From Promethearchaeota archaeon (lineage in GTDB: Archaea > Asgardarchaeota > Lokiarchaeia > Sigyniarchaeales > SOKP01), in contig JAEOTP010000043.1 of the NCBI GenBank assembly GCA_016839765.1, positions 1 to 64,000 of the forward strand: a DNA stretch of 64,000 nucleotides, in the 5' to 3' direction. The notes under the pieces were generated by a model that saw nothing but the letters and a program-made list of their open reading frames with translations, searched no databases and was not told the DNA's origin. Below are positions 1 through 64,000 of this stretch, piece by piece (the stretch's first letter is position 1; the number at the start of each line of letters is the position of its first letter). The position numbers and the translations under genes are program-made.

Positions 1-2
1 AT

Positions 3-1133
3 ATTATAAACAGTAATGAAAGAGTAATAGTCGGAATTTCTTTTTTTACCACTCAATTATGGGAAATAAAAGATTTAATTAAAAATTTAAGAAGAATATA
101 CTCAAAAAAAGTATTTCTTATAGCTGGCGGCCCTCATCCTACTGGGGATCCATTTGGAACTCTTAAAATGGGTTTTGATCTTGTTGTTGTAGGTGAAGGT
201 GAGGAAATTATCATTGAAATTATTAAAAAGATTAAAAATGATGAAGATATCTTCAAAATAAAAGGATTATCTTTCTGTAATGCTAATAGTAACTATATTT
301 ATACTGGAAAAAGGCAACCCATAGATTTAGATAAATACCCTCCATTACCTATGAAAAACATCAGGTTTGGAGCAGTTGAAATAACGAGGGGATGTCCCTA
401 TGTATGTTATTTTTGTCAAACTCCTTATTTATCAGGTACTAATCCAAGACATAGAAGTATTGAATCAATATGTAATACTGTGAAATTCATGAAAAAGCAT
501 AATAAAACAGATATAAGATTTATCAGTCCTAATGCATTTTCATACGGTTCAATAGATGGTAAAACTCTGAATCTTACTAAGTTAGAAGATTTATTAAAAC
601 AAATAACTCATATTATTAAGCCAAATGGAAGATTATTTTTAGGTTCATTTCCTTCAGAAGTCCGTCCAGAACATGTAAATAAAGAAACTTTAGGATTAGT
701 TTTAAGGTATGCGGCAAATGATAATATTGTCATTGGAGCTCAGTCAGGGAGCCAAAACGTTTTAGATTTATGTAATAGAGGCCACACTGTTGAAGATGTA
801 TATAAAGCGGTTGAATTAACCATTAAAAGTAACTTAAAAGCTAATGTAGATTTTATTTTTGGATTACCTGATGAAACTGAAGAAGATATAGACTTAAATA
901 TTAAAGTATTAAAAGATTTATCAGACATGGGGGCAAAGATACACACACATACATTTATGCCATTACCTCAGACTTTGTTTGCTAAGAAACCTTTTCAAAG
1001 AATTAACAAAAGAATTAAAAAAGTAATTACTGAATTAAATTCAAAAGGTTTTGCATATGGAGAATGGAAAAAGCAAGAAAAACTGGCTATTAAAATTACT
1101 AAATATTTGAAAAATTTTAATAATTTAACCTGA
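3..1133 (+). CDS. B12-binding-domain radical SAM protein (MJ1487-like), 5' partial
   Basis: Frame is open from the window edge (..FLIAGGPHPTG.. B12-binding-domain motif upstream of the ORF-track start at 168). Radical SAM motif RGCPYVCYFC. Confidence 0.85.
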   Translation: MINSNERVIVGISFFTTQLWEIKDLIKNLRRIYSKKVFLIAGGPHPTGDPFGTLKMGFDLVVVGEGEEIIIEIIKKIKNDEDIFKIKGLSFCNANSNYIYTGKRQPIDLDKYPPLPMKNIRFGAVEITRGCPYVCYFCQTPYLSGTNPRHRSIESICNTVKFMKKHNKTDIRFISPNAFSYGSIDGKTLNLTKLEDLLKQITHIIKPNGRLFLGSFPSEVRPEHVNKETLGLVLRYAANDNIVIGAQSGSQNVLDLCNRGHTVEDVYKAVELTIKSNLKANVDFIFGLPDETEEDIDLNIKVLKDLSDMGAKIHTHTFMPLPQTLFAKKPFQRINKRIKKVITELNSKGFAYGEWKKQEKLAIKITKYLKNFNNLT

Positions 1134-1982
1134 AATTTTATAATGTTGATTAATGTGTTTGATAAACCCTTCTTTTAACATTGTATTTAAAATTTTTTTC
1201 ACTCTCTCTGGATTTTTATCAATTTGTTGAATTATATCCATTTCCTTCAATGCCTTTTCTTTAAGTAGTATTTTTAAAATTGATCCTCTTATCTCTCGAT
1301 TAGATCCTTTGAATTTAGATTGTTTTCGGTAATGAGCACTCTTTTTATTTAGTTCTGGATGGGTCTTTTTAAGCATCACTCCATAATCCATTAAACCGTA
1401 ATACCATTCTCTAGGATTTGAAAGATCTATTACTTTTTTGGCTATTGTTAAAATGTCTTTATCATATACTATACTTTTGTCTTGAAAAAAGAAGTAGATA
1501 TACACTCTTCTAATATTTGTCTCTATAAAATAAGTAGGAATATTAAACGCAAAAGTTAATATTGATGAAGCGGTGTTAATTCCAATTTGTGGAAAAGATT
1601 TGAGAGTTTCAAGATCAGCAGGTAATTTCTCATTATAATTATTAACAATTATTTCAGCAATATTTTTCAAGGCAATAGCTCTTCGATTATACCCTAATCC
1701 CTGCCAAATATTTAAAACAGCCTCAAGTGGGGCTTTTGCTAATGTATTAAAATCAGGAAATTTTTTTATAAATTCCATAAATTTTTCAGATACCCTACTT
1801 GTTTGAGTTTGCTGAAGCATTATTTCTGAAACTAAAATTCTATATGGATTAATATTATTTCTAAAAGGAAAATTTCTCCCAGATTTTTTATAATATGAAT
1901 GAATTATTTCTTGGAAAGTTTGTATTACTTTTTCTGTTAACCCTTCTTTCTTGTAAAGCTTATAAAAATCATGAATTAATAT
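1125..1982 (-). CDS. mutY: MutY-like HhH-GPD A/G-specific adenine glycosylase
   Basis: Motifs PYRILVSEIMLQQTQ, WQGLGYNRRA and ETNIRRV. The frame extends 54 codons upstream of the ATG at 1820 to a probable ATA start at 1982. Confidence 0.8.
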   Translation of the reverse strand: MLIHDFYKLYKKEGLTEKVIQTFQEIIHSYYKKSGRNFPFRNNINPYRILVSEIMLQQTQTSRVSEKFMEFIKKFPDFNTLAKAPLEAVLNIWQGLGYNRRAIALKNIAEIIVNNYNEKLPADLETLKSFPQIGINTASSILTFAFNIPTYFIETNIRRVYIYFFFQDKSIVYDKDILTIAKKVIDLSNPREWYYGLMDYGVMLKKTHPELNKKSAHYRKQSKFKGSNREIRGSILKILLKEKALKEMDIIQQIDKNPERVKKILNTMLKEGFIKHINQHYKISG

Positions 1983-2031
1983 TTTTTAGCACCTAGTTTT
2001 CTTATAGATTAGTATATCTTTGAAAAAGTGA

Positions 2032-3942
2032 TTACTTAGTAATATTAAAAGCAAATTCAGTTACTCCACCTTCAATTTTCTTTAAAGTTAAATTAAAACC
2101 AGAAGTATCAATTATGTGCAGCATGGCTTTGTTTTCAAACAAAATTGTGCCTCCAAATGTTTTATAATTCAATTCCCTAGCAATTTTCACTAAATAATTC
2201 AATAAAAATCTTGTAATTCCTAACCCCCTATAATCTTTATGAGTAACAAACGCAAGTTCTGCCAATGTGGGTTTATTAGTTTTGAAGAAAGCACCTAAAG
2301 CTATAATTTTTGATTCTTCTTCTTCTTTTATTTCTCCAACTAAAATCATGTCTGTAGTATAATCAATGTTTACCATTGGTTGGATTTTTTTATGACGAAA
2401 ATCATGTACAGGTATGAAAAATCGATAATATCTATCTTTTTCATCCAAGGAATAGTGAAGTTCTTGAATCTCTCTCTCATCAGTCGGTTTTACAGGTCTT
2501 ATTTTTACTCTTTTACCATTTTTTAAAGCTAAGGAAGTTTCGTATTTTTCTGGGTAAATAGCGATTCTCCCATCAATTGAAATGGGTAATTTTTGATCTG
2601 AATAGACATATTTCCACTTTTTAGCATGCTCTAACAATTCTTCCCGAAAATCAGGGTGAGCAATATTTATCATTTCTAAAACTCTTTCTCTTACACTTTT
2701 TCCATAGAGATAGGCTATACCCCATTCAGAAACAATATAGTGGACATCACCTCGCGTTATAACCACTCCTGAACCTGGTTGAAGATGAGGAACTATTCTG
2801 GAAATAATTTTACCATCTGGTAGTGTTGCTGTCGAAGGGATTACCGTTATAGGTTTTCCATCTTTAGCTCTACCCGCTCCTCTTACAAAATCGACTTGTC
2901 CCCCAATTCCACTATAGAACTGGTGACCTAAAGAATCAGCATTCACTTGCCCTGTAAGATCTACTGTAAGAGCTGCATTAATTGCAACTTGTTTCTTATT
3001 TTGAGAAATTATGAATGGATCATTTGTGTATTCACAGGGATGAAATTCAACCATGGGATTATCATCACAAAAATCGTATAATCTTCTAGTCCCCATTACA
3101 AATGAACAGAGAATCTTGTCTTTATGAATTGTTTTTTTTTTACACGTGACAACTCCTTTTTCTACAAGATCTACAATACCATCTGAAAACACTTCACTGT
3201 GTACTCCCAAATCTTTTTTTCTTTCCAATTCCATAGTTACTGCATTTGGGATTGTCCCAATTCCCATTTGAATCGTTGATTCATCTTCTATTAATGAAGC
3301 GACGAATTCGGCAATTTTAGTTTCGGTTTCACCTGGAGTTCCGTAATCAAATTCAATAATATCATGATCAGAAAGTATGAAAGCATCTATATCATCCATA
3401 TGGATAAAAGAGTCTCCAAGAGTACGAGGCATTTTAGGGTTTATTTCAGCAACAACAAAATCAGCTACCTCAGCTATAGGTTTGACAATGTCTACATTAA
3501 TTCCATAACTACAGAATCCATATCGATCTGGAAGACTTACTTGAATTAAAGCAGTATCTAAATGCATTTTACCAAGCTTAAATAACCAAGGAATTTCTGA
3601 TAAAAGCATGGGAGTATAATCTGCTTGTCCTTCTTTAATATATTTGCGAAGCGACTTTCCTATAAAAAAAGCATTATGTCTGAATAAATCTTCAATACCA
3701 CTCGCGGTTTTATAATAATCAAGATCGCTTAGACTTAAAAAATGCATTATCTCTACATCTGGTAACTCTGGACCAAGTTCTATCAGTTTTTTAGTCAAGT
3801 CTATAGGCTCAGCACACCCAGAATCAATAAATATTCTATCTCCAGGCTTTATATACTTCATAATAGCTTGATTTACTGATACCTTCTTTTTATTATACTT
3901 ATTTAAGAAAAATTTGATATCTTCATCATTTATATTCGACAA
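2032..3942 (-). CDS. Acetyl-CoA hydrolase/CoA-transferase fused to a C-terminal GNAT domain
   Basis: QMGIGTIPNAV, LGVHSE and YSGIGGQVDFVRGA motifs. C-terminal AELAFVTHKDYRGLGI is GNAT motif A. TTG start with GGTGAT Shine-Dalgarno (SD). Confidence 0.9.
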   Translation of the reverse strand: MSNINDEDIKFFLNKYNKKKVSVNQAIMKYIKPGDRIFIDSGCAEPIDLTKKLIELGPELPDVEIMHFLSLSDLDYYKTASGIEDLFRHNAFFIGKSLRKYIKEGQADYTPMLLSEIPWLFKLGKMHLDTALIQVSLPDRYGFCSYGINVDIVKPIAEVADFVVAEINPKMPRTLGDSFIHMDDIDAFILSDHDIIEFDYGTPGETETKIAEFVASLIEDESTIQMGIGTIPNAVTMELERKKDLGVHSEVFSDGIVDLVEKGVVTCKKKTIHKDKILCSFVMGTRRLYDFCDDNPMVEFHPCEYTNDPFIISQNKKQVAINAALTVDLTGQVNADSLGHQFYSGIGGQVDFVRGAGRAKDGKPITVIPSTATLPDGKIISRIVPHLQPGSGVVITRGDVHYIVSEWGIAYLYGKSVRERVLEMINIAHPDFREELLEHAKKWKYVYSDQKLPISIDGRIAIYPEKYETSLALKNGKRVKIRPVKPTDEREIQELHYSLDEKDRYYRFFIPVHDFRHKKIQPMVNIDYTTDMILVGEIKEEEESKIIALGAFFKTNKPTLAELAFVTHKDYRGLGITRFLLNYLVKIARELNYKTFGGTILFENKAMLHIIDTSGFNLTLKKIEGGVTEFAFNITK

Positions 3943-4056
3943 GAAATCACCTATCTTATTTGATTTTCACATTTATGAATAGGATTTGAATGATTTTAAA
4001 TATAGGTATATCTAACTATAAATCAATATTTTGGATCTTATAATTTAGAGTTCATT

Positions 4057-4707
4057 TTAAAAATGTGTTGAATCAAGAATTAAATTTACAATGCGATTAA
4101 TATATAACCCTTTTTGAATTTTACAAGTTCGAGCAACTTTATTGAAATTGAATGATTCAGCTAAAGCATCTAAATATGAGATATTATATAAAATCGAAAT
4201 ATTTTTATTATTTTTCATAAATAATTTATCCAATTCTATTTGAATTTGATTTTGATTCATATTATTGGATTTTTGCTTTACTCGTTTAATAATTTCTTTT
4301 ATAGAATCATTAAAGTTAATATTTCGAATACTTGAAATCAAAACACTTAAAACAATCGTATAGAGTATAAGGACATCAAACTCAGTACCATGTAATGCAG
4401 TTAACCTTATTTGAATTTCTTGATATAATTCTTGTAAATGGTTCTCATCTAAACCCTTTATATCCTTGAAAGGCTTAAAGAATTTTAAATATTTTTGCTC
4501 TAAAAATAGATCTATATTTTTGATGAATAAATCTTTAAACCTTTTAACAATTAAACCAGAATTTCTTATTTTTAATGATACCTCAGGAGTTCTTCCAATA
4601 ATGGTATCACTACCACTTAAATAAAATTGTTGCTCAATAAGGTTATCCGTAGCGTTATAGAGTTTTTTTAATTTCATATTTTTTTTTAGAACACTCAAAT
4701 ATCTCAT
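4057..4707 (-). CDS. Hypothetical protein
   Basis: 216-aa ORF in AT-rich DNA with no recognised motif. Confidence 0.6.
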   Translation of the reverse strand: MRYLSVLKKNMKLKKLYNATDNLIEQQFYLSGSDTIIGRTPEVSLKIRNSGLIVKRFKDLFIKNIDLFLEQKYLKFFKPFKDIKGLDENHLQELYQEIQIRLTALHGTEFDVLILYTIVLSVLISSIRNINFNDSIKEIIKRVKQKSNNMNQNQIQIELDKLFMKNNKNISILYNISYLDALAESFNFNKVARTCKIQKGLYINRIVNLILDSTHF

Positions 4708-4920
4708 TTCCAGTTTTTTCGGATATATTTACTAAAATATTAATCTTAATTCACTGATTTAATTTTTTTGATAGCGATAAGATCTAATATTTCTATTGGT
4801 TATAATTCTCTACGATAATATTAATTAGAAAATGATACATGTATATCATTAATAAATTATTTCCAAAAAAAACAAATCTAATCCAAGTTTAATTGTAAAA
4901 AAAATATTAACAAAAATTAA

Positions 4921-6651
4921 GTGAAAAAAATGGGATTGAAATTAGCTTCTACAATGGCTATACTTTTCTTGTTTGCAATTATGTATGCTGTAGTATTTGC
5001 GATTGGGATTTGGTTCTTACCTTCAGACTGGACTGGATTATTATTAATGGTCGGTTTTACTATCTTGATTGTACTCTTTCAATATGGGGTATCACCATAT
5101 ATTATACAGTGGATTTATCGAATAGATTGGATTCCATACGAAAAATTTATTTCAATGTATCCTCATTTAGGTACTGCTGTGGAGAAAGTAGTTGCAATTC
5201 AAGGAATTAAATATCCAAGAATGGGGATTATTCATGATTTAAATCCAAACGCATTCACATTTGGTCACACAAAAAACAACGCAAGATTAGTAATTACTGA
5301 TGGCATCTTACATTTTCTTGACGAGGATGAACAGACAGCAGTAGTAGCACACGAATTAGGTCACATAGTACATAGTGATTTTATATTAATGACAATCGTT
5401 TTTGCTATTCCATTAATTCTATTAACAATTGCAAGATGGTCTTATTATGCTGCACGCTTTTCTGGTAGAGGTTCAAGCAAAAAAGACGAAGGAAGTTATA
5501 TATTTTTGGCCCTAATTGTTATTGCGGTGTTATCATATATAGCATACTATATAGGCTATTTGGTTTCTTTAGTAGTAAGTCGAATTAGAGAATATTATGC
5601 GGATCAACATTCTGCAGAACTCACAGAGGATCCTAATACCTTATCTACAGCATTGGTAAAAATAGCTTATGGATTATTAATAGGTGAATCAAAGGAAGAA
5701 GTTATTGAGAAAAAAAAATCCAGAGTATGGGCACTTCGGGGATTAGGTATCTTTGATCCTAAAAAAGCACATCATTTTGCAGCTCAAGGTATTGGTCCTT
5801 CAGGAAAGTATTCTAAGAATGCAATTCAAGCTGTGGCAGCTTGGGATTTATTTAATCCTTGGGCTAAATATTTTCAACTATATAGCACACATCCCTTACC
5901 AGCAAAAAGAATCCAAAGATTAAATGATCAATGTGCGATCTATGGAAAATCTGTGGAAATAGATTTTTCTGAAGCTAGAAAAATTAAAGAGGAACAAGTA
6001 GGCAAATCTCTGATTGGTGAGTTTCTTACAGATATATTTATTAAATCCTTACCCACAATCGTTTTCATAGTTCTAATCGCATTAAGTGCGGTTTGGTTAT
6101 TTGCATACCTAGGATGGCTAAATATTGGAACATTAGCATCTCTTAGTAATCTAACTCTTATGTGGGCTACCGGATTCTTTGTAATGGGGATTAGTTCCAT
6201 ATTGAGAACTGCATTTATGTATAGAAAGGGTTTTGAACCTGCTACTACGCTTGATCTAAAAACTGTGATTAATGTTTCACCTGTACGCCCTATTCCTGCC
6301 ATTATTGAAGGAACTATCATTGGAAAAGGGGTACCGGGGTATTTCCTTAGCGATGATTTATATTTTCAAGACGATACTGGATTACTGTATATCGATTATA
6401 GATTTGGTTTAAGCATTGTCGATTTCTTCTGGGCAATTACAAAAGTTAATAGATTAATAGGACAACGAGTTAGAATTAAAGGATGGTATCGAAGAGGTCC
6501 TGCCCCCTATCTGCAGATTGATACACTAGAAACTGAAACTGGTAAACGTCATCGAAATTATTCAAAACATATGACATATATCCTTGCTGTTGTATTTTTT
6601 ATCATAAGTGCATTAATCTTCTACTACTGGTTTACCACTTTCTTCTTTTAA
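4921..6651 (+). CDS. htpX: HtpX/M48 membrane zinc metalloprotease with a C-terminal TM plus OB-fold-like extension
   Basis: PNAFTFG, AHELGH (HExxH), SRIREYYAD and STHP motifs; several TM helices. Confidence 0.85.
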   Translation: MKKMGLKLASTMAILFLFAIMYAVVFAIGIWFLPSDWTGLLLMVGFTILIVLFQYGVSPYIIQWIYRIDWIPYEKFISMYPHLGTAVEKVVAIQGIKYPRMGIIHDLNPNAFTFGHTKNNARLVITDGILHFLDEDEQTAVVAHELGHIVHSDFILMTIVFAIPLILLTIARWSYYAARFSGRGSSKKDEGSYIFLALIVIAVLSYIAYYIGYLVSLVVSRIREYYADQHSAELTEDPNTLSTALVKIAYGLLIGESKEEVIEKKKSRVWALRGLGIFDPKKAHHFAAQGIGPSGKYSKNAIQAVAAWDLFNPWAKYFQLYSTHPLPAKRIQRLNDQCAIYGKSVEIDFSEARKIKEEQVGKSLIGEFLTDIFIKSLPTIVFIVLIALSAVWLFAYLGWLNIGTLASLSNLTLMWATGFFVMGISSILRTAFMYRKGFEPATTLDLKTVINVSPVRPIPAIIEGTIIGKGVPGYFLSDDLYFQDDTGLLYIDYRFGLSIVDFFWAITKVNRLIGQRVRIKGWYRRGPAPYLQIDTLETETGKRHRNYSKHMTYILAVVFFIISALIFYYWFTTFFF

Positions 6652-6749
6652 ATTAATCCAAATTTTTTTATTCTTTTTTATTTTTAAAAATTTAAATAAT
6701 TCATTACAACAAGTCTTAAATTATTAAATAGAATTAATCAATATTAAGA

Positions 6750-7994
6750 ATGACAGTTTCTAATAATAAGGATGTTGAGTTAATGGCACCACTAAAGAAT
6801 TTCAAGTCTTTAAATGCTGTAATTGGAAAAGCTGATGCTGTTTATTTTGGTGTTGAATCCTTTAATATGAGAATGTTCAGTGATAATTTCAAATTAGAAG
6901 ACCTAAAGAAAATTGTAAGAGTTTGTCATGATAATCATATTAATGCTTATCTAACTACTAATGTAATAATCTATGAAAATGAGATTGAAATATTAGATTC
7001 AATTTTAGATAAAGCAGTAGACGCCAATATTGACGCAGTTATCGTTCATGATATTGGAGCAATTCAATTAGTTAAAGAAAAAGGACTTGAATTCCATATT
7101 TCTACGCAAGCTAGCATTTCTAATTCTTACTCAGCAAGATTTTACGAATCCCTAGGGGCAAAAAGATTAATTTTAGCACGAGAGTTGTCCTTAGAGCAAA
7201 TTAGAGAGATAAAAAATGAACTACAGGTCGCTGAAATAGAAACCTTTATTCATGGAGCTCAATGTACTTCGATTTCTGGTAGATGCTATTTTTCTGCAGA
7301 ATTATGTCAATCTCAAGATTACTCAGCTAATCGCGGTAGATGTGTCCAACCCTGTCGAAGAAAGTGGCGTGTTATTGACGATCAGAATAATGAATTGCTC
7401 TACGATGGCGTTTTCTTTATCAATACTAAAGATCTTTGTATGATTGAGCATATACCTAAATTAATCGAAGCTAAGATTGATGCTTTTAAAATTGAGGGAA
7501 GAATGAGAGATCCAATCTATATTGAAGAAACTACATCATGTTACCGAGAAGCCATTAACGCTTACTATGAAAATACACTTACTCATGAAAAAATCAAAAA
7601 TTGGTTAAAAAGACTGATTAAAGTATACCATAGGGGTTTTTCAACAGGCTTTTACTTTGGTTTACCTACCGGCACTGAAATTCAAAGAGATTTTGATGGT
7701 AACGTCTCTCAATACAAGAAAATTGAAATTGGTAAAGTTTTAAATTATTATCCAGAAAAAAAGGCGGCAAAAATCCTCTTAACCGCTGATAAATTAAAAT
7801 TAAATGATGAAATTTTCATTATTGGTACCCATACTGAAACGTATATCAGGCAAAAAATCAAATCTATCCAAATCAAACAGAAAAAAAATTTAACTGAAAC
7901 ACCTTCAATGTCAACTAATAAAGACCGAATTACTGTTGGGATCACTGTTGACAAACCAGTAAAGAAAAATGATAAAATATTCAAGCTGATTTAA
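6750..7994 (+). CDS. U32 family peptidase-like protein (Fe-S, RNA-hydroxylation type)
   Basis: ELMAP, ADAVYFG, HISTQAS, LARELSL, HGAQC-SISGRC, C-QPCR and FKIEGRMR motifs. Confidence 0.9.
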   Translation: MTVSNNKDVELMAPLKNFKSLNAVIGKADAVYFGVESFNMRMFSDNFKLEDLKKIVRVCHDNHINAYLTTNVIIYENEIEILDSILDKAVDANIDAVIVHDIGAIQLVKEKGLEFHISTQASISNSYSARFYESLGAKRLILARELSLEQIREIKNELQVAEIETFIHGAQCTSISGRCYFSAELCQSQDYSANRGRCVQPCRRKWRVIDDQNNELLYDGVFFINTKDLCMIEHIPKLIEAKIDAFKIEGRMRDPIYIEETTSCYREAINAYYENTLTHEKIKNWLKRLIKVYHRGFSTGFYFGLPTGTEIQRDFDGNVSQYKKIEIGKVLNYYPEKKAAKILLTADKLKLNDEIFIIGTHTETYIRQKIKSIQIKQKKNLTETPSMSTNKDRITVGITVDKPVKKNDKIFKLI

Positions 7995-8151
7995 TTATTT
8001 TGGATATTAAAAGCTTCTCTTTTGTCAAATAATTTATGGACGACTTTAGAACGTACAAAATTGATTAATAATAAATTTAAAAAGAATTAAAAAAAATTAG
8101 TATTAGAGAGATATTGTAGAATCTTGGAACCAAATCAACAATTGAGTGATT

Positions 8152-8580
8152 CTATTCAAGTAAATCTTCATATGCTTCTAAGGCGAGCTCAATAATTTCT
8201 TGAAAGGCCATAGCATCTTGAAGATTTCCTTCTACGGTAATATCTCCAGCCATATAAGCGCTAGTGGCATCTACTTCACCAAAAAGCATACCTGCACCTA
8301 CTTCTTTAGCGGCTGAGAAAGTAAAGGATGGATTATCGACTTCACCCTCCCCAAATTCGAGAGTTCCATCATGTGCTTTTAACCAGAATTTTGCATCAGC
8401 ATCAGTAATGTTCATCTGGATTGCAATATCCATGTCTTCTAATTCTTCTTTAAGATCCTCATTCTCTTCAGCAATCTGCTTAAAGAGTTCGAACATTTTA
8501 AGAGTATCTTTAACATCAGCCGCCGCTGCACCGGCGTCGATTTTTCCTTTAATTTCATTTAATAATGCATCATCAACCAT
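8152..8580 (-). CDS. SCP2 sterol/lipid-binding domain protein (copy 1)
   Basis: C-terminal DATSAYMAGDITVEGNL SCP2 signature. Confidence 0.85.
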   Translation of the reverse strand: MVDDALLNEIKGKIDAGAAAADVKDTLKMFELFKQIAEENEDLKEELEDMDIAIQMNITDADAKFWLKAHDGTLEFGEGEVDNPSFTFSAAKEVGAGMLFGEVDATSAYMAGDITVEGNLQDAMAFQEIIELALEAYEDLLE

Positions 8581-8884
8581 TTTAATTTATCAACCTTTCC
8601 TTTTAATTTCGTATTTAATTCAATTTGTAGTATAAAGAAATACTATTAATTATAACTTTTTACTACATAAAAAGGTTTTATTTCTTCTAATATATAAATC
8701 TTTAAACATTGAAATTTTAACTTATTCTCAATTTTTGTTAAAAATGTAAATTAATTTAGAGTAAGTTTTCATAATTTATTTAAGATGGTCAAGTAAGTAT
8801 CTTAAATTGTACAAAAAAAATGTAAAATATAAAATAAAAAATGTTTTAGTTAATTTTTAATATGGGTATTGAGGTACGCTTATT

Positions 8885-9313
8885 CTAATCTGTAAGATCT
8901 TCAAAAGCTTCAATAGCTAATTCAATAATTTCTTGAAAAGCCATAGCATCTTGAAGATTTCCTTCTACGGTAATATCTCCAGCCATGTAAGCGCTAGTAG
9001 CATCAACTTCTCCAAATAATAATCCTAAAGCAACCTCTTTATTAGCAGAAAATGTGAAGGATGGATTATCCGTTTCACCCTCCCCATACTCAAGGATGCC
9101 GTCGTGAGCCTTCATCCAGGCTTTTGAGTCCACATCAGTGACAATCATTTGGACAGTTATATCCATGTCCTCTAGTTCTTCTTTTAAGTCCTCATTTTCT
9201 TCCGCAACTTGCTTGAAGAGTTCGTACATTTTCAAGGCAAAGCTAATATCAGTCGCAGCAGCTCCTGCGTCTAATTTTTCCTTAACTTCCTTAATTAATG
9301 CTTCATCTACCAT
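8885..9313 (-). CDS. SCP2 sterol/lipid-binding domain protein (copy 2, tandem paralog)
   Basis: Same length (142 aa) as 8152..8580 with a near-identical C-terminus. Confidence 0.85.
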   Translation of the reverse strand: MVDEALIKEVKEKLDAGAAATDISFALKMYELFKQVAEENEDLKEELEDMDITVQMIVTDVDSKAWMKAHDGILEYGEGETDNPSFTFSANKEVALGLLFGEVDATSAYMAGDITVEGNLQDAMAFQEIIELAIEAFEDLTD

Positions 9314-9505
9314 TTTGGTTTTTCAACCTCTTTTGTGTGTTAACCCTTTTTAATCTTGAATTTTATGTTTTGAATTTTATTAAATATGGTGATTTAAATA
9401 ATGCGTTTTGATTTAAAAAACTTTGAACTTTTAATGAAGTTTTAGCAAAAAGTTTTAATTGATAATTTTCAATAGATTGGATAAAGTATAGAATAAAAAT
9501 TAAAA

Positions 9506-9583
9506 TGGCGCCCACAGCGGGATTTGAACCCGCGTCGCAGGAGTGACAGTCCCGAATGCTAGACCGGGCTACACTATGTGGGC
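9506..9583 (-). tRNA. tRNA-Asp(GTC), CCA encoded
   Basis: GCCCACA acceptor stem, anticodon arm CGGGA-CTGTCAC-TCCTG, GGTTCAAATCC T-arm, 3' GCCA. Confidence 0.95.
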
Positions 9584-9829
9584 TTAATTTATAATGCTAT
9601 ATCAGAAGAAATAAAGAAAACTATAAAAATTTTATTCTCGTATTTTGCTGTTAGGTAGATGAATAAAAAAAGTTAATAAAGATGATGATTAATTTTTCTT
9701 AAAAAATTTGACAGTTTAATTATAGAAGAAACAAAAATATTTAGAGAAGAACAAATAATTAAGTGTTTAAAGATAATCAATTATAGGTATAAGAAATTTT
9801 GATATAACAATAATAACTTTCATAGAATA

Positions 9830-10264
9830 ATGGCTAATCACGATCCTATTAATTCTTTATTGGATATTTTAGAAAAAGATGCGTCTCAATTTGTAAGAGT
9901 ATTAGATAGAATTATAAAGATTGGGGTAAAAATCTTCAATTCAACTGAAGAACTCCAAGAAGAATTGCTAGGATTTGATGATATTTACCAAACATACATT
10001 ACAGATATGGATTTCAATTACTGGCTCAAAGTTACTAATGGGAAAATTGAATATAAAAGGGGTGTCAATCCAGATGCTCCATTTAAGATGAATTATACAA
10101 AGGATATGATAATTAAGATTCTTAAAAGAGAAATTAGTGGAACTGATGCATTCATGAGAGGAGAGATTAATGTCGAAGGAAGCCTAACTCAAGGTTTAAG
10201 GTATATAAAACTATTTCGTACTTTTTTTAAATATGTACAAAATAGGAATAATTCTAGTAGTTAA
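9830..10264 (+). CDS. SCP2 domain protein
   Basis: SGTDAFMRGEINVEGSL SCP2 signature. Confidence 0.8.
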   Translation: MANHDPINSLLDILEKDASQFVRVLDRIIKIGVKIFNSTEELQEELLGFDDIYQTYITDMDFNYWLKVTNGKIEYKRGVNPDAPFKMNYTKDMIIKILKREISGTDAFMRGEINVEGSLTQGLRYIKLFRTFFKYVQNRNNSSS

Positions 10265-10384
10265 AAGATTCTTATCATCGCTATATTATATCGTAATATA
10301 TAGAACGAATTTTTAAATGATCATAAGTTAAATGATATTACAATCCCTAATATTAAAATTTAATCTGGAAGTTGACTTTAAGAT

Positions 10385-10825
10385 ATGACAACTGACACGA
10401 AAGTACTTTATTCAATGTTGCATACACTTGAATTAGCTGATGATGCATTTAAGACGAATATTGATAAATTAATTAACATAGGTATAAAGATCGCTAATAA
10501 ATCAAGAGATTTTCAGGATGAATTAAGATTATTTGGTGATATTCTTTTCCACCTTTATTTAAAAGATATCGATTTTAATATTTGGATTAATAATTCAGAT
10601 GGAAGTTTAGCATATAATACTAGTTTTTATGAGCCCGAATCTGAAAATACGAGGACAATTCATTTTATTCTTACTAAAAATATATTAAAAAAAATATTCA
10701 CTAAAGATTTGGATGCCGCAGAGGCTTATATGAAAGGTTTAATTGAATTTGAAGGAAGATTCTCGGATGCAATGATAGCAAAAAACATATTAAAGACTTA
10801 TTTTTACTATCTGGAACATATTTAA
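10385..10825 (+). CDS. SCP2 domain protein
   Basis: DAAEAYMKGLIEFEG SCP2 signature. Confidence 0.75.
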   Translation: MTTDTKVLYSMLHTLELADDAFKTNIDKLINIGIKIANKSRDFQDELRLFGDILFHLYLKDIDFNIWINNSDGSLAYNTSFYEPESENTRTIHFILTKNILKKIFTKDLDAAEAYMKGLIEFEGRFSDAMIAKNILKTYFYYLEHI

Positions 10826-10898
10826 TCAGTTTATTTCTGATTATAAAAAAATTTTTTAGAGATAGTATATGATAATATTCATAGATTCTTAATTTTTA

Positions 10899-11003
10899 GG
10901 GCCTATAATCTAGTCTGGATTTGATTTTCCATTCATGAAAATTGACAGAAAGGGTGCCCGGCTTCGGACTGGGATGTCGCAGGTTCAAATCCTGCTAGGC
11001 CCG
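10899..11003 (+). tRNA. tRNA-Arg(TCG) with a D-loop intron (about 10920..10951)
   Basis: GGGCCTA/TAGGCCC acceptor stem, CCCGG-CTTCGGA-CTGGG anticodon arm, GGTTCAAATCC T-arm. D-loop insert with TCTG/CAGA central helix and a 9-bp intron helix. Confidence 0.9.
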
Positions 11004-11521
11004 CTCTTTTATTACTCTTTTAAAAGGAAAGTACAATAAATATGTAAGCTAAATAAATATCTATAATTGAAACTATTAGACTAATTATACCGGCAATTAA
11101 AGCTATTATACCAAGTGTTTTACCCATATTTATTTCTCTATGGATTTCTTTTTTTTTTAATTTAATAATTTATAGTGTTAGTAATAGAACTACTAATTTT
11201 CTTTTGAATCTAATAATCTATAAGGATTATACTTAAATGTTAAGCTGATCCAAAAAGTTATAAAAAAGATATGAAAAATGCGTGTAATTATCGTTTATAA
11301 ATCTTCCAGCTCTTTTTTATGGTTGGTGTTCCGGAAAAAAGGGGTTCTAATCAATAATTTTCGATTAGATACAGGTAAAGAATCAGTTTTTCTATCATAT
11401 CCTGATTTTGAACCATATAGAAAAATTCTACTAAAAAACAAAAAGAGTAAGAGATAATTTATGAAACTCAACTACTAATTCTTATAAAATAATAGGAAAA
11501 AAAGTTTATAACAAAAGAAAT

Positions 11522-11545
11522 ATTGAGATTTTCTAAAATCTCAAT
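11522..11545. repeat. Perfect 11-bp inverted repeat ATTGAGATTTT-CT-AAAATCTCAAT
   Basis: Seen directly. It overlaps the stop codon of the frameshifted minus-strand ORF. Confidence 0.7.
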
Positions 11546-11831
11546 TTTATTTCCAAATGAGATTTGAACTTACTATTTAAATCCTTTCCTAACAATAATT
11601 CCCAAAATTGCTCAATTATTTCTCCAACGTCAGAATAATATTGGAGATTTAGCCTCTCTTCTGAATTGTGAGACTTTGAATTATAAAAATTATAAAGATT
11701 TTCAATAAAATCAGAATATTCTTTTGAATTGAGTAGGTTATTTATAAAATCTATAGAATTTAATTGAATTTTTTCTTTTTTCTAAATTGGCTTATATAAT
11801 GTTCTAAATTGAAATCTATCATTTGTTCCAT
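11533..11831 (-). CDS. Small hypothetical gene interrupted by a -1 frameshift (about 99 aa if joined; recoded gene or pseudogene)
   Basis: AGGGGA SD plus ATG at 11831 gives MEQMIDFNLEHYISQFRKKKKFN*. The -1 frame opens at AGA AAA AAG and runs about 82 codons to TAG at 11533. Confidence 0.5.
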
Positions 11832-12155
11832 ATAAATATCCCCTGTTTTAGATTATTTTTAATTAATGAGTTTTTTATAACAAATAATGAAAAATAAGAA
11901 AATTATATAAAATTAATTTTCCTTTAAATATACGATTTCCTATTATGTACGGGTGAAACAGAATAGAAATAATATTTAAATATTTAAATTCAATTAAAAT
12001 TTTAAACAATTAATAAAAAGTGATTAACACAAATCATTTTGATTTTTTGTACACAAATAGATATTATTAACACAAAAGTTTATAAATATGAATATGATAT
12101 TTATTTGTTAGCAAACAAAAAAAATTATTTACACAATAATAATCCTTAAAAAATT

Positions 12156-12956
12156 ATGATTGTTGTAGAAAGCTCCATTCCCGAAATAATTGAGAGTTAT
12201 CATCCTCTAGAAATGTTGGGGTTAGGCTTGGTATCTATAAAATTGAGAAATCATAATGTAATTTTTCGCAAAGGGATTGGAACCCCTCTCCTAAATAAAT
12301 TGATTAAAGTTTATAAAAAACAGATCATTGAAATAAAAGAAGGTAAAATTATCGAATTGGTAGGTAGTTTTACTGTTTATATTCACTTTTATGAATTAGA
12401 AAGAGAAATTGTTGCCATTTTCTATGTGAACGAAAAGGATAAATTAATAAAATATGAGGAGTTATGTTCAATTTCTAATATATTGTTGAGATGTTATTGT
12501 TCTAATGTTTCAGATTTAGAACTGAATCGTATTTGTAATAAAATAATCCCCTGTGTTAAAGGAATTTCTGCTCTATTTATTGTTTATAGTTCTGGACACG
12601 CTTTATTTGCAAAAGTTAATAAAGACAAGAAGTTCCTAGCAAAAAATTATATCCAAGTTAGTGGATTTATTTCAGCAATTTTAGCATTCTCGAAAGAAGT
12701 AATAGGAAAAGAATCAGGAGAAAGTCTACAAGCAATTAATTTTGAAAATGAAAAGTTTTTTGTCCACTTAAGAGGTGATATTATATTTGCATATCTTATT
12801 GATAAAAAAAATGAGCCAAAAAATCTTGAAAGATTCATACATTTAATCGCAGATGAATTTATAGAAAGATTTGATGATAATTTAAAAGATTTTCATGGTG
12901 ATGTTACCCCTTTTAGTGAGTTCGAAAGAATTGTTGATAACTACTTATTAATTTAA
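12156..12956 (+). CDS. Longin/roadblock-like domain protein
   Basis: C-terminal half (SGHALFAK..VSGFISAILAFSKEV..ADEFIERF) fits the Asgard longin-like pattern. Confidence 0.6.
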   Translation: MIVVESSIPEIIESYHPLEMLGLGLVSIKLRNHNVIFRKGIGTPLLNKLIKVYKKQIIEIKEGKIIELVGSFTVYIHFYELEREIVAIFYVNEKDKLIKYEELCSISNILLRCYCSNVSDLELNRICNKIIPCVKGISALFIVYSSGHALFAKVNKDKKFLAKNYIQVSGFISAILAFSKEVIGKESGESLQAINFENEKFFVHLRGDIIFAYLIDKKNEPKNLERFIHLIADEFIERFDDNLKDFHGDVTPFSEFERIVDNYLLI

Positions 12957-13076
12957 AAGTATTTCATTTCCAAAGCTCAAATTAAAATGATATAGTTTAA
13001 CCTATGTATAGATTTTATTGCTTAGATGTTTTTTTAGCAAAAATATATAAGGTTCTGAGATATAAATTATATAGTT

Positions 13077-13433
13077 ATGACGGTTTTAATAGATTTGGAC
13101 TTAATTTTAAAGAATCTAATAAGTGAGTTAGGATCGTCAGTCTATTTTATTCTAATCTCCTCAGAAAATGGAGCTGTTATAAAATCGTATATAAATGAGG
13201 AAGAATTCAATAAAGCTTCAATATCACTGAATATATCACAACTTTATGAGCTAGCTGAAGAGACCGCTGAATCAATCGGCTTACACAATCCAGATTTTAA
13301 TATTATTCACTCAGATAATTATTACATTTTATCAATTAAAATTCTTGAAAAATTAATAATACTCTTAACTGTAGATCAAATAAGAGTTAAAGAAGTGTTT
13401 AGGATAATTAATAATTCGATAAATCCTCCATAA
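13077..13433 (+). CDS. Roadblock/LC7-like protein
   Basis: 118 aa with helix, ILISSENGAVI, helix, three strands and a final helix. Confidence 0.55.
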   Translation: MTVLIDLDLILKNLISELGSSVYFILISSENGAVIKSYINEEEFNKASISLNISQLYELAEETAESIGLHNPDFNIIHSDNYYILSIKILEKLIILLTVDQIRVKEVFRIINNSINPP

Positions 13434-13716
13434 CGAGCTTTCTCTTTTCCTTTCATGAGTAAGATAAAAAAGTAGAAAAAAATATGAATATTTATTACAA
13501 ATAAGTTTTTGGTATAGGGATTTATTATAATGGCGGAGTAAAAAAGTTTCACAACTTGTATACCTGTCGCATTAATAATTTAATTATCTTTATTTATATT
13601 TTAATCTTCATGGATTATTTTTTCTTTTTTTCTTAATCAATAATGCAAAAATTGGACTCTTGAAAAAATATATACTTTTGAACTTTTTATAAATCAAAAC
13701 AATTATAAAAACTATA

Positions 13717-14217
13717 ATGAAGTATTCTCAAAACCAATATAATCAAGGATTTTCAATTTGTGCCTTAATAATCGCAGGAGTGTTTTTTTATTGGGGAATT
13801 AGTGCATTTCTTAATATTGTCTGGCATTTTGGATTCAATTGGATGGGTTTTGTTTGGTTTGGTCTTGGAGCAGCAATTCTGGGCAGCCAAATAGCAGCAT
13901 TAGTTAATAGAAGTAAATTAAGAAATATAGTATTACAGGAACATCGTCATAATCCAAATATCTCTGTTGAGGAGATTAGTGCTAATACTGGAATATCAGT
14001 TAGAGATGTGAGAGCGATAATTTTAGATTTAAAAGCTAATGGAATGTTAAGAGGTCAATTTTCATCTTCCACTGGAGAAGCTAAATCAATGGAAGTAGTT
14101 CCAAAATTAGACAAAGAACTGGTTACTCAAGAAAAAAGTAGGTATTGCTCAAATTGTGGTACTCCGATTGAAAGTGAAAACGCAGCATTCTGTGCCTATT
14201 GTGGCTCTAAATTATAA
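13717..14217 (+). CDS. Two-TM membrane protein with winged-helix and C-terminal zinc ribbon
   Basis: Two TM segments, HTH-like ISVEEISANTGISVRDV, and CSNCG...CAYCG. Confidence 0.75.
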   Translation: MKYSQNQYNQGFSICALIIAGVFFYWGISAFLNIVWHFGFNWMGFVWFGLGAAILGSQIAALVNRSKLRNIVLQEHRHNPNISVEEISANTGISVRDVRAIILDLKANGMLRGQFSSSTGEAKSMEVVPKLDKELVTQEKSRYCSNCGTPIESENAAFCAYCGSKL

Positions 14218-14391
14218 TTTTTTTATGAGTTTTTTTTATTTTCTATTATATGTGAAAGCTGCGGGTTATACTAGATTTACATACTCGTAAATATCATTAG
14301 AGATTAAATAAAACTTTGCTAATTGAATTTTTGATATAGTGTTTTAAATTTTAAAATGAAAATATATAAAAAAAGAATTATAATTTATTTT

Positions 14392-15795
14392 TTATATGGA
14401 GCCTAGCTTCTTTTTATGCAACTCAGTCAACTTCTTTCGATTTTCAGCCAATTTTGCCCCTTTAATTGGATAAAAGTATAAACCGATAAAGGAAAGTACT
14501 AAAACTATTGCAGGATATATACCCATAAGTACTCTTAGGCCCACGATAACATCAACTCCCGGATTTGGTGTATAATTATACCAATCAGTTGATGTAAATA
14601 CAATCCCAATAATAACGAAATTTAGAATCATTGATAACCTAATTAGGAAGTTAAGAACTGCATAATAAATACCAGATCGTCGCACTCCGTATGTGATTTC
14701 ATCCTCATCGATTATTTCTGCAATACACTGATCATAAAAATATAAACCACCCCCTAAACCGAATCCCATAAATATCATAAAAATTAGTGCCATTGGAAAA
14801 GTATTTGAAAAAGCAAAAAATAATACTGTTACTATCCATACGGCAGTTCCTATCAACCCACTCATTCTAGCTCCTTTCTTAACTCTAATAATTTCCCATA
14901 ATGGTGTAGATAAAGCAGCAACAAGAAGATTAACTAATAGCAGTATCCCAATTAATTCAGCATCTGTAATACCAACTGCATAAGTAAAAAATAGTGGTGC
15001 TAATGTTGGTAGAATATTAATTACAAGCCAGGTACCTAAAGCTGGGAATAAAAACCACTGAAAAGATTTGTGCTTGAGTGTAAATTTTAGGGTTTTTATG
15101 AAAGGCATAGCAGTTTCTGCATCTTTTGAAATATGTTTGGGGTCCTTGACACCCCATTTCAATATTAGAAAGTAAAAAATAAATATGATGATTGCTGCTA
15201 CAATTCCAACAATTAGATATTGAGTTAATGTTGTGTTAACGTTTGCAGGATTACTATTTGTTATATCTTCAATAATAAATGTGGGAAATGCCAAAGCAAA
15301 CGCTGTAGCAATTAAAACAAACATGATACGAATTCTACCAGTTGAACTACGTACTTTCATATCAACAAACATTTCAGAAAAAAGAGCGTTATAATTCAAG
15401 TTGAATGCTGTATATACAATATCAAAAAGGATGAGGATTATCATAAAGTAGATGAAAACTGATTGATTCACATTATAAGTAGATGGGGGAGTAAATAGTA
15501 GGATCATTAAAATTCCAAGTGGTATAGTAGCACCTATCATCCATGGAATCCGACGTCCCCACCTGCTTTTAGTCCTATCAGAAAGATATCCGATTAAAGG
15601 ATCATTAATAGCATTCCATAATGCCCAGAATATAAAACCTAGTGTCATTATGGGGGTAGGTATTCCCACAACAGCAAAATAAAAAGTAAAAATTAGAAAA
15701 GTAAATGTGTTTAACGCCATATTATCTCCAACTTCGCCGCATGCAAACGCAAGTCTCCTACCTAAAGACATTTTTCGAGGTTTTTCCTCATTCAT
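14392..15795 (-). CDS. MFS transporter, GPH/MelB glycoside-cation symporter family
   Basis: WNAINDPLIGYLSDRTKSRWGRRIPW motif and about 12 TM helices. Confidence 0.9.
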   Translation of the reverse strand: MNEEKPRKMSLGRRLAFACGEVGDNMALNTFTFLIFTFYFAVVGIPTPIMTLGFIFWALWNAINDPLIGYLSDRTKSRWGRRIPWMIGATIPLGILMILLFTPPSTYNVNQSVFIYFMIILILFDIVYTAFNLNYNALFSEMFVDMKVRSSTGRIRIMFVLIATAFALAFPTFIIEDITNSNPANVNTTLTQYLIVGIVAAIIIFIFYFLILKWGVKDPKHISKDAETAMPFIKTLKFTLKHKSFQWFLFPALGTWLVINILPTLAPLFFTYAVGITDAELIGILLLVNLLVAALSTPLWEIIRVKKGARMSGLIGTAVWIVTVLFFAFSNTFPMALIFMIFMGFGLGGGLYFYDQCIAEIIDEDEITYGVRRSGIYYAVLNFLIRLSMILNFVIIGIVFTSTDWYNYTPNPGVDVIVGLRVLMGIYPAIVLVLSFIGLYFYPIKGAKLAENRKKLTELHKKKLGSI

Positions 15796-15956
15796 ATAAT
15801 CAACTTTTTTTAAAATTTTTATCTATTAAAACAGATTGTTTTTTTAGTTTTAAAAATTAAAAACAAATGTGATTTACTATTTGTTATTCCACTTTAAAAA
15901 ACTTTCTAAAAATAAAAATTTGGCAATAATGCTAATTTTAACAGAGAGGTGAATAA

Positions 15957-17006
15957 ATGGAAAAAATGCTAGCAGCTGTATTTCATGAAAATGAAAGTGG
16001 CGGTGGTGAAGTCAAGTTAGAAGAAGTAGTTATACCAATAATTATGAAAAATGATCAGATTCTTATTGAAGTAAAAGCATGTGGTATCTGTGGTACTGAT
16101 TTAAAGATTATTGAGGGCGGACATCCTGCTAATGATAATACTATTATAGGACATGAATTCGGTGGAGTAATCAAAGAAATAGGTAAAGATGTAAAAGATT
16201 TAGAAATTGGTGATAATGTAGTAATTGATCCGAATGAAAAATGTGGTTATTGCATTAATTGTAGAAGAGGTTTTTCAAATCTTTGTGATTTTATGGCTTT
16301 AGGTACGACCTTCGGTATTTTTCAGAATGGTGGATTCGCAAAATATTGTATTATCCCAAAGAGTGCGGCCTTTAAACTTCCTGATAATATAGACATGAAT
16401 GCTGCTGCATTAATAGAACCATTATCTTGCGCGGTGCACTGTCATAATATAGCCAATGTTAGAGAATCTGATAATGTGGTAATAATTGGAGCTGGACCTA
16501 TGGGATTGATTATAGAATCTGTAATTAGAAAACATCCAATAAAGAATTTAATTTGCGTTGAATTAAATGATTGGCGTAGAGAAAAAGCTATGGACCTAGG
16601 TGCCGATTTTGTAATAAATCCTAACTCTCAAAATGTCAAAAAGGAAATTATGAGAATTACTAATGAAAACGGAGCAGATGTTATTATCGACGCAGTTGGG
16701 CTTTCAGAAACTTTCGAAATGGGATTAAGTATGTGGGCTCCAGGCGCTAGATTAGTATGTTTTGGACAGGATTATCGTGCTGAAGCTAAAATAAAACCTA
16801 ATGATATTGTAAGATATCAAAGAAAAATTTTAGGCTCTTATATAGGTTATGCTGAGGATTTTTTAGATGCTATTGAATTAATCAATAATAAAGTTATTGA
16901 GATTGAAAAATTAATAACTAAAATAATACCCCTAAACCAATTGATTACAACTGGTTTTCATCTAATGAAAGAGCGAAAATGTGTTAAAATAATCGTCAAT
17001 CCTTAA
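15957..17006 (+). CDS. Zinc-dependent medium-chain alcohol/polyol dehydrogenase
   Basis: CGICGTD, GHEFGG, CGYCINC..C and GAGPMG motifs. Confidence 0.92.
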   Translation: MEKMLAAVFHENESGGGEVKLEEVVIPIIMKNDQILIEVKACGICGTDLKIIEGGHPANDNTIIGHEFGGVIKEIGKDVKDLEIGDNVVIDPNEKCGYCINCRRGFSNLCDFMALGTTFGIFQNGGFAKYCIIPKSAAFKLPDNIDMNAAALIEPLSCAVHCHNIANVRESDNVVIIGAGPMGLIIESVIRKHPIKNLICVELNDWRREKAMDLGADFVINPNSQNVKKEIMRITNENGADVIIDAVGLSETFEMGLSMWAPGARLVCFGQDYRAEAKIKPNDIVRYQRKILGSYIGYAEDFLDAIELINNKVIEIEKLITKIIPLNQLITTGFHLMKERKCVKIIVNP

Positions 17007-17093
17007 TATAGTTCTAAATTTAAACTTTTTATTGAAACAAGAATTATTAAAAAACAAGAAGTTAATATTTTAAAATCCTTAGTTTGAATTTTT

Positions 17094-17639
17094 ATGTCTT
17101 ATGATATTTCTGCTTTGAAAGTTTTAATCAAAAAAATTTTTCCACCTAAAGAATCCGTATATATAGTTGATTCTAATGGCGATGGAATCATGGATTCTAT
17201 TGTTATAAAAGCATTAAATGTATTTATGCCAATTGAAATCCCAGAAAAAATTGAGATCGGAGGCTTTAATACTGAAAATTTTGATCTCTCTAATTTTGAT
17301 TTATCTGAATACGGAAAGCTTTATCTCGATGATAATCCTATCCATATTTCGAAAAAAGATTTTGATATTGAAAAATTAAAAGAACGCTTTTTAATATATC
17401 ATAAAGGTGAAAAATTCAGAATAGATGATTTAATAAGTGGGAAATTAGCAGGAAGATTGATTGCATTAGGAGATAGCATAAATATTCTTATAAAAATAGA
17501 TAAAGACGCAATAAAAAAATTTTCAGAAGGTAAACATAAACTTACAATTGAATCGGAATTAATACCAAAATTAGAATTTTATTTTGAATTAACCAAAAAG
17601 AATCTGGATAAAAAATTAGAAGATATTATTTCTTTCTGA
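17094..17639 (+). CDS. Hypothetical protein with a DxNxDG loop
   Basis: 181-aa ORF. DSNGDGIMD resembles a Ca-binding Dx[DN]xDG motif. Confidence 0.6.
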   Translation: MSYDISALKVLIKKIFPPKESVYIVDSNGDGIMDSIVIKALNVFMPIEIPEKIEIGGFNTENFDLSNFDLSEYGKLYLDDNPIHISKKDFDIEKLKERFLIYHKGEKFRIDDLISGKLAGRLIALGDSINILIKIDKDAIKKFSEGKHKLTIESELIPKLEFYFELTKKNLDKKLEDIISF

Positions 17640-17731
17640 TTAATTAAGATTTTGGATTTTGTTTTTATTTCGCACTATTCAAATTTTTCTATTTATTAAA
17701 GGAGTTTTTATTTCTCAATCTAAAATATTTA

Positions 17732-18361
17732 TTGAGGAGATATAAAGTGGAAGTTATTGAAGAGAAAATTCAAGCACAAAAGAGTGAATCAACTGAATTT
17801 ATACAAATTATGATAAAATGTCCAGTATGCAAATTAAAAAAAAAGTTAAAATTTCCTAAATCAGTTATCAATTATACGAAGCAGCTTACAACTATATCTA
17901 TTCCAAAAGGCTTAGTATGTGAACATCATTTTCAAGCGTTTGTAGATAAAAATTTCATGGTACGCGGATATCAAAAAGTAGATTTTGAATATGCTTCTGA
18001 GTTAGTTAAATCCAAAAAATTAACCCAGAAAGACGGTAATGGTAAAGATAAAGAATTTTCTGAGTATATAATCATTGAAGAAAATTACCTTGCGTATAAA
18101 CCAAAAGAAAATCAAATTATAATCGAAAGAAAGTATAATAACAATGACCTAAAGAAGGCAATCGAGAATAAAGCAAATTCAGTAGATATAAAAAGTACAT
18201 TATTAAAAAGAAATACTAAAAAACTTATTGATAAGAAATCAAAAATGAAACTTGAAGATATTTACGATGAGTTTTGGGATTTTATTGACGAGAATAATAA
18301 AGATTTTCAAAAACTTATCCAGGATGATCACAGACGTGAAACTTTAACAAATAATTTTTAA
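17732..18361 (+). CDS. Hypothetical zinc-binding protein
   Basis: CPVC...CEHHFQAFVDKNFMVRGYQKVDFE. The real start is probably the GTG at about 17747 after GAGGAG. Confidence 0.65.
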   Translation: MRRYKVEVIEEKIQAQKSESTEFIQIMIKCPVCKLKKKLKFPKSVINYTKQLTTISIPKGLVCEHHFQAFVDKNFMVRGYQKVDFEYASELVKSKKLTQKDGNGKDKEFSEYIIIEENYLAYKPKENQIIIERKYNNNDLKKAIENKANSVDIKSTLLKRNTKKLIDKKSKMKLEDIYDEFWDFIDENNKDFQKLIQDDHRRETLTNNF

Positions 18362-18599
18362 ACGAATCAAATTATTTTTTTTCTCTTTAAATCTTCTTAT
18401 TGATGTGAAATAATCTTTATTAAACAATTATATTTTGTAATTATTAAAAGCAATTATTAAAAAAATTGAAGAAGCCCTCACTTATAATCTAAATTATACG
18501 GGACTTAAGCGTGAGAAAATGAAAGAATTAAATATTTATGGCAATAAATTAGTAAACGATTTAAGGAATTATTTAAGTTAACTATTGAGAAGTAATAAG

Positions 18600-18737
18600 T
18601 GCCAAGGGCGAGATTTGAATTCGCGATTCATCGCAAATCGCGATGAAATTCTCGCGATACCCAGATCTTCAGTCTGGTGCGTTCCTACCCAAAATGGAGG
18701 GTAAAGCTCCCATGATTCCGGGCTACGCCACCTTGGC
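18600..18737 (-). tRNA. tRNA-Phe(GAA) with two non-canonical introns (D-loop 18685..18717; T-arm 53/54 18620..18650)
   Basis: GCCAAGG/CCTTGGC acceptor stem and CCAGA-CTGAAGA-TCTGG anticodon arm. Removing both BHB-bounded inserts gives D-loop AGCCCGGGA and T-arm GCGAG-TTCAAAT-CTCGC. Confidence 0.9.
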
Positions 18738-18820
18738 TCTTTTGGAATTTTAAAATTTTTGGGGTTTCAAAATTCGTAATTTAAAAAGTATAAAATATCA
18801 TATAAAGTTTTTTAGAACAT

Positions 18821-19564
18821 CTATTTTTTTAATATTTCTGCCCTCTTTTCCATCACAAGTTTTTCGCTAGCATATCTGAGGATTAAACGAGTAAATCTAT
18901 ACTTATTTTCCATTAGATATTCATAGATTAATTCGGGTTTATACTTTGAGCATGTTTTAAGAAGCCAGCCTATACCCTTCTCAATATAATTTTCATTAGA
19001 AAATTCTAGCATTTTTTGCACAAGGTTATATACATAATCCTTGTCAAATTCCTTTCTTACCATGATAATTTTAAGTAAAAGAACCATAGAACCCCGTTTT
19101 ATCCAAAAATTTTTAGAATTAGCCCATTCATTAATGGTTCGCTTAGCTAATTCTTCATTTCCTTTTTTAGCTAAAAATGGACCTAAAACTCTTATACAAG
19201 AACTATCTAAAACGCTCCAGGTATGGCAATTTTCTAAAAGTTCATCATGAAAAAGTTTAATTGTATTTTGAGTAAAAAATTTCTTAAATCGATTTAGAAA
19301 AAGAAATCCTGCTAATTTTTCTTCCTCGATGTTAGATCTTATTAACTCTTTATAAATCTCAGCGGCATCATTGTAAGTACAGTCAAAGTTATCTGAAACT
19401 GTTTTAACAATCTTATCAATTGTAGCAACTCTGATGCCATATATTTCATAATTATCATTATCAGGGTTTATTATTTTATACATTCGATTCATTTGTTCTT
19501 CCGTTAAATTAGATTTATTCTGTAATAATAACTTTCTTATTTCTTTAACGGCTTTTTGTATCAT
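18821..19564 (-). CDS. AlkD-like DNA alkylation repair protein (HEAT repeat)
   Basis: YGIRV, TWSVLD, WANSKNFWIKR, YIEKGIGWLLK and LRYASEKL motifs. Confidence 0.85.
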   Translation of the reverse strand: MIQKAVKEIRKLLLQNKSNLTEEQMNRMYKIINPDNDNYEIYGIRVATIDKIVKTVSDNFDCTYNDAAEIYKELIRSNIEEEKLAGFLFLNRFKKFFTQNTIKLFHDELLENCHTWSVLDSSCIRVLGPFLAKKGNEELAKRTINEWANSKNFWIKRGSMVLLLKIIMVRKEFDKDYVYNLVQKMLEFSNENYIEKGIGWLLKTCSKYKPELIYEYLMENKYRFTRLILRYASEKLVMEKRAEILKK

Positions 19565-19623
19565 CGAAATTTCATAATCTCTTATTTTAATAAAATAATA
19601 AATGAAATAATAAATCGGTTTAA

Positions 19624-20775
19624 TTAATTAATAAATCTTTCTAAAGTCGTTTTTTCGTGTGTCAATTTAAGCTTTTCTAAATAGGGCTTTACAAATTCAA
19701 TGATTTCCTTTGAAAAATTTTTTAACTTAGATAACTCATCTCGTTTATATACATCAATAATTGACACATCAAGATTATTGAGGTTTAGACCTGCCCATTT
19801 CATATTATTATTTGATTTTCCTGTAGTTATTGCGTCAATGTACTCCTTATTTAGTAGTAGTTCAGCTATTTTATAATTCCATTTTCTATAATCATTTGGA
19901 ATCCAACGTTTAACGCGAACTGCTAACTTATATTCCTGGCATAAGTTATATAACTTTGAATTTAATTTTCGAACATAATTTGCTGGAGGATTCGTTAGCC
20001 CTTTATATAGCTCTAAAAGTGGTTTGACAATATAGTTATATTTACTATTCTTTAATTTTTTAATAAAGAATTGAGCTTGGGCATCTCTTAAAGTTAATCC
20101 TGGAGCAAATAATACAAATTCTGCACCAGCCTTTTTTGATTGTTTAATAACATCTTCGAGACTTGCGTCGTCATCCTCTAAAAAAGGAATAATAGGCATA
20201 AAATATATACCTACTTGTATTTCTGGAGCTTTTATTTTGATAGTATGCAATGCTTTTAAACGTTCAGAAGGGTTTGATGAATTTGGTTCTAATAAATTTG
20301 CTAATTCTTCATTTACTGTAGAAATAGAGAAACCAACTGTACTCCAAGTCTCCTTAGCTATTTCTTTTAAAATATCAACATCTCTCGTAATTAAACTTGA
20401 TTTGGTTGCGATATTAACTGGAAATTCATGTTTTTTTAATACTTCTAATATTTTTCTTGTATTTTTTTGAGTTTTTTCTACGGGTTGATATGCATCGCAT
20501 ACGCCTCCCGGTCCTATAACATCTGGTAAGAGTGTTCGTGCTCGTTGTATTCTTTGTTCTAATTTTTTATCAGTATTTATCTTTACTACAATTTCATTTT
20601 CAAAATCTTGTTCTAAATAATATCTTTCACTTCTTGCATCGCAATAAATACAAGTATGAGCACAACCAGAATAAGGATTAATTGTGTATCGTGCCCAGAA
20701 CCATGAATCAGGATACTTTAATTTGTTTAATGCTGATTTAAATTCCTTATGAATTATTTTAAAACTGTTTCGCAT
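19624..20775 (-). CDS. Radical SAM protein, SplB/Rv2578c-like DNA-repair family
   Basis: INPYSGCAHTCIYCDAR, DAYQPVE and ATKSSLITRD motifs. Confidence 0.88.
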   Translation of the reverse strand: MRNSFKIIHKEFKSALNKLKYPDSWFWARYTINPYSGCAHTCIYCDARSERYYLEQDFENEIVVKINTDKKLEQRIQRARTLLPDVIGPGGVCDAYQPVEKTQKNTRKILEVLKKHEFPVNIATKSSLITRDVDILKEIAKETWSTVGFSISTVNEELANLLEPNSSNPSERLKALHTIKIKAPEIQVGIYFMPIIPFLEDDDASLEDVIKQSKKAGAEFVLFAPGLTLRDAQAQFFIKKLKNSKYNYIVKPLLELYKGLTNPPANYVRKLNSKLYNLCQEYKLAVRVKRWIPNDYRKWNYKIAELLLNKEYIDAITTGKSNNNMKWAGLNLNNLDVSIIDVYKRDELSKLKNFSKEIIEFVKPYLEKLKLTHEKTTLERFIN

Positions 20776-20856
20776 TTTTCATACAAAGATTTTGATATTG
20801 CTAAATAATAATTAAAAGAATTTAAGATTATCCTTCAAATATTCCATTAAATTTAA

Positions 20857-20940
20857 GAAAAAACGCCCTTTTCATATAAATATTGAAGTGATGAAAATAT
20901 GGAAATGGAAAAGATATTCTTATATCAAGGGCGTCTTTTC
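20857..20940 (-). ncRNA. Putative stem-loop RNA or repeated element, copy 1
   Basis: 14-bp terminal inverted repeat with one G-U pair on the minus strand, around a loop conserved with copy 2. Confidence 0.55.
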
Positions 20941-21018
20941 AACTAATGCATAAATATTTTTTGTTTTTTTTACAAATAATGAGCAAAAATTATACGTAAA
21001 TAAATCTTAAAAAAAAAA

Positions 21019-21756
21019 TTACTCAAATTTGCCGGTATACTCAGGAAAACTTTCTGGTGGCCATGCTTTAGGAGTATTACCAATTCGAGAGTAGCGGTGA
21101 TCACAACCAGGAGCCCCATTTGCAAGGGATTGAGTACGCGATAGACCAAATCCAAGGACATGTGCTTGAGCAAAATCAATAAGACATGCGAATGGAGCAT
21201 ATTTTTCTGCTCCTAATTTTTTATATGCTTTATGAATCGCACATTCAGATACATTCAAGCCGTAATCGAAATCTTCATTTTTACCATCCACGAATTCCAT
21301 AACCCAATTATCAGGATATTTCCTCTTCAATGTATCATTACAATGTGTCTTTGCAGAATTAATAAAAACATCATCAAAGTAAAGATCTAATAGATTCATC
21401 CCTTTCTTTTCTGCTCGTTCTATAGCATTTTTTATTTCTATCTCAGTAAATTTATTAGCAAAATCCCCAATTTCTCGATATGTATATCCTTCCTTTTCAA
21501 GTATAAAAAACATTGCTAATAATGATACTTTATCTGTAATTATTGAGATAAAGAGGTTCCTTTTTCCTCCGACATCGATCATTTTGGTTAAAATGTCTTC
21601 ATATTCCTTTCGCATTTGAGTGATTAGATCCTCTGATTTAGATTCATCAAATCTCTCCATTAAGAGATCCTTAGCAATTTTTAGAGAATATCCAAACCTT
21701 TTCATCAATTTTGATTTATTTTTTACATAATAATCTTTAACACTTTTATTTGACAT
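21019..21756 (-). CDS. L-2-amino-thiazoline-4-carboxylate hydrolase-like (ATC hydrolase/V4R-like) protein
   Basis: GLNVSECAI, ACLIDF and RTQSLANGAPGCDHRY Cys pattern. Confidence 0.8.
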   Translation of the reverse strand: MSNKSVKDYYVKNKSKLMKRFGYSLKIAKDLLMERFDESKSEDLITQMRKEYEDILTKMIDVGGKRNLFISIITDKVSLLAMFFILEKEGYTYREIGDFANKFTEIEIKNAIERAEKKGMNLLDLYFDDVFINSAKTHCNDTLKRKYPDNWVMEFVDGKNEDFDYGLNVSECAIHKAYKKLGAEKYAPFACLIDFAQAHVLGFGLSRTQSLANGAPGCDHRYSRIGNTPKAWPPESFPEYTGKFE

Positions 21757-21934
21757 TTAATATCACTTTTAATGAGATTAGGTTTATTTATTGATTAATT
21801 CAAAAGAAAGAAAACTAATTTTTAAATTTAGACTAAAATATTGTTAACAAGCCACTGAGATTATTCAAAAATCGTATAAAGCTTATATTAATCCTTTTAA
21901 ATCTTGAAATATATTAAAAAAATCATGAATAAAG

Positions 21935-22005
21935 GAAAAAACGCCCTTTTATTGAAGTGATTAAAATATGGAAATGGAAAAATATATTCTCAAGGGCGCT
22001 TTTTC
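21935..22005 (-). ncRNA. Putative stem-loop RNA or repeated element, copy 2
   Basis: Same arms and loop as 20857..20940, with a different single mismatch that is again G-U on the minus strand. Confidence 0.55.
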
Positions 22006-22183
22006 AATACATTCATACAAATATGTACATATAACTCTTTGCATTTTTATGCCCGTTTTTTATTAAAAAATCGAAATATTTTTAATAATTCTCATAATAA
22101 AAACGAAGAAAGAAGCAGATTTACTTACAATCTCTAAAATTATGACTTATTACTTGATTAAATCAACCTTATTTAATGTTGTA

Positions 22184-22211
22184 ATTTCGTGAAATCATCG
22201 TTTCACGAAAT
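22184..22211. repeat. Perfect 11-bp inverted repeat ATTTCGTGAAA-N6-TTTCACGAAAT downstream of tRNA-Gly
   Basis: Seen directly. The half-site recurs at about 58696. Confidence 0.7.
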
Positions 22212-22252
22212 GTTTACCTGAGATTTTTTATTTAACATTGATAGAATTAGAA

Positions 22253-22323
22253 TGCGTCGTCCGGGGATCGAACCCGGGTCACTGGCTTGGAAGGCCAGAA
22301 TCCTACCGCTAGACTAACGACGC
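22253..22323 (-). tRNA. tRNA-Gly(TCC)
   Basis: GCGTCGT/ACGACGC acceptor stem, CTGGC-CTTCCAA-GCCAG anticodon arm, GGTTCGATCC T-arm. Confidence 0.95.
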
Positions 22324-22377
22324 TATGGTATGATCAAAAAGAAAACATTTCTTATAACTTTACTGCTTTCTCGGCTT

Positions 22378-23052
22378 TTATTTGATATCATTTATTATTT
22401 CATAAAAACTAATAATTTTACCCACAACAATCCAAGCATCTAAAGAATATTGGGAAATTGAAATAATTCTATTACTCAATTCCAAGGTTTCTTTTGAAAA
22501 AGTGCCTTTTTGGAAACCACCTATTATTATAATATAATTTTTAGAAGTATCTTTTTGGAAGATATCTAAATGATGTTGGATTAAACCTCCCCTGCTTGAA
22601 AATAGTAATACTTCTTTCTTTTTAATTATTTTTATTAATTCTCTGAGATTTTCCTTGAGTTCTTTAATTAAATAGCTTTTTTCGAATTCAATCTTACCAT
22701 CTATTAGGAGTTTTGCAATCAAACCTTTAAATCTGTTGTAATTTCGGGTGATTCTTATTTCAGGATTTAATTCAAAGATACGATTATTTACGGTATGAAA
22801 ATAAATTTTGAGTTGTTTATTTTTATTTAATGGAGAGCCTAATGCATTAAGTAGACAATTATGAAGAATATCAGGACGCCCTCTTTTTTCGAAATTATTT
22901 AGCTTTACCATAGCAGAGTGGTGTAGAGCATTATCTAAAAGTTGGGATGAATAATTCTTACTTCTGATATTTTTCTTTACAGAAGGATGATCTCTAATTT
23001 CTTTTGGAATGAGTTCTAATCCACACTCTGCTATAATTAAGGTTAGAGCCAT
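22378..23052 (-). CDS. nep1: 16S rRNA pseudouridine N1-methyltransferase Nep1/Emg1 (SPOUT)
   Basis: RGRPDILH, SPLNK, RITRNYNRFKGL and IIGGFQKG motifs. Confidence 0.92.
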   Translation of the reverse strand: MALTLIIAECGLELIPKEIRDHPSVKKNIRSKNYSSQLLDNALHHSAMVKLNNFEKRGRPDILHNCLLNALGSPLNKNKQLKIYFHTVNNRIFELNPEIRITRNYNRFKGLIAKLLIDGKIEFEKSYLIKELKENLRELIKIIKKKEVLLFSSRGGLIQHHLDIFQKDTSKNYIIIIGGFQKGTFSKETLELSNRIISISQYSLDAWIVVGKIISFYEIINDIK

Positions 23053-23103
23053 AATCTTAAATTAAATTTATGTAATTTTTAAAAGGAAATTAAATTCTTT
23101 TAA

Positions 23104-23436
23104 TTATATACTTTTTGTTTTAATATAATAGCGTGTAATTTTATTGCAATCCAGACATATCATTGATATATGAGTTGCTTTTCCAAGTGAATGTAATCTT
23201 ATTCTACAGTTTAACCCTGGATAAAGAAAATTCTTACATTTATGACATATTCTTTTCTTCCAAATTGGAGGAATCTTAATTTTTGCTCTTTGAGCATATT
23301 TCCTTGCTAAAGATATGTATCGGTTCGCTAAATCTTTTTGACTGGGAAAAATTTCATGAGCTCGCTTAAATAGAAAGTTTATCCTTGTTTTTGCTATTTG
23401 TTTAATAATTCCTTTATTAATTTTCTTTTTAGGCAT
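23104..23436 (-). CDS. rnp4: RNase P protein component 4 (Rpp21)
   Basis: IAKTRINFLF, LANRYI, CHKC...CLDC. Confidence 0.9.
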   Translation of the reverse strand: MPKKKINKGIIKQIAKTRINFLFKRAHEIFPSQKDLANRYISLARKYAQRAKIKIPPIWKKRICHKCKNFLYPGLNCRIRLHSLGKATHISMICLDCNKITRYYIKTKSI

Positions 23437-23443
23437 AATTTGT

Positions 23444-23734
23444 TCATTTATTAGAACTTTTCAATTCTTTTTTATTAATGGGAAATTTTGATAATATAAT
23501 TTGTTTCCCTCGTAAATCTAAAACATTTGAATTCGTTAATTTTGAAATTTTTTCTGATAAAGCTGCGATATTTGATTTAGTTGCTACTGATCTCAATGCC
23601 TTAATTTTAATGAATTTATATCTTTTTAATAAACTAGCTACATGCGTTATAAAGTCATCAGTAATACCATTTTTTCCCAAAATACAATGCGGTCTTGATA
23701 ATAATACTTTTTTATATTCTTCTCGGTAATCCAT
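23444..23734 (-). CDS. YhbY/CRM RNA-binding protein
   Basis: LGKNGIT, IKIK and DLRGK motifs; conserved position between rnp4 and rps19e. Confidence 0.85.
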   Translation of the reverse strand: MDYREEYKKVLLSRPHCILGKNGITDDFITHVASLLKRYKFIKIKALRSVATKSNIAALSEKISKLTNSNVLDLRGKQIILSKFPINKKELKSSNK

Positions 23735-23831
23735 TATCCCAAAATACTTAAAATACCAAAAAATTTTTAATTTATTTAATCTTTTTACATCTATTATAAT
23801 ATATTAAAGAATAATTGAATTAAAGATTAGC

Positions 23832-24251
23832 ATGTCTATATACATCGTTGAACCGGCAAAACTCATTAAAACTATTGCAGATAAATTAAAGGAATACCCT
23901 GAAATTAACCCTCCAGAAGGAAGTCAATATTGGAAAACGGCATTTTTTAAAGAATTAGCCCCTTTAGATTCAGAAAATTTTTGGTATATTCGTTGTGCTT
24001 CAATATTGCGAAAAGTAAGAAAGTTTGGGCCTATAGGAGTTAATAGACTTAGAAAACATTATGGAGGGAAAAATAGAAAAGGCTCTGGATTAAATCATAG
24101 TGGAAGAGGAGGCGGAAAAATTATTAGACTAGCGTTGCAGCAATTAGAGGATGCTAACTTACTAATGAAGAAAGAAAAAACAGGAAGAATAGTCTCACCC
24201 GAAGGAATTAGCCTTTTAGAAAGAACTGCTCATAGTATTTTGAGAAAATAA
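23832..24251 (+). CDS. rps19e: Ribosomal protein eS19
   Basis: WYIRCASILRK, YGGKNRKG and IIRLALQQLE motifs. Confidence 0.95.
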   Translation: MSIYIVEPAKLIKTIADKLKEYPEINPPEGSQYWKTAFFKELAPLDSENFWYIRCASILRKVRKFGPIGVNRLRKHYGGKNRKGSGLNHSGRGGGKIIRLALQQLEDANLLMKKEKTGRIVSPEGISLLERTAHSILRK

Positions 24252-24289
24252 TAATTATATGTATATTAAGTTTTATTTAGGGATTTTAA

Positions 24290-24628
24290 TTGAGTGATGA
24301 AGAAGAACTGGAAACCATTAGGAAAAGAAAATTAGAACAGTTAAAGCAACAAGCAATTCAACAACAATTAGCAGAACAACAACAAAAAGATTTTGAAAAT
24401 AAAAAATATCAATTAATGAGGTTAATTTTGAGCCAAGAGGGAAGACAAAGATTAGAAAATATCAGAATGGTAAAACCCCAATTTGCTGAACAAATAGAAA
24501 TACAATTAATTCAGTTATTTCAGGCAGGACGATTAAAGGGAGCTGCTCCATTATCAGATAATGCATTTAAGAAATTATTAACACAAATATCCTCTAGAGG
24601 AAAAAAAGAATTTAATATTAAAAAGTAA
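24290..24628 (+). CDS. PDCD5-like dsDNA-binding protein
   Basis: ELETIRKRKL and RQRLENIRMVKP motifs; conserved position after rps19e. Confidence 0.92.
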   Translation: MSDEEELETIRKRKLEQLKQQAIQQQLAEQQQKDFENKKYQLMRLILSQEGRQRLENIRMVKPQFAEQIEIQLIQLFQAGRLKGAAPLSDNAFKKLLTQISSRGKKEFNIKK

Positions 24629-24645
24629 ATCTTTGGTGAAGAAGT

Positions 24646-24807
24646 ATGGCAAGAAATAAAGACTTACCTTCGAAATTGAGAAGGGCTAAAAATTCGAAAC
24701 AAAATAGGTCTGTACCTAATTGGGTTATAAGAAGAACGAAGGGCAGTATAAGAAATAGTCCATATTCTAGAAGAGAATGGCGAAATAGTCGTTTAAAGAG
24801 AGATTAA
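24646..24807 (+). CDS. rpl39e: Ribosomal protein eL39 (missing from the ORF track)
   Basis: Translated by hand: MARNKDLPSKLRRAKNSKQNRSVPNWVIRRTKGSIRNSPYSRREWRNSRLKRD*. GGTGA SD upstream. Confidence 0.95.
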   Translation: MARNKDLPSKLRRAKNSKQNRSVPNWVIRRTKGSIRNSPYSRREWRNSRLKRD

Positions 24808-24809
24808 AT

Positions 24810-25271
24810 ATGGCAAAAAAGAAAGGTAAAGAAGTAAGCTTAGATGATTTAGAAAAGGAACTCTCAGAAGATGAATTGGAAGAAATAGCAGAACCAATAG
24901 AAGAAAACATTGAAGAAATTGAAGAATTTAGCTTAGACGAAATCGCTGAAGAAGAAGAAGTTAGTGAAGTTTTTGAAGAAGCAGTAGAAGAAATTGAAGA
25001 AGAGGCTCCCAAAGAAGAAATAATTGATGAAAGAATATATATAATACCTTTAGCAAAAGCACGAAAGGGTCCACGTACAAAATGGGCTAAAAAAAGTGTG
25101 AGATATCTCAAGGAATTTATGGAGCGCCATTTTAAACCAGAATCTTTAATTATTTCACAAGAAGTCAATGAACAAATATGGTCACGTGGAATTCAAAAGC
25201 CTCCAAGAAAGTTAAAAGTAAGAGCTACCAAAAATATTGATGGCTTAGTAGTGGTTTATCTCCAGAAATAG
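24810..25271 (+). CDS. rpl31e: Ribosomal protein eL31 with a long acidic N-terminal extension
   Basis: Core ERIYIIPL..VNEQIWSRGIQKPP; about 70 Glu-rich residues precede it. Confidence 0.92.
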   Translation: MAKKKGKEVSLDDLEKELSEDELEEIAEPIEENIEEIEEFSLDEIAEEEEVSEVFEEAVEEIEEEAPKEEIIDERIYIIPLAKARKGPRTKWAKKSVRYLKEFMERHFKPESLIISQEVNEQIWSRGIQKPPRKLKVRATKNIDGLVVVYLQK

Positions 25272-25328
25272 GTATATTAGATTTATAAATTAATCAAAAA
25301 GCTTTTTCTTATAGTTTTTAAAAAAAAA

Positions 25329-27575
25329 TTAAAAAAGTGTGTGAGTAGTACTCACGTTTACTAATCTCGGCAGTATAATACTTGAATTATATTTAGGCCC
25401 TACAAGTAAAGTATTATTTGCAATATTGTAATTTAAATAACTCTGGGCTAATGGAACACCTGTATTTGGATTAATAGCAAAACGAGGATAATTAGAACTT
25501 GAAATTGCTATGCGTATTCTATGCCCTGGTGCAAAATAGTAAGCACTTGACCAGCAATCTACCATTAATTCATATACATCTAGGTGGTTACCTGACATAA
25601 AAACATCTGTTGTATAATTATATCGGCTCCTAACTGTTAAGGAACCATCAGTTACCAACATTGAACGGTTATCTGGGTATACATCTGTTAATTTTAATGT
25701 GAAATCTGTATCTGTACAGTTAGAAGATACAAATAAATGCCCCCAAATCCTTCCAACTGTTATTACTGGTTCGGTTAGGATTGGTGTTTCGAATACCAAA
25801 ACGTCACTTCTATTTTCAATACTTCGTTGGTCCATTGGTCCTGCTAAATCAAATGGTTGGTTTTGTCCTCCAAGATTTGGAATAGGATTGCGAGGATCAA
25901 ATAGGTAAGAAAAGTTTTTATTAATTAAACCAGCTGATACATTACTTAATCTTCCATCTGCTGTGAAGTACCATTCATCATTCACATGATCAAGAGGCCA
26001 ATCATATGCGTAACGCCAATAATTCCACTTATCTGAGGTTTCTATCGTAGAGCCCATTAAATAATAGGCAACTCTAGCACCATCCCAACTTGTTGGATTA
26101 TTAAGTAAAGCCTCATCAAAAACTTCATATTCCCAATTTAATATCAAATCAAAACCGTTCGAATTATCTGGATATAATAATTCTCCTTGTTTACCCCCAT
26201 AAATTGATCCGTGTGTCCATGGTCCCATTATTAATTTTTGATGTTCTTGAGCTCTTGTTGTTCCATAATCATCATATCCTATGTAACCATCTATAGTACC
26301 TTGAAGAAAGTGGTCATACCACCCTCCAACATGAATTCCATAAACTGAAATTTTAGAATAATTTGGTCCGGTGGGATTAGATAAGGAAGTAGAATTATAC
26401 ATTAATTCATCTTTAGGCATGTATTTAAAAATAGTTTCAAGTTGATAGTGCCAGTTATTTGGGGATGTACTTTTTACCCATGTCTCAACTGATGACTTAT
26501 GGTACGATCCTTGATAAATAGCGTGATCATATAATTCAGGAGTTCCAAACCAAAGTTGTTGAGCCATTAATCCTTCAGGGTTCATTCCAGCATAAAAGTA
26601 TTGATTAATACAGAGTGCAGAAACTCCTGCACTGGCGATTTTTCCGTTAGACCACTGTTGATCAAGTATCCAATTTATAGTATCAACACCATCATGATAA
26701 GATTCGATAAAAAGTAAAGATTTATCCCCTCCTTCAGAATTATGAGTTCCTCTTAAATCTTGTATAACTACGTGATAATCTTGAATTAAATAGTAAGGGA
26801 GATATAAATCATCTGCCCAACCTGATTTACCATATGGGGTTCTTATTAAAATCACGGGTTTTGGCCTACCAAAAGATCCAGGAGCAAAATATACATCTGT
26901 AGCTAAATGAATTCCATCTCGCATAGGAACCATATATGTAATTTTATCTGGAACGTTGTATATAGCAGTACTACCAATTATAAATATAGGTAAAGTAATC
27001 ATAAAAATTAGACCTACGTATTGTAATTCTTTTGGAAGTTGATTGATCTTTCGCTTTTTGTATTTCTGTAATAATGAAGAAAGAGAGAGTGATGAAATTT
27101 TTATTCCATAATATAAAATCATAATGATACTTAATCCTATTGCAGCTAAAGCATAATAATTCGGATTGATAAAAGTGTACCAGATAATACCCATAATTGG
27201 TACTATTATACTAATAAGAATACCAGTAATTTTTAATGAGGTAATATTCTTCTTTCTGCTTAATTCTTTAAAGTAATTTCCAGCCATCATTAGAGAATAA
27301 AATGAAATAAATAAGGCAATAGGAAAGTACAGTATCCCTAATAAAATTAAAATTAATTGCTTCATACTGAAATAGAGGGTTTCAGTTTTATTGAATAATT
27401 GTTCTTTTTTTAGAAGTTCATTATTGTAACCTTTAATGTAATTAAGAACATAGCTGGAAATATATAATCCTCTACAAATTAGTAATAGCGGTAAATTGAA
27501 AGTTAACATTTGTTCTAGACTTAAAATACCATATGAGTCAAGAAAATAGAAAAAGGCGAGTATCCAATTAATCAT
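25329..27575 (-). CDS. Membrane-anchored CocE/NonD (S15) alpha/beta hydrolase
   Basis: VPMRDGIHLATDVY, IRTPYGK, QDLRG, WSNGKI, GGWYD, MGPWTH and ISSSNYPRF motifs; N-terminal TM bundle. Confidence 0.9.
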   Translation of the reverse strand: MINWILAFFYFLDSYGILSLEQMLTFNLPLLLICRGLYISSYVLNYIKGYNNELLKKEQLFNKTETLYFSMKQLILILLGILYFPIALFISFYSLMMAGNYFKELSRKKNITSLKITGILISIIVPIMGIIWYTFINPNYYALAAIGLSIIMILYYGIKISSLSLSSLLQKYKKRKINQLPKELQYVGLIFMITLPIFIIGSTAIYNVPDKITYMVPMRDGIHLATDVYFAPGSFGRPKPVILIRTPYGKSGWADDLYLPYYLIQDYHVVIQDLRGTHNSEGGDKSLLFIESYHDGVDTINWILDQQWSNGKIASAGVSALCINQYFYAGMNPEGLMAQQLWFGTPELYDHAIYQGSYHKSSVETWVKSTSPNNWHYQLETIFKYMPKDELMYNSTSLSNPTGPNYSKISVYGIHVGGWYDHFLQGTIDGYIGYDDYGTTRAQEHQKLIMGPWTHGSIYGGKQGELLYPDNSNGFDLILNWEYEVFDEALLNNPTSWDGARVAYYLMGSTIETSDKWNYWRYAYDWPLDHVNDEWYFTADGRLSNVSAGLINKNFSYLFDPRNPIPNLGGQNQPFDLAGPMDQRSIENRSDVLVFETPILTEPVITVGRIWGHLFVSSNCTDTDFTLKLTDVYPDNRSMLVTDGSLTVRSRYNYTTDVFMSGNHLDVYELMVDCWSSAYYFAPGHRIRIAISSSNYPRFAINPNTGVPLAQSYLNYNIANNTLLVGPKYNSSIILPRLVNVSTTHTLF

Positions 27576-27721
27576 GATTAATTATTAGATTGTCTATATT
27601 TATAAAGATTATTTATTAGAAAAAATACACTATAAGCAAAAGCCTTTTAGGAATTCTATGAAAAAATATTTATGGTTTGTAAGTTTATTTTACCAAACAG
27701 TATTTTATTTACTTCTTATAA

Positions 27722-28402
27722 ATGTCAATTCTCAAGTATCAACTTTACGGAAAAAACTCTGTTGGAGTCTATCTTACTGTTAATAATTCATTTGGTCTCT
27801 ATCCAACTACATTATTAAACTTTGCAATAAAAAAAATAAAAAGTACATTTAAAGAACCTTTTTTTCCGTTATCTATTAACAACTCAACTCTTTTAGGAGT
27901 GTATGCTGCCAGTAATAGGTATGGAATTATTGTACCACATATTATAAGAGATGATGAGCTCAATATTTTAACCGATTATACTAAAAGTATTAATGATAAT
28001 TATCAAATCGGAGTAATTAAATCTATAGATAATGCTTATGGAAATTTGATTTTATGTAATGATAAGGGAGCTATTATTAGTTCTTTATTAAAGGATTTCA
28101 AACATGAAATTGAGAATATTTTGAATGTAGAAACCGAAATTTTTGAGTTTGCGGAAAATTATTTACCGGGATCTATTGGATTAGTAAATAATTGTGGTTG
28201 TGTTGTCCATCCACTAACTACTGACGAAGAAATAGAGCATGTTTCTTCATTTTTAAAGATTGATGAAATAGATGTATCAACTGTCAATAGAGGAATTCCA
28301 TATCTCTCCTCAGGAGCTATCGTGAATGATAATAGTGGTATTTTTGGATTAGCTTGCACTGGACCCGAAATGATGCGAATGACAGATATCCTTGGGCTTT
28401 AA
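27722..28402 (+). CDS. eif6: Translation initiation factor 6
   Basis: GNLILCNDKGA, GCVVHP and STVNRG motifs. Confidence 0.93.
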   Translation: MSILKYQLYGKNSVGVYLTVNNSFGLYPTTLLNFAIKKIKSTFKEPFFPLSINNSTLLGVYAASNRYGIIVPHIIRDDELNILTDYTKSINDNYQIGVIKSIDNAYGNLILCNDKGAIISSLLKDFKHEIENILNVETEIFEFAENYLPGSIGLVNNCGCVVHPLTTDEEIEHVSSFLKIDEIDVSTVNRGIPYLSSGAIVNDNSGIFGLACTGPEMMRMTDILGL

Positions 28403-28564
28403 GGCAATTTCTTAGAGTATCGTTAGAAATTTTTTACGATTTTTTTATTTAATTAGGCTTTTGAAAGAGTATAATTTCATGAAGTTTAAAATTAAAAAGA
28501 AAAATTTAATATTTTTAAAATATTATCAACTTTAAGCTCGCTGATACAAGGGATTTGATATATT

Positions 28565-28792
28565 ATGTCAGAGATAAAAATTTATCGCATTATTGGTATT
28601 TATTATAAGAATCATAAGAAATATTTATTTCGAAAAGAAGAACGCGCATTAAAAAGAGAAGACGCATTAGAAAAAGCCTTAAGTCAAATAACTTCTATTG
28701 GTATTCTTAGGAGACAGATAAAGATTCAAGAAATAAAGGAAATATCTCCAGAAGAAGCTCAAGATTACCTCATTCGTGAATTATCGCAATAA
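28565..28792 (+). CDS. rpl18a: Ribosomal protein eL20 (L18a/LX)
   Basis: IYRIIG..FRKEERA..ALEK..RRQIKIQEIKEI; lies between eif6 and prefoldin. Confidence 0.85.
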   Translation: MSEIKIYRIIGIYYKNHKKYLFRKEERALKREDALEKALSQITSIGILRRQIKIQEIKEISPEEAQDYLIRELSQ

Positions 28793-28824
28793 ATCTTATA
28801 TATATTTTTTTATGGTTAATAAAA

Positions 28825-29247
28825 ATGGAAAAGAATCAAAATCTTCAAAACCAGCTATATCAACTAAGGATTCTTAGGGAACAATATGATATGTATCAAG
28901 GGCAACTAGAAATAATAAATGCCTCACTTGGAAACTATCTTAATACAAAATATACACTCCAAAATTTAAAAGGGGGAGTCAAAGAGGATGATGAAATCTT
29001 AATTCCTATTGGAGGTATAGTAGGAGTTAAAGCCTCAATTCAAGATACTCAAAAGTTTTTATTATTTATCGGAAAAGATACTGTAATTGAAAAAAGCGTT
29101 GATGAATCCATTGAATATATTGAGAAACTTATTCAACAACATAAAGAGCAAATAAAATCCATCTCTGAAATTGTTCAGAAATTGGATTTGAACATTCAAG
29201 GAATGTCTCAATCAATTCAGAATAGCTATTCAGAAAAACCACCTTAA
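28825..29247 (+). CDS. pfdA: Prefoldin subunit alpha
   Basis: Coiled coil, EILIPIGG..IG..VIEKS hairpins, coiled coil. Confidence 0.9.
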   Translation: MEKNQNLQNQLYQLRILREQYDMYQGQLEIINASLGNYLNTKYTLQNLKGGVKEDDEILIPIGGIVGVKASIQDTQKFLLFIGKDTVIEKSVDESIEYIEKLIQQHKEQIKSISEIVQKLDLNIQGMSQSIQNSYSEKPP

Positions 29248-29288
29248 GAAAGCTACTTTTATAGAGAAAGGTTTTGTTAATATATTAG

Positions 29289-30206
29289 GTGAATCTATTC
29301 ATGCTCGAAAAATTAAAGGATGTATTTTCTAGTTTTGTAAAAAAGACGTTATCTGATGATAAGATTGATAAAGCCTTGCATGAATTAAATCTGCTTTTAA
29401 TAAGTAATGATGTTGCGGCAGAAACTGCTGATGTGCTATGTAATAGTATTAAGGATTGCTTAAGGGGTGAACAAATTGGGAGACTATCATCAAAACAGAA
29501 GTATTTATTTGAAATTTTAAAAGAAACAATTACTGATATTTTGACACCCGATCAAGAAATAAGTCTATTAGATGAAATAAAGAAAAAAAAAGCTAATAAC
29601 TTACCATATATAATGGTATTTCTTGGAGTCAATGGAACCGGGAAAACAACTACTATTGCAAAAATAGCATATTATTTAAAAAAAAATAATATTAGCTCTG
29701 TTGCTGCAGCCTCAGATACTTTTCGAGCAGCTGCTATAGAGCAATTAACCTATCATATGGAAAGGGTCGGGATAAGAGTAATTAAGCATAGCTATAATTC
29801 AGATCCTGCGAGCGTTGCATATGACGCAATTCAGCATGCCACAGCAAAAGGAATTGATGTAGTATTAGTTGATACTGCCGGTAGACAAGTTAGTAATAAA
29901 AATTTAATAATAGAGCTGCAAAAAATTGTTAGAATTGCCGAACCAGATTTAATTGTTTTTGTTGGTGATAGCCTTGCTGGTAACGATGCTTTAATTCAAG
30001 CTAAAGAATTTAAAAATAATGTTGGAATAGATGCTAATATTTTAACCAAACTTGATGCAGATGCTAAGGGAGGAGCTGCTTTATCGATTTCTTTCGAAAC
30101 AAAAAAGCCAATACTATTTGTAGGAACAGGACAAAATTATGATGATCTAAAACCTTTTGATAAAAATTATTTCATTTCAAATATACTAGAGTTGAATGAA
30201 AGCTAA
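29289..30206 (+). CDS. ftsY: SRP receptor FtsY
   Basis: GVNGTGKTTT, DTFRAAA, DTAGR and TKLDADAKGG motifs. Confidence 0.95.
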   Translation: MNLFMLEKLKDVFSSFVKKTLSDDKIDKALHELNLLLISNDVAAETADVLCNSIKDCLRGEQIGRLSSKQKYLFEILKETITDILTPDQEISLLDEIKKKKANNLPYIMVFLGVNGTGKTTTIAKIAYYLKKNNISSVAAASDTFRAAAIEQLTYHMERVGIRVIKHSYNSDPASVAYDAIQHATAKGIDVVLVDTAGRQVSNKNLIIELQKIVRIAEPDLIVFVGDSLAGNDALIQAKEFKNNVGIDANILTKLDADAKGGAALSISFETKKPILFVGTGQNYDDLKPFDKNYFISNILELNES

Positions 30207-30262
30207 ATAAAATTGTTCTTGATATTAGTTAACTTTTTTAAATATTCAGTTTTAACTTATTT

Positions 30263-30514
30263 GTGTCAAAACAATACCCAAAATATGATAAATACGAAAA
30301 ATTCGATAAAAAGAAAAAACCAAGTTTATATGAAAGGATTGGAATTTTTTTTCGGAACACTAAGCGTATATTAAAAATTGCCAATAAACCTGGAAGAAAA
30401 GATTATTTTCTTGTTTTTAAGATATGTACCATTGGATTAGTAATTCTAGGTGCTGTGTCTTACGTAATTCAATTAATTTTTACGATTATAAATGATGCTT
30501 TAGGTATAAGGTAA
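30263..30514 (+). CDS. secE: Protein translocase SecE/Sec61-gamma
   Basis: RILKIANKP..Y followed by a C-terminal TM helix. Confidence 0.9.
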   Translation: MSKQYPKYDKYEKFDKKKKPSLYERIGIFFRNTKRILKIANKPGRKDYFLVFKICTIGLVILGAVSYVIQLIFTIINDALGIR

Positions 30515-30562
30515 AAAGTTACTTATTTATATTAATTAATTTTTTAAACTCTCTTAATAATT

Positions 30563-30985
30563 ATGCAAGTAAATTTAAATCATCTTAAAGATCTACATTT
30601 TAAAGCATCTGCTAGAAACTTTAAGAGTATTGATCTAGATGAACCTGAATCATTTCACGGAACAAATTTAGGACCAAGTCCAGTTGAATATTTGCTGATA
30701 GGAATAGGCGGGTGTTTGGGAAGTTCTTTTATGTTTTGTTTAGTTAAGCATGGTATAGAAATCGAAAATTTAGAAATTATAGTAGATGGAAAGATACATC
30801 ATAAACCTCCAACGATGAGATTAAAGTTAGCGCAAGTTGATGTTAAGATTATGTATCTGTTAAAGGATCTATCTCAAGCTGAGAAAATTGAACAATGTAG
30901 AAGTAAATTTATGAAATATTGTGTAGTCTCAGATACATTAATCAATGGGATTCCAATTAATGTTGAATTTCAAAAAACAGACTAA
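30563..30985 (+). CDS. OsmC/Ohr family protein
   Basis: DEP..GPSPVEYLLIGIGGC and YCVVSDTL motifs. Confidence 0.88.
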   Translation: MQVNLNHLKDLHFKASARNFKSIDLDEPESFHGTNLGPSPVEYLLIGIGGCLGSSFMFCLVKHGIEIENLEIIVDGKIHHKPPTMRLKLAQVDVKIMYLLKDLSQAEKIEQCRSKFMKYCVVSDTLINGIPINVEFQKTD

Positions 30986-31005
30986 AAAAAAGTAAAAAAG
31001 AAGTT

Positions 31006-32230
31006 TTAGAAATAATAAACGTTAATTTGTTCTGGAATGGTTAATTCTTCTTCTTTATTTTTACATGCTATGAATTTGATTTTCATATTCATTACCAGTG
31101 TTAGAAGACGTTTAGACAGAATTCCATCAATAATTATAAATTCAGTTTGGTTGTATTTTGATATCTCCTCAAATAATTTGCCTGCAGTTAAATCAAATAA
31201 TTTCTCAAGTTTATTATTAAATCCGATACTATGGCCTGATGGAATTGTCTTTAATGCTTGTGTTATGATTGATTGATTTTTCACTTTAAGTTTTCTTAGT
31301 AACTTACTAAGCTTTGTTTCTGTAACTTTTTTCTCCATAACAGAAGATGTTTCTCCTGGTTTTTCTAAAGATTCTGTTGTAGATCTCTTATTCTGGAGAG
31401 ATTTTATCATCTGTTTCCTGGTTAATTCTTCTACTTCATATCCATCAGGAGCGTGAGCAATAAAGTCTACATTAATTAACTGCATTAACTCTTTTGTAAT
31501 TAATTCTCCGCCCCTATCTCCATCGCAGAATATTGTTACTCTCTCTTTTTTTTTCGCTAAATCTATAACTGATTTAGGAATATGGGTTCCTTGGACGGCT
31601 ACAGTATTTTTTATCCCTATTCTAAGTAGGTTTAAAACATCAGCTCGCCCCTCGACAATGATTAAATCATCATCACTTTCAACGTTTGGTCCAGCTGGTA
31701 ATCCTTCAGGACCCCATTTTATAATTTCACCAAGTTTAATATCTGTATCTATTTTTTCTTCAATTTCACTAGGTTCAAGAGATTTTTGATCCCATTCTTT
31801 TAATAATTCTGCTGCACGTTCAATGATTTTTTTGCGCTTTCTTTCCCTTACATCTCTAATCTCAATGAGACGGATTTTAGCTTCACAAGGTCCAACACGG
31901 GTAACAGTTTCAATAGTTGCCGCCAATAATGCAGTCTCCTTTCTAGTTAAAGAAGATGGAATTTTAATAATACCAGTAGAAACACCCTCCTTAGATTCGT
32001 TTTCTACTTCAATTCTTCCGATTCGTCCTGACTTTTGAAGATCTCTTAAATCGAGATCTAAAAGGAGACCCTCAGTTTAGCCGATTTAGCCGAAATGGCT
32101 TTAAAATTTACCTTTGACCAAATATGGCGCCAACTATATCGCTTTTTTCAACCACTCCCTTAATTTCAAATTTTGTTTCAATAATATATTTTGTAGTAAA
32201 ATCTACCTGATTATTTGTAATCTTGATCAC
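31006..32230 (-). CDS. dnaG: Archaeal DnaG (TOPRIM; exosome-associated), two exons: 32230..32114 joined to 32076..31006 (395 aa)
   Basis: Exon 1: (V)IKITNNQVDFTTKYIIETKFEIKGVVEKSDIVGAIFGQ. Exon 2: TEGLLLDLDLRDLQKSGRIGRIEV..., then IIVEGRADV and DGDRGG TOPRIM motifs. Confidence 0.9.
32077..32113 (-). other. 37-nt BHB-type intron in the dnaG mRNA
   Basis: Insert AGGTAAATTTTAAAGCCATTTCGGCTAAATCGGCTAA carries an in-frame TAA and shifts the frame. GGUC/GGCU 4-bp helix with a 3-nt AAA 3' of each strand. Confidence 0.8.
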
Positions 32231-32802
32231 TTCCGTATTACTTAATTAAAATTTATTTCTTTATTTTTATGAGATAATTATAATCTTAAATGATTTCAAA
32301 CATTTTAAATTGAAAATATGATTTTTAGTTCAGTTTTTTTTGTGTATTTTAATTTTAAATGCTTTTAAGTCATCAATAAATAGATGATCAATTTAAATAA
32401 ATAATTCTTTCCATTTATTTTTTGCTGAATAAAAAGGCAAACAAAATTGTTTGCAGCCATAACATCTCCATAGGATATTTATTTTTAAAGAAAATATTTA
32501 ATAGATATTGATGAGTCTTTATTGGAATAATATGCTATTAAGAAGGTTTTCAAATTTAAATAAAAAGAAAATCAAATTCAAATTGAGTACTAATATAGGG
32601 CGATTTTATTTTTACTTTGAAAAAGAAAATAATGAAAATTCTTCTGTTAATGGTAAAATCATATTTTTCCCTAAAGATGTCGAAATTACTCAACAGTTAT
32701 AATATAATTTGAAATGATTAAAATTCAAATAATTATATTATTATAATAGAACTTAATTCTCTTCTATGTTTTAATTCATCTTAAGATTATCAAGTTAATA
32801 CA

Positions 32803-33858
32803 ATGATTGATAAAATAGTTGTGTTTGGAGGCAAAGGCGGTGTTGGAAAAAGCTCAATTAGTGCTGCAACAGCCGTAAAGCTTTCGGAATTAGTTCCCAC
32901 TAAAAAAATTCTATTAATTTCATTTGATATTGCACATAATTTAACTGACATTTTTGGAATCACTATAAACAGTAAAATAACTCCTATTACGGATAACTTA
33001 TGGGCAATTGAACCTGATCCAAATCTTTATGCTGAAAAATATACAAAAGATTTAGTGGAAAAAATGAAAACTCTTATAAAACAAATGCCTATCATTGGAA
33101 ATTTACCTCAAATCGAGAAGTTTATTAATACGACATTCACAGCAGATTCTATCCCATTGGCTTTAAAAAATGCGATGTTTTTCCAAAAATTACTAGATGC
33201 AGAAGATCTTGATACTCAAGAAATTCAATTTGATATCATCGTAGCAGATTTTCCTCCCACAGGAAATATGGTGGCTCTTTTCGAAATTCCCGAAGATCAA
33301 GTTAAAGTTGTTTTGAAATATTCTTTAAATTTTTATAATTCAATTAGAGGGGCAATTAGAAATTTCTCTAAAATGTTTAGACAGCTAATTAAACCTTTTG
33401 ATGATGGAAGCTATGAAAAAAGAAGAGAATTAGGAAATGAAATTTTTAACATGGTAGTAGAACTTGAAAAACGTGGAGAAAGAATAAGCGAATTAATTCA
33501 TAGTGTAGGATCCTTACGATTGGTCACTATCGCTGAAAGACCTAGTTTTGAAGAAATAAAAAGAGCACGAGATTTAACTAAAAGATATATTTCCCTTCAT
33601 GCTGTTCATATAAACATGTTAACTCCCGAAGTAAAAAAATGCGAATACTGTAAAAAGATGAGATCTAACCAATTAAAATTTACATCAGAAATTAAAAACG
33701 AGTTTAAAAAATTAAGAATTTGGGAATCAGATCGCCTTATTGATGAACCAATTGGATTAGACGGGATAAAAAAACTCGCCACGGAAGTGTATGGAAATGT
33801 TACTGCAAATGAAATTTTGAATCCTCTAGTTAAGATGAAAAAAATGAATAAAATTTAG
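32803..33858 (+). CDS. ArsA/Get3 (TRC40)-family ATPase
   Basis: GGKGGVGKSS P-loop, SFDIAHNL, DFPPTG and C-terminal CEYC motifs. Confidence 0.88.
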   Translation: MIDKIVVFGGKGGVGKSSISAATAVKLSELVPTKKILLISFDIAHNLTDIFGITINSKITPITDNLWAIEPDPNLYAEKYTKDLVEKMKTLIKQMPIIGNLPQIEKFINTTFTADSIPLALKNAMFFQKLLDAEDLDTQEIQFDIIVADFPPTGNMVALFEIPEDQVKVVLKYSLNFYNSIRGAIRNFSKMFRQLIKPFDDGSYEKRRELGNEIFNMVVELEKRGERISELIHSVGSLRLVTIAERPSFEEIKRARDLTKRYISLHAVHINMLTPEVKKCEYCKKMRSNQLKFTSEIKNEFKKLRIWESDRLIDEPIGLDGIKKLATEVYGNVTANEILNPLVKMKKMNKI

Positions 33859-35123
33859 GTCCCTTCAAGGTATCCATGGATATAATTGTATTGTTCCCCA
33901 GTCAGTTCATCAATTTCAATGCCCATTGATTGTAATTTTAAATATCCTACTTTATTATCTATTTCTGTTGGAATCTCGATTATACCAGGTTTGAAGGACC
34001 CTTTATTTTTAACAATATACTCAGATATTAATGATTGTAAAGCAAAAGACATGTCCATTACTTCACTTGGATGACCTTCAGATAATACTAAATTAGCTAA
34101 TCTTCCTTTAGCAAGTAAATAAATCTTTTTACCACCTGGCAGAGTCAATTCTTCTACATGTTTTCGTATTGGTTTTACTTCTTTAGCATAGTCATATAAT
34201 TGTTTAGTTGGAATTTCAATATCAAAATGACCTAAATTCCCAAGAATGACACCATCCTTGAATGTGTCAAATATTTCAGGTTTAGGTGGAATAACATGCT
34301 TACATCCTGTAGCTGTTAGAATTACATCTGCCTCTGGAAGAGTTTTAAGAATAGGTTTTACATCAAATCCTGCAAATTTGGCTTGTAAGGCTTTTATTGG
34401 ATCCACCTCTGTTACAGTCACATTTGCACCTAAACCTTTTGCTCGTAATGCCATCCCTGAAGAACAATGACCATATCCTGCAATAACAACATCCTTTCCA
34501 GCAAATAGTATATGCATTCCATATATTGCTGAAATGACCCCTTGTCCTGTGCCTAGCTCATTATCAAATTGATTTTTGCATCGCGCATCATTGACTGGAA
34601 ATAATGGTACTTTTAATACACCCTGTTTATCCATAGCTCTGAAGCGTTTTACTCCGGTTGTAGTTTCCTCTTGACATCCAATTATAATACCTTCTTCAAT
34701 TAATTCAGGAAATTCTTTATGTGCCGTTACAATCATATCTGCTCCATCATCTATCAAAATATTTGGTTTTGCTTTCAAGCATTGTCGTATACACCAGTAA
34801 AACTCTTCATCAGTATTTCCATGCCAAGCAAATACATTAACTCCCTCTTCAACTAAAGCTGCAGCTACATCGTCTTGGGTTGATAATGGATTGCTGCCAC
34901 ATAAATAAACCTCTGCTCCTCCTGCTTTAAGTGTACGTGCGAGATTTCCAGTTTCTTTAGTAATGTGTAGGCATCCCGCGATGACCACACCCTTCAATGG
35001 TTTTTCTTTTGTAAATCTTTCACGAATAATTTTAACCGTTACTGGCATTTTTCTTTCTGCGATATATAATGCTTCTTTTCCCTTTTCAGCTAATGATTCA
35101 TCAGCAACTTTATAATTTACCAT
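33855..35123 (-). CDS. ahcY: Adenosylhomocysteinase
   Basis: GCLHITKET, SNPLSTQDD, EETTTG and GHPSEVMDMSF motifs. Confidence 0.97.
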   Translation of the reverse strand: MVNYKVADESLAEKGKEALYIAERKMPVTVKIIRERFTKEKPLKGVVIAGCLHITKETGNLARTLKAGGAEVYLCGSNPLSTQDDVAAALVEEGVNVFAWHGNTDEEFYWCIRQCLKAKPNILIDDGADMIVTAHKEFPELIEEGIIIGCQEETTTGVKRFRAMDKQGVLKVPLFPVNDARCKNQFDNELGTGQGVISAIYGMHILFAGKDVVIAGYGHCSSGMALRAKGLGANVTVTEVDPIKALQAKFAGFDVKPILKTLPEADVILTATGCKHVIPPKPEIFDTFKDGVILGNLGHFDIEIPTKQLYDYAKEVKPIRKHVEELTLPGGKKIYLLAKGRLANLVLSEGHPSEVMDMSFALQSLISEYIVKNKGSFKPGIIEIPTEIDNKVGYLKLQSMGIEIDELTGEQYNYIHGYLEGT

Positions 35124-35243
35124 TTAAAGTTCACTTTCAAAGTTTTACTTTTAATAATTTTAATTAACTAATAAAGATATTTTTGGTTAAATGCAAATAT
35201 TTATATATTTAATTTGACAATTAATTAATAATATACAAGAAAA

Positions 35244-36494
35244 ATGCAAAATTGTAATATTATGAGTAGTAGTAAAGATCGAGTGGAAGCCCAACACTTT
35301 ATAAAGAATTTAAGTGGAAAAACCAAATTTGTTATATCAAAAAATTCACGTGCGATAGGACTCTCTAGACAAACATATCAAAACAAACTTGATAATTTGA
35401 GATACCAAAAAATAATTACCAATTTTACAATTAATATTAATCCAAATATTCGCCCAAATAATTTGAAATATGTAATGATTGAAATAAAAACTAACCCTAA
35501 AGAACCTGAATTAGTCGAAGAACTCTTAAAAATTCCGCAATTAAGAATGTTAGATGGAATATTTGGAGATTTTTCTCTGTTTGCATTATTTATTTTTAAA
35601 TCTCCCGAGGAATATTATCAGATATTGAATAACATTGATAAAACTATGTCAAAATCATATTTTAAGAAATATCAGATAATCGAAACTATTAAGGTGTTTA
35701 AAACAAATGGAATTAGCTTGAGAGACTCAAAAATCTCATTTACTCTTGGAAAAAAAATCAATTTAAAAGAAATTGCTAAAAATTCTGCGAATATCGAATA
35801 TAACCCACAGAAATTTCCGGGCGTTGTTATGAAGATAGAAGATCCAAATGCTACAATTTTGATTTTCTCAACTGGTAAAATAGTAGTAACTGAATTTAGA
35901 AAAGAAATAGGAGCTAAACAATTAATAGATAAAGTTGCCCAAGAGATAAGAAAAACAGGAATTCAACTAGAGAAGAAGATTAGTCAAAATTTTTATATTG
36001 ATGAGATAGATTACCTTATTTTAAAAATATTACAAGATGACCAAGGATTAAGACCAATTTCTACATATGAAATCAAAGATTTGCTAAATGAAAAGTATAG
36101 AATGACTTTAAAGTCTCTGAACAAAGACGATATTTCACAATCAACTATTCATAACAGAATTAAAAAACTCGAACAACAAGGTGCTATCTTAAATTATACA
36201 GTGAATTTTTGTCCAAAAAAAATAGGCTTTAAAGGCAAATATCTCCTTCGTATTAAACCAAAAGATCCATCAAAATATAATGAACTTGCTCTTAAACTGG
36301 ATATGCACAAAAATATTACTGATTTATTTCGAATAGGCGAACAATATGGATTATTTGCGATTGTTAGAGTGGAAAAAATTGAAGATTTTGCCTCTTTTAT
36401 CAAGGATCTATATAGTTCAGAAGAAATTGAAGATACATACACAAGCTTTGTTTTAGATGAGTTGAAACCTTATACTAATTTTATCCTTTTTTGA
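35244..36494 (+). CDS. Tandem Lrp/AsnC-family regulator with an inserted single TBP repeat
   Basis: Two HTH+RAM units (GLSRQT..; IDEIDYLILKILQ..ISQSTIHNRIKKLEQQGAI) flank EYNPQKFPGVVMKIEDPNATILIFSTGKIVVT. Confidence 0.85.
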   Translation: MQNCNIMSSSKDRVEAQHFIKNLSGKTKFVISKNSRAIGLSRQTYQNKLDNLRYQKIITNFTININPNIRPNNLKYVMIEIKTNPKEPELVEELLKIPQLRMLDGIFGDFSLFALFIFKSPEEYYQILNNIDKTMSKSYFKKYQIIETIKVFKTNGISLRDSKISFTLGKKINLKEIAKNSANIEYNPQKFPGVVMKIEDPNATILIFSTGKIVVTEFRKEIGAKQLIDKVAQEIRKTGIQLEKKISQNFYIDEIDYLILKILQDDQGLRPISTYEIKDLLNEKYRMTLKSLNKDDISQSTIHNRIKKLEQQGAILNYTVNFCPKKIGFKGKYLLRIKPKDPSKYNELALKLDMHKNITDLFRIGEQYGLFAIVRVEKIEDFASFIKDLYSSEEIEDTYTSFVLDELKPYTNFILF

Positions 36495-36582
36495 AATTCA
36501 AATGATTTTAAATTAGTTTTCCAGAGAGTTTTTAAAAAATTTAAAGAATATTAATTTATTTACTTTAGAATCATTTTTTTAT

Positions 36583-38673
36583 TTGTATATTATGAATTAT
36601 TTTTATGAAATCTTAAATAAACGGATAGGTTATTCTAGAGTCGGGAGAATCAAATTATCGAAGGAACCTAAGAAATATGTAAAGACTCCTAACGTTATTC
36701 TCCCTATGCGAAATTTTCTATTGAAAAATGTTAACTTCTTAGAAGAGTTTGAAGACCATGAAATTTTTTTAATATCAAAAGAAGTTTTCCTAAAAATAGG
36801 TTTTTTGCGCGATAAGTTTAGAAATACAGCTTTTATTTTCACCCATACAGGTACACTACAAACATTTATAGAAATTTTAGAGAATAATATTGACATCTTC
36901 TCGGAAGATAATATTATTCTTCTAATCCCTTTCAATATCCCAACGACAATTCTTGATGAAAATTTTGCTAAAAATGAAATCTTATATCATCTTAATTCAG
37001 TAAAAAAACTCTTAGAAAATTTTCCAAATCTTAATTTTGGGTTAAGTATTAAAATATTTGAACATCCACAATTCCTTGATCTATATAGTCCATTAATAAA
37101 AGAAAATAAAAATATTAAAATATTAAATTTAATTGACTTTTTCACTGCTAATACTAATTTTAGAAATGTCTTGGATTTAATTATTAGCATTAAACAAAAC
37201 TTTGATAATAATTTAGTTTTAATGGCTTCAGGACGGATTATCCCAAAGTATTTTCCAATTTTAATTTACTTAGGTATCGATCTTATTGATAGCTCATATT
37301 TACTTTATTTAACTTCAGAGAATTTCTATGATACAATAGAATTTTTACTTCCAATTTATAAAGTAAAGTATTTTCCTTGTTCATGTGTAGCTTGTCAAAC
37401 AAAATTAAAGAACTTCCAAAGTATGAAATATTCAGATGAAATATTTGAATATTTGTGTCTACATAATCTAATAACAGCAAAAACTTATATGAATAAAATA
37501 AAACAATATTTAAGGACAGAGGATTTCCGAGCATTTGTAGAAAAGACCTCATTTGATGATGTTCTAATCGTTTCAATATTAAAAGTATTAGATAGACAAT
37601 ATTTTGATTTAATAAAGTATGAGACTCCGATAACAGATTCTTTCTCGACAGTTAAATGCTTTGGTCCATCTTCTTACTATAGGCCAGACTTTCATCAATT
37701 TAGGGAGAGGTTAATAAAATATTTTTTACCTGAACCGTGGACAAAATTGATTATAATTTTTCCTTGCTCTGCAAGAAAGCCATATTCAGCATCAAAATCT
37801 CATAAGAAATTTCACAGTGTTTTAAGGAAATTTCCGGATTTCCCGGATTTTCAAGAAATTATTCTTACTTCCCCTCTTGGAGCTATACCACGACAGTTAG
37901 AAAATGTCTATCCTGTAAATTCATATGATATATCTGTAACTGGATTTTGGGATAATGAGGAGATTGATTTAGCTTCTCAAATGTTGGTTGAACTACTTAA
38001 GAAGTATAATACAAAAATCCCTATTATATGTCATGTAAGTGATAAAGGATACAAGGAAATTGTTTTAAGAGCACAAAAACAACTGTCTAACCAATTTTAT
38101 TTTACAGAGGTCTACAAAAATCTTACAACTTCTGATTCATTGAAGTCGCTGGAGAACATCGTAAATAATTTAAAAGATATTTTTATTTTAAAGGAAAATA
38201 TACCAAAGTCGAAGTATTATTCAAAATCGTGGGTTCGAAAATTAGTTAAAATTGCTGATTATCAGTTTGGTTCTAATATTGGTATGAAAATCTTTTCAAA
38301 AGGAATAAGAGTCAAGAAAAATAATGTGAGTAAAAATTTAGATATTATTGATATTGAAAACAAAAAATTATTAGGAAAATTTTTGGTTAAGACGGGTCAA
38401 ATTGAATTAACATTAATTGGAGCAGAAATTTTATCAGCCATTGACAAAGAATTTAATATTTTGGTCTTTGATGGAGATTTAATAAAGGGAAATACTCTTT
38501 TTAGACCAGGAATTGTTGAATTTAGTCAGAATCTTATCCCAAATAATTATGTTATTATTTTGGATAAAAGTAAAAAAAGTGTGATTGGACTTGCCAAATT
38601 AATTGTTGGTTCAAATTATATAAAAAACTCAAGTAATGGAAGGATTGCTAAAGTTTATGAAAAAATCAGTTAA
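36583..38673 (+). CDS. arcS: Archaeosine synthase subunit alpha (TgtA2/ArcS) with a PUA domain
   Basis: TGT-like N-terminus, CSCVAC..HN zinc site, PCSARKPYSASKSH, TSPLGAIPRQLE and C-terminal PUA. Confidence 0.88.
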   Translation: MYIMNYFYEILNKRIGYSRVGRIKLSKEPKKYVKTPNVILPMRNFLLKNVNFLEEFEDHEIFLISKEVFLKIGFLRDKFRNTAFIFTHTGTLQTFIEILENNIDIFSEDNIILLIPFNIPTTILDENFAKNEILYHLNSVKKLLENFPNLNFGLSIKIFEHPQFLDLYSPLIKENKNIKILNLIDFFTANTNFRNVLDLIISIKQNFDNNLVLMASGRIIPKYFPILIYLGIDLIDSSYLLYLTSENFYDTIEFLLPIYKVKYFPCSCVACQTKLKNFQSMKYSDEIFEYLCLHNLITAKTYMNKIKQYLRTEDFRAFVEKTSFDDVLIVSILKVLDRQYFDLIKYETPITDSFSTVKCFGPSSYYRPDFHQFRERLIKYFLPEPWTKLIIIFPCSARKPYSASKSHKKFHSVLRKFPDFPDFQEIILTSPLGAIPRQLENVYPVNSYDISVTGFWDNEEIDLASQMLVELLKKYNTKIPIICHVSDKGYKEIVLRAQKQLSNQFYFTEVYKNLTTSDSLKSLENIVNNLKDIFILKENIPKSKYYSKSWVRKLVKIADYQFGSNIGMKIFSKGIRVKKNNVSKNLDIIDIENKKLLGKFLVKTGQIELTLIGAEILSAIDKEFNILVFDGDLIKGNTLFRPGIVEFSQNLIPNNYVIILDKSKKSVIGLAKLIVGSNYIKNSSNGRIAKVYEKIS

Positions 38674-39754
38674 GTCTAGTTCAATTGTCGAAAATATTAA
38701 AGAAATTAGAGACAAAACAATTTTAAAGAGGAAAAATTTTACAAGCGATCAATTAAATAAACCAGTTAGTTTTTGGATAAAGGATGATCGCCTTTTAAAT
38801 GAAAAAGGAAAGGAATTTACTATTATCTTAAGAACTAAAGGGTGCAGCTGGGCATTAAGCGATAGTGGGGGATGTTCAATGTGTGGATATATAAATGATT
38901 CCAGTATTGAAAGTATAGACGATAAACATATTATCAATCAAGTAAATCATGCTTTTCAATCAAAATTGGAAGAAATTAGAATTGAAAGAAAGAATTTTAT
39001 ATTTAAGATTTTTAATTCTGGGAGTTTTTTCGATGAGAGTGAAATCTCTGAAGAAGTAAGGAACCATATTTATCAGAAAGTATATGAGAGTGATAGGATA
39101 CAAGAATTTGTTATTGAATCTCGCTTAGAATATATTTCAAAAATGAAATTAATAGATTTAAAAAACCAACTAAATGATAAATATATTGAATTAGCGATTG
39201 GCCTTGAAACGGTTAATGATTATATTAGAAACACTTATATAAATAAATCAATGTCTTATGATGATTTTATAAAAGTTTTTCGCATTTGCAAAGAAATTGG
39301 AATCGGAGTGAGGGTATATTTACTATTTAAACCCCCCTTTTTAAATGAACAAGGTGCTATAGACGATTGCGTCAGATCTATTATAAATCTAATTAATTTA
39401 GGAGTAGAAACGGTATCAATAAATCCTATAAATATTCAAAAAGGTACATTATTAGAATATTTATGGTATCAAAATCGTTATAGACCTCCATGGTTTTATT
39501 CTCTTTTTAAAAGTTTACGCAAAATCCATGAATTAAAAAAAGATTCAACATTTCCTCGTCTAATTTCAGATCCATCTGGAGCTGGAACGAAACGAGGGAT
39601 TCACAATTGCCTAAAAAGAGAATGTAATCAAAAAATGATAAGCATTCTTCGAAATTTTGTATTATCACAAGATTTTAACTATTTAAATAAAAAAGATGCA
39701 TATTATGATTGTGATTGTTTGACAAGATACCGTCTTCAAAAGAATTTCCATTAA
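38636..39754 (+). CDS. raSEA: Archaeosine biosynthesis radical SAM protein RaSEA
   Basis: ILRTKGCSW..GGCSMCGY, FNSGSFFD, IGLET and YRPPW motifs; overlaps arcS. Confidence 0.9.
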   Translation: MEGLLKFMKKSVKSSSIVENIKEIRDKTILKRKNFTSDQLNKPVSFWIKDDRLLNEKGKEFTIILRTKGCSWALSDSGGCSMCGYINDSSIESIDDKHIINQVNHAFQSKLEEIRIERKNFIFKIFNSGSFFDESEISEEVRNHIYQKVYESDRIQEFVIESRLEYISKMKLIDLKNQLNDKYIELAIGLETVNDYIRNTYINKSMSYDDFIKVFRICKEIGIGVRVYLLFKPPFLNEQGAIDDCVRSIINLINLGVETVSINPINIQKGTLLEYLWYQNRYRPPWFYSLFKSLRKIHELKKDSTFPRLISDPSGAGTKRGIHNCLKRECNQKMISILRNFVLSQDFNYLNKKDAYYDCDCLTRYRLQKNFH

Positions 39755-39986
39755 ATATTAGTAATAGTTTATCCAAAGATCGGGATAAATTATTAATTTT
39801 CGAAAAACAAACAATTTTATAGTTTTCCTTAAAAAAAAAATTTATTTTCATTTTCAATAATTTTTTCAAGAGAAATTAATGAAAATATTCATACCATTTT
39901 TGTAAAAATTCACCCCAAAAAGGTTATATTTAAATATTGCCTTTCAATTTTCTACTCTATATTTTATTAGTTAAGTAGGGTTATTC

Positions 39987-40235
39987 TTGAAAAACTGGAT
40001 TAAGCTAAACCTATTCTATCTCGGAAAATCTAAGAAGCATTATATTTTCAGAGCTAAAAGATGGAATAAAAATTTTGAGACTATATCACATAAATCAGTT
40101 TTCAATGAGAATTATGAAGAGGTTGGTAACATCAAAGAAATATTTGGTCCTATCAATATGCCATTTGTCTCTATAAAATCTTTACCAGATATGCAGTTTG
40201 GTTTAGAAAATAAGTTTTATATTAAAAATCGTTAG
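39987..40235 (+). CDS. gar1: H/ACA RNP protein Gar1/Naf1-like
   Basis: VGNIKEIFGPINMPFVSIK motif; conserved position upstream of tfb. Confidence 0.8.
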   Translation: MKNWIKLNLFYLGKSKKHYIFRAKRWNKNFETISHKSVFNENYEEVGNIKEIFGPINMPFVSIKSLPDMQFGLENKFYIKNR

Positions 40236-40283
40236 CAAACTTATAGAATTTTTAGCAATTCACAATTTTAAAAGGTGTAAAGT

Positions 40284-41243
40284 ATTTCGAGTTGGAATTA
40301 TATAGAAGTTCTACCAAAAAAAGAAATTTCTATTGAAGATGATAATTGTACCGAATGTGGTAAAAAAATCATAAAAAATTCTGATTCACTTTTGGTTTGT
40401 GAAGAGTGTGGCTTAGTCCATTCGGGAAATCATATTGATCGTGGTCCTGAATGGAGAGCATTTGATGCTGATCAGAAGAAAAAGAGAACTCGAACTGGAG
40501 CGCCAATGACTTATATGATTCATGATAAAGGTTTAAGCACAATGATTGATTGGAAAAACAGAGACATTTTTGGCAAGGAAATTCCCGCAAAATCAAGGGG
40601 ACAAATCTATAGATTACGCAAATGGCAAAGTAGAATAAGGGTATCCGATGCAACAGAGAGAAATCTGACTTTTGCACTAAGTGAATTAGATCGCATGGCT
40701 TCAAATTTAGATCTCCCTAAAAATCTTCGTGAGTGTTCCGCAAAAATATATAGGGATGCGGTCGATGCTCACCTCATAAGAGGACGAAGTATTGAGGGTG
40801 TAGCTGCAGCAAGTTTATATGCCGCTTGCAGAATGTATAAAATACCTAGAACATTGAATGAAATTGCCGAAGTTGCTCGGGTGGATAAAAAGGAGATAGG
40901 AAGATCTTTCCGTTTTATATCCAATGAATTGGTCCTTAATTTGAATCCAACTAAACCCCTCGATTTCCTTACCAGATTTATTTCTGAGCTAGAACTAACA
41001 CATGATTGTCAAAAAGCAGCTAAAATAATTATTAAAATAGCAGAAACTCGTGGGTTGACGTCAGGAAGAGGACCGACAGGAGTTTGTGCAGCAGCCATTT
41101 ATGCTGCAAGTATTTTGACCAAAGAAAGAAGGACACAAAGAAAAATTGCTAAGATTAGTCAGGTAACTGAAGTTACTGTCCGTAATCGATTCACAGAGCT
41201 TATAGAGAATTTAGATTTGGGCATCTCATTAAAAAAGAAATAA
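40284..41243 (+). CDS. tfb: Transcription initiation factor IIB (TFB)
   Basis: Zinc ribbon CTECG...CEECG, whose first CxxC lies upstream of the ORF-track start at 40392. Also GPEWRAF, HDKGLST and two cyclin repeats. Start uncertain; ATT at 40284 proposed. Confidence 0.93.
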
Positions 41244-41378
41244 ATTTCTATTTTTAATTTTCTTTTTTATTTTTCCACTTTAATAATAAAAAAAATGTTA
41301 TCCTAATAATACAACATTTAAAGATTCATTTCTATCACTTCTATCATATCAGTATGCATTATTGATAGGTCAGATTTT

Positions 41379-41729
41379 ATGAAGATGGAAAAGACAAAGT
41401 TAATAAACCAAACTGAAGTCAATTATTTTTTACATCGAGTAAAAAAACACTTTCCCAATTTTGTCGCCGGAGTTATTACAGACCGTAATGGTTTTCCAAT
41501 TGGTTCAAGTATCTCAAGTAGATTATGGGTACATGAAAATACATTAGCTTTAGGTGCAATATCAAAACATAAAGAAAAAATAATAAAAGATCCAAACCTA
41601 GTCCAATTAAAATTTGATATTGATAAGAATAAGAGATATAAACTATTTATATTATTAGAGAAAACTAAGAGCTATAAAGATGGAATTAAACCATTAAAAG
41701 AAATTATTAGATCGCAAGAATTATTCTAA
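41379..41729 (+). CDS. Roadblock-like hypothetical protein
   Basis: VAGVITDRNGFPIGS roadblock-type beta hairpin. Confidence 0.55.
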   Translation: MKMEKTKLINQTEVNYFLHRVKKHFPNFVAGVITDRNGFPIGSSISSRLWVHENTLALGAISKHKEKIIKDPNLVQLKFDIDKNKRYKLFILLEKTKSYKDGIKPLKEIIRSQELF

Positions 41730-41892
41730 TGCATTTAAGCCATTCTTGTTTTACTTTTTAGATTTTATTCGTAGCGTAAGACAGACCATTAATATGCGAA
41801 TTAAATTTTTATAGATGAAGCTATACTTAGTAAGTAAGAAAGATTGAATTTTATGTGATTTTTAAATAAATTCTTTATAATATATTCTGAGG

Positions 41893-42372
41893 TTGAGGCT
41901 ATTGAGTTATTCTCAAGATGAGGCATTATTAAAGAAAATAGTACATGATCTAATCAATAGCACGCCTGGATTAAAAAATGTTATTCTTATTGATGATACT
42001 GGAATAACAATAATGAGTGAGGCTAAATTTACGTTTTTAAATGAAGATGATATTTCTGTTGAGAAAATTGGGGCAATAGGAGGAGCAGTCTTTACAGCAG
42101 GAGAAGAACAAGGGCATATTTTAGGATATGGAGAGATAGACCTCCAATTTACGGAATATTACAAGGGTATGATATTCTCAGTTAAAGTTGGTAAAGGAAT
42201 TCTCTGTATCGCAACAGATAAAAATGTACAAATAGGATTTGTACGTGCAATTATGAAAAAATATGCTCCAAGAATAACAACAATTTTAAACCACTATCTT
42301 CAAGCAGATCAGGGTGAAATTAATAAAGAGTTAAAAGAATTATTTAGCTCAGATACCCTCGGTTTATTATAA
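41893..42372 (+). CDS. Roadblock/LC7 (MglB-like) protein
   Basis: LINSTPGLKNVILIDDTGITI, EKIGAIGG and QIGFVRAIMK motifs. Confidence 0.8.
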   Translation: MRLLSYSQDEALLKKIVHDLINSTPGLKNVILIDDTGITIMSEAKFTFLNEDDISVEKIGAIGGAVFTAGEEQGHILGYGEIDLQFTEYYKGMIFSVKVGKGILCIATDKNVQIGFVRAIMKKYAPRITTILNHYLQADQGEINKELKELFSSDTLGLL

Positions 42373-42587
42373 TATAATTTTGTTGCTTAAAACACTAACT
42401 CTTTTTTATCACGTAATGGATAACCCATAAAATCAAAAACCATTCTCGTGTTAGGCGAATCCTTAGCTCTCTAAAAATGAAATTTCCAATTATGATCTAG
42501 AAAAAAATTTATACAATCATGTCAATACTATAATTTGCAATAAAAAGTGTTAAAAAATTAGAAAAAGAAATCTATGGTGAGAAAAAT

Positions 42588-42881
42588 TTGGGCAAAGCGC
42601 TTGGTGTTGTGGCTTTAATTTGTAGTTTATCTGGAATATTTATTTTATATCTATTTTATATTGTATGTTATGGTTATTCTTCTGGTCCGACACAACAACA
42701 AATGATTATAATCTATATAGTACCCCCGCTTCCAATCGTAGCGATAATTTGTGGGGCAATTCAAATGTTGATAAAGGATGTGCCTGGCGACAGAAGCAAA
42801 ACTGCAATAGCAGGAATAGTGATTGGAACTGGAGCAATATTATTTTATGTATATCTTCTTTTAGTAATAATAACTACATAA
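42588..42881 (+). CDS. Small three-TM membrane protein
   Basis: GGTGA SD plus TTG start; hydrophobic helices; AIAGIVIG. Confidence 0.65.
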   Translation: MGKALGVVALICSLSGIFILYLFYIVCYGYSSGPTQQQMIIIYIVPPLPIVAIICGAIQMLIKDVPGDRSKTAIAGIVIGTGAILFYVYLLLVIITT

Positions 42882-43360
42882 ACAACATCATTAAAGCGTA
42901 AAGGATCCTCACTCGTTATGTTTCTATAATTTTAATTTTGAATCCAAAAAAAAGTAAGAGTAAGCATAGAATGTCGCCTGATACACTAACTCTTTTTTAT
43001 CATTTAATGGAAACACCATGAAAATCAAAAAAGCTCTCTCGTGAAAGGCAGTAATCTCTATGCCGTTTTGGGACATAATCATATCTGCAATTAGGGTTGC
43101 TGACTCGAACCTCATCGCATTGGAGTATACCTTTGCTTGGTTAAGAGCCCGTATTTTTTGCAGTTTAAATTATTGATTATTAAATTCAGGATGTTCGCAT
43201 TTTTTTGCACATATAATCATCATAGTCATATATGTCCTCGATAATGCAATTACTCCATCATTATTTTCCCAATAATATAATAAAACAATATAGCTAAAAA
43301 GTTTATATATTTTTTTTGATAAGGCTCAATATTTCATCATAAGAACCAAGAATTTGTTGA

Positions 43361-43400
43361 ACCTTAGGAAGGATTTAATAACCTTAGGAAGGATTTAATA
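43361..43400. repeat. Exact 20-nt tandem duplication ACCTTAGGAAGGATTTAATA x2
   Basis: Seen directly, just downstream of the cobN stop codon. Confidence 0.9.
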
Positions 43401-43417
43401 ATATTAAAATTTAATTT

Positions 43418-46400
43418 TTATTGATAAATTGTTTCAACCCAATTTTCTAACTCTAAATATAATTTTTTTAACTTATTGATCTGTTCTTCTGTTGCATCCC
43501 AGTAATTTCTATTTTCTGCTTGTAACATATTTCTAATTATATCCATCATTGCAAATCTATTATTTTCAATAAGTGCCTCTCGAATTTCCTCATTTTCTAC
43601 ATATTGTTGATAGCTTTTATCCCAAATCCAATTATCTACAGCATGAGCTGTTGCTGCGAGTCCTAAAACATTCTCAACACGTTCAGCGACTTTTTGACCA
43701 CCATGATATTTATGCTTCAGCAAGGATTTTATCCATTGAGGATTCAAGTTACGCGTAATTGCTCCTTCTTTTATACTTTTTTCCAGACGATCTACTTGAA
43801 TTTTTTTTCTTGAGGTGTCAGCAATATATACATTTGCTTTTTCACCACTAAGGTGTTCATGAGTTCTGGCTAAACCTCCTGTAAATTCATAATAATGGTC
43901 TAAATCTGTAATATGATATTCGCTTGAGTCTCTAATCTGACTCATTAAATTGATTTTACTTACTGTTTGAGAAAATGTTTTTGGGCTCTTTTTAACATTT
44001 TGATTTTTCATGTATGCAAAACTCATATTATTAATATAATCATCAACGAGTTCTTGTTCTTCTTTCCATTTTCCAGCAGAGATTATATTAGTAAGATTAG
44101 TATTGTATTTTCCTGGAGGAGGACCAAACACCCTTGCATTGGGAACCTCAACTTCCTGATTTTTAAGTTCTATATACGTTTTTTTAACAAAATTCTTGTC
44201 TAGAGGCTCATCTAATTCTGCTACAGTCTCAATTACGTGATTAATCAACTCTAATAAAAAAGGAAAAGTATCTCTAAATATTCCGCAAATTGTAATAAGA
44301 ACATTAATTCTTGGATGAGTCATTTCTTCTAAAGGAATTACTTCAAATTCAGTAGTCCAAATAGATTTATTTTTTATTGCTCTTACACCTAAATAATTAA
44401 AAATTTGACCTATTGTTTCGCCACCAGTTTTCATAGTCTCAAATGCCCATAAAACCACGCTAACTGTTTCAGGATATTTATTATTTTCATTATAATATTT
44501 TTTTAATAGTCTCTCTGCGATTATTGATCCTCTTTTATAAGCAGTGGTATTAGGGATTAATCTGGGATCAAAACCATAAGAATTTCTACCTGTTGGGAAG
44601 ATATGAGGTGAACGGATGGTATCTCCACCCAATCCTGGTTCAATATACCCTCCTTCTAACGCATGGACCAAATTTTCCATTTCCATAGAGTTATCCATTC
44701 TGTATATAAGATCAATGATCCAATTCACGAAAAATTTCTTTTCTTGATCGGTAATTTGAAAACTTAATACAAGAGAACTTGATATTCTATCTATATTAAA
44801 ATTATTTATGTTCGCGGAGGCGTTAATTTGATTTAATATTTGGTTAATAATACCATTAAGTTCATCTGACGCATTTTTTTTTTCTTTGAATAATTTTGAT
44901 ATAAATGTGTCGATTTCCTCTGGTTTTTCTACAGAATTTAATAGTATCATATTAATAATATCTTTTTTCTCCTGATCATTGTATTTTTTACCCAATATGT
45001 GTAAACCCATAGGAATTATCGATGTTTTATACCGATATAATATATCCTCTAATTCGGAAACACTATTATACTCTAATTCTAACTTTTCTGCTAAGTCTTT
45101 TATTTCTTTTTCTAAATCTTCAATTCTTTCGGATTTTACATGATCAGAAGAATTTTTAAGATTAAAATCGAATTCAGATTGGTATTCCTTTATCAATGTT
45201 TCTAAATTTTCTAATTCTTCATATAAATCAGAATTTTTGAATGATGGACCAGCATGATTAATAATTAATGCATTTCCCCTCCTTTTAGCAATTGCAGATT
45301 CACTGGTATTAGTAATATGATAATAATAGAGATTTGGAATATCCCCTAATAAATTCATAGGGTAATCCCATAAACCACCAGCACATTCCTTACCTGGTAA
45401 AAATTCTTCAGTTCCATGTGTTCCAATGTTTATAACAGCATCTACATCTAGTATTTTTTCAAGATATCTATAAAAGGCTATATATTGATGATGTGGTGGC
45501 AAATTTTTATCATGATATTCATTCGGATCTCCAGTAACAGTACTTCGGGATGGTTGTAAGCATAAATACAAATTATTTAACTTTATAATTGGTAGTTTTA
45601 TGTTTGAATTTTCGGTCATGATTTTACCAATGGGAGTACCCCAGAATTTATACGTATCATGCTTTAATTGCTCTGGCAAATCGGAAATTAAATTTAAATA
45701 GTTCTCTTTATCTAAGATAATTCCATTGAAGTTTGGAGCCTTAATGTGTTTTACTTTATTTACTGAGCCTCCTTCAATAAAAATATCAGCAAGGTTTTTA
45801 TCCTCAGGGATATTTTTTACATTATATCCTTCATTAGCGAATTGATTAATTAGATTGCGAACTGATTCAGATACATCTAAATAGGCTGCGTTTCCAATCT
45901 TATCTTCGCCAGGAGGATAATTATAAATAATTAGAGCAATAATTTTTTCTGAATTTAATTTAATTCTTAATTTTAACCACTTTCTAATTCTATTACATAC
46001 TAAAGATATATTTTCAGTTATAGGAGCAACTTCTAGTACATCTGAATGAATTTTTTCAGAATATCCCAGGTTTTTGATACATCCAACAGTGATCATCTCA
46101 AATCTACCATCAAGTTCAGGCATTACAATAGCAATAATTTGATTGATGGGGATAATTCCTTCTTTGGATTCTACATATTTTTCTAAAGGCATATCAAATT
46201 GAATAATTGGATTGAAATGAGGAACATCCATTTTTTTAAAAAGATCTAATGTAACAGAACCGTCTCCGCCAAAAGGACCTCCATTTAGTTGAAAATATTG
46301 AAGATTTATTACACCACTTACAATGCTTTTATTATTTTGCAAGAAAAACTTTTGATAGGCTTCCAAATTCGTTAATACATCTGAAAATACAGGAATAACA

Positions 46401-47227
46401 TTAAAATCTGTTAAATTCTTAATAAACTCTTCTACTATAGGGAGTGATTGCTCAAAATACAATCCGCCATAAAAAAATAAGCCAAGTGTTTGTTTTTGTA
46501 AATTAATAGGTTTAACTTTAAAATAATCTTCTAAATTACCAAAGTATCGATTCAAATTGATATCATAAATTCCAAATGAAGGAATTTTGAGAGGCTTTTG
46601 GACTTTTAGGTCTTTATACCCCATGTAATGTTTTAGTAAAAAAAGTATCATATTTTTATGATTTTCGGCCAAACCACCAAGACCGTAAACCCAATAATCC
46701 ATCATTAAACCCCAATATCTAGCATGTCTCAATACTTTAATAGGAAAAATTTTACCCATCGTTTTCATTAAATTAGTCATTTTTTGCCCGAATCTTACAC
46801 CATTAGTTATATCAGGGATTTCATCTATTCCGTATTCTGTTTGTTGAGGTGAAGGGATTCTTCGTGCAAAGAATGGGCCCATTTTGGTTAACCTCCTGAT
46901 TTCACTATTTCCTCCTACTAAAGCTATGATGGTTTTTGAGTTAAACAATTTAGGATTTTCATTTTCCATTTTTTTATAAGTATCCACTAATAGCTCAACT
47001 GTTGGACAATTCCCTCTAATATCAATCAGCATAATTCGTGATTCGTAAATTTCTTTTATGAATTCATCTTTAGTTGTTTTACCAGAATCAACATCATTTA
47101 AAAAATATACTTTAAAATCAAATTGCTTTCCAATTTCTCTATAAATCTGAGAAATACACTCTGTTAACCATTTTGTAAATACACTAGCTGAAATTAGTGT
47201 AATTTTAGGAATTTTTTTACTAATCAT
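43418..47227 (-). CDS. cobN: CobN/ChlH-family chelatase large subunit
   Basis: YNYPPG, LQPSR, PPHHQY, GTHGTEEFLPGK, AKRRG, PTGRN and LNPQWI motifs. Confidence 0.9.
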   Translation of the reverse strand: MISKKIPKITLISASVFTKWLTECISQIYREIGKQFDFKVYFLNDVDSGKTTKDEFIKEIYESRIMLIDIRGNCPTVELLVDTYKKMENENPKLFNSKTIIALVGGNSEIRRLTKMGPFFARRIPSPQQTEYGIDEIPDITNGVRFGQKMTNLMKTMGKIFPIKVLRHARYWGLMMDYWVYGLGGLAENHKNMILFLLKHYMGYKDLKVQKPLKIPSFGIYDINLNRYFGNLEDYFKVKPINLQKQTLGLFFYGGLYFEQSLPIVEEFIKNLTDFNVIPVFSDVLTNLEAYQKFFLQNNKSIVSGVINLQYFQLNGGPFGGDGSVTLDLFKKMDVPHFNPIIQFDMPLEKYVESKEGIIPINQIIAIVMPELDGRFEMITVGCIKNLGYSEKIHSDVLEVAPITENISLVCNRIRKWLKLRIKLNSEKIIALIIYNYPPGEDKIGNAAYLDVSESVRNLINQFANEGYNVKNIPEDKNLADIFIEGGSVNKVKHIKAPNFNGIILDKENYLNLISDLPEQLKHDTYKFWGTPIGKIMTENSNIKLPIIKLNNLYLCLQPSRSTVTGDPNEYHDKNLPPHHQYIAFYRYLEKILDVDAVINIGTHGTEEFLPGKECAGGLWDYPMNLLGDIPNLYYYHITNTSESAIAKRRGNALIINHAGPSFKNSDLYEELENLETLIKEYQSEFDFNLKNSSDHVKSERIEDLEKEIKDLAEKLELEYNSVSELEDILYRYKTSIIPMGLHILGKKYNDQEKKDIINMILLNSVEKPEEIDTFISKLFKEKKNASDELNGIINQILNQINASANINNFNIDRISSSLVLSFQITDQEKKFFVNWIIDLIYRMDNSMEMENLVHALEGGYIEPGLGGDTIRSPHIFPTGRNSYGFDPRLIPNTTAYKRGSIIAERLLKKYYNENNKYPETVSVVLWAFETMKTGGETIGQIFNYLGVRAIKNKSIWTTEFEVIPLEEMTHPRINVLITICGIFRDTFPFLLELINHVIETVAELDEPLDKNFVKKTYIELKNQEVEVPNARVFGPPPGKYNTNLTNIISAGKWKEEQELVDDYINNMSFAYMKNQNVKKSPKTFSQTVSKINLMSQIRDSSEYHITDLDHYYEFTGGLARTHEHLSGEKANVYIADTSRKKIQVDRLEKSIKEGAITRNLNPQWIKSLLKHKYHGGQKVAERVENVLGLAATAHAVDNWIWDKSYQQYVENEEIREALIENNRFAMMDIIRNMLQAENRNYWDATEEQINKLKKLYLELENWVETIYQ

Positions 47228-47251
47228 TTTTTTAAAATAAGAAATGTGATT

Positions 47252-49228
47252 TTATGATAAATCTTTAAGAATTCCTTCTATTGATAAAACTTGATTTAGA
47301 TTTCTTTCATTTAAATGATCTAGATGATGATAAATAGCATTAGCAGCTTCTGAAAGTTTTTTATTAATTTCTAATTTAACATCTGAATTTTCAGTATCTA
47401 TAATAATTATATTTATTTCATTATTTGCAATATATTCTCCAGTTTTAATAATATCTTCAATAGGATCATTGAAATATACATTACCTCTCGCATCAGTTAA
47501 AAGAATGATTAATGGTATATATCCAGTATTTTTACGATTTTCTTCGAGAGCAATATCTACTGCCTTCATTAATCCTGCAACCAATGGAGTTGTTCCTCCA
47601 GTTGGAACATCTTTTAATAACTTATATGCTAAATCCGTGCTCCTTGTCGGAGGTAATATGACTTCAGCTTTATCTTTTCTAAAGACTATAAGAGATACTT
47701 TATCCCTATAGACATAATTACTTTTTAGAATTGAAAATATTGTACCTTTAACAGATTTCATTCGCTCATTAGCCCCCATAGAGCCAGATGCGTCAACACA
47801 GAAAATAACTAAATAGCTAGATTTTCCTCTCCTTTTTTTAATATGAATATGATCTTCCTTAATTAGGAGATGCTCTCCATTTTGTACCAATAATTGATTT
47901 TCTGAGTCTAAGGCAGCACTATTTATAGTTTCATTAATGGCAATATCACTAGCTTTTGAAAAATCAAACTTACGAGGTTTTCTACCGCCTAAATATTTAG
48001 CTTTTGAATCTCTGGTAGGGTGAGTAACTCTCTGGCCTGAGACATTCAATAATGCCCTCCTTTTTTGATCTTTTATCAAATCTCCTGTTTTAATAGAGGT
48101 ATCTATCTCAAAAATTTCTTCCTGATTGTTGAAAATTTGTTTATCCTTAAGGGAATCTTCAAATGGTCCTTGATTTTCAGTGAAATCAGAAGTTTCCCGT
48201 TCATTGAATAAATCTTCAATATCTTCTTCATTTAAGGTTTGTTCTTCGAATGGAAGTCTTCTTAGCCTATGATTGAGGGCGAGTTTAGCTGCTTTTTTTA
48301 TGTCTTCTTCAATTACCTCATCTCTTCCTTCAAATGCTGCTAAAGTTTTAGCTGTACGAGTAATTGTTATATCTGCTCTATGACCATCTACTTGAAAGGC
48401 AATACAGATTTTTGCAATTTTTTTTAAAAAATTTTCAGAAATAACAACTTGATTTAAAAGCTTTTTAGCATTAATAATCTTGCTTCTTAATTTCTTTTGT
48501 TCTTTTTCAAACTTTTTTAAGAAATTATGAGGATTATTTTGAAATTCCTCAACATGTTTAACAATCTGAACACGCTTGTCAATATCTTTAATTCTTTCTA
48601 CATCAACACTTAATCCAAATCGGTCTAGTAACTGAGGTCTTAGATTTCCCTCTTCAGGATTCATTGTTCCAACTAAAATAAAATTAGAAGGATGATGAAA
48701 ACTAAGACCTTCACGCTCAATTATATTTAATCCCATAGCAGCACTATCTAAAAGAATATCAGCAACATTATCCGCTAAGAGGTTAACTTCATCAATATAA
48801 AGAATATTTCTATGAGCTTCAGCTAAAATTCCTGGTTCTAAAGATTTTAATCCCTCCTTTAATGCTCTCTTAATATCGATTGTACCTACAACCCTATCTT
48901 CAGTAGCATTTATAGGAAGAGTAATAACCCTCATCTTTTTACTATCGATATCATTTTGATTAATTTGATTGTTTTGGTATTTTTCTAGGCAAGAATGACA
49001 CATTTCTTTTTGATCGTAAGGATTGCAATTAAAAGTACAAGATTTGATATATTCTATTTCTGGTAATATATCAGCCAAAGCTCTAACTGCTGTTGATTTA
49101 GCTGTTCCTTTCATTCCACGTATCAATACTCCTCCAATTTTTGGATTTACCGCATTTAAAGTTAGTGTTAATTTCATTAAATCTTGACCAATTATCGCGG
49201 TAAAAGGATAAACAATTTTATGAGTCAT
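47252..49228 (-). CDS. chlD: ChlD/BchD-type chelatase subunit (AAA+ plus vWA)
   Basis: [27 protein letters not shown] and GTMNPEEG motifs; v[15 protein letters not shown] and LLTDAR. Confidence 0.88.
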
Positions 49229-49416
49229 ATTAAAAATTAATTTAATTATTTTTAGAATTCATACTAAATTATAATTTTTTCATATCGAATAAGTTTTTAA
49301 AAAATTTAAGAATTTCTTTTTTAAATTATATAGAAGTAGGTGCGAATATTTTTCAAATAAATCTTAAGCGAGGCTGGAAAAAATATCAAAAGTAAGAGAG
49401 AAAAAAAATAAATTTT

Positions 49417-50961
49417 CTACTTTTTAAATTTATTAAAAGCTTTTATACCTATTACGAGTATTATAGTAGAATATAGCGTTAATAGACCCAGATTCAATAA
49501 TGTATCTGGATGACTTAAAGGAAGCCCATTCAGCAGTAGATTTTGTAAAGCAACAACAGCAAATCTAGTGGGAAGCCAAGCAGCTATAGCCTTCATAGTT
49601 TCGCCAAAAAGCTCAATAGGTACGAAAATACCACTAACCATTGCTAATGGAATTATAATTATCCATACGCCTCCACCTGCAGAATCAGGATCTTTAAATA
49701 CAGGTGCTAATGCTAAAGCTAGAGCCAATAATAAGAAGGAAAATAAGAACATAGTTAAAATAATCCCTAAGATACCGTCAAGCAACGAATACATGATAGG
49801 ACTCCACCCAAATAAACCCAGGATTAAGGCTCCAATTCCAAATTGCATAAAAATCAGAATAATATTTGAAGCAATATTTGAAATTATTATTTCCCAGTTA
49901 GTCACTTCTGTTGAGGCAAGACGCTTATATATCCCATCTTTTTTTTCTCCAGTAAGAATCACAAGTGCAAATGAAAGAATTGTCATTGGACCATAAAGTA
50001 GATATCCTGGAGCTGAAAACGTGATGTTATTTACAACTTGTCCAACAGTGCTTTTTTTCCCATGTGGCAATTCAATTTCTAATGGATTATTGTTAATGAT
50101 GCTTGATAACACTTGTACGAAAATATTTTCGATTGTAGCTTGTACAGCTGGAGATACTGTTTGAAGAAAATAGATTTCAAAACTTAGCGTGGAAAAAGGA
50201 GTTGAATTAGGAATCATGTAATTATATTTTAAAGGGATAGTAATGTTTGAAGTGGCGTTTAATATATGAAAATAATTATTTGCTAATGACAGAAACGTAC
50301 CAATTATGTAATAATTTTTTGAGAGTGAGGTACCATTACGGAATAAATAACTCATATTAACGTCCCACGAACCATCTAAGCCTTTTAAGAAATTTTGGTT
50401 AATTATTAGCATTCCATCGTAGTTATAATTGTTAAAGTCCGATAAAATGTTATTTCCTTCAGTTTTATTATAGTATGTGAATTTAAATAAATGGGAAGTA
50501 GTTGAAACTAAAGATATGTAAAAATCCAATATTGAAAAATTTGCTGAGGTAGATGTATCATTGTTCCAAAAAGCTATATTCACAAAAGATCGATTTTCAA
50601 GATATGATTCGTAACCTTCAGGAAAATAAAGATATGCTGTAATAGTTCCTTCTAAAGCTGCTTGTTTGGCTTCTTCTAAAGATGAATAATTAACTAAATT
50701 TATTCCGTTTATCTCATCAGTAACTTCATAGATATAACTCAAATTAAATTGTGGGTGTATGCCATAATTTGCATTAGTAGTATCATCATCAATCCAACCA
50801 ATATTATAGGTTGTAGTTGTATCACTGAAATCTATGCCTCCAAAAATCAATCCTAATAATAAATAATATATAACGGGTATTAATATTAAAAATCCAAGAG
50901 TTTTTGGATTTCTAATAAATCTCATAAGATTTTTTTTAATAAGTACTATTAATCTTGACAT
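49417..50961 (-). CDS. ABC-2 type exporter permease
   Basis: N-terminal TM, large extracellular loop, EKKDGIYKRL and SGIFVP motifs. Confidence 0.88.
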   Translation of the reverse strand: MSRLIVLIKKNLMRFIRNPKTLGFLILIPVIYYLLLGLIFGGIDFSDTTTTYNIGWIDDDTTNANYGIHPQFNLSYIYEVTDEINGINLVNYSSLEEAKQAALEGTITAYLYFPEGYESYLENRSFVNIAFWNNDTSTSANFSILDFYISLVSTTSHLFKFTYYNKTEGNNILSDFNNYNYDGMLIINQNFLKGLDGSWDVNMSYLFRNGTSLSKNYYIIGTFLSLANNYFHILNATSNITIPLKYNYMIPNSTPFSTLSFEIYFLQTVSPAVQATIENIFVQVLSSIINNNPLEIELPHGKKSTVGQVVNNITFSAPGYLLYGPMTILSFALVILTGEKKDGIYKRLASTEVTNWEIIISNIASNIILIFMQFGIGALILGLFGWSPIMYSLLDGILGIILTMFLFSFLLLALALALAPVFKDPDSAGGGVWIIIIPLAMVSGIFVPIELFGETMKAIAAWLPTRFAVVALQNLLLNGLPLSHPDTLLNLGLLTLYSTIILVIGIKAFNKFKK

Positions 50962-50977
50962 TTCTTGATCCCTCCCG

Positions 50978-51964
50978 TTACTCCCTTAAAGATCTTCCTG
51001 TTAATGCTAAAAATACATTTTCTAGACTATTTCTCTGAATACCAACATCAACAACTTGTAATCCGTTATGCGTAAAATTTTTTATAATTTTACCTATTTT
51101 TCCAACTCCGTCCATTGCACTTACTCTTGTCTCCATTTCTTCTTCAAGGTAAAATGCATCTAGGACATACTCATTATTCTTTACTTCTTCAATGGATTTT
51201 AGAAGCTTTTCTCTTGTTCCTTCAATTTTTAGAAATAACATATCCCCTTTACCTATTGTCTCTTTTAAGTGTTCTGGGGTACCCTCAGCAATGATCTTTC
51301 CATAATCAATTATCGCTAATCTATCTGAAAGTATATCTGCTTCGTCCATATAGTGAGTCGTTAAAAATATTGTCTTATCACGTTTTTTCAATTCAAAGAT
51401 ATAATCCCACATTAACCTTCTCGTTTGAGGATCTAATCCTGCTGTAGGTTCATCAAGAAATAGGATGCTAGGATCATGAACTAATCCAATAATTAAATTT
51501 AACCTTCTTTTCATGCCACCACTTAATTTTCGAGCTTTAGTTTTACGTTTTTCCTCCAATCCAACTTTATTAATTAGATTATTGGCTCTTTGCTTAAGAA
51601 TTGACGAATTAACCGTATACATTTTTCCGAAGAACATTAGATTTTCATATACAGTAAGTTCTTCATAAAAAATGTTTTCTTGTGGTGCTATTCCTATAAG
51701 TTTTTTTACTTCTGTTGCTTCTTTTACAACGTCAAAATTATTTACTCTACCTTCTCCGCTTGTCGGTTTTAGGTAACAAGAAAGAATATTAATAGTTGTT
51801 GTTTTTCCGGCACCATTAGGTCCTAAGAATCCAAAGCATTCTCCCCTGTTTATTTTAAAAGAAATCTCATCTACTGCCTTTACATCTCCAAAATATTTCT
51901 TTAAGTCTTTAACCTCAATTGCAACATCATTGTTATTTACTTTTTCAAGTTTTGCAGATTCCAT
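50978..51964 (-). CDS. ABC exporter ATP-binding protein (DrrA-like)
   Basis: GPNGAGKTT, LSGGMKRR, LDEPTAGLDP and TTHYMDEA motifs. Confidence 0.95.
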   Translation of the reverse strand: MESAKLEKVNNNDVAIEVKDLKKYFGDVKAVDEISFKINRGECFGFLGPNGAGKTTTINILSCYLKPTSGEGRVNNFDVVKEATEVKKLIGIAPQENIFYEELTVYENLMFFGKMYTVNSSILKQRANNLINKVGLEEKRKTKARKLSGGMKRRLNLIIGLVHDPSILFLDEPTAGLDPQTRRLMWDYIFELKKRDKTIFLTTHYMDEADILSDRLAIIDYGKIIAEGTPEHLKETIGKGDMLFLKIEGTREKLLKSIEEVKNNEYVLDAFYLEEEMETRVSAMDGVGKIGKIIKNFTHNGLQVVDVGIQRNSLENVFLALTGRSLRE

Positions 51965-52155
51965 TTTTTATATCTCTTTTTTTTAGATTTTTTTTGGTTT
52001 CATCTTTGAGTAACCCATATTCTTTATTAAAAGGTTTTTTAGACCAATTTTTAGTTAATATAGTAAAAGTATTTAGATATTTATAACAGAAAGTTAGAAC
52101 TTTTTTAGTTAAGAAATTTTTACTATATTTTTTTTAAAGGAATCATTTTTAATTT

Positions 52156-52758
52156 TTGATGGAAGTACTTTTCTTCATTAAATCTAGCAGTGTAGACATT
52201 ACAAATTATACAATTAAAGATATTCCTGGTTCATCCGGAAGATTAGATGTAATTTCTAGATGTATTCTTGCTGCCTTATTGAACCTAAAAGGATTTAATA
52301 ATAATATCCAAATTTGGGTATTTTTAGAAAAATATGGTACTTTTATATTTAACCCTGAATCATTTGATGAGGAGGTATTTCCAAAAAATGAAATTCTACT
52401 TACAGAATATTTTGTAGATTTAATCCTAAATAGAGCAGGTCAGCTAAGGTATAGTAAAAACCCTTTAAAAAGGATTAAATACATTAATCAAGATATCTTT
52501 AATACATTGAAAGCCTATAAAAAGCAAAAATATTCTATATATGTTCTAGACGAGAGTGGACAAGATTTCTTTAAATACATAAAAGAGATATCATCACAAG
52601 AGCACATTATTTTCGTTATTGGCAGTCAAACAGGTGAAATATTAAAATCAATAGAATTGATTGAGTTAAATCTACCAAATTTAAGTTTAGGAACTCAATC
52701 ATATTTAGCTTCTTCCGTAATTCGATTAATAAGATTAAATTTAAAGTTATTAATATGA
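52156..52758 (+). CDS. trmY: tRNA pseudouridine-54 N1-methyltransferase (SPOUT)
   Basis: DIPGSSGRLDVISRC, FVIG and LSLG..YLAS motifs. Confidence 0.8.
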   Translation: MMEVLFFIKSSSVDITNYTIKDIPGSSGRLDVISRCILAALLNLKGFNNNIQIWVFLEKYGTFIFNPESFDEEVFPKNEILLTEYFVDLILNRAGQLRYSKNPLKRIKYINQDIFNTLKAYKKQKYSIYVLDESGQDFFKYIKEISSQEHIIFVIGSQTGEILKSIELIELNLPNLSLGTQSYLASSVIRLIRLNLKLLI

Positions 52759-52774
52759 AAAATTTTTTATTTTA

Positions 52775-53506
52775 ATGAATGTTAAAATTATAATATCTCT
52801 AAATTCGAAAGCGGCAATAAAAGTGAGTGAAAAAGAAAAAGCGAATATCAAGAGACAAAATCAAAGAAAGCTACTTGATAAATTTATTGATCATCCAGTG
52901 AGGCTTTTAATTAAGCATAATGTCTCTCCTAATTCTCTTTCTTTTATTGGTTTTATATTTTCTATTGCTGCTGCTTTTTTTATTTCAATTGGGGGGCTCC
53001 ACTTTCCAATATGGTCGGCTTGGATTGTACCTTTTCTAATGTTTTGGGCTGGAGCTTTTGATGTTTTTGATGGGGAAGTTGCTAGAAGAACTGGTCATAA
53101 TTCAAGAGCCGGAGCATTCCTAGATTCAAATTTAGATAGATTATCTGATGCTGTAATTATTTTAGGTTTGATATTTGGAAATTTAATCGATTATCTATGG
53201 GGTTATATCCTTCTCTTTTTAGTAATAATGATTTCTTATATAAGAGCGCGCGCTGAAAATATGGGAATTGAAATGGAAGGGGTAGGATTTATGGAAAGAG
53301 CTGAAAGACTTATAATTTTGTGGTTCGCTTTTATTACTGAGTTTTGGATCTTTTATTTATCTAATCTTATATATGGCTCTCATTTCAAAGAATTTTTTCC
53401 TATTTTCATTATAATATATACAGGATTACTTGTTTTTACCATCCTCCAGAGGCTTTTATATTCATTTAAATCGTTGCATGAAATTGATAAAGAAAAATTG
53501 AAATAA
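52775..53506 (+). CDS. pgsA: CDP-alcohol phosphatidyltransferase (archaetidylinositol-phosphate synthase-like)
   Basis: DVFDGEVARRTG..GAFLDSNLDRLSD, SYIRARAE and GFMERAER motifs. Confidence 0.88.
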   Translation: MNVKIIISLNSKAAIKVSEKEKANIKRQNQRKLLDKFIDHPVRLLIKHNVSPNSLSFIGFIFSIAAAFFISIGGLHFPIWSAWIVPFLMFWAGAFDVFDGEVARRTGHNSRAGAFLDSNLDRLSDAVIILGLIFGNLIDYLWGYILLFLVIMISYIRARAENMGIEMEGVGFMERAERLIILWFAFITEFWIFYLSNLIYGSHFKEFFPIFIIIYTGLLVFTILQRLLYSFKSLHEIDKEKLK

Positions 53507-53646
53507 AGAAGTTCTTCTAAAACAATACATTAAAATCACTCGATATTGTTGAAAATTTGAGAGAAAGAATAAATTTTTTAAGCTTTATCTTATTCAAATA
53601 ATTAGAACTAATTTCATCTAAAACGATACTAAAAAGGCTGATTTTA

Positions 53647-53919
53647 ATTCCTAAAAAGAGAAAAAGTGGCGGTAAAAGCGGTTCAAGTAAAGGTCAACAC
53701 TCAAAAGTTCAGTGTGCTAAATGTGGGCGCTTTGTTGCTCGAAGTAAAGCTAAAGCTGTGACAAGAAGAGTACCATTAGTAGATGGAAGAATGTATACAG
53801 AGCTTAAAAAATCTGGAACAATTATTCAAGCTCCCACTAAAACGAAATACTATTGTATTAGCTGTGCTATTCATTCTCATCAGATAAGTCAACGAGATAA
53901 GAGTTTAAGGAAAGATTAA
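53647..53919 (+). CDS. rps26e: Ribosomal protein eS26 (missing from the ORF track; ATT start)
   Basis: Translated by hand: (ATT)PKKRKSGGKSGSSKGQHSKVQCAKCGRFVARSKAK...YYCISCAIHSHQISQRDKSLRKD*. Confidence 0.93.
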   Translation: MPKKRKSGGKSGSSKGQHSKVQCAKCGRFVARSKAKAVTRRVPLVDGRMYTELKKSGTIIQAPTKTKYYCISCAIHSHQISQRDKSLRKD

Positions 53920-53920
53920 G

Positions 53921-55915
53921 CTATAAATTAAGTGCTTTAAAGAACGAGGGTAAGGAGTATATTATTTCACAACCATTTTTACCTAAAACTTCAATTATCG
54001 CACGTATTAAGAAACTATCTTTTAACTCATCTGTGGGATTATATATTTTGACTTTTGCATTTGATTTTAATTTTAAAGAATAATTTTCGGCAATTCCAGT
54101 AAGATTATCATCAGTTCTTACAATTATCCCTAATAACCCTAACTCATAATGAGATACAATGAATAAATATTGAATCTCCTTTTCAGTATCTAGTTTTTCA
54201 AAATGAACAACTTCCAAATAATCTTCTTGAAGCTCTTTAGGTAATTTAAGGAATTGTATATGTGTTTTTTTTCCAGATATGTATGGAAAGGGAGTGTAGA
54301 ATAAAATGTTAAAGCTTGAAATTTTTTTAATCTGTTCATTATACTTCTCAATGTTTTTCACGGAATAAGCTTTGTCTAATAATAAATCCAATTTATCAAC
54401 CATCATGTCTTCTGCTGAATATCCGTTCACTACGGTTGCAATATATGCTCTTTTTAATTTTTCAATCAGAATGTCACTTCTAACTTTCAGTTTATAATCA
54501 ATACTAATTTCTAAAGCTTCATTATAAAGGTTTGCAGCAAGTTGCGAATGACCCAGGGCTAGGAAATAATCTCCCAATTCACCAAAAACGATTATTGCAT
54601 CTAAAAAGTTTTTTTCAAAATCCATATTTGAAACTTCTTCCATTATTCCCATCGCAGTTTTAGTCTCCTTTCCTTGAATATATAATGCAATAGCTTTACC
54701 TATTAGACATTTCAATTTTAGTTTATCATCCTTATAAATATCTGCTAGTTCTTCAGTAAAATTATAAGCCATAATTGCATTATCGTAAAGTCCATGAAAC
54801 AGTAGGATAAGTGCTTTAACATAATTTAGAGTTAAGCATGTTTGGTGATTATGTATTATGGTTGAGAATAATGCAGCTCTTTCAAGTGAATCTATAGCCG
54901 TGTTAACTCTTCCTAAGGAGACTAAAATAAAAGCCCGTAAAAACTCCATCTTAGATATCTCAGAGCAAATGAGAGATTCTACAATCTCATAACTTCTTAG
55001 TTTAGTTAATTCCCCCGCTGCTAACTGTAATAATGAAATTAAAAATCTATTACCTTTTTTTAAAAGCTTAGCAGCCTCATTAGATTCATTTTTAACAATA
55101 GATTCACGCGCTCTCTTAAGATATTCTCTTGAAATCTTTAAATTTTCTAAAAAATTTTGAATTTCATGAATTTTTTCTTCCTCACTCAAAGGTAATTTTT
55201 GATCTTCAATAAATTTTTCTGCAATAGCGATTTCTTGAGGATATTTGCTAACTCCGATTTCAAATTTCATTTGTTCCTCTCTTTTATCAAGAGAATGAAC
55301 GTCTTGAGTTAATATAGAGTCTTGAGTAACATTTATAGCTTTTTCGATTAACCATTGTATTTTCTGTTCAGCAGGGTAAACATGGGCTCGTTCTATCATA
55401 TAATGTAAAGTATAATTCAAACTTTTTCTCCATAAAGTCTTAAAATAATTTCTCATTTGTTTATTCGGTATTGTCCTATTGATTTTAAGGAGAAAGCTTG
55501 AAAGAGATAAAATATTGACTTTATTTTTCAAGATAGATGCCGTATTTTTTGCTAATTTAAAATCATCTGTAACTATATGTATAGTCGAATCGTCATCCAT
55601 CAATCTTTCACTCAAAGCTATTAATGACAAATCAGGATCTTGAGCAGGGAACTTGATGTTCGATTTGTTTAACTCGTCCTTTATCATCTGAATTTCGGAT
55701 CGCAAAATTTTTTCAATATTTATAAAAGCTTTAAATCTTTCTTTAAAAGTATGAGGTGCTTTAATCTCGTTAAATACCCTTTCGGAAATATAATAATCAA
55801 GTCCTAATTCCTTTCCTGCATGGTCTAAATTTTTCAAAAAGTTCTTAGCTCTGATTGAGATGGCACAAATAAAAAAATTAGCATCGAAGACGATCCTTTC
55901 TTTTGTTTCAACCAT
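53921..55915 (-). CDS. PIN-domain (Nob1-like) nuclease fused to TPR-like repeats
   Basis: VFDANFF, DPDLSLIAL and IVTDDF acidic PIN motifs; TPR-like LGDYFLALGHSQLAANLYNEAL. Confidence 0.7.
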   Translation of the reverse strand: MVETKERIVFDANFFICAISIRAKNFLKNLDHAGKELGLDYYISERVFNEIKAPHTFKERFKAFINIEKILRSEIQMIKDELNKSNIKFPAQDPDLSLIALSERLMDDDSTIHIVTDDFKLAKNTASILKNKVNILSLSSFLLKINRTIPNKQMRNYFKTLWRKSLNYTLHYMIERAHVYPAEQKIQWLIEKAINVTQDSILTQDVHSLDKREEQMKFEIGVSKYPQEIAIAEKFIEDQKLPLSEEEKIHEIQNFLENLKISREYLKRARESIVKNESNEAAKLLKKGNRFLISLLQLAAGELTKLRSYEIVESLICSEISKMEFLRAFILVSLGRVNTAIDSLERAALFSTIIHNHQTCLTLNYVKALILLFHGLYDNAIMAYNFTEELADIYKDDKLKLKCLIGKAIALYIQGKETKTAMGIMEEVSNMDFEKNFLDAIIVFGELGDYFLALGHSQLAANLYNEALEISIDYKLKVRSDILIEKLKRAYIATVVNGYSAEDMMVDKLDLLLDKAYSVKNIEKYNEQIKKISSFNILFYTPFPYISGKKTHIQFLKLPKELQEDYLEVVHFEKLDTEKEIQYLFIVSHYELGLLGIIVRTDDNLTGIAENYSLKLKSNAKVKIYNPTDELKDSFLIRAIIEVLGKNGCEIIYSLPSFFKALNL

Positions 55916-56109
55916 AATTTAAAATTTTCAACAAATAATTTTTACTAAATTCATGAAAAAAAATTTTAACAATTATATTATAGATTAATTGTTTATATTG
56001 TTTTATTATGATTATTGAGGCTTCAATTTTTTTAGAACTGGAAAATTAAAAAATGAGAATTAATTGAATGGATTATCTTTTGATACTTAATATAATTATG
56101 TGAATTTTA

Positions 56110-56613
56110 ATGAAAATTATAAGTGTTATTGGTTATTCTGGAACTGGCAAAACTTTCTTAATAGTAAAGGCCATTATTTTATTAAAGCAACAGTTAAACT
56201 ATAACTGTTCAGTAATTAAAAATATTCATGAGCATAGAATAGATACACAGGGAAAAGATTCATATAAATTTACCGATGTTGGTGCTCAATATTCTATATC
56301 TAGAAATAAATTCAATGAAAATGTTATCTTCATTAAAAAGGATATTGAAATTCATAATATAATTGAATGGGTTGATGATGGTCCGTTAAAAACAGATGTA
56401 TTATTCATTGAAGGATTTAGAAATTTATCTTTTCCAACAATACTTTGTATAAATGATTTATCAGAAATCAAACCTCAGTTAACTAATCAGGTTAAAATGA
56501 TATCTGGTTTAATTACAACTAAACCAAGCGAACTTCAGGAAGAAAAAGGGATTCCAATAATAGATATTCATAAGGAATTTGACAAATTTCTGAATATTTT
56601 TAAATTAATATAG
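56110..56613 (+). CDS. mobB: Molybdopterin-guanine dinucleotide biosynthesis protein B
   Basis: IGYSGTGKT, DTQGKDSYKF and IEGFR motifs. Confidence 0.88.
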   Translation: MKIISVIGYSGTGKTFLIVKAIILLKQQLNYNCSVIKNIHEHRIDTQGKDSYKFTDVGAQYSISRNKFNENVIFIKKDIEIHNIIEWVDDGPLKTDVLFIEGFRNLSFPTILCINDLSEIKPQLTNQVKMISGLITTKPSELQEEKGIPIIDIHKEFDKFLNIFKLI

Positions 56614-56637
56614 TATTGTAAAAGGTAAAGGGAAGAT

Positions 56638-58575
56638 CTAGGATTTATGCCAATAAGGTGTAAGTTGTTGACACATTAGTTTGAAGTTTTCTTTTACATC
56701 CTTATTCTTATTAGAAATTTGGTCTAAAAAATATTTGTTTAATTTAGAATAAATCTCATTTTTATCTTTTGGATTTTTAATTAATAATCTAATTTCAGAT
56801 ATAAAGTCATTTAATGGGGAAATAAGCTCATTTATTAACCATTCTTCAAATGTAATTTGATCTTTGTAGGATATGAAATTGTAAGTTATAACAAATCTAG
56901 CGATATCCGTAAAATTATAAAATTTTTCGTCGAATTTTGATGAATGAACTTCAACTTTATATGACTTTAAATCTTCCATTAAGTAATTTCTATTCATACT
57001 AATAATATAATCTGGCCAAACATCATCTGATACGTTTAGATCCTGGAAAATGAATAATTCTAATACTCTTAAAGCGATATTTTTACCAATATATCTACTT
57101 CGAGGGTCAATAAAATTTTTAGATGCTTGGTTTGGATTAGTTTTAATGAATATTTTATCAATTAATGTATATAACATACGACAAACGTGATCTATTATAA
57201 TTGTGAATGAAAAAGGTTTATTTCCAGGATTTTCTGCTATTGATTTATTTTCTTGATCGATTAATGATAAAATCCTCAAATTTAAACTCCTAAGGAAGGT
57301 TTTAAAAAACTCATAATTTAAATGATTAATTTGTTTATGGAAAATTTTCTCAAAAAGTAGATCAAAATTATCAAAATTAGAAATGATTGAAAAGTAATCT
57401 AGAAAAACTTCAATGTCTTTAATAGCAGATGCATTAATTAGGTTTTTTAATTTTTTATTGCTTTGATTCAATTTTGATTTAAATTCTTTGGGTAAAAATA
57501 GCAAATCACCAACTTCAAACGCTTCTAAACTTCCACTACCAAAATAATACTTCATATATAGTAAGAATAAATTAAATTGCGATTTCACCGATGGTAAATT
57601 ATTCGCTTGAAAGGTGGAATATAAAGTGGATTTTTTATCAATAAAGTCGAATATTTTAATAAGAGCATTCTTCTTTTCTTCTGTGTAATTAAAATTCGCT
57701 AAAAAATCTCTTTTTATAACATCAATTTTTGAAAAAACTGAATCTTCAACACGCGCACAAACGAAATTTAAGAAATCTAATAATGGAGAAAAATTTTGTA
57801 ATAAATTACATTTTTTATAAAAATAATATAATAAATCTACCAATTTCTCTTTAGCAAATGGATATTCTTCCAAAGCAATTTGATATAGTCTTTCTCTTCC
57901 TTGTAATAATCTCTCATAATATTCATCTGGGATCCCTTTAAAATGTTTTAGAAAGTAATAAAGAAACATATAGTAATAACTTTCGAACATTTCATCATGG
58001 CTGTTCTTAATCACAATTAAAAAGTTGATAGTATTATTAACTTCACCATTTTTTATTACAGCCCCATCCAGGATTATATGAAACTTTTCTTGGAGTAGTT
58101 TTCTTAAAACAACTCCTAGTATTGAAACAATCAAATAAATATATCCGAAAGGTGAGGTTATACCATTGATATTGTTATTAGTTTTTCTCTTGAATTCATT
58201 AAAGTATTCTAGTTCTTCATTTGACAAAGAATAATTATATTCCAGAAATACAGTATCTTCTGATATTTTTTCTTTAATTACTAAATCTAAAGAATTGATA
58301 TTAAAACCACAAAAATTTAGTAAAAAATACTTAAAATACTCATGAAACTTTTGATAAAAAAATGAACTATATGTTTTGGTAATAATTCTTCTCTGATTCT
58401 TTATTCTAAACTCGTCCCATTCCGATTTGATTTCTTGTTTAAATTTGTTAAATTTATCTTCATTTTGGTTTAAAATGTCAAAAAAAATGTTTGAAGTGAG
58501 TTTAAGAGTAAATCTATCTCCCTTAAAATTTTCCCTTATTAATTCTAAAATATTACTTAATTCTATATTTTCCAA
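56638..58575 (-). CDS. Hypothetical alpha-helical protein
   Basis: 645-aa ORF with no recognised motif. Confidence 0.7.
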   Translation of the reverse strand: MENIELSNILELIRENFKGDRFTLKLTSNIFFDILNQNEDKFNKFKQEIKSEWDEFRIKNQRRIITKTYSSFFYQKFHEYFKYFLLNFCGFNINSLDLVIKEKISEDTVFLEYNYSLSNEELEYFNEFKRKTNNNINGITSPFGYIYLIVSILGVVLRKLLQEKFHIILDGAVIKNGEVNNTINFLIVIKNSHDEMFESYYYMFLYYFLKHFKGIPDEYYERLLQGRERLYQIALEEYPFAKEKLVDLLYYFYKKCNLLQNFSPLLDFLNFVCARVEDSVFSKIDVIKRDFLANFNYTEEKKNALIKIFDFIDKKSTLYSTFQANNLPSVKSQFNLFLLYMKYYFGSGSLEAFEVGDLLFLPKEFKSKLNQSNKKLKNLINASAIKDIEVFLDYFSIISNFDNFDLLFEKIFHKQINHLNYEFFKTFLRSLNLRILSLIDQENKSIAENPGNKPFSFTIIIDHVCRMLYTLIDKIFIKTNPNQASKNFIDPRSRYIGKNIALRVLELFIFQDLNVSDDVWPDYIISMNRNYLMEDLKSYKVEVHSSKFDEKFYNFTDIARFVITYNFISYKDQITFEEWLINELISPLNDFISEIRLLIKNPKDKNEIYSKLNKYFLDQISNKNKDVKENFKLMCQQLTPYWHKS

Positions 58576-58854
58576 ATTTACCCCAATTCAAACTTAAAAT
58601 AATAACGCTATTATCTAATAACCCTTAATAATATACCAAAGGTATATAAATACAATGAAAATTAGGAAATAAAAATGTTAACTTCGTAATTAAAGTTTCA
58701 CGAAATTTCTATTTAGAGGTGTTTTTTAGGCGATTTATACTAATAACATAAGTGGTGCATTGTTTAATTACAGAAGGAGTGAACATTTAATTAATTTTAA
58801 TTATTACTTCATAGAAATAGATAGATCATTAAAGAAATAAACGGATACTTGTTT

Positions 58855-59895
58855 TTAATTAAAGATTTTTGTTATTTCATCAATTTCAGAATAAGTAAAG
58901 GGTTTTTTGATCCCTTCTTTATCTATAATTACGTTTTTTTGATTCTCAGTGGTAAATTTGCCAATAATTTCAGCCGTTACCTTTTTTTTTTTTAAAAATT
59001 CAACTAAATCCAATGCATATTCATTTTTAATTGAAATAAGTAGTGATCCAGAAGATATAGTACCCATTGGGTTTAAATTAAATACTTTACTTAACTCTAA
59101 TGGCTCTGGTAAAATTAATATTTTTTCTTTTTCCACTAAAACTCCTTTATTTGATGCAATAGTCAGTTCGGCAATACCTGTAGAAAGACCTCCTTCTGTA
59201 GGATCGTGCATTGCATTTATTTTAAAGTTTTTATTAGCTAAAAGGGCTTCATTAAAAATACTAATACCAGGATTAAATAGGTAATTTTTGCATTTATCTA
59301 TGAAATTTTTATTATATCCCTTCTGTAATAAAAGATCTTCTTTTTCTCTCCCAATGATCGAAGTTCCTTCAATAAAAATGCCTTTTGTTAAAATTAGTGA
59401 ATCATTTGGTAATACACCAGAAGATTTTACTAATTTTTCTTTTTCAACCTCTCCCAACAAGGATCCTATTACAATTGGCCTGTCAATTCCAACGGTCACC
59501 TCAGTATGGCCTCCTATCACTGATATATCTAATGAATCACATGTATCATGAATACTTTTGAAAATTTCCTCTATTAATTCTTCGTTAGTTCTTTTTTCTG
59601 GTAATAAAATAGTTGATTGAAACCATTTGGGGGTAGCTCCAGTGCATACTACATCATTAACATTAATAATTACAGAATAATAACCTATCTCGTCTGTAGC
59701 AAAAGTAATAGGATCAGTTTTTGCAACTAGATATATATCTCCCATATCAATAACAGCTGCGTCTTCACCAATTTTAGAGCCTAAAATTATCCTTTTATCT
59801 TTATTTTCAAAATCTGTAACAAAATCCTTAAGGATATTATTCAAGAATTTATGTTTTATTTTTCCAATGCTAAAAAATCTATTAGTTTTTTCCAT
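58855..59895 (-). CDS. AIR synthase-related (HypE/PurM superfamily) protein
   Basis: IGEDAAV, TDPIT, NVNDV, GGHTE and MHDPTEGG motifs. Confidence 0.88.
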   Translation of the reverse strand: MEKTNRFFSIGKIKHKFLNNILKDFVTDFENKDKRIILGSKIGEDAAVIDMGDIYLVAKTDPITFATDEIGYYSVIINVNDVVCTGATPKWFQSTILLPEKRTNEELIEEIFKSIHDTCDSLDISVIGGHTEVTVGIDRPIVIGSLLGEVEKEKLVKSSGVLPNDSLILTKGIFIEGTSIIGREKEDLLLQKGYNKNFIDKCKNYLFNPGISIFNEALLANKNFKINAMHDPTEGGLSTGIAELTIASNKGVLVEKEKILILPEPLELSKVFNLNPMGTISSGSLLISIKNEYALDLVEFLKKKKVTAEIIGKFTTENQKNVIIDKEGIKKPFTYSEIDEITKIFN

Positions 59896-60039
59896 TTATT
59901 TACAACTCTTATAAGAAGGGAAGGAGAGTTTTTTTATTGAATAGGTTTAAATTATTATTCTAATCAAACAGTTAGATACAATATTTAGAATTAAGTAAAA
60001 ACAATATTTGGTCTTAAATAAATTTAAATACTTATAAAA

Positions 60040-60609
60040 TTGTATTTATACATAAATTCATTTATAAAGCTTATAAAGAGACTGACAAAAATGGGTTTTG
60101 GTAAAGCATTCGGATTTAGTTTACTAGCATATATAGGTTTAAATTTTCTATTTTTAATAATTGCTTATACTATAAGTGGAGAGCTAAATTTACTTTTTCA
60201 AGCTATTTCAAATCAACCACTAATACTTTTTGGATTGTTTTTAGGACCAATATATTTTTTCCCAGGATTAAATATATTGGGAATTTATTCATCAATCGCA
60301 ATAGGATCAACACCAGACGTACTAATCCTTGCTATTGGATCTGTGGTTTCTCCTTTTGTAGCATCGCTTATTGCCGGTAAAATGGGAGAAAATAAAGTTG
60401 GAAGTTTTGGAGGTTGGTTCGCCACAAGTATTCTCTGTTCAATAATTCTTGGAATATTTGCCTTTGTAGAACCGTTAGTATTAATCTCTTATGGCATCCC
60501 CTTTATAGATCCAACATCAACTTTTATAATATCTATAATGAGCGGAGCTGTAAGTGGAGTATTTTATGGCGCTTTTGCATTATTATTTACAAAAACAGAA
60601 TATTTTTAA
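60040..60609 (+). CDS. Multi-pass membrane protein
   Basis: About five hydrophobic helices; the likely start is the ATG at 60091. Confidence 0.7.
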   Translation: MYLYINSFIKLIKRLTKMGFGKAFGFSLLAYIGLNFLFLIIAYTISGELNLLFQAISNQPLILFGLFLGPIYFFPGLNILGIYSSIAIGSTPDVLILAIGSVVSPFVASLIAGKMGENKVGSFGGWFATSILCSIILGIFAFVEPLVLISYGIPFIDPTSTFIISIMSGAVSGVFYGAFALLFTKTEYF

Positions 60610-61012
60610 TTTTTTTTAATTCTTATTATTTTTTCTTTTTCTAGAAGTCTGAAAAATATTCAATAAATTAGTACTTTTTAGTAAATTGCTAAAAATTTCT
60701 TTTAAATTTCTCTATTTTAAAAAATTATGCTAGTTTTTATAGAGATTTTTAAGAGTATAAGAAATACCACGAATCTATTATTTTAAATATTATTATATCA
60801 AATGATATTAACTGGTTAACATTCATTACGTTGTGAAATTAATATAAGATTAACAATAGTATATGTAAAATTCGACTAATTTACTTTGAAATACAATGAT
60901 TTTGAGAAAAATAATTGATAATTTATGCGACAAAATTTCAGAAATCATTTTTTACATTATAAAAGTCTACTAAAGGCAATTTTTATATGATAATAATAAG
61001 TGATAAAAAGAT

Positions 61013-61291
61013 ATGAGCTCAGGGAAAATTCTCAATACTTACCAATTTAAAGTGAGTAATAAATTTGACTTAAGTTCAGATTTTATTTATAAGGAAGAAA
61101 ATTTGATTAGTAATCCTCTGGTTCTTGAACCATACATTAATAGTCTGGAGAATATTCTTTATAGAATAATTGAGATTCACTTTTTATTAAAGACTAATCC
61201 AAACTTATCTAATAATCAAAGATTAGATTATTGTAAAGCTGAAAGGAACTTAATGATCCAATATTTAAAAGAAGTTGTAAAAAAGGTTTAA
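61013..61291 (+). CDS. Small hypothetical protein
   Basis: 92-aa ORF with an AGTGAT SD-like sequence upstream. Confidence 0.5.
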   Translation: MSSGKILNTYQFKVSNKFDLSSDFIYKEENLISNPLVLEPYINSLENILYRIIEIHFLLKTNPNLSNNQRLDYCKAERNLMIQYLKEVVKKV

Positions 61292-61295
61292 ATAC

Positions 61296-62738
61296 CTAAT
61301 CAATTTCAAAATTATGAAATTTTAAATAGTCTATATAGTTACAATATAAAGATAAACTAATGGCAGCATCTCTTAAAGAAAAGTAATAAAGAATTCGTTC
61401 CTCATGTAATACTTTTTTAGTGGATGAAAATCTTTGTGACAATTCAAGGGAATCTGCTATGCTTGGTAAACATATTGCAAAAGGTTTATCTGTTGTTTTT
61501 TTTACCTTCACCAATCTTTTAAACACATGATTATAGATAAAATGTTGCCATAAAGGTATTATTAAAATATCAATATTAGGATCCGCTTTAACTATTTCAA
61601 TACATTCTATAAATACTTCCACTACGAAACCAAGAGCTCCTAAATCTACTGGATTTCTTATGTTTACATTCTCATATGGAAGTATATTACTGAGTTTTTC
61701 TTGCGAAGTTTGAGTTAATTCGGGCACTCTTAAATTATGGGATGAAAATAAATCTGTGGAATTTACTGAATTGCCTCCACCAGGAGTAATAATTCCAATA
61801 TTTCTCCCATTAGGAATGTGTTTGTGATATAATAATTCAAAAGTTTTTATTGCATTCCAAAATTGTTCATTATCCTTAACTAAAGTCGCACCTGTCTGTT
61901 TAGCCATTGAATTCCAAAATCTCAAATCGCTTGCAATCGCACCTGTATGGGAAAAAGTTGCACGAGAACCATCTTTCGTATATCCTCCTTTCCATATAAT
62001 TACAGGTTTTTTTATTGTTGTTTTTTTTAATTCTTCAAAAAAAATGTGCCCGTTACCTGAACCAAAAGACTCTAAGTATGCAGCTATGACTTTAGTTTTA
62101 ATATCTGAACTATAATGTTTAATGAAATCAATACAATTCAAATCTATTTGATTGCCGAATGAAACCCCATATCTAAGTCTCATATCTCTTTTAGAACTAG
62201 CTTCTATTAATTGATTTAAATGACCTCCCGATTGAGACATAAATGATATAGATCCAGGAACTACAAAAGGAGTGCTAAATGAGAATGCCATTCCTGTATC
62301 TGCGTTATAAGGCCCTAAACAATTAGGGCCAATAATCCGGGTTTCAGATCCATTAATTATATCTTTTATTTCTTGTTCTAATTGTAACCCTTCAAAATCA
62401 CCTGTTTCTGAAAATCCTGATGAAAAGATAATTACCCATGCAACTTTTTTCTCAACACATTCTTTTAAAACCTTAGGGATGATTTTTGTTTTTACAGAAA
62501 TATATACGGTATCAATGGGATAAGGTATATCTAATATTGAAGCATAACATTTCCAATCTAGAATTTTATCATACTTTGGATTAACTGGGTAAAAGGTTGT
62601 CGTCCATTTTGATTCTTTAAAAACACTTAAATACAACATTGAACCAAATTTGGAGTTTTCAGAGGCTCCAATAAAGGCTATATGCTTTGGGTAAAATAAG
62701 GTGTTAAATTTTTCAAAGTTGTATTCTGTTGAAACCAT
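61296..62738 (-). CDS. NDP-forming acyl-CoA synthetase, alpha subunit
   Basis: IAFIGAS, YPVNPK, SSGFSE, RIIGPNCLG, SQSGG, SFGNQID, SHTG and NPVDL motifs. Confidence 0.9.
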   Translation of the reverse strand: MVSTEYNFEKFNTLFYPKHIAFIGASENSKFGSMLYLSVFKESKWTTTFYPVNPKYDKILDWKCYASILDIPYPIDTVYISVKTKIIPKVLKECVEKKVAWVIIFSSGFSETGDFEGLQLEQEIKDIINGSETRIIGPNCLGPYNADTGMAFSFSTPFVVPGSISFMSQSGGHLNQLIEASSKRDMRLRYGVSFGNQIDLNCIDFIKHYSSDIKTKVIAAYLESFGSGNGHIFFEELKKTTIKKPVIIWKGGYTKDGSRATFSHTGAIASDLRFWNSMAKQTGATLVKDNEQFWNAIKTFELLYHKHIPNGRNIGIITPGGGNSVNSTDLFSSHNLRVPELTQTSQEKLSNILPYENVNIRNPVDLGALGFVVEVFIECIEIVKADPNIDILIIPLWQHFIYNHVFKRLVKVKKTTDKPFAICLPSIADSLELSQRFSSTKKVLHEERILYYFSLRDAAISLSLYCNYIDYLKFHNFEID

Positions 62739-62963
62739 TTAACTAGAAAAAATATCGAATAGTTAAATTCTTTTTGATAGAATTCAGATACAAGTTAAAA
62801 TTCATCAATAGGAGGTTTTACTTTTCGAGTTAGTTTAATATTTTAACTTAATACTATTTAGGTTTTACATATTTATGTAAAAAACCAAATTTTTAATGTT
62901 AAATATAATTAGAGTACACATAATATTTCAAAATACAATAATTAAAAATAGTGAAGTTATAGA

Positions 62964-64000
62964 ATGGCAAGACCAAGCCCATTAGAAGTTTATGCCCTTC
63001 TTGATAAATCAAACTGTAAGGATTGCGGATACGATACTTGTATGGCATTTGCTACAGATTTACTCGAAAGAAAGATTAGGGTAAAAGATTGTACTCATTT
63101 AATTCAAGATCCTAAACAAGCAAAAAATCTTAATAAATTGATAAAAGTAGTAACTCCTCCTCAAAAACCCGTAATAATTGGTACAGGAGAGAGACAATGT
63201 GAGATTGGAGGTGAAGAAGTGTTAATGCGTCATCAACTCACATATTATAATCCCACTGCCCTATTTTTAGAAATAGCTGATGAGGATCCTAATATAGAAG
63301 ACACAGCAAAATATTTAACAGATTTAAAGATTGAAAGAATTGGTGATGTTTTAACTCTTGATGGTATTGCATTAAGATGTGTATCCGGGGATTCAGAACA
63401 ATTTAAACTAGCTGCTAAAAAATTAACAGAAGCTTCAAACCTTCCAATTATGTTATGTTGCTTAGATCCGGATTTATTATTAGCAGCAGCTGGAGAAATT
63501 AAAGAAAAAAAACCTTTGTTATATGCTATTACAAAAGATTCTTGGGAAAAAATAGGAACTTTTGCAGTTCAAAATGGTTTGCCTGTAGTAGCAGTCTCAA
63601 ATAATTTGGATGAATTAATATCTATCAGCGCTACATTGAAAAAATTAGGGGTTAAGGAAATAGTTTTAGATCCTGGTACTTTTTACGGCCCAGGTAAATT
63701 AGCTTACACCTATGATAAAATAATGCAAATTAGAAAAGCAGCGATAGATAATGAAGATGTTAATGCGGGATGGCCAGTAATGGGAGTACCTGCTGCATAT
63801 TGGAGTCAAGTTAAAGTAGAAAGCGATAAAGACCTTTGGTTACATCAATATCAAGAAGTAATTATGGGTGCAATCATGGAATCAATCGATACATCTTTAA
63901 TCGTACTACATACAGGCCAGAAAAAAGAGGAAATCTGGGCTTTATTAGCTCTGATGACTTTAAGACAATCTGTTTTCAGCGATCCTCGTGTGTATCCTGC
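62964..64000 (+). CDS. cdhE: Acetyl-CoA decarbonylase/synthase gamma subunit (corrinoid Fe-S protein large subunit), 3' partial
   Basis: Translated by hand: MARPSPLEVYALLDKSNCKDCGYDTCMAFA...IGGEEVLMRHQLTYYNP..; open to the window end. Confidence 0.92.
   Translation, partial: MARPSPLEVYALLDKSNCKDCGYDTCMAFATDLLERKIRVKDCTHLIQDPKQAKNLNKLIKVVTPPQKPVIIGTGERQCEIGGEEVLMRHQLTYYNPTALFLEIADEDPNIEDTAKYLTDLKIERIGDVLTLDGIALRCVSGDSEQFKLAAKKLTEASNLPIMLCCLDPDLLLAAAGEIKEKKPLLYAITKDSWEKIGTFAVQNGLPVVAVSNNLDELISISATLKKLGVKEIVLDPGTFYGPGKLAYTYDKIMQIRKAAIDNEDVNAGWPVMGVPAAYWSQVKVESDKDLWLHQYQEVIMGAIMESIDTSLIVLHTGQKKEEIWALLALMTLRQSVFSDPRVYP

Follow-up and report, generated by a model that had tools for sequence, protein, structure and literature searches.

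The closest described counterpart of the insert analysed here is the intron of the cbf5 pre-mRNA, on which Watanabe 2002 and Yoshinari 2006 reportedly worked. This BHB intron occurs in Desulfurococcales and Sulfolobales (Crenarchaeota), has a relaxed BHB motif and is cut between the second and third residues of the bulges (PMC2738675). It goes with a hetero-oligomeric EndA and has undergone lineage-specific loss (PMC2738675, Yokobori 2009). Reviews and structural papers up to 2025 cite pre-mRNA substrates only from the cbf5 work, and a 2026 preprint on Asgard tRNA introns leaves protein genes untreated. Our own search returned no report of introns in dnaG or in Asgard mRNAs, and cbf5 was the only case of coding-sequence BHB introns in the literature searched; most subscription journals lay outside that literature, where absence is not proof. 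An earlier sequence-only reading of this DNA had likewise held that archaeal mRNA introns are known mainly from crenarchaeal cbf5 and had known of none described for dnaG; the searched literature agrees.

In the window, which is the whole 64,000-nucleotide stretch of DNA analysed, the dnaG gene is split on the minus strand by 37 nt at 32113..32077. Like the cbf5 intron, this candidate intron is short, lies inside a coding sequence, shows a relaxed BHB with the same predicted cut positions and belongs to a lineage with a hetero-oligomeric EndA. It also resembles cbf5 in appearing ancestral to a clade, precisely lost in some lineages, and overlooked or misread by annotators. Unlike the cbf5 intron, it lies in a conserved N-terminal RNA-binding domain, belongs to an Asgard archaeon (Promethearchaeota, of Lokiarchaeia type) and is known from sequence alone. 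The dnaG case further differs in its many more alleles, in a second site 21 nt away and in the splitting of other essential genes of the same genome. The proposed mechanism is of a known kind, that of a cbf5-type pre-mRNA BHB intron, but both the gene and the lineage are new for it. Should the RNA be spliced, dnaG would be added to cbf5 among protein genes dependent on the tRNA-splicing machinery, and its host would belong to the Asgard archaea, to which eukaryotes are more closely related than to any other known group.

Further parallels come from three other systems. Non-canonical tRNA introns with HBh′ or hBH motifs are said to have been treated by Marck and Grosjean 2003. Those of TACK and Asgard archaea resemble the dnaG insert in geometry, in the (alpha-beta)2 EndA with an L1 loop and in size range (PMC5829648; PMC4090602). 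The dnaG substrate differs from them in being an mRNA without a tRNA body, and half of its central helix is made of codons and thus constrained by the protein sequence. Transposition of tRNA introns in Thermoproteales, reportedly the subject of work by Fujishima and colleagues, likewise involves related BHB introns at different positions, implying mobility; in dnaG, unlike there, the two sites are 21 nt apart in one protein gene, and in one carrier the event coincides with a recombination breakpoint. In HAC1/XBP1 mRNA, Ire1 cuts two stem-loop sites and a tRNA ligase such as RtcB rejoins the ends, restoring or changing the reading frame. The likeness to dnaG is a protein endonuclease and a tRNA-type ligase acting on an mRNA; Ire1 and its motif are different, however, and HAC1/XBP1 splicing is a regulated stress switch, whereas no regulation has been shown for dnaG.

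The 37-nt insert and its predicted RNA motif

Exon 1 of dnaG (32114..32230, minus strand) opens with a GTG start at 32230 and runs for 39 codons, which cover the start of the conserved N-terminal domain and end in SDIVGAIFGQ. Exon 2 (31006..32076, minus strand) begins with TEGLLLDLDLR, comprises 356 codons plus the stop and contains the Toprim domain. Between them, the candidate BHB-type intron (32077..32113, minus strand, 37 nt) occupies a codon boundary at which relatives also carry inserts. Its first codons are AGG TAA, which places an in-frame TAA (32108..32110, minus strand) at intron codon 2, and its length of 37 (36 + 1) adds a +1 frame shift. Removal of the 37 nt restores the invariant GAIFGQ/TEGLL, and in intronless relatives this stretch is unbroken. 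The match of exon 2 to NF003108 'DNA primase DnaG' (NCBIfam, archaeal equivalog) begins at profile position 27, whereas that of a full-length intronless relative begins at position 1, indicating that the 37 nt interrupt one gene. The claim of the sequence-only reading that an insert between Q and T adds an in-frame TAA and a frameshift is borne out by these exon frames and profile matches. The gene is single-copy, being the sole match in a 3.3-Mb, 96%-complete assembly, and the window's dnaG has no further lesion. Further copies of the intron were sought in the genome by blastn-short and motif searches and none was found, indicating that it is not a repeated element in the host genome. An Rfam scan of 31800-32400 gave no match at E up to 5, and a promoter and terminator scan gave nothing relevant.

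Read as RNA, the window shows GGUC-AAA-GGU...AUC-GGCU-AAA-CUGAG, all elements lying on the minus strand. The 5′ strand of the predicted central helix H (GGUC, 32116..32119) consists of the Gly codon and the C of the Gln codon, and it pairs with the 3′ strand (GGCU, 32079..32082) through G-U, G-C, U-G and C-G; the base opposite the Gly wobble position covaries among relatives. An AAA bulge follows each strand, at 32113..32115 on the 5′ side, with a predicted cut between 32114 and 32113, and at 32076..32078 on the 3′ side, with a predicted cut between 32077 and 32076, the last A being the first base of the Thr codon. The intron helix h′ is formed by GGU (32110..32112; GAU in most relatives) and AUC (32083..32085), paired as G-C, G-U and U-A, and this pairing recurs in the alleles described below. 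An inner hairpin, AGCC-AUUUC-GGCU, lies at 32088..32100; in 27 type-A alleles 95% of its cells are paired, with AU, GU or UA as the closing pair.

This arrangement departs from the strict hBHBh′ form. No exon-exon helix adjoins the 3′ bulge in register, a U or C being left unpaired opposite C, and exon-exon pairing (UUY with GAR, from the Phe and Glu codons) is possible only with a 2-nt offset. The predicted motif of the window is a relaxed HBh′ form. The sequence-only reading had described the GGUC/GGCU pairs, the AAA bulges and the GGU/AUC intron helix, and the sequence reads exactly so; it had also called the exon-exon helix weak and the form relaxed, and helix h is indeed absent in register.

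The position and length of the window's insert are fixed independently by protein alignment, and the same geometry (H 4/4, h′ 3/3) occurs by chance in 0.175% of random pairs of position and length in this genome of 29.7% G+C. Four placements of the boundaries give an identical product, C-AAA and U-AAA flanking both ends, and 32077-32113 is the one that fits cutting after bulge nucleotide 2. Cutting both AAA bulges at that point gives GGU CAA ACU GAG (G-Q-T-E); the same product had been predicted from the letters, which holds on the sequence, and the rule is that of cbf5 (PMC2738675).

Thermodynamic folding did not clearly favor the motif. The window fragment folded no better than its shuffles (z = -0.64), and its minimum-free-energy fold lacked the BHB, exon 1 being paired with the leading unit of a 9-nt tandem repeat. 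This repeat (CGGCUAAAU/CGGCUAAAC) offers a competing 8-bp helix with exon 1. Conservation across alleles is seen for the central helix but not for helices that compete with it. Of 35 alleles, 2 had the central helix in their minimum-free-energy fold. With 18-nt flanks, the probability that this helix is paired was mostly <0.1; with 8-nt flanks it ranged from 0 to 1.0 and was often high.

Inserts and covariation in relatives

We examined 147 dnaG loci from the genus, the family and other families of the order, together with two metagenome contigs. After the removal of duplicates, 98 distinct junctions (Promethearchaeota) were parsed: 43 carried an insert of 29-43 nt exactly at Q39/T40, 51 carried none, and 4 had an insert elsewhere. 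Seven more loci, unparsed by the junction pattern, were also continuous. The flanking protein sequence GAIFGQ/TEGLL is invariant and its synonymous sites are saturated; all positions were counted from the splice junction and not taken from an alignment.

If the final two bases of exon 1 and of the intron are set aside, the preceding four bases of each face one another as the central helix (GGNC in the exon, GNCU in the intron), and all four pairs were present in every one of the 43 distinct alleles. Its third pair was CG in 24 alleles, AU in 8, UG in 6, GC in 3 and GU in 2. A Gly codon of GGU or GGC goes with an intron G and one of GGA or GGG with an intron U, and two GGG lineages have an intron C. 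The three pairs of h′ hold in 43, 41 and 36 of the 43 alleles, with one compensatory change from U-A to C-G. From an unconstrained MAFFT alignment of 35 alleles, RNAalifold predicted exactly the central helix and no other. When the full structure (central helix, 3-bp intron helix and inner hairpin) was scored, 96.2% of cells were paired, compared with 10-48% when the partners were slid by 1-3 columns. The observed covariation score was reached by 0 of 500 shuffles, and the covariation behind it rests on few independent events. Intron presence could be set against a pyrimidine Gly wobble base in three well-supported independent contrasts, all in the expected direction, which were too few for the sign test to be significant. 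The same-site inserts and the covarying central helix are what the sequence-only reading had proposed to look for in dnaG across Lokiarchaeia, and both were found, the inserts in 43 alleles.

The bulges of these alleles narrow down the predicted cut sites. The 5′ bulge is AAA, AAU, AGA or AAG; on the 3′ side, 40 of 43 alleles have AAA and allele L042 has AUA. A cut after nucleotide 3 is excluded, since the AAU and AAG alleles would lose Thr, and a cut after nucleotide 1 is excluded as well, since the AUA allele L042 would turn Gln into His. Only a cut after nucleotide 2 of each bulge is left, which is the EndA rule and the position described for cbf5 (PMC2738675). The substrate rules of Asgard EndA could be directly tested against the set of 43 alleles, the second site and the losses. 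If splicing occurs, the same set, with its many precise losses, would offer unusually rich data on how protein-spliced introns are gained, kept up, moved and lost.

Proposed splicing, its enzymes and alternative explanations

We consider it very probable that the 37 nt at 32113..32077 are a protein-spliced BHB intron of the dnaG pre-mRNA. The sequence-only reading had proposed that an Asgard mRNA is spliced by the tRNA machinery; this proposal now has the motif, its covariation, selection on the exons and the enzymes behind it, while cleavage and ligation themselves are what we infer. In this mechanism, GGUC of exon 1 would form a 4-bp central helix with GGCU, which lies close to the intron's 3′ end, an AAA bulge would follow each strand, and the GGU:AUC helix and the inner hairpin would close the 5′ bulge. 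A heteromeric EndA would cut after the second nucleotide of each bulge, and RtcB would ligate the exons at the junction TTTGGTCAA/ACTGAGGGT, giving a product that would contain the junction peptide SDIVGAIFGQTEGLLLDLDLR. The intron would probably be circularised by RtcB into a 37-nt circle with the junction ATCGGCTAA/AGGTAAATT. Unspliced RNA would yield a 41-residue peptide only. Where transcription and translation are coupled, this mechanism poses the problem of how splicing could outrun ribosomes, which would meet a stop two codons into the intron.

The host genome encodes two EndA paralogues (PF01974) and one RtcB. The closest match of the first paralogue (201 aa) was PDB 3p1z_B, the catalytic subunit of the Aeropyrum pernix heterotetramer (E = 3e-37), and the second (205 aa) has no His at the spacing occupied by one in the first. 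We take the spacing of Tyr, His and Lys in the first paralogue to be that of the catalytic triad of the M. jannaschii (Methanocaldococcus) enzyme, and the His missing from the second to be the catalytic position. ARAGORN placed introns in 17 of the 31 tRNA calls of the host genome. Asgard EndA has been described as a broad-specificity (alpha-beta)2 type with an L1 loop (PMC5829648), and the two paralogues predicted here fit that description.

Removal of the insert by another structure-specific nuclease and ligase, or by a novel ribozyme activity, rather than by EndA and RtcB is in our judgement highly unlikely. In its favor, the BHB has a relaxed form and differs from the fold predicted to have minimum energy. 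The elements that are conserved and covary are nevertheless those required by EndA, namely a 4-bp helix and two 3-nt bulges with cuts after nucleotide 2, and a broad-specificity EndA and an RtcB are both encoded. Inserts of 29-43 nt without an Rfam match are also far too short for group I or II introns. A self-splicing intron of either group was rejected, as it needs a ribozyme core of hundreds of nucleotides and the insert has 37 nt.

Slightly less probable still is that the RNA is never spliced and yields two products, the 41-residue peptide and an N-terminally truncated DnaG started within exon 2. Gene callers do give proteins of 306-347 aa, and the first possible start in the exon 2 frame, TTG at 31926, opens a frame of 306 aa. 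This start, however, lies 50 codons in and would discard 50 residues that are nearly invariant across the family, and in all but 2 of 37 alleles TAA directly precedes exon 2. In relatives lacking the intron, a single unbroken protein is encoded. Over the 32 codons before the junction, alleles with the intron had a median dN/dS of 0.084 and those lacking it one of 0.076, indicating that exon 1 of the carriers is still translated in frame with exon 2. The two-product explanation leaves this low dN/dS of exon 1 (0.08) unaccounted for, together with the helix that covaries with the intron. Judging from the compared sequences, both exons are under purifying selection.

The short gene calls themselves follow what the sequence-only reading had foreseen, that gene callers would truncate the gene: public calls of close relatives have 306-347 aa. 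A search for full-length DnaG of the host's clade among 5.8 billion proteins gave none above 82% identity, and every match above 80% was a shortened gene call. As dnaG is cut to this length in every close relative from the protein search, proteomes and marker-gene sets of these organisms would be systematically wrong at such sites.

Ribosomal recoding, whether by bypass of the T4 gene 60 kind or by a programmed frameshift, has a very small probability. In T4 gene 60 a stop codon lies just after the take-off region, and the dnaG stop codon is similarly placed just past a putative take-off region. A matching landing codon is missing, however: there is no CAA or CAG at the 3′ end of the insert, and the GGC there is followed by UAA. 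Insert lengths also fall into all three frame classes (22, 12 and 3 of 37 alleles), and stops close every frame that recoding would require. In the exon 1 frame, each of the 37 introns examined reaches a stop by its third codon, and each contains a stop in the exon 2 frame as well. With all length classes present and stops in both frames, neither a frameshift nor read-through can bridge the insert.

A decaying pseudogene, or an assembly or sequencing artefact, is barely credible: in one genome an insert with a stop and a frameshift does resemble a lesion, but it recurs in dozens of independent assemblies, and both exons of the only dnaG copy are under purifying selection with no other lesion. 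The sequence-only reading had counted relatives lacking a structured insert, together with pseudogene decay, as evidence that would speak against splicing; the relatives carry 43 structured inserts and the gene is under purifying selection.

Other split genes, a second site and the history of the candidate introns

Two further genes of the host genome are split in a similar manner. The single full-length match to EF-1alpha has two in-frame stops and a 33-nt insert inside GHIDHG/KST, with a potential helix AUGG:CCAU, 3-nt bulges and an intron helix GAU:AUC. In purA a 30-nt insert lies inside GD/EGKGK, with a potential helix GGGG:CCCU. The sequence-only reading had suggested that splicing might couple exosome composition to endonuclease activity. 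We found no support for this idea; with inserts of this kind in EF-1alpha and purA as well, a rationale specific to dnaG is not needed. When the whole genome was scanned for pairs of long open frames joined by BHB geometry, 304 clusters were obtained, compared with 273-312 in controls with slid partners, and requiring a longer h or h′ still gave no clear excess. The scan does recover dnaG, but counting introns by such a scan is defeated by the A+T-rich genome. The sequence-only reading had proposed a scan for other split genes with BHB motifs; EF-1alpha and purA show matching geometry, while the motif scan itself showed no clear excess over controls.

The intron at Q39/T40 is patchily distributed on the DnaG tree. 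Twelve state changes are needed, of which at least 5-7 are forced by well-supported branches. Short alleles of type B (29-32 nt, with 3′ strands of GUCU type) are found in basal lineages of the family in 7 of 8 cases, and the long form with the inner GCC-N5-GGC hairpin, to which the window belongs, is found in the remaining lineages among intronless alleles. This distribution suggests that the dnaG intron is old and has been precisely lost repeatedly, on a tree whose root is not established.

Four distinct alleles have an insert of 30-31 nt at another site, which falls between Ile32 and Val33 and lies 21 nt upstream of Q39/T40. These alleles represent nine loci in three genera and two metagenome contigs. 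The geometry is similar, with AGAU facing AUCU, GUCU or GUUU, 3-nt bulges and an intron stem, and removal of the insert exactly restores SDI/VGA. The interior resembles that of the long Q39/T40 intron (GUC-AAUUC-GAC compared with GCC-AAUUC-GGC, followed by AAUUGUCUAA compared with AAUCGGCUAA). No allele contained both introns, the second-site carriers being without the Q39/T40 intron, and the four carriers fall into four separate well-supported clades. Metagenome contigs were searched for the spliced junction of the host's clade with a clade-specific pattern, giving 0 matches; a degenerate junction pattern matched 2 long DNA contigs, both with the second-site intron.

One carrier, L112, was compared with its intronless sister L100. 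From ~60 nt downstream of the site, identity is 94-100% in almost every 50-nt window, whereas around and 5′ of the intron it falls to 65-88%. No alignment of L112 with L100 is possible upstream of the gene. Some full-length proteins reach 99% identity to L112 over exon 2 but differ from it at the N-terminus. We had considered these as spliced L112 products, which the different N-terminus rules out; they derive from intronless alleles. Taken together, these comparisons point to acquisition of the intron-bearing 5′ end of L112 by recombination.

BHB mini-introns in Lokiarchaeial protein genes may then form a dynamic, mobile population rather than a set of isolated relics, and Asgard archaea may routinely splice mRNAs, with gain, loss and relocation of introns. 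To this broader proposal we give somewhat less than an even chance. It draws on a dnaG intron that appears to predate the family, on its many precise losses, on the related second-site copy in four lineages, on at least one second-site carrier that apparently gained its intron by recombination with foreign DNA, and on the splicing type that EF-1alpha and purA seem to share.

The eighth short allele stands apart from the basal lineages of the family. It is a 29-nt intron in a single genome (G026) of another family, for which that one genome is the only member available; its length and its AUCUC loop are as in the short forms, and its stem is compensated.

A second intron position in dnaG

A second BHB intron, 30-31 nt long, was found in dnaG at an Ile32/Val33 junction, 21 nt upstream of the Q|T site that is occupied in the window (32113..32077, minus strand). 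This site-2 intron is carried at the loci L148 (1-1365, genome G143), L099, L141 (4730-4770) and L142, and further at L112/L039 (G128), L079/L044 (G095) and L153 (G069). The carriers fall in four separate, well-supported clades, and the Q|T intron is absent from all of their alleles. The interior of the site-2 insert is similar to the long Q|T intron.

One carrier, L112, was compared with its intronless sister allele L100. Beyond about +60 nt, nearly all 50-nt windows show 94-100% identity between the two; around and 5′ of the intron the identity is only 65-88%, and upstream of dnaG the two sequences could not be aligned. As judged from these sequence comparisons, this pattern looks like a recombination breakpoint next to the site-2 intron in L112.

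Other interrupted genes in the same genome

Two further protein-coding genes of the window's own genome, both located outside the window, are split by inserts with the same BHB geometry as that in dnaG. The EF-1alpha gene (contig C57, 103509-104831; locus L135) has a 33-nt insert in the P-loop, GHIDHG|KST, and purA (contig C6, 33789-35081; locus L140) has a 30-nt insert in GD|EGKGK; each insert interrupts the most conserved motif of its protein. In addition, ARAGORN reported introns for 17 of the 31 tRNAs that it called in the whole genome, several at unusual positions, and it assigned odd identities (Pyl, SeC and Stop) to some of the calls. Probably, many of the tRNA genes are interrupted and the set was detected incompletely.

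Sequence features in and beside the introns

An in-frame stop codon was present at intron codon 1, 2 or 3 in all 37 introns examined (32108-32113 in the window), and the last codon before exon 2 was TAA in 35 of them. This pattern arises in part because the motif itself supplies U and AA, and selection to halt translation of unspliced RNA early could also underlie the early stops. At the 3′ end of the window's intron (32076-32092) lies a tandem 9-nt duplication, CGGCTAAAT / CGGCTAAAC, that is specific to the window's clade; in the MFE fold, its first copy is predicted to pair with exon 1 in a competing 8-bp helix.

Just upstream of the Q|T site, the window reads GTT GGC GCC (32126-32134), in which GGC GCC is a G+C-rich Gly-Ala codon pair. 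By raw counts that ignore relatedness, the pair occurs in 12 of 43 site-1 (Q|T) carriers, three of four site-2 carriers and none of the 51 intronless alleles. A structural role is possible for this pair, or it may belong to a tract that hitch-hiked.

Gene copies and annotation

The metagenome-assembled genome G023 has two dnaG copies (C91, 4436-5491, locus L018; and C40, 2655-3710), the first with a 38-nt intron and the second continuous. Because its estimated contamination is 6%, G023 may be a mixed bin.

Public gene calls more than 80% identical to the window's DnaG (proteins P0002-P0006) are all truncated, at 306-347 aa; one of them is listed at NCBI under the name DNA primase DnaG. Exon 1 is overlooked by annotation pipelines wherever the dnaG intron is present.

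Follow-up and report, generated by a model that had tools for sequence, protein, structure and literature searches.

TBP, the TATA-binding protein, is thought to have a single lobe as its origin, and it is an open question if a lobe on its own can usefully bind DNA (PMC3597702). Lone lobes have been described in halobacterial TbpA and the monopartite TBP-domain proteins of Thermococcales, which are stand-alone euryarchaeal proteins, and as accessory TBP-fold domains in RNase HIII and the AlkA/Ogg glycosylases, which are ancient, highly diverged and of unidentified donor; TbpA is close to the resident TBP and reported to be non-essential (PMC3597702). This survey of the TBP fold predates Asgard genomes. 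On the regulator side, Lrp/AsnC proteins such as FL11/PH1519 (2CYY, 2E1C), P. furiosus LrpA (1I1G) and M. jannaschii Ptr2 combine a helix-turn-helix (HTH) with a RAM domain and lie divergent from a metabolic gene. The Lrp dimer is the minimal DNA-binding unit, and Ptr2-type activators work via TBP, which they recruit as a separate, whole protein (PMC2995911).

The window analysed here, a 64,000-nucleotide stretch of an Asgard archaeal contig, carries a gene in which a Lrp unit, a TBP lobe and a further Lrp unit follow one another in one open reading frame (ORF; Table 1). Like archaeal TBPs (PF00352; 1MP9, 1AIS/1PCZ, 2Z8U), including the two-repeat TBP encoded elsewhere in the same genome (C67:155369-156040), the encoded protein has the lobe fold, the stirrup, the phenylalanine pair and basic DNA-face residues, but unlike them it has a single repeat without the strand-1 Asn/Val, a Glu in place of Gly125 and no TFB-binding glutamates, all within a regulator. 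It shares HTH and RAM domains and a divergent metabolic neighbour with Lrp/AsnC proteins, but differs from these in having two units per chain, a diverged first HTH and a TBP lobe in the linker, so that the lobe is fused in the chain where Ptr2 recruits TBP from outside. With TbpA-type proteins it shares a single lobe close to the resident TBP, and hence a similar origin, but unlike these proteins, which stand alone at fewer than 150 residues, the lobe lies in frame within a 416-aa ORF and inside a sequence-specific regulator. The accessory domains of RNase HIII and AlkA/Ogg are the closest working analogy, although the lobe described here is a recent capture with an identifiable donor, and AlkA itself resembles it with a Z score of 5.8 at 5% identity. 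The protein is a member of the Lrp/AsnC family and not a canonical TBP, having one repeat, no dyad motif and no TFB site, and its arrangement is a new domain architecture made of known parts. Neither a Lrp-TBP fusion nor a Lrp regulator of ahcY was found described in the literature searched, the coverage of which was incomplete.

Table 1 Features of the regulator gene and the ahcY locus in the window. Promoter patterns were drawn from the same loci that were scored, which makes the contrast with shuffled sequences generous.
Feature	Position	Strand	Evidence or remark
ahcY, S-adenosylhomocysteine hydrolase, inferred target	33855..35123	-	TIGR00936 above cut-off; sole copy in assembly
Candidate BRE and TATA box of ahcY	35168..35191	-	18/18 insert-bearing, 30/38 other loci; 0.3% in shuffles
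Candidate TATA box of lrp gene	35200..35207	+	24 bp from ahcY TATA box
Candidate operator, conserved AT-rich element downstream of lrp TATA box	35214..35228	+	17/18 insert-bearing, 24/38 other loci; 3-5% in shuffles
Lrp-TBP lobe-Lrp gene	35244..36494	+	416 aa
Candidate Lrp box, imperfect palindrome over first ATG	35245..35256	+	12/18 insert-bearing, 8/38 other loci; 7% in shuffles
Lrp unit 1 HTH, diverged, about residues 17-62	35292..35429	+	Aligns with unit 2; low pLDDT
Lrp unit 1 RAM ligand-binding/oligomerisation domain, about residues 73-150	35460..35693	+	PF01037, E 3.4e-4; predicted RAM topology
Inserted segment holding single TBP N-terminal lobe	35712..35957	+	Pfam match 35733-35954
F191, equivalent of yeast TBP F99	35814..35816	+	Invariant, 93/93 inserts
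F208, equivalent of yeast TBP F116	35865..35867	+	Retained in 83/93 inserts (89%)
E217 in place of Gly (yeast G125)	35892..35894	+	Gly invariant in resident TBPs, retained in 70% of inserts
Lrp unit 2 AsnC-type HTH, about residues 253-320	36000..36203	+	PF13412 (above cut-off), PF13404
Lrp unit 2 RAM domain, about residues 331-405	36234..36458	+	PF01037, E 1.8e-7

The insert is not an assembly chimera, which the sequence-only reading had named as a refutation. A contig from an independent study covers positions 35531-36079, and hence both insert junctions, with 13 differences and no gaps, another contig covers 35690-36800, and the three-part layout is common to about 100 homologues from separate assemblies (about 93 distinct), which together rule out mis-assembly. 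Where named, the insert-bearing homologues come from Promethearchaeota/Lokiarchaeia-type bins; they were sampled by likeness to the 416-aa protein, and their counts are not frequencies. Among sampled genomes, the architecture occurs in 10 of the 42 from the genus and in one from a sister genus.

The segment proposed from the sequence as a single TBP repeat between Lrp units, with both intercalating phenylalanines, spans residues 164-240 (exactly 35733-35963) and is confirmed by both sequence and fold. Pfam returns a single TBP match (PF00352, residues 165-237, E 1.3e-21, 76.6 bits, the cut-off being 22.9) and no second repeat in the 416-aa protein, and the best PDB sequence matches are archaeal TBPs (E 8e-27). 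Residues 158-252, folded alone from an 85-sequence alignment, gave a model with a mean pLDDT of 84.8 and the TBP order of elements, S1-H1-S2-S3-S4-S5-H2. All 44 Foldseek matches to this model at E < 0.001 were TBPs, and a structural aligner superposed it on yeast TBP 66-159 with Z 12.2 (rmsd 2.4 A, 94 residues), against Z 6.7 for the best non-TBP chain. F191 and F208 are both present in 83 of 93 homologues, the F116-equivalent aromatic being a general nucleic-acid contact of TBP lobes (PMC7221094). Other TBP hallmarks have gone. The strand-1 Asn/Val are replaced in the 416-aa copy, although the model still forms a strand at S1, and the dyad motif of this strand, invariant in 21 resident TBPs, is matched by only two of 93 inserts, out of register. 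The Gly of the conserved Thr-Gly motif has become Glu (E217), just beyond the stretch quoted in the sequence-only reading. At the positions of the TFB-binding glutamates the 416-aa copy has Asn and Gln, and the first Glu is found in 0/93 inserts; this glutamate pair is the signature of the C-lobe stirrup and specific to that lobe (PMC7221094).

The flanks had been read as complete HTH-RAM units, which holds for both RAM domains and the unit 2 HTH, whereas the unit 1 HTH is diverged and Pfam recognises only the RAM domain of that unit. Two stretches match PF01037 (E 1.3e-12), RAM motifs of the tandem Lrp are retained across the class, and after the archaeal TBPs the PDB sequence matches are Lrp proteins including PH1519 (E 1e-11). 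The unit 1 HTH has no Pfam match in the 416-aa copy, but distant orthologues show two clear AsnC-type HTHs, and conservation analysis shows its recognition helix to be kept across the clade. Many homologues use a start at the second Met, at 35262. The host protein predates the insert and occurs phylum-wide without it: a sample of 121 genomes from across the phylum contained tandem Lrp orthologues in 46, and the linker measures 12-16 residues in 14 outgroup orthologues from other families of the class compared with 96 in the 416-aa protein, the insert adding about 82 residues to the 14 aa that insert-less orthologues have as linker. Among the long ORFs of 24 genomes from other families, none carried a lone TBP repeat. 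In one Asgard family (L152, L154, L156, L158-L160) it is the ahcY beside the tandem Lrp that takes the form of two neighbouring ORFs, one of about 190 and one of 200-280 residues, which may represent a split gene, a frameshift or two subunits.

To locate the source of the insert, we compared it with the repeats of resident TBPs. Each of the 93 distinct inserts has a better score with the resident N-repeat than with the C-repeat (mean 200 versus 99), with a median identity to the N-repeat of 49% and 58% (core) for the 416-aa copy. In a tree of repeats, the inserts fall on the N-repeat side (support 98), although the 71 columns do not resolve their internal order. Three homologues (P0022, P0036, P0072) retain a piece of the resident TBP N-terminal tail, of the kind that TBPs in this lineage typically have, with a shortened strand 1 after it, and the GC3 of the insert is similar to that of the flanks and of TBP. 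Together, the scores, tail remnants and matching GC3 identify the cell's own TBP gene as the donor and its N-terminal repeat as the part that was copied. Repeated refreshment of the insert by gene conversion from the resident TBP, suggested by P0066, P0051 and P0055, was not adopted, given the unresolved 71-column tree; raised DNA or codon identity to TBP genes was found in no insert.

A tree inferred from the flanks only unites all full inserts in a single clade (support 99-100), which is nested inside the family and has insert-less proteins interspersed in it, and the AU test rejects grouping the insert-bearing copies to the exclusion of these insert-less proteins (p 8e-9). Insert presence and absence require 6-7 changes on this tree, a count that alone does not separate gain from loss. 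The direction is set by the linkers, since they retain lobe remnants: those of 22, 35 and 36 residues keep the start of the lobe, some join the first insert residues to the last, and in one case the deletion is bounded by a pair of short, A-rich direct repeats. The simplest reading is one gain and several losses. Surveyed orthologues thus show the insert absent across the phylum and lost several times inside one clade, and it is an optional, dispensable part that was repeatedly deleted. P0101, nested in a quick tree and basal in a careful one, is not counted as a proven secondary loss.

Pairwise dN/dS was about 0.1 for the flanks, 0.3 for the lobe and 0.01 for the N-repeat of the resident TBP. 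Values for the lobe were mostly 0.25-0.45 (range 0.14-0.75) and below 1 in 31/31 pairs, which are not independent of each other, and the insert is under purifying but relaxed selection. The mean site rate was 0.68 in the flanks and 1.91 in the lobe, which evolves at about three times the pace of the flanks and 30 times that of real TBP. Within the lobe, rates were 1.41 for the DNA face, 1.19 for buried and 2.72 for other exposed positions (face versus exposed, p 1.4e-4), with classes assigned from general knowledge of TBP structure. Strand positions generally evolve more slowly than loops and helices, so that the signal may be partly structural. Three residues are invariant in the inserts (F99, P100 and G119, yeast numbering), Lys/Arg occupies positions 98, 105 and 120 in 97, 81 and 95% of them and positions 103, 114 and 122 are hydrophobic in 93-99%. 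Several base-contact residues are drifting (T112 retained in 58%, T124 in 45%, G125 in 70%), and the convex helices are the fastest-changing part. This pattern of conservation indicates that the lobe retains its concave DNA face.

A second protein of the genus also carries a lone lobe. It has about 320 residues, ends in one TBP repeat and occurs in nine of 42 genus genomes (L034-L042; for example L034:3054-4013, + strand); eight of the nine proteins were aligned, the ninth being a shorter ORF. Its repeat lies on the N-repeat side in a clade of its own (support 96) and lacks the strand-1 Asn. By eye, the front part looks like an AbrB-like hairpin and a putative longin domain; Pfam gave nothing for it and an Atlas search no usable match. 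The source genome encodes a lobe-less paralogue with 47% identity (G000 C57:124238-124951). The N-lobe was thus captured twice independently, by a tandem Lrp and by a longin-like protein. No genome has both fusions, an observation weakened by kinship and incomplete assemblies. A region search for further fusion partners returned family members only, and no third partner was seen among ten checked of the top 150 representatives, a partial survey. The second fusion was likewise not found described in the literature searched, with the same incomplete coverage.

Several further observations concern the TBP and TFB genes of these genomes. Full TBP genes occur in tandem pairs within the genus (G004:C60, G008:C9 at L126, G002:C136 at L128), and another family of the same order (f2, G037-G055) has up to five TBP paralogues per genome, some strongly diverged. 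Among the representative proteins, P0122, P0184 and P0237 comprise two with four TBP repeats each (376 and 702 aa) and one in which a two-repeat TBP is fused to a TIR domain (354 aa), architectures that could be artefacts of assembly or gene calling. In the window, the TFB frame at 40273-41243 (+) opens after a conserved stop and has no ATG, GTG or TTG before the zinc ribbon; an ATT at 40284 lies six bases behind a GGTG motif, six relatives have an Ile codon at the same place, and this non-canonical ATT is likely to be the start. The region 43418-47227 (-) encodes a 1269-aa CobN/BchH-type chelatase large subunit that scores just below the BchH cut-off.

The regulator gene is divergent from ahcY, as read from the sequence, across a gap of 120 bp. 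Because the tandem Lrp takes this position in every locus examined, 30 from across the phylum and 14 from the outgroups, ahcY can reasonably be inferred to be its target. This tight link, alongside which the sequence-only reading suggested a role in the SAM/SAH cycle, predates the insert and is a property of the host regulator. The two candidate TATA boxes are 24 bp apart and therefore a protein bound there would be close to both. No promoter feature is exclusive to insert-bearing loci; two elements are enriched, which kinship explains equally well (18 versus 38 loci). Replacement of TBP by the insert at a TATA-less promoter is ruled out by the BRE/TATA pattern, which is present with or without the insert. 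Downstream of the regulator, on the same strand and genus-wide, lie an ArcS-like archaeosine synthase gene and the radical SAM gene RaSEA (36583-39754, +); as RaSEA uses SAM, it could be a second target.

We propose that the two HTH-RAM units in one chain would act as a single-chain version of the Lrp dimer, controlling, as predicted from gene order, the divergent ahcY and lrp promoters, with a SAM/SAH-cycle metabolite as the probable signal. In one lineage, the N-lobe of the cell's own TBP was copied in frame into the linker between the units. With the HTHs on the operator, the lobe would then grip, and may kink, the neighbouring AT-rich DNA, and this contact could raise affinity or cover half a TATA box. 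Such coverage would hinder transcription and not start it, because the lobe is without TFB-binding glutamates. The lobe would thus be an optional, tethered minor-groove contact at the ahcY/lrp promoters, repressive if it covers the TATA box, and we put the probability of this reading at roughly 0.45. That the lobe can reach DNA beside the HTHs is hypothetical, the full-length model (pTM 0.37) being too poor for domain geometry. Of the earlier suggestions, occlusion of TATA boxes by a half-TBP stays plausible, given the retained DNA-facing surface.

The lobe might instead be a tolerated passenger that entered a permissive linker by chance, is retained only as a harmless fold and is slowly being deleted, which we consider unlikely. 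Its repeated independent losses and remnants, its fast pace relative to the flanks and to real TBP, the lost strand-1 and Thr-Gly residues, and an ahcY link and promoter that are the same without it all fit such a history. Against this, about 93 distinct proteins keep the lobe while their flanks have diverged to about 65-80% identity, although deletion between short repeats removes it cleanly; on the concave face, conservation of the exposed hydrophobic and basic residues almost equals that of the core; and a second protein has likewise recruited this lobe. A stronger form of the tethered contact, in which a half-TBP on the Lrp or longin-like protein binds or pairs on TATA DNA and thereby gates real TBP, is about equally doubtful.

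TBP dimerises through its concave face, and in the lobe this face might instead serve as a protein contact, binding for instance the resident TBP or a factor that associates with TBP, by which the regulator would sequester or position TBP. The conserved hydrophobic face would suit this, Ptr2 and other archaeal Lrp activators work by way of TBP (PMC2995911), in eukaryotes the N-lobe is the regulatory interface of TBP (PMC7221094), and TBP-fold domains of adaptin and COPG bind proteins (PMC3597702). However, Lys/Arg are also retained at phosphate-contact positions, which fits DNA better, and the convex helices, where N-lobe partners bind, change fastest, leaving this explanation improbable. The proposal that lobes of two protomers pair as a symmetric TBP on a TATA box, perhaps starting transcription, draws on the two kept phenylalanines, the strand still predicted at S1, oligomerisation of Lrp proteins (PMC2995911) and the stand-alone single-lobe TBPs of halophiles (PMC3597702), with a homodimer prediction of the isolated lobe (score 0.01) that speaks neither for nor against pairing, but a saddle working like TBP has against it the N-repeat character of all 93 inserts, the lost dyad motif and TFB glutamates, the genome's own two-repeat TBP, the unchanged BRE/TATA of ahcY and the dispensability of the insert, and is very improbable.

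The tethered DNA contact, if correct, probably has a modest effect, because the lobe is dispensable. The lone lobes known so far are either old and diverged beyond recognition or little studied, while here the donor is known and the capture recent. Natural proteins with the lobe, without it and with remnants of it are matched at the same promoter, making the question of single-lobe function directly testable. The Lrp-TBP fusion is real, moderately surprising and readily testable, and if the gating reading were true, it would be a natural and recent case of a sequence-specific regulator with a TBP-derived TATA blocker or half-saddle. Two captures of the N-lobe within one Asgard family suggest that parts of basal transcription factors have been reused for gene-specific control in these relatives of eukaryotes.
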